DNA of 62,461 bases, filler included, from Choristocarpus tenellus KU-1152 (lineage: Eukaryota; Protista; Phaeophyceae): assembly GCA_964200185.2 (NCBI GenBank). It is 11 parts of 11 records of this genome, joined end to end, with 100 filler letters (N's around TTAATTAATTAA, not from the genome) between each part and the next. Parts side by side here need not be neighbours in the genome. Positions count along the whole stretch, not along the records: positions 17,333 to 24,400 come from CAXNAD020006755.1; 10 more parts are not named here. One strand, given 5' to 3'. This document shows, piece by piece, positions 1 through 62,461 of the stretch. Each line of letters starts with the position of its first letter. Within the stretch, counting starts at the first letter, position 1. Position numbers and translations under genes: made by a program. The notes beneath the pieces are model-generated. The model did not search any database and had not been told where the DNA came from. It saw only the letters and a program-made list of their open reading frames with translations.

Positions 1-63
1 AGTGAAAATCGAAAAAAGGGTGAAAAACAGACGCCGACACCCCCCCCCCAGATACTTTGACCC
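1..63 (-). mobile_element. Terminus of Sola-like element family C (contig-truncated)
   Basis: Reverse complement reads GGGTCAAAGTATCTGGGG...GTGTCGGCGTC...TTTTTTCGATTTTCACT and aligns with 24261-24325 and 57916 onward. It shares the AAAGTATCT TIR core with the MITE families. Confidence 0.65.
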
Positions 64-2860
64 AGATATCGTGCATCTACGTGTGTGCCGTCCATTCCAC
101 CATTCCACAGATCCACAGATTGGGTTCTATACTTTTCCTGAAGGGATTAAAAGAAAAAAAGCTAAGCATGTGTAAACAAACGCGATACTCTGTCTCTACT
201 CCCTCCACCTTATTGCTTCATACCTCGGGTAGTCTACCTGATGATGAACCAGAATACACCTAAGTGGGACAAGCCTCCCTTGCAATGGAAGCGTTGACTG
301 TGTATGGGGTGAGGAGAGTGAGGTAGGTCAAAATGCAGTGATTGGCAGAATAGTCTCAAACTTGACGGTGGAAGTGAAATCTATGGCAGTTTTATGTATG
401 TAGTGTCTGTACCTCAGCCCGGGAGTCGTGTTGCGAACAACTGCTAGGGGTCATTGGTTAGCCGTATTAAACGTTTGACATCTAGTCGAAATCATGATTG
501 TTGATCTGATAAGGAACGTGTGCTGTTGAGTATGGAAGCCGTTGTTGCCTGCACTGTTGAAGTATACCACTGCTCATGAATTTGATGGTGTTCTATAAGT
601 AGAGGGTACAGGCTATGTAAATAATTATGCGACAAGTAACCATCTGGAAGTCCAGGAGGAGACGCACAAAACATTGGTTCGCCTGATATACAAGTAGCAG
701 AGGAGATCTCCTTCTAAAATTGCGTGAATTTGTTAACTAGAACAGGGGGGATGCAGGCGCAATTCATACTGAGCCAGAAGATGTACTATTTATAATAAGA
801 TTATTCTTGCTAGAGAACCCAGAGGTGCTCCGAAAGATTTCTCCGTCCATGCCTCCCTCTCCGTTTAGTCCCTCCTTGTCCACTTTTTCCTTCCGACATC
901 AAAGCTCGTGTTTTCACTAACACCATGGCCCTGGTCCCGCCTATGGTTGGTCTGAACCTCATCTGTGTTAATGAATCTCATTTAAATATATATTTTTTAC
1001 TCTTCCCTTGGTCTGTCTCCAGCTCATCCGTTCTCTTAGCCACCCTACCGCTCTGATCGACCTATAATCTGCCACAGGATCACACGGTCTACACTCTGTA
1101 GAACTCACTAGTACTTTAGGTGCACTCTCCGAAAAGCTTTTTGAACTGTCATATTTGTTCAGTAATGTGCAGTAGCAAAGAATGCCTTGTTGCTACAGAA
1201 TACAACTCCAGTCAATGTGAAAGAACGGCACAGAAGTAATTTGTTCAGGTATCTGAGGTTTTGAAGAACGGAACATCCCCTTAGAGCATGTGATTCATTG
1301 TCAATAAATATACATAGGTCCAGTTTGCAAAAACCTTAATGTTGTGAATCGAACGGTCTTACATATGAGTACAAATTCAACAGGCTCAAAATAACTTTTG
1401 ATGTCGTCGTTAGAATAGAAACGCTGCTCCCCAAAGGAATATCAGGACACAGAGCATAATCAACACGCACAAATGCAAAAAATATCCAATCAGCAAATAG
1501 ATACGATATCGATATCTATGGCACTTTTCTATTGATTCTGTGCTAGGCTAGCGATTGGATCATGACACTAAAAAAACTGCAAAGCCATCACATCAACATG
1601 CTCTGATTTGTTGGCATCAACATCATCGATGATTAGAATTGGACAAGGGCAAAGGGATTCATAGTTATACTGCCATAAGCCTTCGTGCTGAAGATACAGG
1701 TGCTGGTGAAGGCATTAATATAAAGAGCTCCAATATTGTCAAGGACTGTGCGCGTTCAGACGATCATGAGCCAATGCATTGCTGTTGGCCACAGGATAAA
1801 GTGATGTTGTGGCTCTGTGATTTGGGTGCTGCCATAGATTTGGTGGGCGCTGTCATAATTAAGCACTGGCTATCCTCTTCAACCATGTAGAACTCCTCAC
1901 TTTACGAATAATAAACAGTGAGGGTTTCCCTCTCAACCCCAGAATCAGTCACTCGAGCAGTGAGCCAAAGTAAAGGAGAGGTACCCAGGTTTCAGTCGTT
2001 TTTCATTTTAATGGAGACTGTGCAGGAGACAGTGCCATCTGCCAGGTGTATCTCAGTACTAATGCAGCAGGACGCCTGTTCTAAGATAACACTAGTATAT
2101 GGTAGATAGTGGTCCCTGATACACCAATATATTTCTTTGTTTATACACCCCTACTATAGCTTGCCCTCACAAGGAATGTCACAACAGAAAAGTACAACAC
2201 CTACAAAAAAACTATTCCCAACTAAAGTTGACTAGTTCATGTGCTAACTCAGCCCATAACTTTATTGTTGTAGAATTAGTTGAAAAGCGAAAGAAAGCAA
2301 TGTAGTAAGTGAGGAGTTAGGTATGGCTATGTTTATGCATCAACAGCCAGACATGTCTAGAAACACTACAAAGCTGCACATGGACAGGTCAAGTAGAAAG
2401 CGTGGCACAGTTGTCCAGTGTTGTACACCTTCCCCCCTATTGTACATAACTGGAAGCTTCACCAATCCTATTTCATCTCTCCTTCACAAAATCCATCCTC
2501 CTTCTCCAGCCCACTCCATATTTTTCAATCAAAATCTCAAGCCACTCCTGGCTAGGATCGTGTACACTCACAAGAGTCTATTAGAGAATGTTTGCAATAA
2601 CACAGGCTAGGAATAATCTCACATCAAGAACAACCAAAGACATTAATCACAAGACAAGAAAACTATGTGGTAAGGTTTGTAGAGAATAGGAGGTGCACTA
2701 GTGCTAGAGGTAGATGGCCAGATCCACTTCCCCCTCCCCGATCATAGACTCTGCTTACACAAGGTAAAATATACAAGGACTTGTCACTGCCATGCCTTAA
2801 TTCATTGTGCAATTGATATGTACGCAGACTAGTACAATAATATTTTCAATACTACCACAG

Positions 2861-3734
2861 CTAGCCTGCAGAAATAGCAGTGCCAACCGTTGACTGTGTA
2901 GGCAAGGCTCGAACAGCTACCATGGTTGCTCTTGCAGCAGCAGCAGGTGCAGAAAAGCGACGAATGAGGTCTTTCTGGCGCTCCTCAGCACGTACGCGTT
3001 CACGGTCTGCCTCATTCTTTTCAGCTAGACTAGTGGCATCTTCAAAACGGTGACCATTGTCTGCCCACCATGCAGCAGCACGGGCCTCGGTGAAGCGCTC
3101 TGTGTCAAAAACGGCGGAGATAACCTTCTCCTCATGAGGGGGTGACTCCATTTTTCCAACTAGAAGTGACACCCCTGGTGTTCGAGTTACTCGGTCCTTG
3201 CGTTTGTACATGCTTGTGAGGAGAAAGCGCGACACGTCCCGAACCCTGTAGTGACCCTTCCCCCCATCATCTACCTTATGGAAGAAGGAACCCTTGACAA
3301 AGGTATCTATTTCCTCCTCCCCTTTCTCCTCCTCTACCTCTTCCCCTTCCTCCCCCCCCTCCCCCCCCTCCCTCTCGCTCCCCTCTCCCCCACCCTTTTT
3401 CCCCTTTCCCTCCCCCCCCCCCCCCTCTCCTCCCCCCCTCNNNNNNNNNNCCATTCAGTAATCTCTCTTCTCCAGATGACTTGTTCCTGTTGCCATCACT
3501 CCCACCCCCTTCGTCTCCAATAGTCTCCCTGTCATTGAATCCAACGCTCATCCTATTCCTGACGATACCCTCTGATCCATCTTCAGAATAATTGCCATCA
3601 ACAACATTGCTAAATGGTATGTCTTTGAGTGTTCCAACGGGAGCTGTTGCTCGGCGTGCGGAGATTGGCTGTCCCCCCTCACTTGGGTCCGCAGTTAGAA
3701 GCAGGCGATATGGGAAGAGGCAGGCATTGTGCAT
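2861..3734 (-). CDS. Terminal exon of an unknown protein: low-complexity G/E linker, then a ~75-aa globular domain resembling a phage/archaeal-virus head-protein-associated domain
   Basis: Open frames on both sides of a 10-N gap (3734-3451 and 3440-2861) ending in TAG. Protein-like C-terminal segment HYRVRDVSRF...GVSLLVG...VISAVFDTERFTEARAAAWWADN. The start lies outside or is unresolved. Confidence 0.6.
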
Positions 3735-3832
3735 GGTGTCCGGAAGAGCACAGGGGGGTTATTGAGTTTGCGTGGCCATTACTCAGCACAGGTCGACCCT
3801 ACATATCAAGAACCTCCTTGGCGACGATAGGG

Positions 3833-3932
3833 NNNNNNNNNNNNNNNNNNNNNNNNNNNNNNNNNNNNNNNNNNNNTTAATTAATTAANNNNNNNNNNNN
3901 NNNNNNNNNNNNNNNNNNNNNNNNNNNNNNNN
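3833..3932. other. Artificial contig linker (N44-TTAATTAATTAA-N44); also at 12631, 17233, 24401, 34717, 37805, 44772, 51733, 55845, 59597
   Basis: An identical 100-nt spacer carrying a six-frame stop palindrome occurs 10 times. Confidence 0.98.
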
Positions 3933-4207
3933 CTACCAATAATCGACCATATCCCCGTGTAAACATCCGGACCACATACCCATGCTGCAATAAACCTCTA
4001 TATCCGTCTACACTGCCACACAGGCGCTGTCGTCTAGACTTGGCATCGCTACCCCAAGCAGGACCACCAAAGATGACATGATCCAAATGATCACTGCAAA
4101 ATATGCAGAACTGAGGGCGGACAATCTCATGACGGACGACTTGATATTCACTAAGTGCATGATGGGAGAGTCCACCCCCGACCTCAGGAGGAACAGGACC
4201 GAGGAGA
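3933..4207 (+). repeat. Inverted near-identical copy of transposase segment 7828-8102
   Basis: 275-bp reverse-complement match with few substitutions. ORFs 3877..4218(-) and 7778..8137(+) translate almost identically over this stretch. Confidence 0.9.
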
Positions 4208-4630
4208 TGTGTCCCCAAGTCTGAGTTGCCTAGAGAAGTGAGCAGTTATCCCACTGAGAGATTGACGGTTGGATTCCGAGGTGAACCTCTGGTATTGATC
4301 AGGCAGGATTGTGAATCTGTTATCCAGGTGGTTGCGTTCGATGTCTGTGAAGTCTGGGATGATGATAGCCTGAAGGGGCACGACGCGGGGACCCGGTTGT
4401 GCGTCCTGCATCACCACAAACATGTTAATTGCGGGGGTTGAGTTGGTGTGTAGGACGACTGGAATGTGTTTGCGCGTTATGACCTGGTTTGGCTCTACAG
4501 GGGTGTTTTGTCTGTTGAGGTTTTAAAGAAACGGATAGTTATTGTGTATGATAGAGGATACACTTAGACAGCGGAATGAACGGATGGGATGCGCTTATTT
4601 GTACTACCTAAGTTGTGAAATATTATGTTA

Positions 4631-4948
4631 AAGGTGTCAGTGGCTGTTGCAGACCAGGAGAACAAAATGCCACTGATTTGGATGTCAAGATTGGACATTA
4701 TGGGAGAAATCCACGTTGGTTAGAGGGGATGTAAGGGGATATGTGAGATCTGTATCTGTATATGGACAGGGTGGAATCATTCGTGTGGGAAGGTGTCAGT
4801 GGCTGTTGCAGACCAGCAGAACAAAATGCCACTGATTTGGATGTCAAGATTGGACATTATGGGAGAAATCCACGTTGGTTAGAGGGGATGTAAGGGGATA
4901 TGTGAGATTTCTATCTGTATATGGACAGGGTGGAATCATTCGTGTGGG
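4631..4948. repeat. Direct tandem duplication, 2 x 159 bp
   Basis: AAGGTGTCAGTGGCTGTTGCAGACC...ATCATTCGTGTGGG occurs at 4631 and 4790, nearly identical. Confidence 0.92.
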
Positions 4949-5619
4949 GCATTGTTCCCTTAGAAGCAATAAGAAGCGTTCTCACCTTGTCCGTCCTTGA
5001 AATTTGAATAGTTACCACTCCATCAAAGAAGCTAGCACTCAGCACCTTGAAGTCTTCAGTGACAAAGACGACCTCATCTCCAGCACTGAACATCCCTCTG
5101 TAGCTGGAGTGGTCTCTGGCGTTCCATTGAACCGTGTCCTTGCGGTGGACAGTGAATGGCAAGAACTCTATACCATTGTACTCCGATGGCTGCGTCTGTA
5201 CAATGCATATGTTCCCCTCGGCCAGCTGTCTCTTCTTCCTCGACAGCTGAATCTCAGATACATATCACCCGTTCCTGCTTCTGTGGAAAATCCGAGGTCT
5301 ATCTCCTTGAGCGGGGGCACATGGGTGAGCTGCCACCTGCATTGGGCCAGGTTGCCGATGGAACAGTTTTCCAGTAGCACAACAGTTCGGTGTATATCAA
5401 TATAGGGGAGCCTCCGGATTTGAGCCGACCAGTGAAGAACCTGTGCATGGACTTGATCCCACTGAGGTTTGGGACACGTGGGTTTTGTTGTCCCGCACTG
5501 TCGGTCTTGTAAGACGGAAGGTGGATTATCTCCTGTGTGCGGAACGTGTCGATGTATAGAAGTTTCGCATACGTGTTACTGTGCTGTCTGTCGTCCCTGT
5601 CCGTCCAATCCTAAGGGTT

Positions 5620-6730
5620 GTGGTGATTGTGCGTGTAAGGGGAGGGGCAGTACGTGTTGGAGTTAGTGTCGTCACCAAGGCATTGTGCTGTGACCGATTC
5701 GATGTGGTCGCATTTTCTTTGTATTGATAAGTGATACCTATCGCTGTAAGGAGTGTTTGGTAACGATGGATGGCAGTGAGTGATGAAACCCGAAACTTGG
5801 AGTTTTGGTTAGTTTGCAGATTGGCAGAGACTTCCGAAAAATAGAGGGCGATGGTTGCAAGACCGCAAGGATTTTGTGCGGTCGGTTAAGAGGTGGGTAT
5901 GAGCGATCATACTGTGATTCGTGTCGTGGGCATGAAGGGAAGGCACGGATATGACATAATGGGTCGACGAAATCTATTGCCTTGGTGAAATGTATGGGTT
6001 AGAAAGGGGCGGGAGGGTGCAGAGTGTTGCGAGTTGCAAACAGGGATTAATTATTGTGAGTGGGGAAAATCATACACGTGGTTCATGTGGTATCTATTCC
6101 TGCAGCAAGCGATGGATATGTGGCCGACATTGTTACGTGAAAGGAAAAAATAGCTTGGAGTTTTGGGTTAGTTTACCGATTGGCAGACTCATTCTAAATC
6201 AAGGGCGATGGTTCCAAGTGTGCACGGACAGTGTGCGGTCGTCGATTAATAAAAGCATATGTGCATTTATCATGAGATTTGTGGTGTCAACGCAAGGGAA
6301 GGTGCGGATGTGACATAATGGGCCAACGATATGTATTGCGTGTTTAGTGTATGGGTTATCAAGGGGCGGGAGGATGCAGACTGATGCGAGTGGCAAGGAG
6401 GGATCAGGTCTATGGGGCGGGGAGAATCATGCATGTAGTGTGTGTGGTATGTATTCCTGCAACAAGCGATGGGTATATGGTCGACGTTGGCACTAGAAAG
6501 AAAAGAGGAACTTGTAATTTTGTGCGAGTTTACCGATTGGCAGACTTGTACAAAAAAAGGCGGCAATGGTTATAACTATGCATAGACTCTGTGCAGTCAT
6601 TTCATAAGTGAATTGTGTTATCTTGATGCAATGCCTCGTGTCGACATGAAGGGAGTGACGGATGTGGCATAAGTTCGAGCGGTACATGTTGAGTGTTTGT
6701 TGCATGTGTGGGAAAGGGGCGTACGTGTTG
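5620..6730. repeat. Diverged ~358-bp tandem repeat (about 3 units) inside a transposase intron
   Basis: The anchor GATTGGCAGA...GGC(G/A)ATGGTT recurs in units starting near 5800, 6157 and 6514. Confidence 0.7.
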
Positions 6731-8595
6731 GGGTTGTCGCCAGTGGCAAACAGACGCCGAACTTTGTGAGTGGGGGGGGGGATCGTCGTGTGGAGTGTGC
6801 CTACCTTTGTGACGATTGTCTGCCCAGGAGGAACCTTATGACCTTTGCGGTAGCGCCCCTCTTCCTCTGGTGTCGGATCCCTCAACGTGTACTGAGTTTT
6901 GGTTGCCTTGATTGTATCCACTAGGGATGAGGTTCCTGGCATGTGCACCCCGTGTAGTTCCAGTCTCCTGGCAGCAGACTTCACCACAGCCCCGACTCCA
7001 TCAGACAAGGACTTGCCGTGACAGGAGGCAAAGAAATTGTGTACCACGGAAATTCCCATCCGCGCTAAAGTCTGTGAAACCCACCACATCTGCCATCTGT
7101 TCTTGAATTGACTCCCGCAGCCATAAGACCAGATGTGCAGAACCTCTAGAGTTTGTCCGTATTCACTGGCTAGAGGTATTAGGCGGTCTTTGACAAACAT
7201 CTCCACGGCGTTCTGGACGAACTCGTTGTCTTAGCTTTGGTCTTCACTGCACACCGTCATGCTGTGAGCCCAAACCCTTCCCTTCCAAAGATTTCCCTCT
7301 TCTCTGAGATCCGTCAACCACCAGAAAATGGTCAGAAGCGCCGTAAGGAGTAGGTTAAAGAACTCTTGTTGTGTCAAGTCTTTGGGGAATGTGTTGCTGG
7401 TGGGCGCTGAAGTCCATGGACATGGCGGCATGTCCTTTGGGGAGGCGGGATTTGCAGTGTTTGTATTGTTGCGCCTGCCAAATGGTGGTGTTGTGATGAA
7501 GGAAGAAGCTCTTGTCGAAGTTTGCAAATATGACTTTTAGGAGTGTGGGGAATCCCTCCGTCCTTGGGAACAGCACCTGCATCGAACGGGCCAGGTGGTC
7601 GCGTATCGAGCGTTGTTGCTGGTCATAGGTCGCGGTGATTCAGGCTTAGTTGTGGTGTAACCGATTATGTACGGTGCTGTTGGACGGAGTATCTCGGTGT
7701 ATTGTTTGACCAATACGCCGTGTGACACATTCAATGTACACTGTAATTAATGGTGGAATGAAACTGTCGCTCACCTTTTGCCTCCGGCTGTGTTTGTCCG
7801 TAGACCCTGTGGCGTCTTTGTCATCGTTCTCCTCGGTCCTGTTCCTCCTGAGGTCGGGGGTGGACTCTCCCATCATGCACTTAGCGAATATCAAGTCGTC
7901 CGTCATGAGATTGTCCGCCCTCAGCTCCGCATATTTTGCAGTGATCATTTGGATCATGTCATCTTTGGTGGTCCTGCTTGGGGTGGCGATGCCAAGTCTA
8001 GACGACAGCGCCTGTGTGGCAGTGTAGACGGATATAGAGGTTTATTGCAGCATGGGTATGTGGTCCGGATGTTTACACGGGGATATGGTCGATTATTGGT
8101 AGGGCAGGTTGCTGCGTCGGTCCTGGACCCGGCGTGAGGGTGGAATCGGACAAGTTCGTCTTCAAATTGTAATTGGTTGGAGAGTGTTTGGATAAGGCTC
8201 ACCTTTATTTCCTGGCAAGCATTTTGTTGCAGATCCGCCTCCACCACCGGGGTGTACATGTGGACGAACTCATTCCACGTGACACGGGTGCTGTGAGAGT
8301 CTAAAATACAAGGGCACTTCCACATGGGATGAGATTTCCAGTCACGCCTGTCACATGTACCGTCGATACAGGAATGTTTGAAACTGCCCAAGGAACCGCC
8401 AGAGGACGGTTCGCTGAGGGGTTCCAGCACGGTCCTCTTGCATCTGTTTTGTTTTGATCAGTCCACGAGCGGTTTTTGTTGTCGGTGTAGAGGTTTGAGT
8501 AGCCGATCAAACGTCACTAGGGTAGTCCGGCTGTAACTGCCATATATGTAGAGGATGTAGTGAAATGGTTTGAGGGTGAGTTCGTTGGTGTGTAT

Positions 8596-8854
8596 GAGCC
8601 AAAGTATCTTAGAGGGTAGAGTCGCGTCCATTTGGGGACCAAAATCTGATGATGCAATTTTGATATAATTTTGACTATATATTTGTTAGGAGATGTCAAT
8701 ATCCTTGTCTGGACACTCCTTTTTATAACGTATACATTTTACCTACTCTGAAACATTTTGGAGTAGGTAAAAAATGTAAATAAAAACTCATGGGAAGCCA
8801 AGCCCCACATGGACAAACAGGACAAAATTCGTACCCTCTAAGATACTTTCACTC
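8596..8854 (+). mobile_element. MITE family A (259 bp), Sola-like, 4-bp TSD GTAT
   Basis: TIRs GAGCCAAAGTATCTTAGAGGGTA ... TACCCTCTAAGATACTTTCACTC. GTAT flanks at 8592-8595 and 8855-8858. Confidence 0.92.
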
Positions 8855-11378
8855 GTATCTACAGTGGTTTCATTATTTTGGATACCATTACAGCTCGTCG
8901 CGATAGCACATTCGCCACATCGCGGATGTGGTTTAGAAGACAAGCTTACAAGAGAAGGGTCGTTAGATGAGCACCACTTTCGAGTGCGGTCTCCACTTCC
9001 TTTGACCCGCATCCTTTGCCTTTGTCGCAGGATGCGCATGTGCATGCGCAAGTGCATTGTCCATCGTCGCTAAAGCTCGTACTCGCATGTACTTTCTTCC
9101 AGTTCTCTCTTAGGCACTGAACCTGGAGGTCAGTGGTCATATAGTGAATGCAAACGCACGATCTGTGTTGCGTGGGAGAGTGGGGGGAGGGATACGATGG
9201 GTTAGCATCCCTTGTGTGTGGACACTGATGATGCAGTATGTGACTGGGTATCCTGTGGCGGTTAGGAAACATAGAGTTGCCCAGTCGTCACTGTAGTGTG
9301 TGCCCTAAATTCGATAGACTATTTCCGCACATAACTTGGCGTGGCCTTTGTGATGTAGAACGGTCTCCACTTCACGAATGTCGACAGACAAGGCATTGGT
9401 CCTGAAGTCCCCTCCTGTTCGAATCTCTCCTTGAAGTTGGCGTAGACATCCTCATCTGTCCCAATCTTTGACCTGTTGTGACGTCGGTTGCACCATGTAT
9501 ACGTAGTGTAATGTCGCAGGTTTGCTGGAGGGTGAATATGTTACACAATGATTAATCCATAAAGTGTTGAGGGTGGATACGTGCAATATTTGTGAGGATG
9601 ACACTCGCTAGTGTAGAGTACCTCTGAGCGTATTGTTGGCACAGTGCATCCGGGCGGCAAACTCTCTTGTTCGTATGCGGGTCTAAGTAGTGCATTCCCT
9701 GAGTGGAATCATGAGATGTGACCGGATCGTGGGGCATGGCGGTGCTGTTGCTCTCCCATACGGTGATACCCAGAACATGTGTATCAGGATGCTGTACATC
9801 GAACTGTCACGAGGAGCTCTCCCTTCTCACGTCGAACACCCTTGGTCTGCCGTTTTGTGTGAGGTAATGATGGGAGATGTGGGGCGTGTGTCAGTTGTGC
9901 AGCAGAATATGAGGGATCATCCGGGCATCCCTGTTAGTGATGAAATGGTTTTCGACATACAGTGGATGTGTTTGCCCGGGGGCCAAGTTGTGTGTGTCAC
10001 ACCGTTGATGGTTGCGGAAAACGAACTTCCATACTCCTGTGGGCGGTGCCTCGAGTAAAGTTGTGAGGGGCGTGTGTGTTGGAGCGGGGAGACAATCCCC
10101 CAGTGTCATCTGCAGCCGATGCAGAGGGGCTCACCTGTCGCCGCATGTCTCGTATGAATTCTGTGCGTTTTTTGGCGGATGACCTTAGTGTGTCGATGTT
10201 GATGTCGTATTTTCTTGCTGTGACGGACAGAAGGGTTTGAAATGTCAATGTCACCCCGTCGTCGCCTATTTCGACATCAGGAGCAATGCCGACGAGGATG
10301 GATTTGTACACCTGGCGGGCATGCTCGGTGCTAAGATCTTTCTTTACACATTCGAGGAATGTGTAAGCCTGGAGATCAGGCGTGGACTCGCGTTGTTCCC
10401 GAGTCAACACAACTCGCAGCACGCTTGCCAACGGTGCAAATCTGCTTTTCTCATCCAACAACCAAGAGGCAAGGTCATTCCAAGTGCGGCCGCTTCCTTC
10501 CATCTCTTCTGAACCATCGTGGTTGAAAAACATGGAGATGAAGAGGTCCATTATCTGGTTCATTTTGGATTTCTTCCACGAACAGACGGCACTGGTCTTG
10601 GACAGCCTCTTTAGTCCCCGTTTCCTGAGTAGGATCCAAACGAGGTTACGATATGTGTTGGGTGGGTTTGTTTCCCTTTGACATTAGTGATCGATCCTCA
10701 TGATACGAATATAGATAGTGCTGCATATTTGTACGGGGGAAGGGGCTTGCACAATGGTTGGTTCCAAAGTGTTACACAGAGTACGGCCATGTTGGATGAC
10801 ACCCCACGTTCATGGAGAAGGGTATATTTGATTCATCGATAACCGAAACCGCCATAATCAGAATACCCTGAAAATGTGTACATTAGAACGCGGTCAATCG
10901 TGAGCCACATCTAGAAGGTTACGAAAACGTACGATGAAGCATGTAGGACGAAGTGGACGGGGTAGTGTATCGAACAGTAGAGTGTGTATGTTGATCTGAA
11001 TTTATTTTTGGGAAACAGTTGACAAGTGCATGGTGTGTGTTGCCCATGACACGATTGGCGCATGTATGTACTATATTTTACGTGTTCTGTCGAACGGTAA
11101 ACTAATGTGTACGATAGAGTTTGTGGTGGTTGGTACTCTGAACGTTTCGTGTCATGTCGGTCAATACATATCCCTGCGTGCACAAGCTTTCGTATGCATC
11201 CCTTTCTCTATACTAGGGGATATGAGGTCGCCATTGAGTTTGTGATACGTCGAGGACGATGCTTTAGAAGCGTGCGGCTTCGAAGAGGTTAGTGTGTGGA
11301 CAGCCGCAACTTTTGTCATAATTTGTTGTACAGTAAAGTATGGCGAAATTGACTTGAGGTGTGTGATTTGAAAAAAAT

Positions 11379-11559
11379 GGTTCAACGTGCCTGGGGGGGG
11401 GGGCAGCTGTCCATTTGGGGTCAATTTTTTGATATCGCGATTTTTGGGTCATTTGGTTGCATGTGTTGAATGGATAATTTGAGTGTACATTTCCTGGTTT
11501 TGGGCCAAATGGACACCCTGGTGTAGACCGCCCCCGCCCCCCCAGATACTTTGTGGGTC
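11379..11559 (-). mobile_element. MITE family B (~180 bp), TSD AAAT
   Basis: Homologous to 23538-23710 in the opposite orientation. Ends CCAGATACTTTGTGGGTC, with AAAT on both flanks. Confidence 0.8.
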
Positions 11560-12594
11560 AAATTGGTTTATGGACTGCCGAAACTTTCGCCACACTTTGA
11601 TGTAGGATAACGTATGGCATCCACAATTTTTGCCATACTTTGTCGAACGATAAAAACTATATCAAAAATGTCATGAGGCGAGCAGATGAAGGGCGAAACA
11701 TGACTCACGATAATTTCATTATTGCATAAGGGCGAGAGACGGTGTCGGGGTTAGGGCGCACAGAGTTATGATTGGGACAGGTGCTAGGGTTGGCATCGGA
11801 AACAGAAACTGGAATGAATATCGTTTGATTACGATACATATCGGAACGCAGATATCGGAGAACACGAGCTTCGTCGATAGGTTTCGTTCTGCTCTTGATG
11901 GGAGGACGTGTGTGTCACCGGTTGGAAACTACGTTGGAACTAGTGAACACCACGTCTCTCTGATTTCAGTGTAAATGTGTGATCTCGGAAGGATATGGTG
12001 ACCATATGCTTAGCTATTCCTAGCCTTGAAGCACTAATCCCTCCTTCAGGTAATTACAGAACACACAGGCCACATTGGAGTGTGTCTCGCTGTGAGGGAG
12101 GCCTTGTCTTGCCTTTGGGATGTCCTCGGGTCTACCCCTCTGGAGTTCAGGAGTTCATTGCCGTTGTTAGCAAGATCCCCTAGTGGCTGGCGGGTCATCA
12201 TCGTACATCTGCAGTGCGATGGGTGTGATCCTCTCGAAGAACTGCGACAACGATTCCTCTATATTGTTCGGGCCTGTTGGTTTGTCGTCGACAGAGTGAA
12301 GGGGTGTGGGGTTTGTCGCATATGTGGTTTGGCGAAAGTTTTTTTTTGTACCATAATATAATTTTAATTAACTGCAAATATATGAAAAAGAAATGCAAAC
12401 TCAAAGTTTTGGCCCTCTCGCACCAATGAAGAAATAACCCATGGAGAGTTTCATGTATATATATATACAGTACCTACCCCGATTTTATACCAACTATTAT
12501 GTACCAAACCCATTTTGTACCGCTTTTTTCGACATACTAAAAAAAATAGGCTTTTGTACCGGAATCCTCGTATTCGGGCGACTTGGTACAAAAT

Positions 12595-12630
12595 GACCCA
12601 AAGTATCCGGGAGGGGGGGGGGGGCTACAC
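12595..12630 (+). mobile_element. MITE family B left end (contig-truncated)
   Basis: GACCCAAAGTATCCGGGAGGGG matches the start of the copy at 23538. Confidence 0.6.
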
Positions 12631-15600
12631 NNNNNNNNNNNNNNNNNNNNNNNNNNNNNNNNNNNNNNNNNNNNTTAATTAATTAANNNNNNNNNNNNNN
12701 NNNNNNNNNNNNNNNNNNNNNNNNNNNNNNATCCTGCCCCCTCCCCCACCCCCCTCCTAAACTCAACCCTGCACCATGCTATACATGTTCAGTCCTTTTT
12801 TTTGCATCATTTCCTCTCAAAAAAATATTTCAATGTCCAGAGGGTTTTTGCGTGGTAGTGGATCACCATGCTTCCAGGGGCCTGAGGTGGATCTTTGTGC
12901 CACTTTTGAACATGAATACCCCCTCAATCACTTTTGATACGGGCACATAAACATGTTAGCATCTGATTGGTCCAATGGAAACCAATAGCTGCGGTCCTGT
13001 TTTTGACCCTGTTTCTTTTCTTCTCCTATTTTTCCACCAGGGATCAATATGCTTTGATCTCCAGCATCTTTAGTATGTTTGATAACAACACCTTTGGAAC
13101 GGGCCTCCCACCAGAACCTTTTTTGTTGATTGCAGTCCAGAAAATATATACATGGGACCGAAATTTTGTGATTTTTTGTGATTTTTTATTGCTGAGGACC
13201 AAAAGTTACAAGTCTTTTTCAAAGTCAGAGCCGTAGGCAATGTAGGAGCCAAGATAACCATGTTTTTGTGGTGGCATGGGCTTGTAATGGAGATGCATGG
13301 GGCAGATAACGCCCTCTTGTACCCTTGCCTCCTCTCTCACTCTCAGTTTCTCTTACCCCTCAAAATATTGACTAGATTTTGATCTCATTCCTAGTTGACT
13401 CCCCCTCAACAGTGGACTCTGGGAGATCGAACCGTGCATCGGTGGGCAGCAGTGGCAGCTCAGGTGCAGAAGGTGTTTGGGAAGACGATGGTGATGATGC
13501 CACTGGAGGTGGACGTAGCCCCATGGCGACATTGGCCTCTGGCACAGCAGTAACTACGGCAGTTTCCTACAATGGTTCTGGAGGTGGGCTCAGTTTTGGG
13601 GAAGAGAGTTTACCTCGCCAAAGGGGGGTGGGTTCGGCTGGGGGGGAGGACCTGGTGGTGATGGGAGGAGGCAGGAGCTCTGAGGGCATAGAAAGCGATG
13701 CTCTGCGATGACGGCAGACTTGGGTTGGCATCAGTGGTGGGAGGAATGTGTGTGTTGAGGAATGTGTGTTGAGCACAGTCTTGCAAGGTGCTGCGATCAT
13801 TGCAGGTGTGGAGGGAGTGATAGTATCGATGAAATAAAAGTGAAGGATGGGAAAGGGGGAAAGGGGGAGAGGGGTGACACTAGTTCAAGTGATGTTCCTT
13901 GTGCATTCGTTTGTAGGGTAGGCTATGATTGTATCATCCATGGGTACTCGTCCCTCTCCGCGTCTGGTTGGTGACGAGGTCTGGTTGGTGACCTGCTTGT
14001 CTTCTCTTCGGTGCTATTACACTGATAGGTTGGGGTGATTATGTTCTGTTGATGGTGTTTGGTATGGCTGGGTCAGGCGTGTGCTAACTTGCAGCACTGT
14101 AGGCTCCACATATTTCTTGTTTTCTGTGTGTATGGTGTATGATAGTGTATGGGTGATACCTCTGGGTGTGATGTGTGTGGAAGAGAAAATTTCTAAGTGC
14201 ATTTTACGTCATATGTACAGCACCATTATTATGTATTTGTTTCTCCGTCTGTGAGAGGAACTGTGAGAGGAACTAATGAATAAACAGGTTTCTTGATTGG
14301 TGCACCACATGATGCCTGAGGGTGCTAAGAGGAAGAGACACCTGATGCGACTGTCATCGTAGGTCCCCTCAGTAGTCAGCAGTTAATACATTCAACTGTT
14401 TACAAACAATATGTCTGTCCCCTCAGTTCTGAGTCATGAGATTGAGTTGCTATACTGGTGCCAGGGACTGTGGTTGCTACCCAGGTGGCCAACCCAGTTC
14501 CCGCATGATAGCCTGCTTCAACCCTGGGCACTCCTACCTCAGAGTGTACAAGACTTGACAGTTTCATTTTTTCAATCTATCAAGAGTCTTGAGTCATCAA
14601 AAAAAGAAACCGTTTCACACTCTGAGCCCTCTTCTATTATTAACCAGAGATTGAACTGTTTTCCCTCAAGCTTGAAATCACCTCTACAACAACAATGGGA
14701 GCTCCAGTGTATTTGATTGGCTGGTGTAGCATACCACCACAGCCCCCCTTGCCTGCTACAACCAAACTTGTAGGTAGATACAGACTTGGAAGTACCATGT
14801 ACCAAGTCCTCTGGAGTACTTGCCTGCAGCTTTTTAAGGCAAAGGATGTTTACAGACTGGTCGGTGACTTCACCCAGAAATTTCCTGTTTTCAGTGATAT
14901 CAGAAATCAAGTACTTAGCAGAGCTTCATGACACTTGTGGATTTATCCTCATCAGTACAAGAAGTTTCACATCTACATACTGTCAACATTTTGTTCTTGG
15001 TCATATTGTAGTGCTGACTAATCTGAAACCCTGTTTAAAATAATACATTTTTTTTTTTTAATCAGTTGTTCTCTTCAGGTCAAATCTTGTTGACTTCACT
15101 TCACACCCCAGGAAATGAATGCACCATCCCTCTCAACTCTTCTTTTATCCAACAACCTGGCCCTACACCAACTCCTTTTTAAGTACTACATACAATTAGT
15201 GTATGATCCCCCATTCCACTCTATAACACCAATCCTTCCTATAGTAGTGCAGCAGTCATTGACACTCACAGAATCAATCTCAATCACTCAGTTTGACAAA
15301 ACTGCAACCTGTCCTCCATACTTAGATGAGTGATGACATGTTGAAAACCAGGACACATGCAACATTTGTGCATAGCTCAAGAAAGCGAAGATCAGCTCAG
15401 GTGCTACCACTAGCTATAAATGCGATTTCCCCTCATTCAATGAAGCCAGTCGGCCCTACCAGGACTCTGGACATCACTTAAGTATCTACCATGTAAAACC
15501 CAGATATTCCCGTCCGTCCGTCCGTCCGTCCGACCATCTGTCTATGCATTGTTTGTGTGTGTAACCAGTGCTGTCTCTTGTCCTTGCACCTCTGCCATTC

Positions 15601-16279
15601 TCACGTCCTTGTGCCGATGACCCTAAGAAAAACAAAACATATTATTTTTGAAAGGATTCACGAGTGCTCCTTTGATTTGAATTGAGTCACCAAGACCCAC
15701 TGCTGCGGCGGTGGTGAGGAAGTTCAGTTCACAAAGTGCATCGATCACAAACGCACATGACAAAAGTCAAATATTGGAAAGGTCTTCAATTACGATCCCG
15801 ATTGATTTGTTATTTTGCATTATATACGCAGGTCGACTCAATTGATTTGTTGCAAATTCAAAAACGCCAAATTCTCGTTTTGAAAGTGGGGTTAGGGCAA
15901 AGGTTTTAAAGAATTTTGTTTTTCTGTATCGGAGTCCCACGGATTGCGTGTACTCCAACCTACCCTAGGTCATCGCTACTATTAAGACCAGCTCTCTTCT
16001 GTATCATCTGTCTCCTCACCACCTCCTGCCTTCTGCTATCACGTCAAGGGTGATGGTTCTTGTGATCATCTGCCTCCCATCCCACCCGTCGTTTTCATCT
16101 TGCACCAGAGCTCTACACCATCATATATATATATATATATATATATGTACCTGATCTTCAGTCTCAAACACCTGCTCACTGTCTCACAATCTCGTGCGTT
16201 CCAAGAAAAAGTCTTGGCAACCTTTTTCTACATCACTCAAAAAATAGCAAAAAATTTCATAGTAAGTACTACATTCAAA

Positions 16280-16850
16280 AAGTATCATCTCTCAGTTTGG
16301 TAATTGTTTGACACGCAGGATGCCCCAGCTGCGACAGAGTCACATTGTTCAGGGGGTTACAGATAATCTCAGGAAGAAAAATATGGCATGCAACAGAGCA
16401 TTGACAACTGTTGGTTAAAACATGCTGGGTGCAATATATTGCACAAGAGGGTACGCAACCCACATCTCCGACCCCACTGCCATTGACTTTCCCTTGTCTA
16501 CCAAGGCCGCACCAATTATGCCCCAGACCCTCAGTCCTCACTTCTCTTGTAGTACATGCACATGCTATGAGCAGGATGGCAACTCCAGAGGGTTAAAATT
16601 TGGTGCAAATGCTTTCAATTATGGTTGGGAATGTTCTTGCCAGGGTCAACTTAAATGCTGTGTTGACATCAAGCCTTTCTCATTACTATTGCAACACTGA
16701 TAACATTTCTCAACTTAAAATTCCCCATTTTTTGCTGGTTCCCCCAAAATATCAGATCAGCAACACCAGTACAATAGAACAATGTTAGTCTTAGCATGAC
16801 TATATCATGATGTATTATGCAGATTGATGGGGGGCTGTATGTATAGTGTA
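16280..16850 (-). pseudogene. Possible highly decayed non-LTR reverse transcriptase remnant
   Basis: Spaced motif look-alikes LDVNTAF ... GVGDVGCVPS ... PLNNVTL, interrupted by stops. Weak resemblance only. Confidence 0.3.
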
Positions 16851-17719
16851 AGCATTGACATTAGTTGGTGTTGTGTTGACTTCTTCTGGTGCATCCAACA
16901 AGGGGTTGTCGCATCTCAATAAACAAATCATCAACTACTCGGAAGCATAATCTACTGAGGAGACAGTCCTTTCCTTTCATGAGTAGACTGACTCTTGTGT
17001 TCAACAGCGTCAAAACACCAAGAGCAACATTTGTGGAGGAAGCACTGCAAGAGTCAATTCGTGCTTCAATTGCTATGTGCCCTCAATAATACCTTCAACA
17101 AATACTCTGCCTCAACCAATTCGCCCACATTTTTGCCCGCTTCAATCTGTATCACCCCCCCCCCCCCCCCCCCCCCCACCCCACCCCAAAAAACAACAAA
17201 AACCCCCCCCCCCCCCTTTCATCAAACAAACANNNNNNNNNNNNNNNNNNNNNNNNNNNNNNNNNNNNNNNNNNNNTTAATTAATTAANNNNNNNNNNNN
17301 NNNNNNNNNNNNNNNNNNNNNNNNNNNNNNNNGCCCTTGCTGCCTTGCTAGAAGGGTGGGTAGGGTAGCCACCAGTGATCCTACAAAAGCCGCATGCTGG
17401 CGGTGTTTCATGGAAGAGAGGCCCGACCCCCCGCACTTGTAGGCATCTGTGCCTGTACTTGTTGGTGGGTCTCTAGGCGGAGAGACCTATTGTTGCACCC
17501 TCCCTCGAAGAAGTCTGTCCCCTCTGTTGCATCAGCTATCTGAATATTCCTAAAATTGTAACCTTTTCTTTTCTTTTGTTTCTTTTTATTTGTAATTTTT
17601 CGTAATCTAACTCATTAGTGTAGCTTTATTTTTAGCTTTACTATGGTGTTAGATTATATATATTTTTCAATTTTTGGGTTTTAAATTTGAGGTTTATCCC
17701 GTCAAGGACAGCTTAACAG

Positions 17720-17918
17720 CGATTTTGATGTAATTTTGGCTATCCTGTTATGAAGTGTCAATATCCTTGTTCTGGACACACCTTTGCACAGTGTAAATAT
17801 CTTATATACTCCAAAACATTTCAGAGTAGTATGTAAAATATCTTAATAAACCCGTGGGAAGCCAAACCCCAAACGGACAAACAGGGCAAAACTCGTACCC
17901 TCTAAGATACTTTCACTC
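17720..17918 (+). mobile_element. MITE family A, 5'-truncated
   Basis: Internal homology to the 8596 copy. Ends GTACCCTCTAAGATACTTTCACTC. Confidence 0.85.
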
Positions 17919-18099
17919 CACTCCTTAAATTTTACCACCCCACAAGATGGATCAGTGTGGGAGGTGGTACCATTGAGTTCCCTGGGAAGAGTATGCCCTG
18001 TTAGACGCATATCAATGCCAACAATCCGCAAATCAAAACCCCTGCACAGGTTGAATAGGAGAGGCATTCCACATGGCGGTTGATGCAATATGATAGACT

Positions 18100-18357
18100 G
18101 ATTCAAAGTAATTTAGAGAGTAGAGCCTCGTCCGTTTGGCGGCCAAAATCCGATGTTGAAAGTTTGATGTTATTTTGACTATCACGTTTGTTAGGAAGTG
18201 TCAATACCCTTGTTCCAAACACACCTTTTCATAACATACACATTTTTCCTACTCCAGAACATTTCGGAGTAGGTAAAATGTCCTAAAAACCCATGGAAAT
18301 CCAAGTCCCAAATGGACAAACAGGGTGAAACTGCTACCCTCAAAGATACTTTCACTC
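18100..18357 (+). mobile_element. MITE family A, full length
   Basis: GATTCAAAGTAATTTAGAGAGTAG ... CTACCCTCAAAGATACTTTCACTC, 258 bp. Confidence 0.85.
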
Positions 18358-21030
18358 ACTCGAGAGGAGCAACACTTCTTGGGCACTTAGAGACGAACAC
18401 GACTTGTTATGATACATTGACACCTATGCCATCACTACGACTTCAATCTTAAGTAATTCAGGTACCTTCTTTTAGTGAATGTACCACACCATCACGATTG
18501 CTAATCATGAATCTAAAAAATTCTTCTCTGATACAATTTTGCGATCATCACTGTCACATTTACAAAAATTGTGGTTCGTAGTGTTTGTAGTGTCTTGTAT
18601 CTTCTAGAAAACTAGCAACCGAAAACAGATTGTTGAACCTACTCGCCAAATTCGTTTTCTCAACGTGGTTATGCCCACTGATATTTTGTACGTGTTGTGG
18701 TACGTATTTCTCTAAGGAAGAAGATATGTAGAGTAAGGGAAACAACAGACAAAAATGAACTAGACCCCGCTGGGAGGGGCTGGACCCCTCAAGAGTTGCA
18801 AATCGAATTGGGGAGGAGTGGAGAGAGTGCAGCAAGACTCCTTTCGTCATTCCACACAGCAAGAGAGATTATATTGAAGTCAAGGTATTGCGTTCCAATA
18901 TGATCTGCATACATATACTGTACTCACACTAGATTGTTGGATTTCACAATTTCGAACTCACAATAAAAGAGAAAAAACAGCTCTATGGAGGCGGTGCCTA
19001 CTGATACAGACAGGCAGATAGGCGGACAGACAGACAGATAGGGGGAGAGCATTTGCTTGGTCTTACATGATATGTACGTGAGAGGGAGAATATCGGCTCT
19101 ATATGACTCAAACTTCAAACACATTGCAATGTGATAAGACAACTAACCCTATAGTGCTGGACATGAAGGGATGAGAGCAGGTACTGGTAACGTACAGAGA
19201 CGGACAGATGGATGGATGGATTGAGGAACAACTTGATTTGATACGGTAGTATGGGAGAGAGTTGGTACCAGTAACAAACAGACAGACAGACGGACAGATA
19301 AATAGATGTACAGGAACTACTTAATTTTACATGGTACGTACATGAGAGGGGACTAGAAAATTGGTGAGGACCCCTTTGGACAATAATAGGAATCAACTTG
19401 ATTGATACAATTTAACAAAATAACTCTACAAAAATATAGAACCAGTGCTACCACGTACAGACAGACAGACAGACGTATGGAGGGACGAGAGTTACAGCTG
19501 GTTTTTCATCTCTCACATGTGTACGATGTAAGACCAAGAATTCGTGTGCACCCATCTGTCTGTTTGCCTCTACCTTCCAGCACCAGCTCCATCGAGTTGT
19601 ATTTTCTCTTTGCAAGTTGTTGTTTGAAGTTTTAGTCCTGTTATTGCTAGTGACATAGTTCATCTGTTTGTCAGATATCAACACAAGACCTTCCCTTCAA
19701 CATAAGCTCCCTTCCACACAAAAAAGTGAGAATGAACAATGCGCTCTCTTCTCTCTTTCAACAAAAGCTACCTCCCTCCCCCACAAAGACGCGAGAAGGC
19801 ACAATGCACTCTCTCCTCTCTTCCCCTCTGCGATACACAACACTACGGGAGGATTCCAGCCCCTCCCAGAGTGGTCTATTCATTATTGGAACAATTGCGC
19901 GCAAGAGCACAGGCGAACTTTCACTTGAGGGCGAGAGCTGGCACTGGAAAGGTACAGAGACAGGCAGATGTCGGGATTGACGCGAATGACTTGGTTTTGT
20001 ACGATATTTAAACGAGAGAGTAGGCACTGGTAATGTACAGACAGAACAGACAGACCGACAGATACAGATCGATGGATGAACAACAATAGATAAGGGTCTG
20101 AAGAACGTATGTGTGAGTGTATAGCCTATACACTCTGAAGTTCATAATATATATATAATGTGCTCCTTTTCTTGAGCCAATTGTGGTCCTTGGTGCTGGA
20201 GCTGATCCTTGCATTGTGGTTTTCATTCAGCGTATTTTTTCGTTGTCTCTGTCTGTTGTCTTAACTAATATACAGTATCTACCAATTTTTGTTTCATAGA
20301 TACGTAATAGCTATCTTCCTGCCAAGATATACCTTTAAAGTGCCTTTCCTTTAGAAGGTACTATACCTCAGAGTTCTGTATCCCCATATGACAATAATAC
20401 TAGGATTGCTTCCTGATGATAGGAATACGGAGTTGTTGAACGGAGCATAAAACACCACCTCAATCACGTGACTTGTCGTTTCTTTCCCGATTGACCTTCT
20501 GAGGCTTATTCACCCTCTTGCTTTGTCTCTCTCCCTGCCATTCCTCCCGTGAGTCCTCCTGCTCCCCTTTAGTCTGACGAACCTCTTTGTTGGTTTTCAC
20601 CTATTTCACATCGTCTTATTTTATTTTATACTCTCTTTTGCATTCCCTCGCTGACCATGAGTTGGAGTATGGTGAAGATACCTTCCTCTTACATACTACG
20701 TTTCTGGTGGAGATGCCTTCCACTTACGCAGAGTGTCTCAATTGTTTCTTCTTTATATATCACTTCCGACAGAAGTACGTAATTATACTTACTTCATAGA
20801 TCAAATATTTCTGATAATCTATCAATCTATCAATCTATCAATCTATCAATTGAACTATCAAATCAATCATCTAACCATCTCTGGCTTGATACACGCATCA
20901 AACATTTATTTTTTTATATTTCGAAAGGTTTGCAGGAAGTCAGAATACCATCTCAGAAACATCTACCATAACATGCATCCACTATGAAAGCCATCCACCA
21001 CCCGGTGTTGTCCCATAGCTTACTCGAGGT

Positions 21031-22908
21031 ATGCAGAGAGAACAGTGCCACATCGTGCTAGGCCTCGTGGCTAGTTCTGGCTTTATCCGACCTGGGCGTA
21101 ACAATAATCTTCAGTTGACCAGTCTAGGCGTTTGCAATGAGTGTCGCAACCGAGTGGGATTTCATGTCGGGATTACCTTGAAGACACCGTGTGAAATATT
21201 GGCAAGTTTTGGACTACTGTTGGAGAGCAAGAGAAATCGAGCATCACGTATTCCTGCTCTTCGTATCCATGGATTGAAGTGGGATCTCAACGAACTGGCC
21301 TTGTCCTCCAACGAAAGGCTGACTGTCACCATTGTTGGTTTGGGCAATGATATCCCCCAGCTGACCTTCGGCGATCGATTCCACAGGGTACTAGATGGCG
21401 TATTATGTCCATCACCACTCAAACAGTTAGTCTTAGGTGATCACTTCAACCAGGCAGTTTATGAGGTACAGTGGCCAACGGGGCTGCAGGTGCTGACGTT
21501 CGGCGATGGATTCAATCAAGCAGTTGACCGAGTGAAGTGGCCTTCTGGGCTTCGACAGCTTGCTTTTGGATCGGCGTTCAACCAGTCAGTAAATGGAGTA
21601 GTGTGGCCCGCCGAGCTCAAGCAGCTGACCTTTGGATTTTACTTCAATCAGGCAGTGGATGGGGTACAGTGGCCAACGGGGCTGCAGGTGCTGACATTCG
21701 TCGGTCTATTCAACCAAGCAGTTGAGGGAGTGCAGTGGCCTTCTGGGCTTCGACATATTGCTTTTGGACCGGCGTTCAACCAGCCAGTAAATGGAGTAGC
21801 ATGGCCAGCTGAGCTCAAGCAGCTGACCTTTGGATTTTACTTCAATCAGGCAGTGGATGAGGTACAGTGGCCAACGGGGCTGCAGGTGATGACATTCGTC
21901 GGTCGATTCAATCAAGCAGTTGACCGAGTGATGTGGCCTTGTAGACTGCGACAGCTTGATTTTGGCCCAGAGTTCAACCAGGCAGTAAATGGAGTAGCAT
22001 GGCCTGCAGAGCTCAAACAGCTGACCTTTGGCCATGACTTCAATCAGGCAGTGGAGGAGGCACAGTGGCCAACGGGGCTGCAGGTGCTGAGGTTTGGCGA
22101 TGACTTCAATCAAGCAGTTGACCGAGTGAAGTGGCCTTCTGGGCTTCAACAGCTTACTTTTGGACGGAGGTTCAACCACCCAGTAAATGGAGTAGCATGG
22201 CCGGCTGATCTCAAGCAGCTGACCCTTGGATATGGCTTCAATCAGGCAGTGGATGAGGTACAGTGGCCAACGGGGCTGCAGGTGCTGAGGTTTGGCGGTG
22301 GTTTCAATCGAGCAGTTGATGGAATGAAGTGGCCTTCTGGACTTCGACAGCTTGCTTTTGGATATAGGTTCAACCGGCCAGTAAATGGAGTAGCGTGGCC
22401 TGCTGAGCTCAAGCAGCTGACCTTTGGAGTTGAGTTCAATCAGGCAGTGGATGAGGTACAGTGGCCAACAGGGCTAAAGATGCTGACGTTTGGCTGGGAA
22501 TTCAATCAAGCAGTTGACCAAGTGAAGTGGCCTTGTGGGCTTCAACACCTTGATTTTGGAAGGTGTTTCAACCAGCCAGTAAATGGAGTGGTGTGGCCCA
22601 CTGAGCTCAAGCAGCTGTCCTTTGGATATTACTTCAATCAGGCAGTGGATGAGGTACAATGGCCAACGGGACTGCAGGTGCTGACATTCGGCCATTGTTT
22701 CAATCAAGCAGTTGATGGAGTGAAGTGGCCTTGTGGGCTTCAACACCTTGATTTTGGAAGGTGTTTCAACCAGCCAGTAAATGGAGTAGTGTGGCCTGCT
22801 GAGCTGAAGCAGCTGACCTTTGGAGTTGAGTTCAATCAGGCAGTGGATGAGGTACAGTGGCCAACAGGGTTAAAGGTGACGACATTCGGCAATGACTTGA
22901 ATATGTAA
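21031..22908 (+). CDS. FNIP (FGxxFN) leucine-rich-repeat protein, 625 aa, with a possible degenerate F-box-like N-terminus
   Basis: About 24 tandem 22-aa repeats LxxLxFGxxFNQ(A/P)V..V.WP, with an exact 198-bp higher-order period from 21475 to 22861. An in-frame TAG at 21016 may be a splice acceptor, so an upstream exon is possible. Confidence 0.9.
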   Translation: MQREQCHIVLGLVASSGFIRPGRNNNLQLTSLGVCNECRNRVGFHVGITLKTPCEILASFGLLLESKRNRASRIPALRIHGLKWDLNELALSSNERLTVTIVGLGNDIPQLTFGDRFHRVLDGVLCPSPLKQLVLGDHFNQAVYEVQWPTGLQVLTFGDGFNQAVDRVKWPSGLRQLAFGSAFNQSVNGVVWPAELKQLTFGFYFNQAVDGVQWPTGLQVLTFVGLFNQAVEGVQWPSGLRHIAFGPAFNQPVNGVAWPAELKQLTFGFYFNQAVDEVQWPTGLQVMTFVGRFNQAVDRVMWPCRLRQLDFGPEFNQAVNGVAWPAELKQLTFGHDFNQAVEEAQWPTGLQVLRFGDDFNQAVDRVKWPSGLQQLTFGRRFNHPVNGVAWPADLKQLTLGYGFNQAVDEVQWPTGLQVLRFGGGFNRAVDGMKWPSGLRQLAFGYRFNRPVNGVAWPAELKQLTFGVEFNQAVDEVQWPTGLKMLTFGWEFNQAVDQVKWPCGLQHLDFGRCFNQPVNGVVWPTELKQLSFGYYFNQAVDEVQWPTGLQVLTFGHCFNQAVDGVKWPCGLQHLDFGRCFNQPVNGVVWPAELKQLTFGVEFNQAVDEVQWPTGLKVTTFGNDLNM

Positions 22909-23537
22909 TTAAAATGAGTGGAGTGACCTTGTTAGCTTCAACAGCTTGCTTTTGGATTGGAGTTCAACCAGGCAGTAAATGGAGTAGCGTGGCCTGCTGA
23001 GCTCAAGCAGGTGACTTTTAGTAATGACTGCAATCAGGCAGGGTATGGGTTTGGGTGGGCAGACTATAGAACAGAATACCTCAGGTGACCCTTGGATATG
23101 GCTTAGATCAGGAAGTGAATGAGGTTGGGTGGGCGGACTATTGTGCATAATACCATACGTATACATGGATTACAGTAGTATTTAACAGAAATAATTGAGG
23201 TTAATGTTTCACATCTTAGATATTTATAGAGTATCAATTCTGGGTTTTGATGTCCACATGTTGAGACATCACATTTCTATATCTTGGAGTATTCTAGAAA
23301 CGTTGTAAGTGTTCAGTTTCAGTGATTCTTTCTGGAAGCAACAGGTGCTAAGCCAAGCCCCACCATCTATAATAATGTCACTCTTCTCTTTTCAACCACC
23401 TCATCACGTTCAGCAAGGGGGAATCATGTGATGCTTCCATCTCTTTATTTTCTCGTCTTCCGTACTGACACAATTAACAGTCTAAATCTGTACAAAGTTC
23501 TCCAGGAACTAACTGTTGGAGCATTGTTCGAAAAATA

Positions 23538-23710
23538 GACCCAAAGTATCTGGGAGGGGGGTCTATACCAGTGTGTCCATTTCGACCATAACCAGGAAAA
23601 GTGCACTTACATTATCCATCCGACATACACAACCAAATCACCCAAAAACGCGACATGAAAAAATTGGCCCCAAATGGACAGTCGTCACCCCCCGCCAGAT
23701 ACTTTGACCT
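23538..23710 (+). mobile_element. MITE family B (173 bp), TSD AATA
   Basis: GACCCAAAGTATCTGG ... CCAGATACTTTGACCT. AATA flanks at 23534-23537 and 23711-23714. Confidence 0.88.
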
Positions 23711-24260
23711 AATATATTGAAGGGGTGGCTTGGCTACCAGGATTCCATTGGTTGAGATTTCTGAATCAGTTTAATGGAGAGATTTCAGAGATGAGCTGCT
23801 CGGCAGGAATCCATCATGTGAGTCTTGGAGAGTTCCTTAGTTGGGATATTTGATTTGAGGGTAGCCTTCAGGACTCCTTGAGTTTGCATTTGGAGATCAC
23901 TTTAATCAAGAGATTTCACGGATGGAGTGGCCGACGGGACTTAAGGGAGTAGGATAGAGCATAAGGTTTTGATCAAAACGTCTCAGGGTTGAGGTAGCTG
24001 ACAATCCTTTAAGAGCTGACATTCCGAATTTAATCTACCCTGGTGGTGGATGAGGTGTTACCGTCTGGCATAACGGTGACCGTTAGATGAATTCGTCACA
24101 CAATCTTGTAGAACATCACAGTTGGCAGGGGGAGAGATGTTACTGGCCGTCTCACTGGTCATGTACTGAAGAGGGACTAAGTTGAAGAGCACGCAAAGGC
24201 TGATTCAATTTAATCGAAAATCATTTCCCCTAGACAATTATGTGACTTTTTTTCGTATCT

Positions 24261-24400
24261 GGGTCAAAGTATCTTGGGGGGGAGGGTGTCGGAGTCCATT
24301 TTTCAATCTTTTTTCGATTTTCACTTTTTTGGTGTGATTTGGTCGCACGGGTCGGATTTGAAAATTAAAAAAAAAAGAGGGTTGTTTGGCCAAAACGGAC
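24261..24400 (+). mobile_element. Terminus of Sola-like element family C (contig-truncated)
   Basis: GGGTCAAAGTATCTTGGGGG...GGTGTGATTTGGTCGCACG matches 1-63 (reverse complement) and 57916-58030. Confidence 0.7.
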
Positions 24401-24500
24401 NNNNNNNNNNNNNNNNNNNNNNNNNNNNNNNNNNNNNNNNNNNNTTAATTAATTAANNNNNNNNNNNNNNNNNNNNNNNNNNNNNNNNNNNNNNNNNNNN

Positions 24501-24694
24501 AAATTTTGGCTATCGTGTTTGTTAGGAAGTGTCAATATCTATGTTTCGGACACACCTTTCATAACGTATACATTTTACCTACTACAAAACATTTTGGAGT
24601 CGGAAAATATCATAAAAATACCCATGGGAAGGAAGCCAAGCCCCACAAATGGACTAACAGGGAAAAATTCGTACCCTCTAAGATAGTTTCACTC
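24501..24694 (+). mobile_element. MITE family A (truncated by contig start)
   Basis: Internal homology to other copies. Ends GTACCCTCTAAGATAGTTTCACTC. Confidence 0.85.
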
Positions 24695-25018
24695 AAACAA
24701 ACGGCAGTAATGGCTGAGATTGACAAATTTCTGGTTGCTGCCAAACTATCTTTGATATTAACTGGTTCTTCAAATCTGACAGAAATGTTTAACGCAAATA
24801 ATCTCTACAACAATGAAGAAATGAACCTTAACCTCAAAGAGATCCTTTCGTGCTCTGTGGATCTAACACAGAATTTTTAACTAAGGCGCACCACTTAATA
24901 TTTCACACATAACACACGTAACATCCAAAACATTAATCAAAATCAAGAGTTAAAATCAAAGATAGGCTTGGCAACAACCAGAAATTTGTCCATTTCAGCC
25001 ATTACTGTCATTGGTTTC
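24695..25018. mobile_element. Foldback/MITE-like element with ~60-bp imperfect inverted repeats
   Basis: GGCAGTAATGGCTGAGATTGACAAATTTCTGGTTGCTGCCAAACTATCTTTGA at 24703 is the approximate reverse complement of 24956-25009. Confidence 0.7.
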
Positions 25019-25391
25019 AGAAAAATTAGTTATCACCTGCAAGATCTCACATCACAAAATGGAACTGTTTACGGTTACCACAGCTAACCCTAACCCTAAC
25101 CCCAACCCTACATGTCACATCAGTATAAAAGACATGTACTTAGCATAAGAGAAAGGTATGTCACAAATTGTTCCCATCAAAAAAATGCATGACACAATAT
25201 TGTGCACATAAGACAATCAGTATTTAAAGCAGGCAAACACAATTCTTCTCATCTTCAGCTTGTCCCACTGACCAGTCTTGACTCTAAACCTAACCCTACA
25301 CACAACACGTTTAATGGTTCTATATGATCGATACATATCTTCAGCCTAACCCTAACCCTAACCCTAACCCTGTCTCAACATATCAGCCTAC

Positions 25392-28300
25392 CTCTAGATC
25401 TTCTGCCAGCTTGTTGAGGCCACCATGGAAGCCCTCCTGATTGGATACAAGGAACTTGATGTCATACACCTTGGGAAAGTATAACTGCAGCAGCTCAAAG
25501 AACTCAGATTCCTGGTACAAGAAGAGATAAGGATAAGGTCACGGATAGGGTTAGGGTCGTGTTGAGGTGAAGGGGTAGAGTTGGAGTTCGTGGCAGAAAG
25601 AGTGAGCTTTACCCTAACCCTAACCATAATTGGAACTCCCTATTACAAGATAAGTGCAATGATAGATGTTACAATTCAAATGGTAAAAAAATAGGATGGA
25701 TTTACCCTCCTACCTCCCATATACTAACGCTGAGACAAACGCTAACCCTAAAGTTACTCAAAATGAAAATTACGTAAGCATGTATGTACATATAAAAATA
25801 TTGAATACATGTACTTCACGCAATCAACCTCCTCACGTTACCAACACTAGCAGTTGTACTGTGAATACTTCTTAGGGCTAGGGATAGCTCGGAAGGCAGT
25901 TACAGGAGTGATAAAGCACTGAACAACAGTTGCCACTTAGGGGTAGGGTTAACCCTAACCCTAAAGGTTTATATAGGGTTAGGGTTAGATTAAGAACTGT
26001 GACATGTTCCAACCAGCAGCATTTCGACCAATACAACAACCAGTAGGTCACTTCCACCAAATGGGATGCATTCATACCAGTGTTGGAAGGTCCTGGCAAG
26101 TGAGGAGCTTCAGTAGGTATCCAAAGTCATAGCCCGAGTGGAAACTAATCCAGTACACACTTGGAAGCAGCACTAGACCACTTGTCATCAGCAGCTCTCC
26201 AAAGTGGTTCACATCAATGCCCCTCCTCTCATGGGCCTTCAGGGTTAGGGTTAGGCTTAGGCTTAGAGTCACGGATAAGGTTAGGGTCCTGTCTGGTTTC
26301 CAATTGGGAGTTGGGTGTGATATTACAGATATGTTTGACACTGACAAACAACTCAAATGAGTGGATTTTCAGATTAATCTTTGCATAAAAAATTGGTGTT
26401 CGAAATGTGTCTATGTGACCCTAAGTTTAAGAACAAGGATTATCCTAAGGCATGCCCCCCTCAGCACCATTCTATATTAATTACCCAAAAGGCATTCAAT
26501 GCAAGACTACAGACCACAACCAAGGATAGGTTAGGGCTAGAGGAAACTGGCTTTAGACTTCAGTTAGGTGTAGGGTTAGGGTAGGGCTAGGAATCTATCC
26601 TGGTTGTGCTTACATCAAAGTCAATGCCAGAATTCTTGAGCAGCTGGATAGAGTCATGAGCGTACATGTCCTCACTGCCAATAGGTCACAGCAACCGCAT
26701 ATTTGTTTTCAGCTTTCAGTTTGACAGTTTCCAATGTGACAGAGTCAGATGATACAGGATCAGCATCTTGGGTGCCAGTAGGATACACAATTACCACCAC
26801 AAGCAACAAAAGTACACATCTTTACCACTGAGCACAGGTACTTGGCTGTTTCAAATTCACAGGCCTATTTGTGCAACCTCAGGTTCAGAATGATAAACCT
26901 CATTTGCAACAACTAACCCACTCGGAGAAAACAACGTGAGGCCAGTGAGTCTGCTGGGTAGAAACCAACAATAAAAAACAGTTGTGATCAGACAGAGCTA
27001 GACATACACCCTTTTACCATACAGTTACCAGCAACCAGCAAGGCATGTTTCTGGGAAATGGAGAGGGTACACGCTTCGAATCTCTTGTGTAAGTTGCTTG
27101 AAACTAGGGATGGGGTTACGGACAAAATCACACAACTACAGAACCCTAACCCTAACCCTAACCCTTCAATCGTATACTAAGGACTATGTGGCAAGATGGT
27201 TATCATAGTTTATAATAACCAAATAAAAGTAAGATTGAGTATGCAATATGCTTGAGAAGAAGCGAAACATATTCGGCAAATGTTCCAGTAGATGAGAATT
27301 CACCTCCCTGATGAGAAGCAACTTCAACGGCAATGGGATGCCAACATAATGAGCCAACAGGGTGCCCTGCAACATACCCTAATCCTAACCTCAATTGTAC
27401 AACTACTTAGACAATCAGTATTTAAAGAAGGCAAACACAATTCCTCTCATCCTCAACTTGTCCCACTGATCAGTCCTGATCCTAACCCTAACCCTAACAC
27501 ATAATACAAATCTCAACATCACTCGAATAACCCTAACCCTGACCCAAGCCCTAATACCAGACAGCAAGGTAAACATTGAAGGGGGTGAAAAACTGTTAGG
27601 GATAGCTTTGAGGTGACAATGTCCACCACATACGATGCTTAAACAAACCACACACATGTTGTACAGGCAACTCCTATCAAACAATTTTAAAAAAATCATA
27701 ATGATAGCAAGACTTCCTTGCTTGGAATCTGGTAATAGCATCAACTATAGATGTCAAAGGGTTAGGGTTAAGAAAGTAACACATGCTCTCATTAAGGGAT
27801 GTGCAGGGCAGGGGTTAGGGTTAGGGTGCAAAAAAAAACGCTGTTTCGCCATGAAGTTCAAAATCATCAAGGTGGACAGGTCTTGAGGTTTGGGTAAAAT
27901 GTATTGTATTGGCTCAACGAGAAATCCAAACTGTTAGATTGGTCTTAAAAAGTTACTTTTCAAACTCACTTGAGAGATGCCAACACTGAGGGGTATTCAA
28001 ACGGGAATGAATGTGCAATGTCTAACCCTAACCCTAACCCTAACCCTAACCCTAACCCTAACCCTAACCCTAACCCTAACCCTAACCCTAAACCAAGTGT
28101 TTCATTTTGGCAATGTCAATATCCAACGTTGAGATTCTAAAACCAATCACCAATCAAATTGACAACCATTCAACAATGACGCATTTGATAAAAAGAGGAC
28201 AATTATTGCAGCTCTCAGAGGCAATAGTTACATTTGGCTGCATTTCAGATGGTGGGGGCATGGCAAGGTCCTTATGGACGCATTCATTTTGTTTGAACAT

Positions 28301-31300
28301 GAGATGAGCCTGGGTTGATGGATTGTGGCCATTGCAAGACCCTAACTGTCCCATTTTCCCATTTTAATGGCAATGCAATAATCTCCCTGCACACTCATTC
28401 GCCGTTTGGTGGAGGATCACAAAATCCCACATAGGTTGTTCCCACTTGACTAGTTTTTAGTCATCAACAGCTTTGAGTTGTTCCAAAAATAGTCAACAGA
28501 GAAGTGCAAGACAAACATAACAATTGACCCAGCAACAAAACTATTGTTATTAACATTATATCAGTGCAAAAATTTAACTCTTCATACACACTTGAGAGAA
28601 AAGGCAAAGTTGAACTGCCAGGTGCAGCACTCCTGAGGGAGCTCGCCCTTCTCATTGGCAAAAGACAGGCCAAGCTGGATGATTTTGAGCATGTCCACAT
28701 TGCATCTTAATGAACATACAGTAACAGGGGGAGAGGGGGGGTGGTGAGATAGGGTAGCTTGGATTGGGGTTTGAGTCACAAACGCATTAAAGAAAATAGT
28801 TTAAGGGTTAGGGCAAGTTCAAGTCTTGGGTTGGGGCTAAGATATGAACTGGATGGCGGCAAGGTCAGAATAGGGTTTAAGAGCCAAGTCAGAGCAACAG
28901 TTGGAGGACGGACAGGCGATGTGTATATGACACATCAAAAGTGATACTTCTGATATTGGCAGGGATAGGGCCAATGTTAGAGTTGCTTCTCAACATAGTC
29001 GTCATTTATGGTATCTCCGATTACCCTCACTACTATAGTATCGGTTAGGGTTAGGGTTAGGGATTCAATTGCAGCACCATATCTGTCACTACAGAGATAC
29101 ACAGGGGTTGGAATTTAGAGGATTCTATGTCATGATGTGGCATTGCCATAATTAGATCATTTTATTAATGTCCTAAATTTTGAAATGGTTTTAGCACTTT
29201 CAGATGGAGGAAATTCAGTATACACGGTCTGCATAGTGGCCTGGGGAGTGGTAGGAGCCTGGATCCTGTACAACTAAGAGGAGGGGGGGTTGGGAGGTGA
29301 GACGGCAATACCTTAGGGTCACTTGTAATGGCAGGAAGATGGTGCCCTCAAAACAAGATTGAGTCAGACAGCTCATTTAAAATATAATCTCAAGTATACA
29401 TACTATATATATATATATCATCCAAAAAGTCCAAGTAGACCAAAATGATACTGGAGACACTTGCTCTCAAGAGTCATTATTGCTAGATACCTTTGTTGCC
29501 ACCTTGCATGACACTGACGGGACATGAAACCAGTCATGATAGGATAGGGCACCAATCAGACATGAGAATTTTTTCAGCATATTTAAATCATTTTCACACA
29601 TCGACGAATTGAGCAAAGAGAAGATGCTAATTCTCGCCAATGATTAACTCCTGTTCTTGTTCTTACGGTGGTTTATTCTTTTCCAGTTGGAACATTAATT
29701 TCTTGTCAAATAATTTTCTTAATTCTATCTCTCAATGGTTGCATCCACATAGAACAGTAGTCCATAAGAGTCATTCCCAGCTCTTTATACCAGACTTAGA
29801 AACTGTGGCTGGACTAAACCGCATGCCACCTCAGAAAGAATTTTTCTAATAGGTTTGGTTTGCATGCCAGTCTGGGAAAGATAGGTTCAATAGGACCAGA
29901 GTAGAGTCACTAATGTCTCCAACATGACCAGGCCACAAGCTAGATCGATTAATATCTTATGATAGGGCCAGGCCAGATCTCAGGTGGGTTGGACTGGGCC
30001 GACCTATTCAAGTGCATTTATGATCATTCAAAACAAATAAAACAATAATACAATCTAGTGTTTGTTCTTCCAGCTCTGTATCTTCCATCAAAACATTACC
30101 ATGAGTATGTGTACTATTTTTTTTGTACATGTTGTAGTACAGACTTGAAGTCCATTGCATAGACTGTTGTAATATCAAACCCAGTACATGAAAATATTTG
30201 TTAGATTGAAAGGAAAGTAGTAATGACGGCAGTTAACCCTTTCACCAACGGGGCGGGGCCGGTTCGTGTAACTGCTGGTCTGGTGCAAAGGGGTCTGGTG
30301 CAAAGTCCTGATTGTCTGGAAGGAAATGCAGCCATTTCATCCATTTGGGGAAGAAGCCATCTTGATGGCGACAACAATCTGCTGCCAAAAGGAACAATTC
30401 TTACCGTCAACATTGCTAGGCAGGGAGCTGGGGGAGGGCGGAGGTGGGAATAAAACACTGTAAAGAAGAATACTATTAGGACATATTTATGGTTAGGGTT
30501 AGGGAGTCAGGCACCTCATTATTTGATAGATACCACAACACATCCAACATGTTGGAAGGTACAACGATAAATAATTAAATACATATATTACTTTGTAATA
30601 TAGTTAGAGATCAGTAATATAGTTAAAGATCAACGGGATCAGCCCAGAAAAAAAAAGACATGAATTATGAACCACAAGGAACTGGCAAAATCCAAATCAG
30701 AAAAAGGACTCTCAATCCCAATTCCAGGCTGTGCCTGCTGCCATGCTGTGACTGCTTGCCCCAATCAAAGGGAAGCTCAACCACATCTGTAGGGATGATG
30801 CGGTTGCTTCTGTGACATCTGTAGTTGTGCTCAGGTCTGAAAACAGCTTGTACTACAGAGATGTAGTAAAGGTAGACCAACAATAAATATAATACTTACC
30901 CGTAAAGTATCTGATCAATGTGGAGACCCAGGAACATGGTTGGTTGTTACTCTTAGGACTAAGGTGAAGTACAGACTATGCATTAAAGGTATTAAAGATA
31001 TTAAAGGTATTAGGGTTAGGTAGTGATGGTTTGGTGGTGCCGGTCATTGGTAATCTCTAGGACAACAATGTCTATAATGGAAATTTCAAGAGTAAACTCA
31101 AGCTCTATTTTAGCACTTGTGGGACCACCATTGGATGGCATCCTTGTAAGAAGAGGCTCATCAGGTGTGGAAAGGATGGTTCAGCGCTGTCATACTTCAA
31201 AGAGGTGAAATGTTAAAGGCTGATGGAAAACTTTCACAACACCCCACCTAATGGTGTACGCAATCACCATATGCAGTCCTTGTTCATTCTTAAGAGAGCA

Positions 31301-32301
31301 TACCAGACCAAGTGCTGGTGCCACCAGGAATTTTTTATGAGGCATTTACCGCAATCTTGGGGATGACTGAGGCAAATGCCTTCTTTGTTTGGAGCGAATG
31401 GGAGGGGGAGCATCTAACACATTAAAACTTTAATGAGATCCTTACGCATGCCCCACTTGCATAGGAGGATGATAATAAAAAAATAACAGCAGCATTACTA
31501 GACCAATTAAATACACTGCAGGTGCTGCTGCTTCTATCACACTCTAATATACACAACAAATACTAGTGAGCTCAGTGACGTCCTGGTGTGTAGATGCTCT
31601 CCCCCCCTCTGCCCCAGTCAGCCCCAATATTGTATACAGAACTACCTACTATCTGATGCCACCAGCCCTTGGTCTACCAGAGCAAGCAGAGACTGACTGT
31701 GATGATTGTATACATCAATGAACATAAAATCTGATTGAGAAAAGTCTTGATTGGATTCTTCAGCTCGAAAAGAGCTCCCTCCTTGAAATATCAGTATGAA
31801 ATAGGAGGCACTGTAAAATACCAAAGTACTATGTAGTATGCAGTATGCAACATAATTTACTTCACACAACAAAAGTGTTCCAGAGACATTAGCAGTCAAG
31901 CACTTTTTAGCGCTTGTAAGTATATAGAGTTAGGGTGAGGGTAGGGTAAGGGTTAGGGTTGAGTACAGATTTCCTTCAGGGAGGTCGGTAAAGATAATTT
32001 AGGGTTAGGGTGGACAAGTACAAAAGTATTCATGTCACTAACCAAAAAACATACTTCTACATTTCATGTGTTGGTGTTTCTGTGTGTGAGTCCCTATAGT
32101 TCTTTGATTGCAACACAAACCGAATTGCAGCTAAAAAAAAGTTCAACAACTAAACTTTCTTACCCCTTTCCTATAAATACCTTAATGTCTGGTCTAACCC
32201 TAACCCTAACCCTAACCCTAATACCTTAATGTCTGATACTGGTAGTCCGGCCGGTTAAAATCTCCAATGGGTCTCGCTACCACACCGGGAAACTCTGTGT
32301 C
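25392..32301 (-). CDS. CAF1: CCR4-NOT deadenylase subunit CAF1/POP2 (CNOT7/8), partial; exons 32301-32225, 28705-28592, 26674-26614, 26236-26078, 25511-25392
   Basis: Phase-consistent AG/GT exons give [41 protein letters not shown]...WQFNF...[20 protein letters not shown]...[18 protein letters not shown]...[10 protein letters not shown]...[11 protein letters not shown]. First and last exons were not found on this contig. Confidence 0.95.
28022..28091. repeat. Interstitial telomeric repeat (CCCTAA)~11; many shorter tracts across 25080-33610 and 42080-44330
   Basis: Perfect CTAACC array inside a CAF1 intron. Confidence 0.95.
31040..31460 (+). pseudogene. piggyBac-like transposase C-terminal remnant in a CAF1 intron
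   Basis: Frameshifted motifs FSTCGTT ... [19 protein letters not shown] ... [14 protein letters not shown] resemble the piggyBac VD.HN..R....LE....T..W..R.F..ILG....NA pattern. A TTAACCCTTT end-like motif lies at 30232. Confidence 0.5.
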
Positions 32302-34816
32302 CTGCAAAAAAAGAGGAAAAATAAATAAATTACAGGGTTAGGGTTAGGGTGATGGGGTCAAGATCAACCATACAATCAACTAGTCAATTAGCATGCAGTT
32401 CATTGCACAAAGCCTGTAATAACCCTAACCCTAAGTATCCTTCCACCAATATGATACACCCTACCCTACTGACACAAACCCAACATGAACACAGGAAATA
32501 TGTTTCCAACACTGTGAAGTACAATAATGAAGGTCCTGGGTTTGTCACCACCACTTACTTAGGAGAACTTATAGAGACAAGGAACTACACTAATACCAAA
32601 ACAGGCCAATATGAAAGCACAGGGCTCAGAAAAACTCAAAGGCTGGCTCACATAACACAGCTTGCTGTGACACTCTAGCACTGTACAATAGAGGATTGTC
32701 TGGACATCCAACATTATGAAGCAAACAGTGATGAGCATTGCCTTGGGCAACATACATCAGGGAGCGAAATGCCTCTAGTGTTTGCCAAGCAACAGGTGAT
32801 ACTCATCAAACAACCCTGACCGATGTCCCTGACAACAGACAATATATCAAGAACAAATAGCCCTCAATTGTTTGTCCACGAATAAGCATTTTACAGACCA
32901 AATGGGCCCAAGCGTTTGCTGGACAACGGATATTGTATGACCAAGTACATCCAGGGCATATTTCCTCTTTTTGCACTCTTTCTTCATTGAGCAATCCTAT
33001 CTTAGAGGGCGATCCATCTAGGTCCTTCGTAGTACTTTAGGGTCATAATAATATTCTACCTGACATCCAATCTATCATGACTGAAATGCAGCTAACCCTA
33101 ACCTTTAAGAAAGCTGTAGCTGTATAAGAGGAGACAAACAGTCGCTACACAAGCATAAAGTTGCCCTTCAGAGTTCAATAACCCTGTGCACCAGAAGGTA
33201 GTCACAGAGACTTTAGATGCTCATGACATGCCCTCATCAATGGGATGGGTCATTCCTGTCCTTCATTTCAACCATTCACCACTCCCTCTGCTACAAGAGA
33301 TCAAACTAATACGTGAAAGAAGACTAATGCTCTATTACTAATAATATACTCATACTAATACTAGTGACACAAAAATATTAATAGTACTAATATTAATATA
33401 CTCTCATCAATAAGAAGAAGAAAAAGAATACAAAGACAAGTACTAAGACAAGTACTATGACAAGTACTACTACAGGAGTGACTTGCTTCATGGAACAGTA
33501 ACTGACAAAACAGAATCAGATGATGTTTTGGAACATGCACATTAGAGAGGAAAGGGCACCAAACGTTGCCTTGATAACAAACAATATACACAACCCTAAC
33601 CCTAAGTCAGCAGACCTTACAAACCAATTGGACACTGGTGTTACATAAACAACAGACCATGCAGAGCAACTGGCCCCCAAAAGGCCATCCTGGCAACAGA
33701 TGTATACTGGAAAAAGACGCTAACACTGCCACAGGCAATGGACTTTGAAGGTCAGATATGACAAAGCATTCTAGGACAACACTGGCATTGACTGTTACAA
33801 TTTCTGAGAGGTGAACAAAAAAATATTCCCTCTCCCATCAGCAGCAGTGACAAAGGGCTAGGGCTAGGTTTAGCGTTAGTTTTTCCCTTAAAAAAGAACC
33901 GTAGATCAACCACTAATCCTGTATTGACAACAAGACTAAATTAGTAAGTACCTCTCCAAAGAAAAACTTTCGGCAGGTCAACACTCTCCACCTAAATGGG
34001 TTGTTCCTATAGTAGGATATCGCAAAATCTTGGGGTTATGGTCCATTTACTATTACTATTATTATTAATAATGTATTTTATACAAGGTATCAAACACTCA
34101 AGGTACAGTGCATGAAGTTGACAAGTGCAATATATGCACCTTCTAACACAGAGTCATTCTCATCAACAACAAAAAAAGTGTTTTCACCATATTGTCAAAT
34201 TTTGTTTCGAAATATCCTTGAAGTAACAACACCTCAATTACACAAGAAAATATATATTCCATGTTATCAGTTGGTGAAAAAGCCAACATTGATCTTGCCA
34301 ACTACACGAACCCCTAGGGTTGCAGATTATTCTATCATTGTACCAAAAGAGAGGAACCATACTTGGGGTGGTGCAGGTGATAAGAGATACATCCCCTACA
34401 AAACTAGTGGCAGCACTATCAAATCATACCCAGTTCAACACTCTAGAAATAAAAACTCATAAAACTCTGTGCCATAAGTTTGTGCCGCGAAACATCTGAG
34501 GTCACCAAGCGAGAACAGTGCCAAATCGGACAATAACCCCACAAAATGAAATCCGGTTGACAATCTCAGCTTTCAGAAAAGGTGGGGGTTGAAAATCATC
34601 AGGGACAAACTCGAGGTGCTTCAAGCCGTCAAAGTAGGGGTCTTTTCGGGTGATTTTGAGGCCAGAAGTGGGCACGTCAAGGGTCAGAACGTCGGCATGG
34701 CAACCCCCCTGTCAACNNNNNNNNNNNNNNNNNNNNNNNNNNNNNNNNNNNNNNNNNNNNTTAATTAATTAANNNNNNNNNNNNNNNNNNNNNNNNNNNN
34801 NNNNNNNNNNNNNNNN

Positions 34817-37600
34817 CAGTTCGTGAGAGACGAACAGTTGGCACTCCATCAACCCAGACGTTGCCAATGACCTTGAAGTCCTCTATGACGAACACCACCT
34901 CATCACCGATACCAAACGGGCCGCCGTACCTCGAGTGTTCCCTGGCATTCCATTGCACCGTTTCCTTCTGGAGAACAGTGAAGGGAAGGAACCCTAGTCC
35001 GTCGGAGTCTGATTGATCCGTTCTCACTATGCACACGCTGCCCACTTCTACCTGGGTCTTCCTTCTGGAAAGGAAACTCCTAAGGAACATGTCCCCGGGT
35101 GTCCCTTGAGGTGAGAGCCCCATATTGAACCGCCTCAACACCGGGACGTGTGTCACCGGCCACCTGCAGTTTTCAACCTCGCCAGCCGTGCAACTTGTGC
35201 AGTAACACGACCTCTCGGTGTAGACCACGGAAGGAGGGCCACCATCCAAACACGGTTGGGTGATAAACCTGTGCATGGACTTGATGCCTGGAAGGAGGGG
35301 TACGCGTGGGTCGTGTCGTCCGATGCGGTTCACTTCGTGAGGGGGAACATGAACAATGGTCTGCTTCCTGAGCGTGTTTGGCGCGAGAAGCATTGCTCGT
35401 ATCTCGCTGTGCTTCCTGCCATCCTTGCCAGTCCACCCCTGCGCATAGGCAGCCACATGGGTGTGTGAGAATTCAACACTTGATCCAATCTATGATTCAA
35501 TGTTGGTGAATTTTGGAGTAAAATCGAAAGAGAAAATGATGATATGTCATGAACTAGAAAAGACAGTAGTACTAGAATGTGAAGGGTTTACACCAAACAA
35601 ACCAAATGGGATTTTGGCTTAGGTTGGAGGGGTCCAGACACAGGAGGTTAGAGGGTTAGATCATTTTACAAGGTACTGACCTTCGCAGCAACAGCATGCG
35701 CCGGAGGAACCTTGGATTCCTTCCGCAATTGCTCCTCTTCCTCCGGTGTGGGCAAGGTCAAAAGCAGAAATCTGTTGAGGAAGCTTTGAGCGTCTCCACC
35801 AAGGATGATGTGCCCGGCATCCTCACTCCATTGCACTCAAACAGCCTGGCATTGGACTTAACCACAGCCCCAATCGCATCCGACAGGGACTTCCCGTGGC
35901 ACGACGCAAAGAAATTGTGGATGACTGCGATCCCGTGCCTTCCAAAGGCCTTCGAGACTCACTCCATCTGCCACCTGTTCTGGAACTGGCTTCCGTATCC
36001 ATCGGTCGAGATGTGGAGGACACGCAGTTCCTGTCCACACTCCCGAGCCATGGGCTTCAGAACTCGTTGATGAGCTTCTCCAGAACGTTCTGCACAAACT
36101 CATTGTCCTGGCTGGTGTCTTGACTTAAGAACACAAAGCTGTGCGCCCACGTCCGTCCCCCTCCGAGGCCTCCCCTCCTGAAGTCCTTCATCCACACGGC
36201 AGCGGGGAACATTGCAGTCAGGAAAAGGTTGAAGAACTCCTGTTGGGTCAAGTCCTGGTGACCGTGACTGTATTGGGATTGGAAGTCTACCACGAGTACA
36301 GCCTGCCCGGCACGTAGACGGGCTATGGACTGCTTGTAGTGGCGGGCCTGCCAACCGCTGGTGTTGTGATGTAGGAAGAAGTTCTTGTCGAAGTGTTTGA
36401 AGATGACTCCAACAAGTGTTGGAAACGTCTCTGTCCTCGGGAGTAGAACCTGTAAGAAGGGAGCCATGACACATTAGTGATCAGCTACAATACAGAGCCT
36501 TGTTTGCAGTGATTGGGGGATGCTCTTCTTTTGGACACTTGTGGGGATTGCGGAGTCATCACCTTGCGCTTCTTCTTGTGCTTGTTGGTTCTGGTCGTTG
36601 GGATGTTGTCATCCTCATCAAGATCTTCACCGTGCGGAGAGGTATCCCCAGGCATGCAGCAGCTGGCTGCGATGAAATCGTCAGACATAAGATCATTTGC
36701 CCTGTACTCTGCATACTTGTCCTTTATTTCCTATTAATCATCTCCTACTTTGTGGCCCCTCTGGGTGCACGTAGAGCTAGTCGACCTGAGAGAGCCTGCA
36801 GAGGAAAGGAAGAACATGGGCGAAGAATGAAGGGATGGTTGAATTTACGGAGTTGGCGCCTGTGTGGGTGTAGCCCCCTGTTTCTCTAAGAAAAAAGGGA
36901 TTTGTATAAATCAAGTCCTGGAAACTGTGTATAAAGGATTTGCGACCTTGTTTATAACCATACAGGGCCGGTGTTCACCTTGATCTCGTTATGCGACATT
37001 CCTTCAAGCTCGCTCTCCACAATAGGGGTGTATGCACTGATGAACTCGTTCCACGTTACAATAATGGAGTGAGATTCGACCATGCGGGGACATTTCCAGA
37101 TGGGGTGCTCCTTCCATTTGCATGCATCGCATGTGCCATTAATGCAAGAGGTCGGGTATCCTTCCTCCTCACCCACAGTCTCTGTTCCAACCCCCTCGAG
37201 ATTCTCCCTCTTGCATCTGGGTGGGGAGGACAAGGGCACTGGATGTAGTGGATGGTGTGTTTGTCAGCCACATTCATGATGAAACCAGGGATGAAAAACG
37301 AGTATGAAAAGGCAAAGAAATTCTTTAAGGAATAGTGGAGTGCAGAAGGGGATGTGCAGAGACAGTAGCGAATATTTTCACAAGTAGATAGTGGATTGAG
37401 TCGACTCACAATAGGAACTTCATCATGTTCGAAGGACTCTCGAGGGCAGTCTGAACCTGTACAGATTGGCACACATTCCTATTTCGACAGAAGTCACAGT
37501 CACATGAGCATGGTGCCTTGTCTCCCTCTTGCATCATGTTTTTGTTTATTTTCTCCCAGTTGTTCCTCAAGCATGTGATAAGACTTTCTGTTAACAGGTG
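34817..37600 (-). pseudogene. Decayed, intron-containing Sola2-like DDD transposase (copy 2, diverged family)
   Basis: CINGTCDAC; VVDFQSQYSHGHQDLTQQEFFN; HISTDGYGSQFQNRWQ; NFFASCHGKSLSDAIGAVVK; GIKSMHRF...SCYCTSC. Colinear with copy 1. Frameshift and stop near 36060-35960. Confidence 0.8.
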
Positions 37601-38037
37601 ATGCACACAAACACAGGACCTGCATGGCAGTTGAACGATGTGAGGGTGTGTGGGGAGTTAGGATTGGTTGCATGTCGTTGTGGAGGCAACCCACGAATTA
37701 CGTTTTAAGCTGTTTTGTGGTGGTGTCGAATGTCCCAGGGTTTATTCTGTGTCATGCAAGGGGGTGGCAATATATCATTTTTCTGTCTCCTCATGGTGGC
37801 CTTGNNNNNNNNNNNNNNNNNNNNNNNNNNNNNNNNNNNNNNNNNNNNTTAATTAATTAANNNNNNNNNNNNNNNNNNNNNNNNNNNNNNNNNNNNNNNN
37901 NNNNTATTGTTTTTGATTTAGAAGTTTTTTGTTTTTTTGCTAGATACTCTTTCATCATCAGTTAAAAAAAAAAATTGAGCATACAATGCCACGTTGCCTC
38001 TGGATCAAGGTCCATCCGTTGTGATGTTTTGTTTTGT

Positions 38038-38223
38038 GGCTCAAATGTATCTGGGGGAGGTGGGGGGGGCAGCAGTGTGTCCGTTCGGGGTCCACTTTTT
38101 CATGTCGTGGTTTTTGTGTGATTTGGTTGTTATGCGTTGGATGGATATTGTAAGTGCACTTCTCCTGGTCAGGGCCCAAATGGACACCCTGGTGTAGACC
38201 CCCCCCCCCAGATATGTTGTTTC
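38038..38223 (-). mobile_element. MITE family B, diverged
   Basis: Homologous to 11379-11559 (AAATGGACACCCTGGTGTAGACC...CCAGATA). No clear TSD. Confidence 0.78.
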
Positions 38224-40225
38224 GTGCTCTTCAGTGTGCCCTCGTGTGCTGTAACAGAGATCTGTAGGATGCTGCTCTCTTTCTTGTGCTGGGTTAGGGT
38301 TGTGTGTGTGTGTGTGTGATTGTCATATAGTGGTCGTGTCTGTTCACGTTGATGCAATGCTCTTTGATTTTTTTGTGGGTTTTTGTAGTGACATAGCGTT
38401 TGTATATATGTGCGTGTATGTATTTCCGTACCAACTGGTGGTAAGAGAGCCAGCCTTGTGTACATACCCTATAGGTTTGTTTATCCAATTTTGAAAAACT
38501 GAGATCTCCAAGTTTCTCGGAATGGGATGTAACTTTTTTTTAGTGAAATGAAATGAAATGTCTACGGACGCTGCATGGAATACGAACAAGATGGTACCCA
38601 CTATCTCATTGAGAGGAGCGAGGGCCTGGTGTGAAGATTGAAGTTTAAGAGCACATGTTGTTGTGCCTCCAGTGACCTACCTTGTCAAGATGGAATAATA
38701 GAGTTCCATGTGAAATCAATAGAGTGATCTAGAACCTTCTGTAGCAGACCCTGTGGTCCCGAAGTGCTGCCCCCTTCCACACATTAGGACATCCCAAGGC
38801 GCCATCTGAGTACTCCAGAGCTTCCCACAGCACTTCTGTCGAAGTCCCTGAAACTTTCCTATTTTGTGGTTGGATGCTTTATTTCATGCAGGAGAATTCT
38901 GCTTGGAATTCGGCGAATACATCTTAGTACATGTATAGCCTAACATGTCAGATTATGCAATTGCTTGTGTAAGATGTAAGAGAGCTCACTATAAGTAAGG
39001 CAGATTTTGATGTACCATTGTATGAACGCATCCCAAGGTGTGGATGCCCCCTGTTTTTTTTGTCCTTTATCTGGTCTATTGAGGTCGAGTGCGCGCGGAA
39101 AACGCCTGCTCCTCGTGCGTCTAGACGTATACGCGTATGTAAGAGTGGCGACCTCACGCAACTAACACCTTGGTGAATAATTACAAGGTACTAGCAAGGA
39201 AGAGGAGTTTCATGTGTTCCATGCAAGGAAATAGATAGCTACACAAGGTGATCGTCAACTCAGAGGAAGACGGTGTTGTCCTCTTCTTCTTACTCCATGA
39301 CTATGATTTTTGAGAAGTCTGATACAAAGTGGACCAGTGCACCGATGAAGTCTAACCGAGTATGAAATGTGTATGTGACTAGATATACATGAAGTGGATA
39401 TTGTCGAGGAAGCCACAGAAGGTGGAGTACGAAAACAGTACTTTAGCCCATAACTTTGGTCAAGGCGTTTTCCGACTCAGGTCTCGCAGGAGTTACAATA
39501 TAGTAGAATTTCTTGTCTTTTATTCTTCTCCTTACCAACCCTGAGAAAGAGTTTGATCTGCTTATGATATCGAAGATGCTGATTGTGTTGACAGATAAGA
39601 ATTCATATATACGATTCTTACGTCCAACCAAAGGGTCCTGAAAGGAAACGAGAAATGCCCAGAGTTGCATTTCAAGGATGCAGACAAATACGTTGCAAAA
39701 TTTCGACGTCTTTTTCAGTGTGAGTGGGATACTCTCTAATTTGTGTCGGAAAATTTTCAAATATTAAAAAAATAAACGCTCTCAAATTTAAGTTGGAACT
39801 TCATCCATGTAAATATGGATGAACCGCAAAAGAATTAGAAACAGATTTAAAATGTAAGACGCCCAAAACCTCAGCACCTCTCGTCGTGTACTTTGGATCA
39901 AATAGACAGGGTTAGCAGCACCATAACATTAGAACAGTGTGTAAGATAGGATTTCGGTTTAGTCAGCAGCATGGCATGACAAAGGACGAAACTGTTGACA
40001 GCATACTTGGAATTCGTGGTACCGTTTGTGGTGAGTATATAGCATTATACCACTCCACCCACCTCTTATTTCTTACTGGTCGGAAGTCAGAAAATTTAAA
40101 GGTACGCAGGCGGTCTGCCCACTGAACACCCCAATTTGAGACACTGTGTCAAAAAAAGGAGTATTGGATCTCCTCAATGAGATATAGTAGTTGATGCATT
40201 GGTCAGAGAGGTCTCTCTAATACTT

Positions 40226-40487
40226 GAGCCAAAGCATTTAAGAGGGCAGGGCCGCGTCCGTTCAGGGTCATAAATCCAATTGTGCGATTTTGATGTAATT
40301 TTGGCTATCGTGTTTGTTAGCAAGTGTCAATATCCTTGCTCTAGACACACCTTTCATGGTCGTATACATTATAGGTAACTGTCTTAACACAGAAAGCCGA
40401 AAAAGGGCAAAAAAACCCCGTGGGAAGCCAAGTAGTCCCAAACGGACAAACAGGGCAAAGTTCCTACCCTCTTAAATGCTTCGACTC
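40226..40487 (+). mobile_element. MITE family A variant, TSD ACTT
   Basis: GAGCCAAAGCATTTAAGAGGG ... CCCTCTTAAATGCTTCGACTC, with ACTT on both sides. Confidence 0.9.
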
Positions 40488-41972
40488 ACTTGTAACTTCA
40501 AGGTACATGAACGCCTTTTTGGTGCATTGCTGTTTGTGTGCTACTTGTTGCATGTTATAAAAAAGGGTACATCAGGTCTAGGCGACAAAAGTCAGACTAC
40601 AAACTTAACTCAGTTATACATTGGTCGACTGGTGTATTAGGACCTTAGACGCGCTGGAATAATCTCAGAGTTGAAGTTAATTCTACTTCGAGTATTAATA
40701 CTACATCACGTCTAGGAGGTAGCTTACTGGTGAGTAGCAATGAACTGCCGCGTTAATATTATGTAGATGTTCGAACTCTGATGGCGCTTGCTATCTTCAA
40801 GATGAGTGTCGTTATACCCCTAAAAAAACAAGACAAGACTGTGTAAGATAATGGGGGTATCGATTGATTGATTTGAATCGATTCAATTCGAATCAATAAA
40901 ATTATATTTGTCTGCAGTTTGATGCTGCGGATTGGGTAACAACACATTAGGGCAGCAGCAGCACCTTTATCATCACACTCCAAAATGTGGTGAGGATGAG
41001 GAAAGAAGCAGTGATGTTTTCCTTTTGCGATGAGTCTCATTGTTGCCTAGTATTTTTCTGTTGAAAAAAAGACAACAAGCATCTCATCCAGAATCGATTT
41101 TTATCGAGTATCGTGTTGAATCTTTGAAACAGGCAAGGTGCCTTTGACTAGCTTCACAAATGATCTATGGGAGTGGGAATGTGTGTGTGTATGTGGCTCG
41201 AGGACAGGCACCCTATCTATGCACTATACACCATGCATAACATGAAGTGTACAAACAATGAGGTAGACAAGCAACACTACGCCCTAAATCTTTTTGAAAA
41301 TGATGAGCAACCCTACTCTCTCAAAAGGAGAGGGATGGGAGGGAGGGATATGTAAGCAAAACGCAATGAAGGTGGCCTCAAGAAACACCTTCCTCATCGA
41401 CTTCCTTTTGAGATGCTGAGGTCGAAGCTAAGCTTCAGAGCACAATGATGAACCGTTGCTGGGAGTACATGGGGGCGACACGATAGAGCTCCTCCTACTC
41501 CTCACCCTTTTCCTGAACCAATATCACCGCCAGATCGTACCAGTTGTCTTGGGAACAGTTGGTTGCTCACAAGCTTTCTAAATGTTTTTTTCCCCCTCCT
41601 CCTACATTAGATGTAGCTTTTCCATATGGGTTCTAACATATTCAATGTTTGTCATGCTGCACAGAAGTGGATCTACAAAAACATGTGTTGATGATCCTCA
41701 CACTCATAATTTTTTTAAGAACTGACTCTTTTTTTTCTGTCTGCCAACGATCAGGTCTCCACAACAGACCCAGCTAACTGCCTTGCAAGAAACAGCTCCC
41801 TCACAGGAAGAGTGAATGCTTTGCTTTGGTGGAGCATTATCCCTTCAGTCCGACAAGCTCATTCTTCAACCCCCTCAGCATCAAGATGGGCAGGGTGGCT
41901 TTAATCACAATCGAGATGGATCCTTCAACCTCCCCCAATTAATAGTACACGCCTCCCCATTACTTGTGAACA

Positions 41973-42752
41973 CTATTTATGAGTAGAGCTACTTGTAGAA
42001 AGTTGATCAACCAGCCACTGAAACCCCTCTTCGACCCCATCTCCGGTAAGCGAGTTGCTCCCCCTGGGGGCATCACGGGTCAGGGTTAGGGTTGAGGTCT
42101 CTGCTTAGGGACAAGGTTACGGATTGTGGTGTCAGCCCAAGATCAAAATGCATATTTTAAAGTAATAGGAAGACCAACTGCAAGGTACGTATAAAAAAAT
42201 ATTTAGACAAATAGGAAAATTGGTACTACCACCTTGAGCCAAACAGAAGGCATTCTCCTGACAACATGCTCTCCCCCTCCACATCAAGAAATAATAATGA
42301 TAGTAGCAGTAGCAGCAGTAGTAGTAGTAGCAACAACAGTAATAGCAGTAGTCATTTAAGCATCAATCTAGGACTTTTGAACATCACTATCTGGGTTCTC
42401 GGAAACGCGACTATTTTGTGAAAACTGAAATTCACTAAAGGTTGAAGAAGGAGAGAGAGAGAGAGAGAGAGAGAGAGTTATGTGTGTGTGTATGTGGACT
42501 GTGGTGGAGATGGTATTCGGAGATGATCCACCCTGCCCCAAATGCCCCATTACCTACGTCCCTCCCATCGTTCTCAAGCCTACACAACATAGTACTAGTA
42601 ATATATATATATATATCTTACTCTATGCGCCATGGTGTATCACCACACATGAGACCCAGGTTGAGCTCTTCCTCGCACTCCGAGGGCGATATGGATTGAG
42701 GGAGGTCAATCTTATTGGCAAACACCAAGATGGGCATTCCCACATTTTTCAC
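41973..42752 (-). CDS. ARF-like small GTPase (ARL6/BBS3-like), last two exons 42752-42622 and 42063-41973
   Basis: VKNVGMPILVFANKIDLP...DTPWRIE joins GSNSLTGDGVEEGFQWLVDQL...stop. G4 motif NKxD is present and the GT-AG junction is phase-consistent. Confidence 0.88.
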
Positions 42753-43893
42753 CTGGCACAAACCATGTACGTAAGCAGGTGGGCAGTTACAGGGGGATGT
42801 TGTTACCATCAGTAGAAATACCACAGACTGACCACTAGGTCTCTCACATGTGATATGCATAATGACATCATCTTATTGATGAAGTTATTTTCTACGTTTT
42901 TTTTAATCTCTGTTCATTATCATTGGTGATTTGCCTTGATGGGACAGCTCAAAAGGACCCCTTACGTGCATCCATGTAGATAGTAGATGCCACTAAGACT
43001 AGGACATGTTTGGAGCACCGTCTCTATCGAAAAAATTAATCAACAGTGGGTAGTGTTGTGATGCATTAACCTCTCGCTGCGGAAATCTATCAGTTCCGTG
43101 AAAATACCAGCAGAAAACAACTGTAGTACTAGTGAGGGGAAAGGGTGATATTGGAAGAAAAAACGTATGTCACTGACTCAATTGCCGTAATATTCCATTC
43201 ACGTCTATAATCCTCCTGTTCGTGGAACGTCCTCTACCTCTGGACCTTGTTTTTTAATATCTCGAAATTATTTTTCTTAGTAACACTGAATGCCGCACAT
43301 TGAACGAGAATTTTCTGCTTACTATTTCTCTGGTATTATTGTTCCGATAAATATTCTTCGTGTTGGTGCGACATACTAGCGATATCAAGCACAGGCCCTA
43401 TGGCGGATGATATTATGTGCATGGTCTAGTCTGTACCCGTTGCCTTCCAATCACCGTTTCAACTGGGACCTTTCAACACCCTGAAGATGTCTGCCACCCG
43501 CAGCCTACAAAAATGATCTCTCTCCCTACATGCGGGCATCATGAATTGCCCTATCTTTTGCCTACTTCAGTGGCAATACATAAAGCATTATCCTGCTTCG
43601 GGAAGCATCGATACCTCCAATAAAAATACCCATGGCCTGGTGGATTGAACAGAGTAACTAGATCTTTGCCTCAGCAGGGCTTTTCGTGAATATTTTTTTT
43701 AAAGAATGACGCATATCTTTCGAGAAACCTATTGCTATTCTCATAGTCAGCATGCCCATTATGCATGTAGCCGAAGGACACACAGTTGGCATACTGTGGT
43801 GTGTCAACAGTGCTTACTCCCTTTAACTTAGGCTCATTCTGGCCACAAAAACGCCAGCCAGCGGTGAGTGCAGCAGTCAGGAGATCTGTATGT

Positions 43894-44158
43894 GACCCAA
43901 GGCATTTAGGAGGGTTAGGGATTTTTTCCTGCTTGTCCGTTCAGGGCTTGGCTTCCCACAGGTTTTTTATGCCCTTTTTTCGGTTTTCTGTGTAAACACT
44001 AACCCTAACCCTAAATTGTATACGACCATGAAAGGTGTGTCTGGAGTAAGGATATTGACACTTGCTATCAAACACGATAGCCAAAATGAATCAAAACCGC
44101 ACCATTGGATTCATGACCCCGAACGGATCCGACCCTACCCTCCAAGATACTTTGACTC
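43894..44158 (-). mobile_element. MITE family A variant containing acquired telomeric hexamers
   Basis: Reverse-complement homolog of 40226-40487. Ends CCCTCCAAGATACTTTGACTC. Confidence 0.82.
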
Positions 44159-45194
44159 CGTGAAAGTTGGTCCTGCAGGTTACAGGTACTACTATGAAAA
44201 ACTTGAATAGCATACTATGCATTGTTCCGGTAGGGCTAACCACGGTCCTTTCGCTTGAGGCGATATTATTTTTTTTGTTAGTTTGCAGGAACGAAGTGCA
44301 CCTTAGGGTTAGGGTTAGGGTTAGGGTTGGGCTTAACAGGCGGTGCGAAGTGCTGGACCAAGGAACTTGGAGACCCTGCCAACGGCCCCGTTTTTCTTGA
44401 GGTACCTGCAGGTATCACTGTCACACTATCTTATTGATCCTGTGTTGTAGTAGCACTAGAGGGGCTCAACTGGGCCAGAAGGGCTATTGACTAAACTGGG
44501 AGAGGCATCTTGCAACGAGTCTAAGGTCCCTGCACTTCTTCAAACATGACAGGTTTTTTTTTTCACCGAGCAAGTGCTACCATTTATTTTCCATCTGCGT
44601 GATGGTGGCATGCAAGGTTGCATTGCTCCACAGCAGAGACTGTCTGTCTTCTTGAGTGAGGACTGCGAATCAAATTCAAACAACCCTGCTCACTCTACGG
44701 CGACAAAGAACTGCCACTTCAACGAAGCTGCCACTAATTGGGGGGTGATATTAGCACTACCACTAACATTANNNNNNNNNNNNNNNNNNNNNNNNNNNNN
44801 NNNNNNNNNNNNNNNTTAATTAATTAANNNNNNNNNNNNNNNNNNNNNNNNNNNNNNNNNNNNNNNNNNNNGGGGGGGGTCATGGTTCAGTCTATGTGAT
44901 GTGGTTATTCTGCCACAGAGTATTGTAGTTGTTGAGATTTCAACCAGAAAATATAAAGAACAACCGATTTATTATTTATTCAAGTTCTGTTGATTTCAAA
45001 TCAGTCACAGTTGACAAGTACCATACCATTCCAATATCAAGAAAAGCAAAGGGGGAAACCAAACACACACACACATGCTTTTGAATAATCAAACGTGATG
45101 GGCATGTTTCAAACACCACTAATGATAGAAAAATCTGCGCTAGTGGGTGTCTGATCCACGTATCACCACTCCCTACCTAACCCTTATCTTGCAG

Positions 45195-47427
45195 GACCGC
45201 TGGGGTCTCCTCATTGATGAGTCGTCGTATGGTAGAGTCACTCCTTGTGGACCTGGAGACCACCATGGAAGGCAGGGCCCTCCGCCCCAAAAATGCTGCC
45301 GCCCAGGTGTGGGGCAGTCTGGCGGCCCTGCGTAGAGATGAAGGTTCCAATGCCTCGGAAAGGAAGTTGCTCCTTCCCGGCTTGGGGGTCACAGGAGTGG
45401 GGGCAGCAGTTGGAATCGGGACTCGCTCAGGTGGCCAAATCAATGCTGATGCCCTCAACTTGGCACGAGTAGGTACCTTGGTGCACGATGTCCTCGGGAA
45501 GCTGATTGAAGTGGCCACCGGGGAGGAGAAAGAGGTCAAAGAGGGGACAGAGATGGGAGTTCATCGCGTGGTAGTTTCAACAGTGAAGGCAGCAGCCCTT
45601 GTGGAGTTGGCATTGGTGTGCCTCCGCCCTTGCCCGCTGAGGGTACCTCACCCACAGATGCTGCTACTCCTAGAGGCGCTGTTCAGGGGAGGACATGGCT
45701 CGGTAGTGGAGGAATCATGCGTGGAGTTTGCTCTATATGCGTGCGGTACAGCCGTGGGAGAACATTCTGGGAAGGAGTCTAGAATGGGGGCGGGGGCTGG
45801 AGGTGGAGGTGGAGGAAGGGATCCAGCGTTGTACGCTTCCTGGTTGCACAGCTTGCTGAGAGGCCAAGCATTCTGGAACATTTTGCCCTCGACACGACTG
45901 CTTCTCATTTCGGGCTTTGACCGCATGGCCTTAGGCCTGCCAACAGGGGGGTTGGTCCACGTTACAGAAGAAACTTGGATTCGTCTACAGACTGGGTCGA
46001 GGGCAGAGGGGGGTATGGGGGGGATCCATAACCTTGCCAACACTCTAACACCTACCTCGGTTTCAGACGCCAAGGGAGGGCTGACTGGGGAAAACAATCA
46101 TGAGCTAGTCTGCCTGGCCAGATTTTTGAGTAGTCTCAAGCGCCTTCTGGGTATTGGAGACCCTGTCAGGGCAAACAGGGATGTTTCAGCTTCTGCCCTT
46201 TTGGATGGGTTACCAAGTGCTCAGGCAGCTATAGCAATTTATGTGGTAGAGCATATCTTCCCAAATTTGATGGCTGCATACGGGGACTGCTGTAATCTTG
46301 CATTCTTAGTGCCTGGGTCCTCAGACACACCTCTCTGGGATAGTCTTGTTGACCTGCTTACTAGCCTCCCAGGGCAGAGGGGGCTCACTGTGGTGACAAC
46401 TGTAGCTTCAATATCACCCAGTGGTGCCACACTAGCTGATGAGGCCATACAAGCATATCTGGTTGGTCGCATTGTTGCTAGTGCTGCTGGGGCTACTGAC
46501 TCAGAGGTGGGGGCAAGTGAGGCAATGACTGCTGGGGGCCTTGGCACTGCCATTCGTTGGGCAATGCGACATACCACTGCTATTGAGGCAAGTAATATCG
46601 TGATGCCAGCACTCATGGAGGCACTGAAGGTAGGTGTCCCTCAGACGGCAAGGCTTGGATGGGTCATATCTCTACTGGACATGCTAGGCCTGCCTGAGTT
46701 TTGCCCTCTCCGGACAGTCTCATTACTGGGTGCAGTGGGGATAGCCTGGGAACACCAAGGCTCGTGTGTGGGTGCTCTGATAACAAGTAACTTGGAAAAG
46801 GATGGAGCAAGGGAAGGGAAGGGAAAGGTTAAATGGGAAAGGGGGAGAGGGGGTGGGAAGGATAGTGAAGAACTTCCTTGGATGATGGCAAGGGAGTGCT
46901 TCCAGCAGGGAAACATGGCCCCAGGTATGACTGAGGGATTTGTGTTCATGATGAGTATCGCTCTGCCCAGAGTTGTGAAAAATGGGGCGAGTGGTGGGGA
47001 TAAAGGAAGCGAGGAAGTCCTTGCTCGCCTCTTTAAGGTTCTATCTAAAATTAGAACAATTCCGGAAGAAAGAATTAGCAGGTCATGGAGGACTCGAGTC
47101 AATCCTGGAGGATTGGACTCTCAGCAAGAAGGTCCGAGCAACAGAGGGAAAGCAGAATTTGAATCGAGGCCAAGGGCGACATCATCGACATCATCTGTAT
47201 CTGTGGCAGCAGCAGGAACAGCAACAGAACAATTTGTAGGCAAGGAGGAAGAGGAGAAGAGAAGAGAACAAGAGGGTGCCATTGTAGTCAAGAGAGGGAT
47301 GGAGCTTTTCTTACAGGGGTTAAGACACACTCCAGCTGTGCTGAAAGGTAGATTGGCAAGTCAGTTTTCAGTTGCTGCTGGGTCTGTAGCGAGAGACAGA
47401 ACTTTGGAAGCACTGACCCATTTGTAA
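45195..47427 (+). CDS. Large terminal exon (~740 aa) of an ARM/HEAT-like protein, probably focadhesin/RST1-like
   Basis: 2.2-kb open frame after the acceptor CTAACCCTTATCTTGCAG. Segments LVCLRPCPLRVP, EESCVEFALYA, WLHSLL...AFWNILPSTRLLL and RLGWVISLL resemble the RST1/focadhesin C-terminal region (from memory). The coding call is firm; the family call is moderate. Confidence 0.6.
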
Positions 47428-48747
47428 CTATTTTTTTTGCATTTTTATTAGTCATTGTTGAGGTCTTATTTATACTCTCCCTCCAGAAATGAAAAATACC
47501 GCAATGTGAAATTTCATGGTAACAGATTGGAACCACCTGTAAAAGGCAAGACAGGGGGGGGGGTTGTGAATAGTTTTCCACACTAATTCCTATAGATGGT
47601 AATACAGTACGAATATAATGTTACGTATCCTGATATTCTTCCCTTGACAACAGAACTACTAACCGACATGTTATTTTTCCAGATTGAGCAGCAACATATG
47701 CACATGTATGGGGGGGGGCCTCCTCACCAAGAGGCCTTTACTACGATCACAGTAGCAATTTTTAGATTTCCTTAGCTGACTAAGAGTGTTCCTAAAGTCT
47801 TGGACTTTCAGGATACATCTGCCGGGTAGGCCTCTCCACAACTCTTCGGTCGCACAATCTTCCTTTCTGAGCAAAACATAGTTTGCTGTTAGGCTTGTCT
47901 AAGAAATGACAAGAGGTGTTTGTGTCTGGAAGTGGAGAAAGAGCACGTATTTTTTGGTAAATATTTAATTTTGTCCTGGTCAACATAAGTGCTGTGCGAA
48001 GGAGCTCTACAAAGGGAGTTCCTGCACACCCTGCCTTCAAGTTGCTTGTTGAGGTGGGAGGTATACTGTAGACAATATAATCAGGTTGGTGTGTGCGGAA
48101 GATTGCTGTGACACAACCTTTTGACTGCATGCTGATATCATTCTCATGTAATCAACAGATGGTTGCTTGGACAGGGTTAAAGGTTAGTGAGGTCTGGAGT
48201 AGTGTTGTCCCAACGTTCATGGCTGTAAACGTCAAACGTTATTCTTGAAGGGGTGAAATTGGAGGGTAGGTATTGTACGAAAAGTCTATACTCAAATAAT
48301 GATAGGTTCTATATGTGCCAAGAACTTCGGAACTGCTAACGACGTCACCATTACAAAAGAACATTTAAGAAGCAACATGCATAGTGAGGATATCTTAAGT
48401 GGTCTAAAGTTAGACTAAATACTGGGTATGATTTTGTTCTCGTGAAGTGATCTGTGTAGAGGCTTGAAGCCTTGTAAAGTGAAGAGGTGATCTCGTGCAC
48501 CGAAGGACTGGTTGGATTCGATGCGATGCATCTTTGTGATATGCTCTGTGAAGAGGTTGATTGAATATTGTGAAGTTCAGCACTACTCAGTGCTATGGTC
48601 CAGGATAGTGATGCATGCTCTGAGTAGAGGCTTGTGGATGTATTAACTCTGAATATATCTCATCTAGTTGTGTGTCGAGGTAAACGTTTTGCAGAGTGCA
48701 TTGGAAGTCAGAATTGGGAGCAACACCTTCCAATAAAATAATATAAA

Positions 48748-49013
48748 GAGTGAAAGTATCCTAGAACGTGCGAGTTTTGTCCTGTTTGTTCGTTTGGGAC
48801 TTGGCTTTCCACGGGTTTTTATGACATTTTCCTACTCTGAAATTCTCAGAGTAGGTGAAATGTGTACGTTTTTGGAGTAGGTATCATGTGTATGTCTGGA
48901 ATAAGGATATTGACACTTCGTAACAAACACGATACCTAAAATTACATAAAAATCGCTACATTAGATTTTAGCCCCCAAACGGACGCGACTCTACGCTCTA
49001 AGATATTTGACTT
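48748..49013 (-). mobile_element. MITE family A
   Basis: GAGTGAAAGTATCCTAGAACG ... GACTCTACGCTCTAAGATATTTGACT. Confidence 0.85.
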
Positions 49014-51832
49014 AAAACAAAATACCAAGGTTCGATCTATGAGACGAAAAGTAAAGGAGACTCGAGTCTAACTCTTAGTCAACTTGTGTGTTACGTACTG
49101 ACTAAATTTGTATGCTAAGAACATCTACCAAATGTGTCAGACTTACTTCAAACCATGCAAAGTGTAACAAGTCATGATGATATACCACACATGGCAGTAT
49201 GCACACGGTGTGCATACTTACACCTGGTACTCAAATAGTATAGTTTTTGGAGAGTTAAAACGATAAGAGTGATTGAAGAAATTTTATTGTATGTATATTT
49301 GAATTGAGTTGATCTCTTCCATCTAAGGCGCCGCTTCTTGGACGCATATCCATGGCAAATCCACTCTCAGTTGTTGAACCCAGTCCCTTATATGACTCTG
49401 GCCTCTGGAATTCAAGTTATGGTGTTTGCAGGAACAGAAGGCAACACTGGCAAACAGCATTCCTTGGGTTGCAGATGTCAGTCATTCAAGAAAATGAATT
49501 CAGCAACGGAGTGAATTTGCCACGAGTATGCCGAGTTGAACGGTTTCCAGACTTATTTCGTCTGGTGATGGTGGGCAGCGGATGTCTACAGACCATATTC
49601 GTCGCCTGATGCATATGAGGATGACCTTTTAAGTTTAACCAAGTTCTTCTCGTGCTGATGATTCAGAACGGCTGTCAAATAGAATTTGAGCCAAAGATCC
49701 ATTTGTGTCATTATTCCATAGCAAGGAGTTGCACGTTTTGGACCTCTTTGCTGTGGGGAGCCTTGACACAGAAGAGAGGTATAGCATATGCCACAACAAC
49801 TACATTGTGTCCAAAATGCTCAAGCTCAAACCTTGGCCACAGTCACTGTTGGCGATAGTGTCTCCCAGGCTGCTGAGGCCGGTAGCAGGGGAAGATCTGA
49901 TGCCAGGCTGCTTTAATGAGGGTGGAGACATGGATCAGTCAACGAAGGAAGGGCCAAGTGATCCTACCATGGATACAGACAATTGGAGACAACAATGAAG
50001 GGCAGCACCGTGTATGGAATGGAGAAGTGGAGAGTCAAACGTTCAGAGTTCCACCAGCAGGTGCTAGCTACCCCATTAAACACAATTATGACTGAGGATC
50101 ACACCAGTTTCATACTCAATCTGAACCAACAGTAGCAGATTAACAAACACCTTGAGAACACAGTGGTGTCGCTCATGTGTGATCATGCATGGAGCAACCT
50201 ACCTTAACCCTCCTGTACATAATACGACACACAGCTGGCACCTTGTCAGGGCAGCTAAATGCACTTTCCTTTAACTGACGATCTTCTGGCAATATTGTGT
50301 ACGCGACCTTGCTCAGATCAGACCTCAAGACTGCTCCAAGCTCATGGAGTATTACATTGTCGCCAAGCACTGTCCTTCCCACGTTTACTGAATTTATTGT
50401 ATATCAACAGTAGTCTCCATCTTGTTTTTGTTTTATCAGCACTAGGAAAAAAAACGCGAGTAATTCTTTAAGCCTTCAAAATGCTATAAAATCATAGTCC
50501 TTCGCCTTGGCGTACACAAAACTTGTTGGGCCTCTACAGATCTAAGAAAATGCTTATTGAGAGTGACAGATGATCACACGTGCTGAAAAGTATCAAAAGT
50601 ATATTGTTGGAAGTGTCACTTGCAACCATGGCAATACGTTCACTCACCCCAAAAAAGATGCTCAAGTAAGGATGAATTTATACTGCAGACATAAGTGTCA
50701 ATACATTGTAGCAAGCCTTGTTAGTCTATCAGATTGAATCTACTTTAAGGAAGGCCTATCTGTCTTGACCTGTGGTAGGGTTGTGCTTGACAGATTGCTG
50801 GCATTATTGACATGTCCAACAGGGTCTGCTCTTCACAAGGAACCCAATGGTGCCCCCCCCCCCCCCCCCCCCCCCCCCAAAAAAAACAAAAACACGTTCG
50901 CGGGGAAGATATGTACCTGGTTGTAGAAAAAAACAAACACTAGTTTTTTTCTNNNNNNNNNNTGTCGGAGTGTCTGGTGTTTTTACATGTCCCACCGGGG
51001 CCGCCCTTCACAAAGAACCCCATTGGGCCCCCCCCCCCCCCCCCCACACACACACACTCTGATTTGTCCTGTGGGAGGATATCTCTTGACTGAGTGTGAA
51101 CATCAAGCATCACTATTGTTGTTCTGAATGGTGTTGGATAATGTTCATGTAAAACCTTTCAATTCACAGAAAAAAGTCTAATAATGTATGTCCATGGCTA
51201 CTTAAGGAGGGTTGCATTGTTGACAACTTAAAAAGGGGCTGTACCACCTGCATGATGAGTCAAGGTAGTATCACCATAACACAAAAGCAGTGTCCATTTG
51301 GTGTTCCCGGATAGAGTAATGTGGGCAGTGTTTTAAAAAGTCACCTACTGCAAGTACAGAAGAGGCACTATCCATACTCAAAGAGATAGCAGGATAGTGT
51401 TCTATTCAAGTGGCCATAGTACCACAATCTGTATATATATATATTTTTTTTTTTTGTTAAGGTCAGATATCAAAATGGTCAACTCAACCAAACATAACAG
51501 ATAAATAATGGGTTTCCCATATTAGATGCACAGTAAATAGAAATAGGATAAATGATCAACAATACAGCAGTATTTCCATCTCACAAGGTAGAAGCAAAAC
51601 CAGGATATCAAAAAAGCATGTTCCCGGAGAAAATAGACCATGGCACCCTCTCTCTCAAGGATGGGGGGGGGGGGATAGGGGGATAGGGGGTGGGGGGGGG
51701 GGGGGGGGGGGGGGGGGGGGAGGGGGGGCAGANNNNNNNNNNNNNNNNNNNNNNNNNNNNNNNNNNNNNNNNNNNNTTAATTAATTAANNNNNNNNNNNN
51801 NNNNNNNNNNNNNNNNNNNNNNNNNNNNNNNN

Positions 51833-53292
51833 AGCTTCGTGAACCAATCCAGGTCACGGCTCGAAAACACCCCAACTCCTCCCAATGTCGAGCCAAGCAG
51901 GACCGCAGTTAGCCCCGAGTCAGTCTCCCCCATCACACACGCAACCCCCTGTCGGCAGGCACTTGGCAGGAGGCGCATCACAGGCTCATCGAGGTTGCTG
52001 TCCCCTTCAACCCTCCGCTCGGCCTCTCCCCCCCCGCTTCCTTGTGCCCTTTTCAATACAACGGGCTTGCCCTTCCCCTCTTTAGCCTTTGCGAGAGCCA
52101 GAGTCAGCAGTTCGGGGTCATTGGACTCCCCCCCGGAAAAGCCAACTCTGCACGTATGGGTGAGCGGCGGCAGGGGCACCAGGTTTGAGGGATTTGCCAG
52201 TGGCAGAGACCAGGGGCGAGGAGGGTGGGGGATGGGGGTGTGTGTGTGTGTTGCCAATGACCGTGTCGAGGTCCAACGTGATGGATCGATATTAGAGATG
52301 AGGGATGGGAAATGCAAAAATAGACTGCTCAAAATTGGGAACTTTTTTGATTTTTTTTTTCCGGCGAGAAATGAGGGAGAGACTAATAACAGAGCGTCCA
52401 CAAGAAAAAAATAATATATACATATATATATAATATATATTTGTGACCTAACCTACTATCTGATGAACAGTAAAGATCAGTAGGTTCAAAGACCAGCGCC
52501 AGCACAGAAATTGGCAGGAAATCTACACAAAGACCCCTCCCTCACCCAAACAAATGATCCCTCACACGCACCTTGCCAAGATCGCATCCCTGGAGAAGGC
52601 CACTAGGGTACAAGCAGGGGTTAGCTGCAACAGTACATTGGCAGTCCACCTGAGACGTTGCTGCTCCTCACGACTAAGCCTCTTTCCATCCACCACAGAG
52701 ATCTGCCGTGAGCCAGGCAGCAAATGACATTATTTCGACTTACTCAATCTCTGCTTTAACTGGGTGCATTGCCTTGGCAGGCGTTGGTGGCATGAAAGAG
52801 GCGCTCGGGATCCTCTGCACCGCCCAGCCCCGGCCCTATATTCAAAAGAGAAGGGATTCACTTCTATAAATGTTGCTGTGGCAGTCGCCATGCGAGTTGA
52901 ATGACTATCGGGTTAGAAGTCAAGCCTGCTCTCTTGAAGAACATTGCTCATCTAATGACTCTTGGGGGGGGGGGGCATTGCAGTAGACCTTACAACTTGT
53001 ATTTTTCCAAACATGAACGTTATAGATATACATAAGACATACTTAGGTTTGTTCGGTTCTGTCACTGCTGAAGAGGACTACGACAGTGCCTGCAAATACA
53101 CTTCTTGTCAGTCCAAACTGTTTTGGCAGCTAGGTGGTTGCAGAGGTTAGGGCAAGGGCAAGAGGAGCAACCGCTGGCTGCGGGCGCACTTGAGTACAAT
53201 TCAAGAACAATTCAAGTACCAAGACTAGGTAAGCAAGAGGACTGAGGAGGTGGGGAAGGGAGCACCACTGTTTCCTGAGCCCCTCATGTGGA

Positions 53293-53323
<31 letters not shown>

Positions 53324-55641
53324 CCAATCCAAATGTTGCAGCCCAAGAGTTTGATAAGTCCTGAGCTTCCCCCACATGAACGATTGATTGTGCCGCTTGG
53401 GAAAGAGGAGGCTGAGGAGGGGAGGAGGGAGGAAGTCGGCAGTAAGTACTCCATAGACAGATAGGAGGGTGCATTAAACAGAGAGAGTTAGAATATGCAA
53501 GTGGATGCAACCTGAGGGTAATTGCGTAAACAAGTAATGATTATGCTCTAACCCCCCTATCAGCACACTACAACACATAAGTTACACCCTCAATAGGTAG
53601 AAAAAGTGCCATCTCCTTGAAGGCATTGTGTGCCCCAGATTTTAGCCTATGAGGGACCTCAATCAGTCGATCCTCTCCATATTACCCCCACTCTCTGACC
53701 CCCAGCAAGGATCAGACTCTCGATGAAGCTCTCACCTGAGTATTTGAGGCGACCTCCTCATTGCCCAGTATGGTTGCTGAAGTTGCCGAAGAGGCCTCAT
53801 CTAGTGCATCACGCCTCCGCTGTTGGAAAAGATGCAGGAGGAGTAGTGCCAAGGGAAGATACATTGCCATAGTACGATAGTTCAGCACACTTGCTATAGC
53901 TTCCTTGAAAAGGTAATGGCAAGAGGCAGTACACTTAATTTAGGGTTAAGGTTATTGGACTTGCACCAAGATGTGATTGCCCCCGGTACACAAGTTAGAA
54001 AATGTACACCCTAAGGTATTGAACGCACTGGCCCTTTCCGATGCCAAAGCGAAAACTACATTAGAAAAGGAAAGGTGGGGCTATTTTTTACAAGATTGAT
54101 TTTGTCTACAAGATACAGTTGTATAGTACTTCGAAGAATGCAAGTGAGGTCGGAGAGAATTCACATACCAACCCCTAGAAAAAAGGCAGGTGTAGTAGTA
54201 AGGGGGGTGGGAGATGGGGTGGTAGGAATCTTGAGGAGGAGAATAGATCCCATCACAACAGAACAGGGGATGTTCGTTCCATGTTCATCTATCCTGCCAG
54301 TTGTCTCAACCGTGTCCCTTGGTCTTCACACCTACTCTAACCATGACACTCAGGTGATTACTAGAGTTTCTCACTTGCCCCCAACCCGTAACCTTATCCA
54401 CAACAAAACCCCAAAACAAAACACATGAGGTGATTGAGAAATGAACCCTGTTATCTTAATTCCCTTCATTTTCATGCTGCCACCCTCTACTTTCATCCAT
54501 GAACACCTGCAACATAACTCCAATTGCTTCCATCATTCAAGAAAGATCACCCCCCCCCCCTCCTCCTTACCATCTTGAGTGGAGATATAAAATATTTATG
54601 TGAGGGGCAATCCAGTAAAGCACAGGAAAGTAATTCTCAACTACTATAACAAGTGCATTGGAGAGGGGAATGGGGGGATGGCAAAGTAAAACACCTGTAC
54701 CGCCTCCTCCTTCTGCTGATCAAGGAAACCCTGCAATAGAAGCACTAACCCTGCCATGGTGGCAAGCACCTCACTGGAGAGCTGTGAGGGAGACATTGTA
54801 GATGGAGGGGATCCGCCAAGAAGCAGGAGTCCCAAAATAACTCCAGAGAAGACCAATTGGAGCCTTCAGGCATACAACAGATAGCATACAGGTGGAACAC
54901 ATAGAGCACATGAACTTCCGACCAGGTGGTAGGTTGGAGGTTGGTAGAAAAAGGAAATCATGCAGTATGGAATGCAGCACTCATGACCTGTAGGGGTGGT
55001 TAAGGCTGGATGATGGGGATACTGAATGTTGTTGCATTTTCTCAGTTATCTGTCCTAGATAATGCAGGACGGCTAGGTTGGGTGGGTGAGGGGTGCACGA
55101 GTGCATAGTAAAACTGCACCAGTGTGGGACTGACAATACTGCGCAGCAAGGAACAAGACTGGGGCAAGACCCAACACAATCACAGGTTGTCAGATCAGAA
55201 ATGGGGAGGGGAGGAGTTGCTGTTGGTTGTGCTTCTTTCATGGTCTGTTCGCAGCACTCTAGAACTTGCAACCCCAGTTTCTTGCTGCTCCCAATATTTA
55301 AGCTATTGAATCGCTACTCCTAGTTCGACTGATATGACAAGGGTCTAAATTTGGCAGAGGGGGAAACGCAGATGTTCTCGAGACAATGCGACAAGTCTTG
55401 ACAATTCCACTCAGAATGGCATAAATTACTTCTCTAGATGTACCCTCAAAAGTAAGGACGGCAACACTAAGTGTTTTGGCAAGTAGCTATTGTTTTGAAA
55501 TCACTACAAAATCCCTGCGAAAGTCCAGACCTTGAGCCCTGCAAGCCAGGTATGAAGAACCCTCCCCCCCTCTCAATTGCTGCAGATGGGCGCTTGTAGT
55601 AGCTGCTAAGGTTTTTGGTGGGCGGTCCGTTTGTCGCCATT
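51833..55641 (-). CDS. CCB2: Plastid cytochrome b6 heme ci assembly factor, CCB2/CCB4 family, partial; exons 55641-55531, 54863-~54695, 53819-53736, 52702-52572, 52147-51833
   Basis: Phase-consistent exons give FFIPGLQGSR-LQLVFSGVILGLLLL...SQLSSEVLA...QQRLRWTANVLLQLT...FSSRDLDWF. This parallels plant CCB2 motifs (IPG, SQ..SEAL, LAW..YVLL.NT, D.AW). Confidence 0.72.
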
Positions 55642-57915
55642 CTACAAGACAACGAAATGAAGGGAGGGGTATACGAAGGTTTAGTCCAGGTCAAGGCATA
55701 AATGGAGCATTGACTGGTGGGGGTATGCCAACACCTCCGTATTCAGAGATTCTATGCCCACATGAACCGAACAAGGTATCCGAGGGGGTGCCACGAACAG
55801 GGGAGAGACATCCCCCGGGATGCTACTACATCGCTAGTTGAAGANNNNNNNNNNNNNNNNNNNNNNNNNNNNNNNNNNNNNNNNNNNNTTAATTAATTAA
55901 NNNNNNNNNNNNNNNNNNNNNNNNNNNNNNNNNNNNNNNNNNNNACGGTATAACGGTATATGGCATACGAGTAATACGGTATAATAACAGACAAACATGC
56001 TTTCCACAATTGCTTTTGTTTCATATTTTGCTTCGCCTTCTTCACATGGAGCCTTGTGGATTGCAGGTACGTGTCCCATCATGGTAAGCTTGTGGAGAGT
56101 TTTGTAACACTTCACCTTGCTGTCAACCTCCACATGTGAAAGGACATATCCTGCGGATGGACTGGAGTGATATACTCATGTAGGTACCTACCCTCACCGT
56201 CTTCAGAGCACCTGGGCACATTCATGGCTTATTTTGCAGTCCTAGATATGTTTAAGGTGCTTGTGTGGTTATTTGTGCACTCGTGTTTGTCTATGTCTCC
56301 TCCAAGTATTCCAAAGAAGAAAATCTGAAAAAAGTACCTGAATAATTGGTCCCCAAGATTTCGGTTTCGACTGATCTGTGATTTAATCGAATCAAATCGA
56401 TTTAATCACTAGATTCGCAACACTACAGTTTTGTTTTTCCCTGACACATCTACAAACTGTTAATACACATATACACCACACCATGCCACTCAACACCCCT
56501 CCGTAACACTCTCTACCACTCTACAACACTCCACATTCTTCCAAGAAAACTCCCAATCATCCACTTCAATGCCGTGCCTTTGAACTAGAAGACTTCTACC
56601 CCCACCCGAACTTGACCTCCCCCACCCAACATCCCACTCAATCTTGCGCAATCAAGAGGTTAGGTGGGCGGGAAAGATTGCTCAGAGCTTGCCTTGATCT
56701 TGCCCTTTATTGCCCCCCTATACTCCATCCCGAACTTTTACTTCATATTCTGCCCCAGTCCTCCTTCCTACCTTGATTCTCCACTTTCTCCTCAATTCCC
56801 TTTAACTTCTCGATCACATGATGTGCCTCACAACCATCCCATCTTAACGTTTCGTCTACCCTCCTATTCTTCTATCCTTCCCAAGACTCAGCTCATTGTA
56901 CATATTTCCCCTTTTCGAATTCTCACGTTCATACAACTCAGATTACTTCACAAGCTTTCCCTTTGGAGAAAAGATTTTATGTGGAAGTGACCTAAACACC
57001 TCTATTCATGTTTTACCCTTTACGACCCTATAATGACAAATGAGTAGCAATTTGAATAAAACACTACGGTATGGGAATGAGAGCCGTTTGTGGCCGTTGT
57101 GGGCACATTTTTACAGTTTTCAGTTCATTTATTTATTTATTTTTCGTTTGACCAAAGAAATTGTCATAAAACCCCTGTCCCCCACTTTAAAAAAAGAGAG
57201 AACAAGATGCGCAAGATGTATGCTAATGTGTTGGTAAATCTGATACTACAACACAAGTGTGAGAACCAAAAAAGGACAAAGTAAAGATGTAAAGTACCTA
57301 GCAGGCGGATGCTGAGGTGCTACTCATGTGTCTTGGATGCGTTCTACATATACTGTACTTAGGCATCCATGCAGATGTGAAGGTATGCTCATTCTTCTCT
57401 CTTTCGAATTCTTCCTGGTGTTTTTTCTCCCTCAACTTTTTGAGGTCCATCTCTAAACACTGCGATCTCTTCTTTAGGCACTGCTGGGGTCTCACAGCGT
57501 TGACGATTTTTCACGGCTTCAGTAGGGACCACAGGCTCGCTGTTCTCACCAGCTACCCTCTTTCGTCGCTCATCTTCCTCACGAAGCATCATCCTCACGA
57601 AGAATTGTAGTCGCAATAGCCTTTTACCCGTTTTCTCCCTCCGTCGTCAAAGTGGCCTCCATCATGGCGAAGACTTGCTTGACTTTGTCCTCCACCTCTG
57701 CTTTCACTTCCCTTAATTCGATCTCCACCTCGACTTCATTGTTTTGTGGCGATGGTCTCAGAGCGTCACCAGTCACCTGCTTTGCTTTAAGAACAGTCGA
57801 CGCAATAGCAGCAGAGTCCTGCTACACCATCCGTCTAGCATCTCGAACCGCATGAGCTTTGCCTATTATGCTGGTGGTGTCATGCTTCTCTCTGTAGGCT
57901 TCGTTTCTGTTTTGA

Positions 57916-58050
57916 GGGACAAAGTATCTTAGGGGGGGGTGTTGGCGTCCGTTTTTCACTCTCTTTCGAGTTTTCCCTTTTTGGTGTGATTTGGTCGCAC
58001 GTGTCGGATTTGACATGTCAGCAAAAAAAGACTGTTGGTTAGGTTCGTTT
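57916..58050 (+). mobile_element. Terminus of Sola-like element family C
   Basis: GGGACAAAGTATCTTAGGGGG...GGTGTGATTTGGTCGCACGTGTCGGATTTG matches the copy at 24261. Confidence 0.7.
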
Positions 58051-58467
58051 CTGTCCTTGCGTAGTAGATATAACGGGGACGTATGATGCCACCATTTGAT
58101 AATCGGGTTTTGATTGGGGGAGGAGTTTGTACGTTTGCATGTGTCAGATGTCGAGTCTGTTCGAATAGGTCTATTGGTTTTTGTGTGTTGGTTGCGCAGT
58201 TTTATGATGAAGAAGAAGAGGTGTACTTGGGAGGCTATTTCGTTTTTTTTTGGTGTACGACTGGGATTTGGTTTGCACCCAAAGAGGGTTGCCAGTTAGG
58301 ATGTGTTTTGCTGTTGTTTACGAGGAATACAAAAAAATGATTTTGTCTGCTTCGGGGTTGCTCTGTTCGTTGGTTTTTTTGCATTGGTAGTTTATGAAAC
58401 GATCACATAGAGGATTGTTTGTTTGGATGTGTTCACTCCACGTGGGCACGACGAACCAAAACATACG

Positions 58468-58725
58468 GATATAAAGTGTCTGAGGGGATTAAAAAATGTC
58501 TAAATGGGGACCAAACACCAGAATTTTGATTTTGGTGTAAATCTGGCTATCGTGTATGTTAGCAAGTGTCAGTATCGTTCTTCTGGACACACCTTTTTCA
58601 TAACGTATGTATGTTCCTAGTTAAGAACGTTTCAGAGTAGGTAAATGTCATAAGAAAGGCGTTGGAAGTCAAGCACTAAAGGGACAAGCAGGGCAAAATT
58701 CGTGCTTTTTAAGACACTTTCACTC
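58468..58725 (+). mobile_element. MITE family A, diverged
   Basis: Internal homology (GGCTATCGTG...CTGGACACACC). Ends AAGACACTTTCACTC. Confidence 0.75.
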
Positions 58726-59776
58726 TGTTTGTTGCACCGTTTAAGTCTATGACTTCTATTTGTTTGTGTGCGTGTGTTGGATGTTATATGCAGTAAGACG
58801 TGGTTGTTGTCGCCGACGGTGTTAGGGTTGAAGTTGTTGGTACGAGGCACGGCAAAAGGTGTCGACAGAATACTTAGTGTGTACGAGTGGTTATTGGTCA
58901 AATAATGGCTTGTGGTACGTTCTGAGGAAAGTAGTTTGAGGTACACTTCTTCCATAGGTTCTGGGCTGGTGCTGTGGTTAGGGCATCATGGGTGAATTTA
59001 GGCATATGATTCCCTACGATTTGAATGACTACACTTGATCGAAACTAGTTCATCGACAGTTGGGCAAAGAAAGAGGTGGTGTATACAGTATTGAAAAGAA
59101 TAGGGGGAGGGTGCGTGATCATGTACAACGAATAAACAATGGCTCACAGAAGGATAGGGTATTCATCGCTGCCCTTGGCGCAAATCATTTGGGAAGGCTA
59201 GCCGGGCGGATGGAGAAGAGTTGTTTGATCGATGCATTATATTTTAGGGATGTAACATTGCAGCAGACATGCTTTTTAAAACAAATGATAAGACAGGTCT
59301 GATCCTCATCGTGAGTATGATATATGATACGCTGACGACTCTGACCGGTCGTTACGTATATTTTGTTCCACTATCTAAATGCATAACTTGTGGGATGCAA
59401 AGTGCGTGAACATCAGACTCTAACACCATGGAAAGATACACTCATGCATTAATCTGCACAATCTGCAACTCTACCCGTACTTGAACAGAAAACCTGAACG
59501 ACCGAAGCCCTATTTCAATTGCTGGGCGGACTCGAAATTGCATTCGTCACCCTTGTCCCACCACTCTGTGAGCTTAGGGTATGCCTCGACAAGAAGNNNN
59601 NNNNNNNNNNNNNNNNNNNNNNNNNNNNNNNNNNNNNNNNTTAATTAATTAANNNNNNNNNNNNNNNNNNNNNNNNNNNNNNNNNNNNNNNNNNNNTTTT
59701 TTTTTTTTTTGTTTGTTTTTGGTTTTTGTTGTGGTGGGGGGGGGGGGGGGGGGGGGGGGGAGGTGGTTGTGCACTG

Positions 59777-60006
59777 GAGTCAAGGTGTCTTAGAGGATAG
59801 AGGGTATGTTATGGCCACGTCCGTTTGTGGGCCAAAATCCAATGTTACGATTTTGATGTAATTTTAGGCTGTATGTCGTGTTAGTTAGGAAGTGCCAATA
59901 TCCTTGTTCTGGAGACACCTCTTCGTAACATACACATTTGATACCTGCTTTGAAAGATTTTGGACGAAGAGGGTAAAATTTGCACCTTCTAAGACTGCGC
60001 TCACTC
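59777..60006 (+). mobile_element. MITE family A with internal deletion; flanks ACTG/ATTG
   Basis: GAGTCAAGGTGTCTTAGAGG ... CCTTCTAAGAC..TCACTC, with internal homology to other copies. Confidence 0.78.
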
Positions 60007-62461
60007 ATTGGGACAGGATGCTGTGTAGAAGCATACATGTGTATGAGAGAGTTGTGCTATGCAGAAAATCGCCTACACACGATTTAGGAAAAATAGGGGG
60101 GGGAGGGGGGGGGTTGTATTGACTTTAATTCTTTCTCCTTTATTATGCGATTTTTTTTTTAATTGTTAAAGAGACGTCGAGGTCGTAATGGTTGTGATCC
60201 GTTTCGATTTTTTAGAATTGTGTGTTATCATTTTTTATTTTATCTTCGGAGTGCTTGTACGGTGATTGGTTCTCTGATTGATTGCTAATTTATTTATTTA
60301 TTTTTCTACTTCGAATTTTCGTTAGTGTAGACGATGCCACGGGGCGAAAGGGGTCCATCATTTTTTAAATGATGTGGCTGGCGATATCAGTTTGTTCTGC
60401 TGTAATAATCTGTGATATGGGCTTGGTTTTGGAGTTGGTGAAAGGGACCATTCCGACAGTAACGGCAGCAACGAGAAAGGGACGAGAGAGGAGAGGAGAG
60501 GAAATGGAAGGGTTACAGTGGACATGTGTTGTTGTTGTCGTTCTAAATTTTTATTTATATGTATATATATTCTCTATTTTTTTTATTTGGTAATGCTTTT
60601 CTCTTTTAGTGTTTTGGTCTCAGTGTTCTTTTTGTGTGTGTGTGTATGTGTGCTCGAAAGGGAGACAAACAGAAGAACAGAAGTGAAGAAAAAAAATGAT
60701 TTTTTTTTTTTGTTTTTTTGGGTGGCAGTATATATTTTTGCGTTGGTTCTTTGCCCTCGGATCTTTTTGGGGGAGGGAGGATAGTACGCCTCCCAAGTTC
60801 CAATTCTTGATGATTTGTATGCTGAATAGTTGCTTCCTAAGATACTCTTTTCTTGGGAGGGGGGGAGGGGGGGGGAAGGGAGAATTGTTGTAGCACATCG
60901 TCCAACCCCACTCTGTATGAGGATGTGACTGTGACAGTTACGTATGGTAGATGGTTTTGGAACTCCAGTCTTATCGTACCTGAGATGACGTGTACAATTA
61001 ATTTATTTGTTTTTTATCCCTTTTTTATTTTTATTACTGGAGTTTTTTAGCTATGGAGTCAGTCCACTCTTTTTTTTATTCTCATTTTGAGGACGGAGCT
61101 AGCCCCGTGTTGACAATCACACAAGGTATTGCTCATGTGATCGGAGGAAGGCTATTATTGGGGTTATAGTGTGTATGTATATACCCAATGAGTTGAGAGG
61201 GTGATGAGGGCGAAAAAGGGCGTTTGCTGGTTCTCCTTGATTAAGACAGAGCAGTGCATATGCATACAGATTGTCCTTTTTTTAAAATCAATTTAAAAAA
61301 ATAAAATAAAATGTGTTTATTATTTGCATGCAGGGCCGCTTCACAAGCATTCCCTGGGGCACTGGAACAGCACAGTGGAGGGCCTTGCGCAGAATGTTCT
61401 CAAGATGTATATGGAGTTCGACACACACCTGTATGACCGGTGAGAAGAAAAGAAAAAAGAAAATGATCCCTCTCCTCCCCCTTCGATGAACATTGTCAAG
61501 GAGCAAACGGTTCTCGTTTCTTGTGCGATACAGATGTGAAAAAAAGAAAAAGAGAAGAGATTTTTTGAAACAAAAAAAAATAAAATTTTTTTTATTGGTC
61601 TTCTTCTCGGTCTCTGTTCGTTTTTTGTTTCTGAGTTAGGATGAGGAATTAATTCTTACCGGGATTTTTTTAATTTAATTTTTTTTATTTTTTCAGGGTG
61701 ACTGGCGGCGGGGCAGTTCTTTTATTGGATTTTTTTTTTTTGGCTGATTTTTAGTGGAACAGGTGACTGGTTGGTTGGTTGGTGTTGAGAGCAACCATTG
61801 TTTTTTGTTTTTTGTTTTTCATGCCTTTGTTATGCGTTGAGAGCATGGGATGTGTTTCTGAAGGGCATGTCGGGACACCCATATTGCTCCTATGCTTCTC
61901 TGGTGTAAGATGTCCAGGGTGTTGGTGTGACGGCGTTGATTGGTTTTGTAGTGATACATATATATATATATATATATTGAGGATTAGAGAGGGAAATGCG
62001 TTTTATACAAGAAAATGTTAGGCTTTTGTTTGAACAGTCGGTCGGCGACTCTTTTTTTTTTGCCTGTAGGTTTTGGATAAGTGTTCTATTTTTGCCGACG
62101 GGAATTGTGTTCAGACCAATAGAATTGAATTGTTTTGGGGTAAGGATGACGTCACTCACCTCCACCTGACAGCACGCTGGTCCTGACCCCTCCCTTGCAC
62201 GGCTGGCTGGCTGGCTGTCACATGATCGCGAAACATGGCAAATTTACTTTTGTTCTGGACTTGCTTGGTTTTATGCCGTGGCTGATGCTGATATGGTTGG
62301 GGTTGGTTGGGGTGTATATTTTATTATTCATCACGGGTAAATTGCCTGTTTTGTAACGTATTTTTTCTGGGGGGGGGGGGGGGGGGGGGGGGTTGACTAT
62401 TTTTTTTTTTTGGTGGGGGGGGGGGTGGGTGTGGCATGAGGGGGGGGGAGGGGGAGAGGAG

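What the first reader, a model, noticed from the sequence alone, without database searches (positions are those of the whole stretch)
21475..22908. FNIP array with a fixed 3x22-aa scaffold and a hypervariable di-residue in every repeat: candidate programmable or immune-like recognition system
Seen: strict A-B-C cycling (PTGLQVL.., PSGLRQL.., PAELKQL..) with an exact 198-bp period and high DNA identity between same-type units. The two codons before FN vary freely: DG, SA, FY, GL, PA, FY, GR, PE, HD, DD, RR, YG, GG, YR, VE, WE, RC, YY, HC, RC, VE, ND, giving 19 distinct pairs in 22 repeats, often by multi-nucleotide non-synonymous change. A third semi-variable site precedes FG (T/A/D/R/S). Identical units recur out of order (C5 matches C7 at the variable pair and nearly throughout, B6 matches B7, C1 matches C2), suggesting conversion or unequal exchange. 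Known: FNIP repeats form an LRR solenoid in which such positions are expected to line one face. Inference: a code-like surface analogous to TALE RVDs or lamprey VLRs, diversified by intra-exon repeat shuffling rather than the exon shuffling described for brown-algal LRR/TPR genes.
Basis: partly seen in the sequence, partly recalled or inferred. Interest (0 to 1): 0.8.

Follow-up and report, generated by a model that had tools for sequence, protein, structure and literature searches.

The report
Ordinary FNIP repeat protein, variable stripe
This is an intact gene for a brown-alga-type FNIP (FGxxFN) leucine-rich-repeat protein whose two hypervariable residues per repeat are real and look positively selected, but this feature and its TALE/VLR-like reading are already published for the whole family.

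Summary
ORF 21031-22908 (+) encodes 625 aa. It has 22 FNIP units of 22 aa in a strict A-B-C cycle (198-bp period, about 85% DNA identity).

Unit positions 12-13, the xx of FGxxFN, are by far the most variable. They differ 3.2 times more than four-fold degenerate sites of the same units. Units B6/B7, C5/C7 and C1/C2 are near-identical out of order, which indicates conversion or unequal exchange.

- The hypervariable xx is a property of the whole family. It ranks among the four most variable positions in 74 of 78 homologues.
- It is already published: crystal structures of CroV588 and CroV539 place it on the edge of the concave face and compare it with VLRs, and a 2020 paper compares it with the TALE di-residue.
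- There is no restricted alphabet, so nothing code-like.
- There are no donor cassettes.
- There is no effector or F-box domain.
- Three samples are identical wherever contigs cover the array.
- No RNA data are available.

Specific to this gene are the three-unit super-repeat, which marks a recent amplification, and a brown-alga-specific N-terminal domain with no Pfam model. Verdict: a new member of a known kind, of modest interest.

The parts
21031..22908 (+). Intact ORF of 625 codons plus stop: an FNIP/FGxxFN leucine-rich-repeat protein.
   Evidence: ORF list. Pfam FNIP scores 190 bits against a cut-off of 21. Scaffold codons have pN/pS of 0.22-0.75, which indicates purifying selection.
21031..21300 (+). 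N-terminal domain of the brown-algal FNIP family (about 90 aa). Conserved landmarks are L-Q-L-x-S-L, C-x-x-C-R and R-[VI]-P-x-L-R. It has no Pfam model.
   Evidence: BLASTP against Ectocarpus fasciculatus P0024 gives E 2e-11. It is 36% identical to Choristocarpus P0038 in alignment A1. A profile search finds 605 representative proteins at E<=1e-3. The named ones are Scytosiphon and Ectocarpus. There is no Pfam hit and no PDB hit.
21340..21471 (+). Two degenerate FNIP units that lead into the array (N-terminal transition or cap).
   Evidence: Register print-out. They match the unit consensus at 33-46 of 66 nt.
21472..22857 (+). Seven tandem copies of a 198-bp block, each made of three FNIP units (A, B, C); 21 regular 22-aa units in all.
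   Evidence: TRF period 198, 85% matches. Protein identity is 0.74 at lag 3 against 0.54 at lags 1 and 2. Mismatch matrices.
21505..22896 (+). The hypervariable codon pairs: codons 12-13 of every unit, at 21505+66k to 21510+66k for k = 0 to 21 (the xx of FGxxFN). A semi-variable codon 9 lies at 21496+66k.
   Evidence: Entropy is 3.24 and 2.92 bits. Within-type pN is 0.56 and 0.64, against 0.04-0.11 for the other codons of each unit type. Pairwise difference is 0.548 per site against 0.172 at four-fold degenerate sites, Mann-Whitney p 3e-5.
22858..22908 (+). Truncated, degenerate 22nd unit (A8), ending in the stop codon at 22906-22908.
   Evidence: A8 matches the A consensus at only 43 of 66 nt. 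The changes cluster in its 3' half, and three further in-frame stops follow by 22935.
22909..23140 (+). Untranslated relic of the array. It holds units B8 (57 of 66 nt to the B consensus) and C8 (52 of 66), then a further decayed C-type copy with an indel.
   Evidence: TRF extends the 198-bp array to 23041. Sequence read directly.

Best explanation
The locus is a single-exon gene for a cytosolic FGxxFN (FNIP, IP22) class leucine-rich-repeat protein. It belongs to the large family known from brown algae. Its head is a brown-alga-specific N-terminal domain of unknown function. This is followed by about 24 solenoid turns.

Shown:
- Family membership.
- The solenoid fold.
- The array is seven copies of a three-unit 198-bp block plus a decayed eighth copy.
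- Patches of the array have since been copied between blocks (B6 to B7, C5 to C7, C1 to C2).
- Scaffold codons are under purifying selection.
- The two codons between FG and FN have diverged about three times faster than silent sites.

Inferred:
- The block was amplified recently by unequal crossing-over.
- The xx residues, with the semi-variable residue before FG, form a continuous stripe on the edge of the concave face. This is what the CroV588 and CroV539 crystal structures show.
- This stripe is the ligand-binding surface, most likely for a protein partner.
- Diversifying selection on the stripe adapts each paralogue to a different or changing partner.
- Diversity is germline-encoded. It is generated by duplication, exchange and point substitution, as in other fast-evolving LRR families, and not by a programmed or somatic mechanism.
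For: Family and fold:
- Pfam FNIP E 4.7e-57.
- PDB sequence matches to 6NYR (E 4e-132) and 7ZAL (E 1.5e-56).
- The AF2 model has one short strand per unit at unit positions 7-10, with pLDDT of about 70-90 in the array.
- Foldseek's best matches are 6NYR and 7ZAL.

Brown-algal family:
- N-terminal homology.
- Published counts: 121 FNIP proteins in Saccharina (PMC4421812). About 104 sequences in the brown alga written 'Endocarpus' in the paper (I read this as Ectocarpus), mostly with the WP sub-motif seen here (PMC9525666).

Amplification and mosaic.

Selection:
- pN/pS is 1.4, 1.4 and 10 at the variable codons against 0.49, 0.75 and 0.22 elsewhere.
- Variable sites show 1.50 minimum changes per site against 0.61 at four-fold sites. 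Pairwise difference is 0.548 against 0.172, p 3e-5.

Other copies:
- Contigs at 90-95% identity differ from the window mainly at the variable codons. In one search, 13 of the 27 listed differences inside the array fall in codons 12-13, which make up 9% of sites.
- Some of these contigs read pairs that are absent from this array, so paralogues or alleles carry other pairs on the same scaffold.

Position of xx on the edge of the concave face, and the proposal that binding uses the concave surface: PMC9525666.
Against: - No ligand is known for any FGxxFN protein, so the binding role of the stripe is an inference.
- No RNA run holds the locus, so expression is unshown.
- The 3' end is a nonsense-truncated array with a decayed tail. 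The gene may be starting to decay.
- pN at the variable codons is near saturation and the unit comparisons are not independent. The dN/dS values are therefore rough. A local mutational hot spot is not formally excluded.
- The global order of the units could not be verified. The public contigs shatter inside the array.
Confidence: 0.75

Rival explanations
1. It is an immune-like receptor repertoire. The brown-algal FNIP family, this gene included, would be a germline-diversified set of intracellular sensors. The targets could be, for example, proteins of giant viruses or other pathogens. The xx stripe would be the recognition surface, and the N-terminal domain would couple recognition to an output.
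For: Substitution at the stripe is faster than neutral. The array shows mosaic exchange. The family is large, with other pairs on near-identical scaffolds. The authors of the crystal structures draw the VLR parallel. Brown algae carry other shuffled LRR/TPR candidate receptors (PMC3341825 and PMC11378527, listed).
Against: No signalling, death or nucleotide-binding domain is present. The N-terminal domain matches nothing known. No expression or infection data exist. Giant viruses carry the same repeat class with the same variable pair, so the pattern is not specific to host defence.
Confidence: 0.12
2. It is a substrate receptor of an SCF ubiquitin ligase. The N-terminal domain would be a divergent F-box, and the FNIP array would select proteins for degradation. 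This has been proposed for the F-box/FNIP proteins of Megavirus and Dictyostelium.
For: F-box plus FGxxFN architectures exist in other lineages (PMC9525666; PMC9485057, listed). The N-terminal model is two helices followed by strand-helix units leading into the solenoid. By eye, its L-D-A-F...L-Q-L-A-S-L..C..C-R pattern loosely recalls an F-box.
Against: Tested here and not met. None of 25 family members hits a Pfam F-box even at E<=1. A profile of the domain finds no PDB chain at E<=10. Foldseek finds nothing at E<=0.001. VIA-align gives only generic two-helix matches with Z<=5.1 and no F-box protein.
Confidence: 0.08
3. It is a programmable, TALE-like or VLR-like system. Each di-residue would read one unit of a polymer. 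Alternatively, the array would be rearranged somatically from cassettes.
For: There are two adjacent hypervariable residues per repeat, as in TALEs. The same idea was put forward for Dictyostelium purpureum proteins (PMC10392669). Relic units lie just downstream of the gene.
Against: There is no restricted alphabet: 19 of 22 pairs are distinct here. In the family, 236 of 790 are distinct, and entropy is 3.97 and 3.92 bits out of a maximum of 4.32. The fold is an LRR solenoid, not a TALE superhelix. The gene is a complete ORF, not an incomplete germline gene. The piece holds only one short decayed tail, not a cassette bank. Three samples show the same sequence where covered.
Confidence: 0.03
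4. It is a decaying or non-functional copy. The ORF would be a remnant of a longer array, cut by a nonsense mutation and no longer used.
For: The stop codon sits in a heavily mutated patch, with further in-frame stops just after it. Recognisable units follow the stop. No RNA evidence exists. An FNIP pseudogene has been described in Ectocarpus (PMC2373305).
Against: There are 625 codons without a stop or frameshift, although units have diverged by 8-17%. Scaffold pN/pS is 0.22-0.75. W, P, L, F, N and V positions are invariant in all 21 units. LRR proteins commonly end in a degenerate capping unit.
Confidence: 0.1

Closest known systems
FGxxFN / FNIP (IP22) leucine-rich repeats, WP subclass: CroV539 (PDB 7ZAL) and CroV588 (PDB 6NYR); Huyton et al. 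2022, PMC9525666
   Same: It shares the 22-residue unit with L-x-x-L-x-F-G-x-x-F-N-Q and a W-P ending. It matches both structures strongly by sequence and fold. The xx pair is the most variable position, and the residue before FG is semi-variable, exactly as described for the crystal structures.
   Different: It is a cellular (brown-alga-type) gene, not a viral one. It carries a lineage-specific N-terminal domain. Its array is a recent 3-unit (198-bp) super-repeat, which none of the other homologues examined shows. Whether its roughly 24 turns close into a ring like CroV588 is unknown.
Dictyostelium purpureum LRR proteins with two consecutive hypervariable residues; Altae-Tran et al. 2020, PMC10392669
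   Same: It is the same repeat family (IP22/FNIP) with the same two adjacent hypervariable residues. The paper makes the same comparison with the TALE di-residue and the same suggestion of modular, reprogrammable binding.
   Different: That work rests on cross-paralogue statistics in an amoeba. Here, within-array evidence for faster-than-neutral change and for conversion is added for one algal gene.
Brown-algal FNIP gene family (121 in Saccharina japonica, PMC4421812; about 104 sequences in the brown alga written 'Endocarpus' in PMC9525666, which I read as Ectocarpus)
   Same: It shares the N-terminal domain and the WP-type FNIP units with proteins of Ectocarpus, Scytosiphon, Choristocarpus and Ascophyllum.
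   Different: No protein closer than 47% identity is in the databases searched. It has more and more regular units than the brown-algal relatives listed there, which have 6-18 units by the count.
Exon-shuffled LRR-ROCO and NB-ARC-TPR candidate receptors of brown algae (Zambounis et al. 2012, PMC3341825; PMC11378527)
   Same: These are fast-evolving repeat arrays in brown algae with variable, exposed positions and repeat exchange.
   Different: Here the whole array is one uninterrupted ORF with no such domain.
Lamprey VLRs and TALE repeat-variable di-residues
   Same: Hypervariable positions sit at a fixed place in each repeat of a solenoid.
   Different: There is no somatic cassette assembly, no restricted di-residue alphabet and no TALE fold.

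Membership tests
FNIP / FGxxFN LRR (Pfam PF05725) | Match to the Pfam FNIP model above its gathering score | tested here: met
   190.3 bits against a cut-off of 21, E 4.7e-57, 9 stretches.
FNIP / FGxxFN LRR (Pfam PF05725) | 22-residue tandem unit with L-x-x-L-x-F-G-x-x-F-N-Q and a W/L/I-P ending | tested here: met
   21 full units. W1, P2, L5, F14, N15 and V18 are invariant. F10 and G11 are nearly so.
FNIP / FGxxFN LRR (Pfam PF05725) | Homology to the solved FGxxFN structures and a solenoid fold with one short strand per unit | tested here: met
   6NYR E 4e-132 and 7ZAL E 1.5e-56. The AF2 model has a strand at unit positions 7-10 in every unit. Foldseek ranks 1-3 are 6NYR and 7ZAL.
FNIP / FGxxFN LRR (Pfam PF05725) | The two residues between FG and FN are the most variable of the repeat | tested here: met
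   Window: 3.24 and 2.92 bits. Homologues: position 12 or 13 is among the top four in 74 of 78, and pooled entropy is 3.97 and 3.92 bits.
Brown-algal FNIP family | Shared N-terminal domain ahead of the repeats | tested here: met
   BLASTP E 2e-11 to the Ectocarpus fasciculatus protein. Alignment A1 has invariant L27, R39 and R73. 605 profile hits. The named hits are brown algae.
F-box / FNIP SCF substrate receptors | An F-box domain N-terminal to the repeats | tested here: not met
   No Pfam F-box hit in 25 members at E<=1. No PDB hit with the profile at E<=10. No F-box protein in the Foldseek or VIA-align lists.
TALE-like repeat code | A small recurrent alphabet of di-residues | tested here: not met
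   19 distinct pairs in 22 units. 236 distinct pairs in 790 family units.
TALE-like repeat code | One repeat reads one base of a nucleic acid | not testable with these tools
   This needs binding assays.
VLR-like somatic assembly | An incomplete germline gene completed from flanking LRR cassettes | tested here: not met
   The ORF is complete at 625 codons. The only flanking repeat DNA in 17333-24400 is one decayed tail of about 230 bp.
VLR-like somatic assembly | Somatic or individual variation of the array | tested here: inconclusive
   Contigs of three samples are identical where they cover the array. However, contigs drop rare variants, and the samples come from one study.
   The array is one uninterrupted ORF. 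Pfam finds only FNIP.

The most novel reading that the evidence does not exclude
The brown-algal FNIP family would be a germline-diversified recognition repertoire. It would pair an undescribed lineage-specific N-terminal domain with an FGxxFN solenoid. New specificities would arise by amplifying multi-repeat blocks, exchanging patches between them, and positive selection on the xx stripe. This would be an LRR-based, immune-like or self/non-self system in brown algae, distinct from the ROCO and NB-ARC candidates and possibly aimed at giant viruses.
Probability: 0.12. Interest if true: 0.7.

Novelty: new member of a known kind. Interest (0 to 1): 0.3.

Why it matters
The hypervariable pair in FGxxFN repeats is known, and so is the idea that it makes a tunable binding surface. 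Yet no ligand or function is known for any member. This gene offers a clean natural experiment: seven young copies of one three-unit block have diverged almost only at the pair. That gives unusually direct evidence that the stripe is the selected surface. It also provides a compact scaffold for binding studies. Separately, it flags an N-terminal domain found in hundreds of brown-algal proteins that has no family model. Neither point changes current understanding, so the finding is of modest interest.

Tried and rejected
- **F-box reading of the N-terminal domain.** Rejected for now. There is no Pfam hit, no PDB profile hit and no fold match.
- **Small intron at 22905-22935 (GT...AG) that would remove the stop codons.** Rejected. 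It is 31 nt long, and splicing it shifts the frame into an early stop (read).
- **Signal peptide at the hydrophobic start.** Rejected. The same segment lies up to about 190 residues inside homologues.
- **Recent viral origin or viral insert.** Giant-virus contigs hold only 29-45% identical relatives. The flanks hold no long ORFs.
- **Three-unit super-repeat as a family trait.** Rejected. None of 12 homologues with 9 or more contiguous units shows it.
- **ESM Atlas look-up of the N-terminal domain.** Only sub-threshold hits.
- **Expression.** No RNA run holds the locus.
- **Global order of the array.** Not verified. Public contigs break inside it.
Full report
**What is there**

The piece 17333-24400 contains one long ORF, 21031..22908 on the + strand, of 625 codons. 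It has higher G+C (0.48-0.54) than its flanks, which run about 0.37-0.45.

Pfam assigns the ORF to FNIP (PF05725) with 190 bits against a cut-off of 21, E 4.7e-57. Cut in 22-residue register from 21472, the protein gives 21 full units and a truncated 22nd. The units follow a strict A-B-C cycle. Tandem Repeats Finder reports a 198-bp period with 8.1 copies at 85% matches, and the underlying 66-bp period at 62%.

**Is the variability real and localised?**

Yes. Entropy over the units is 3.24 bits at position 12 and 2.92 bits at position 13. No other position exceeds 2.09 bits, and W1, P2, L5, F14, N15 and V18 never change.

Within unit types, the proportion of non-synonymous differences is 0.56 and 0.64 at the two codons. 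It is 0.04-0.11 for the other codons of each unit type. pN/pS is 1.4, 1.4 and 10 for types A, B and C at the pair, against 0.49, 0.75 and 0.22 for the rest.

A test that does not rely on codon pathways gives the same answer. The 18 nucleotide sites of the variable codons show at least 1.50 changes per site and 0.548 pairwise differences. The 18 four-fold degenerate sites of the same units show 0.61 and 0.172 (Mann-Whitney p 3e-5).

The caveats are saturation at the pair and non-independent comparisons.

The third semi-variable site, position 9 before FG, is also confirmed.

**Mosaic structure**

- B6 and B7 differ at 1 of 66 nt.
- C5 and C7 differ at 1 of 66 nt.
- C1 and C2 differ at 3 of 66 nt.
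- The 198-bp blocks that contain them differ at 18-26 nt.

Block 7 is therefore a patchwork of a B6-like and a C5-like unit. This indicates conversion or unequal exchange, or else an assembly mosaic that I could not exclude.

The three-unit periodicity is strong here: protein identity is 0.74 at lag 3 against 0.54 at lags 1 and 2. It is absent from all 12 homologues with nine or more contiguous units. It is thus a recent amplification in this gene, not a fixed scaffold of the family.

**The ends of the gene**

Two degenerate units precede the array (21340-21471).

The 22nd unit is degenerate, and the stop at 22906-22908 lies in a heavily mutated patch. Three more in-frame stops follow by 22935. 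Recognisable but untranslated units come next: B8 matches the B consensus at 57 of 66 nt, and C8 matches C at 52 of 66. A further decayed C-type copy reaches about 23140. The array was therefore once longer.

A 31-nt GT...AG stretch over the stops cannot be an intron that rescues the frame.

**Family and fold**

The protein matches the two solved FGxxFN structures: CroV588 (6NYR, E 4e-132) and CroV539 (7ZAL, E 1.5e-56).

A single-sequence AlphaFold model has mean pLDDT 70.7, and about 70-90 in the array. It has one short strand per unit at positions 7-10, so the variable pair follows immediately after strand-F-G. Foldseek ranks 6NYR and 7ZAL first, followed by TLRs, internalins and YopM.

The crystal-structure paper states four relevant things (PMC9525666):
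[quoted passage not shown] - The residue before FG is the only variable one on the concave face.
- About 104 sequences from a brown alga, written 'Endocarpus' in the paper (I read this as Ectocarpus), carry mostly the WP sub-motif.

The same paper compares the family with lamprey VLRs. An earlier paper singled out the same repeat in Dictyostelium purpureum for 'two consecutive hypervariable residues'. It compared them to the TALE di-residue and suggested modular, reprogrammable binding (PMC10392669).

My own survey agrees. In 74 of 78 homologues with six or more units, position 12 or 13 is among the four most variable. In 29 of them the two positions are the top two. Pooled entropy is 3.97 and 3.92 bits, with 236 distinct pairs in 790 units.

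The feature and its interpretation are therefore already known for the family. The near-maximal entropy argues against any small code-like alphabet.

**Which lineage**

The best full-length hits are only 35-47% identical. They come from Symbiodiniaceae, brown algae, Dictyostelium and giant-virus bins.

The first 90 or so residues decide the matter. They align with the N-terminal region of brown-algal FNIP proteins:
- E 2e-11 to Ectocarpus fasciculatus.
- 36% identity to Choristocarpus tenellus.
- Invariant L27, R39 and R73 in the alignment.

A profile of this region finds 605 representative proteins at E<=1e-3. Those that carry names are Scytosiphon and Ectocarpus. The dinoflagellate relatives have other N-termini. 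The organism's name is coded in the run search, so I can only say that the gene is of the brown-algal type.

Brown algae are known to have over 100 FNIP genes (PMC4421812). A recent preprint annotates the FNIP orthogroup among the largest with putative virus-derived domains (bioRxiv 10.64898/2026.04.27.720984).

**The N-terminal domain**

I tested whether it is a divergent F-box, which would make the protein an SCF substrate receptor like the F-box/FNIP proteins of Megavirus. It is not detectably one.
- No Pfam family hits any of 25 members at E<=1.
- The profile finds no PDB chain at E<=10.
- A model from a 77-sequence alignment (pLDDT 72, two helices then strand-helix units) finds nothing with Foldseek. 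VIA-align gives only generic helical-hairpin matches with Z<=5.1.

Its function stays unknown.

**Other copies and other samples**

Three DNA runs of one coded organism, all from one study, hold the locus. No RNA run does.

Their contigs break inside the array. The exact pieces confirm local unit order for stretches of two to three units. The two samples other than the best holder, X2 and X3, are identical to the window wherever they cover it.

Contigs at 90-95% identity differ from the window mainly at the variable codons. Of the 27 listed differences inside the array, 13 fall in codons 12-13, which are 9% of sites, and 3 fall in codon 9. Some of these contigs read pairs absent from this array.

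Two 'joints' skip 528 and 792 bases net of the letters that replace them. These are exact multiples of 66, so the joints are in register. One of them replaces the variable stretch.

So paralogues or alleles carry other pairs on near-identical scaffolds. Nothing points to somatic change.

**Viral link**

Giant-virus contigs hold many relatives, but none is above 45% identity. The flanks have no long ORFs. This is not a recent viral insert.

**Verdict**

The pair is a selected, exposed stripe, and the array is shuffled within one exon. But it is an ordinary, if very regular, member of a known family. The hallmark and its TALE/VLR-like reading have already been published. The code-like, programmable and somatic elements have no support.

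Two points are new. One is the within-array evidence for faster-than-neutral change on a young three-unit amplification. The other is the unmodelled brown-algal N-terminal domain.

Noticed in passing
window 21031-21300, and proteins P0108-P0247: The N-terminal domain of about 90 aa ahead of brown-algal FNIP arrays forms a large family: 605 representative proteins at E<=1e-3. It has no Pfam model, no PDB relative and no clear fold match. It is an undescribed lineage-specific domain.
   Followed up: partly
window 22909-23160: After the stop codon the array continues as untranslated relic units (B8, C8). A roughly 40-nt junction sequence and a further C-type copy carrying the same Y-G pair as unit C4 follow. 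The junction motif G-G-G-T-G-G-G-C-R-G-A-C-T-A-T occurs twice, so the end of the array was itself duplicated.
   Followed up: partly
window 23219-23262: This short stretch (about 44 bp) has a sharply higher summed contig depth (up to 863 in run X2). Many contigs run off into unrelated sequence on both sides of it. It is probably a high-copy dispersed repeat, perhaps the end of a small mobile element.
   Followed up: no
window 21012-21030: A pyrimidine-rich stretch ending in AG lies 12 nt upstream of the ATG, just after an in-frame TAG. It could be a splice acceptor. The gene may therefore have an upstream exon, as many homologues have longer N-termini.
   Followed up: no
window 18900-20250 and 20816-20850: These are low-complexity tracts. 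A 20-bp unit occurs twice at 19006-19046, and an 8-bp unit AATCTATC occurs 4.4 times at 20816-20850. The ORFs listed there on both strands translate to low-complexity, S/C/L-rich peptides and look non-coding.
   Followed up: no
whole ORF 21031-22908: With two degenerate and 22 regular units, the solenoid has about 24 turns. That is close to the 25 repeats that close CroV588 into a ring. Whether this WP-type array forms a ring or a horseshoe was not resolved by the model.
   Followed up: no
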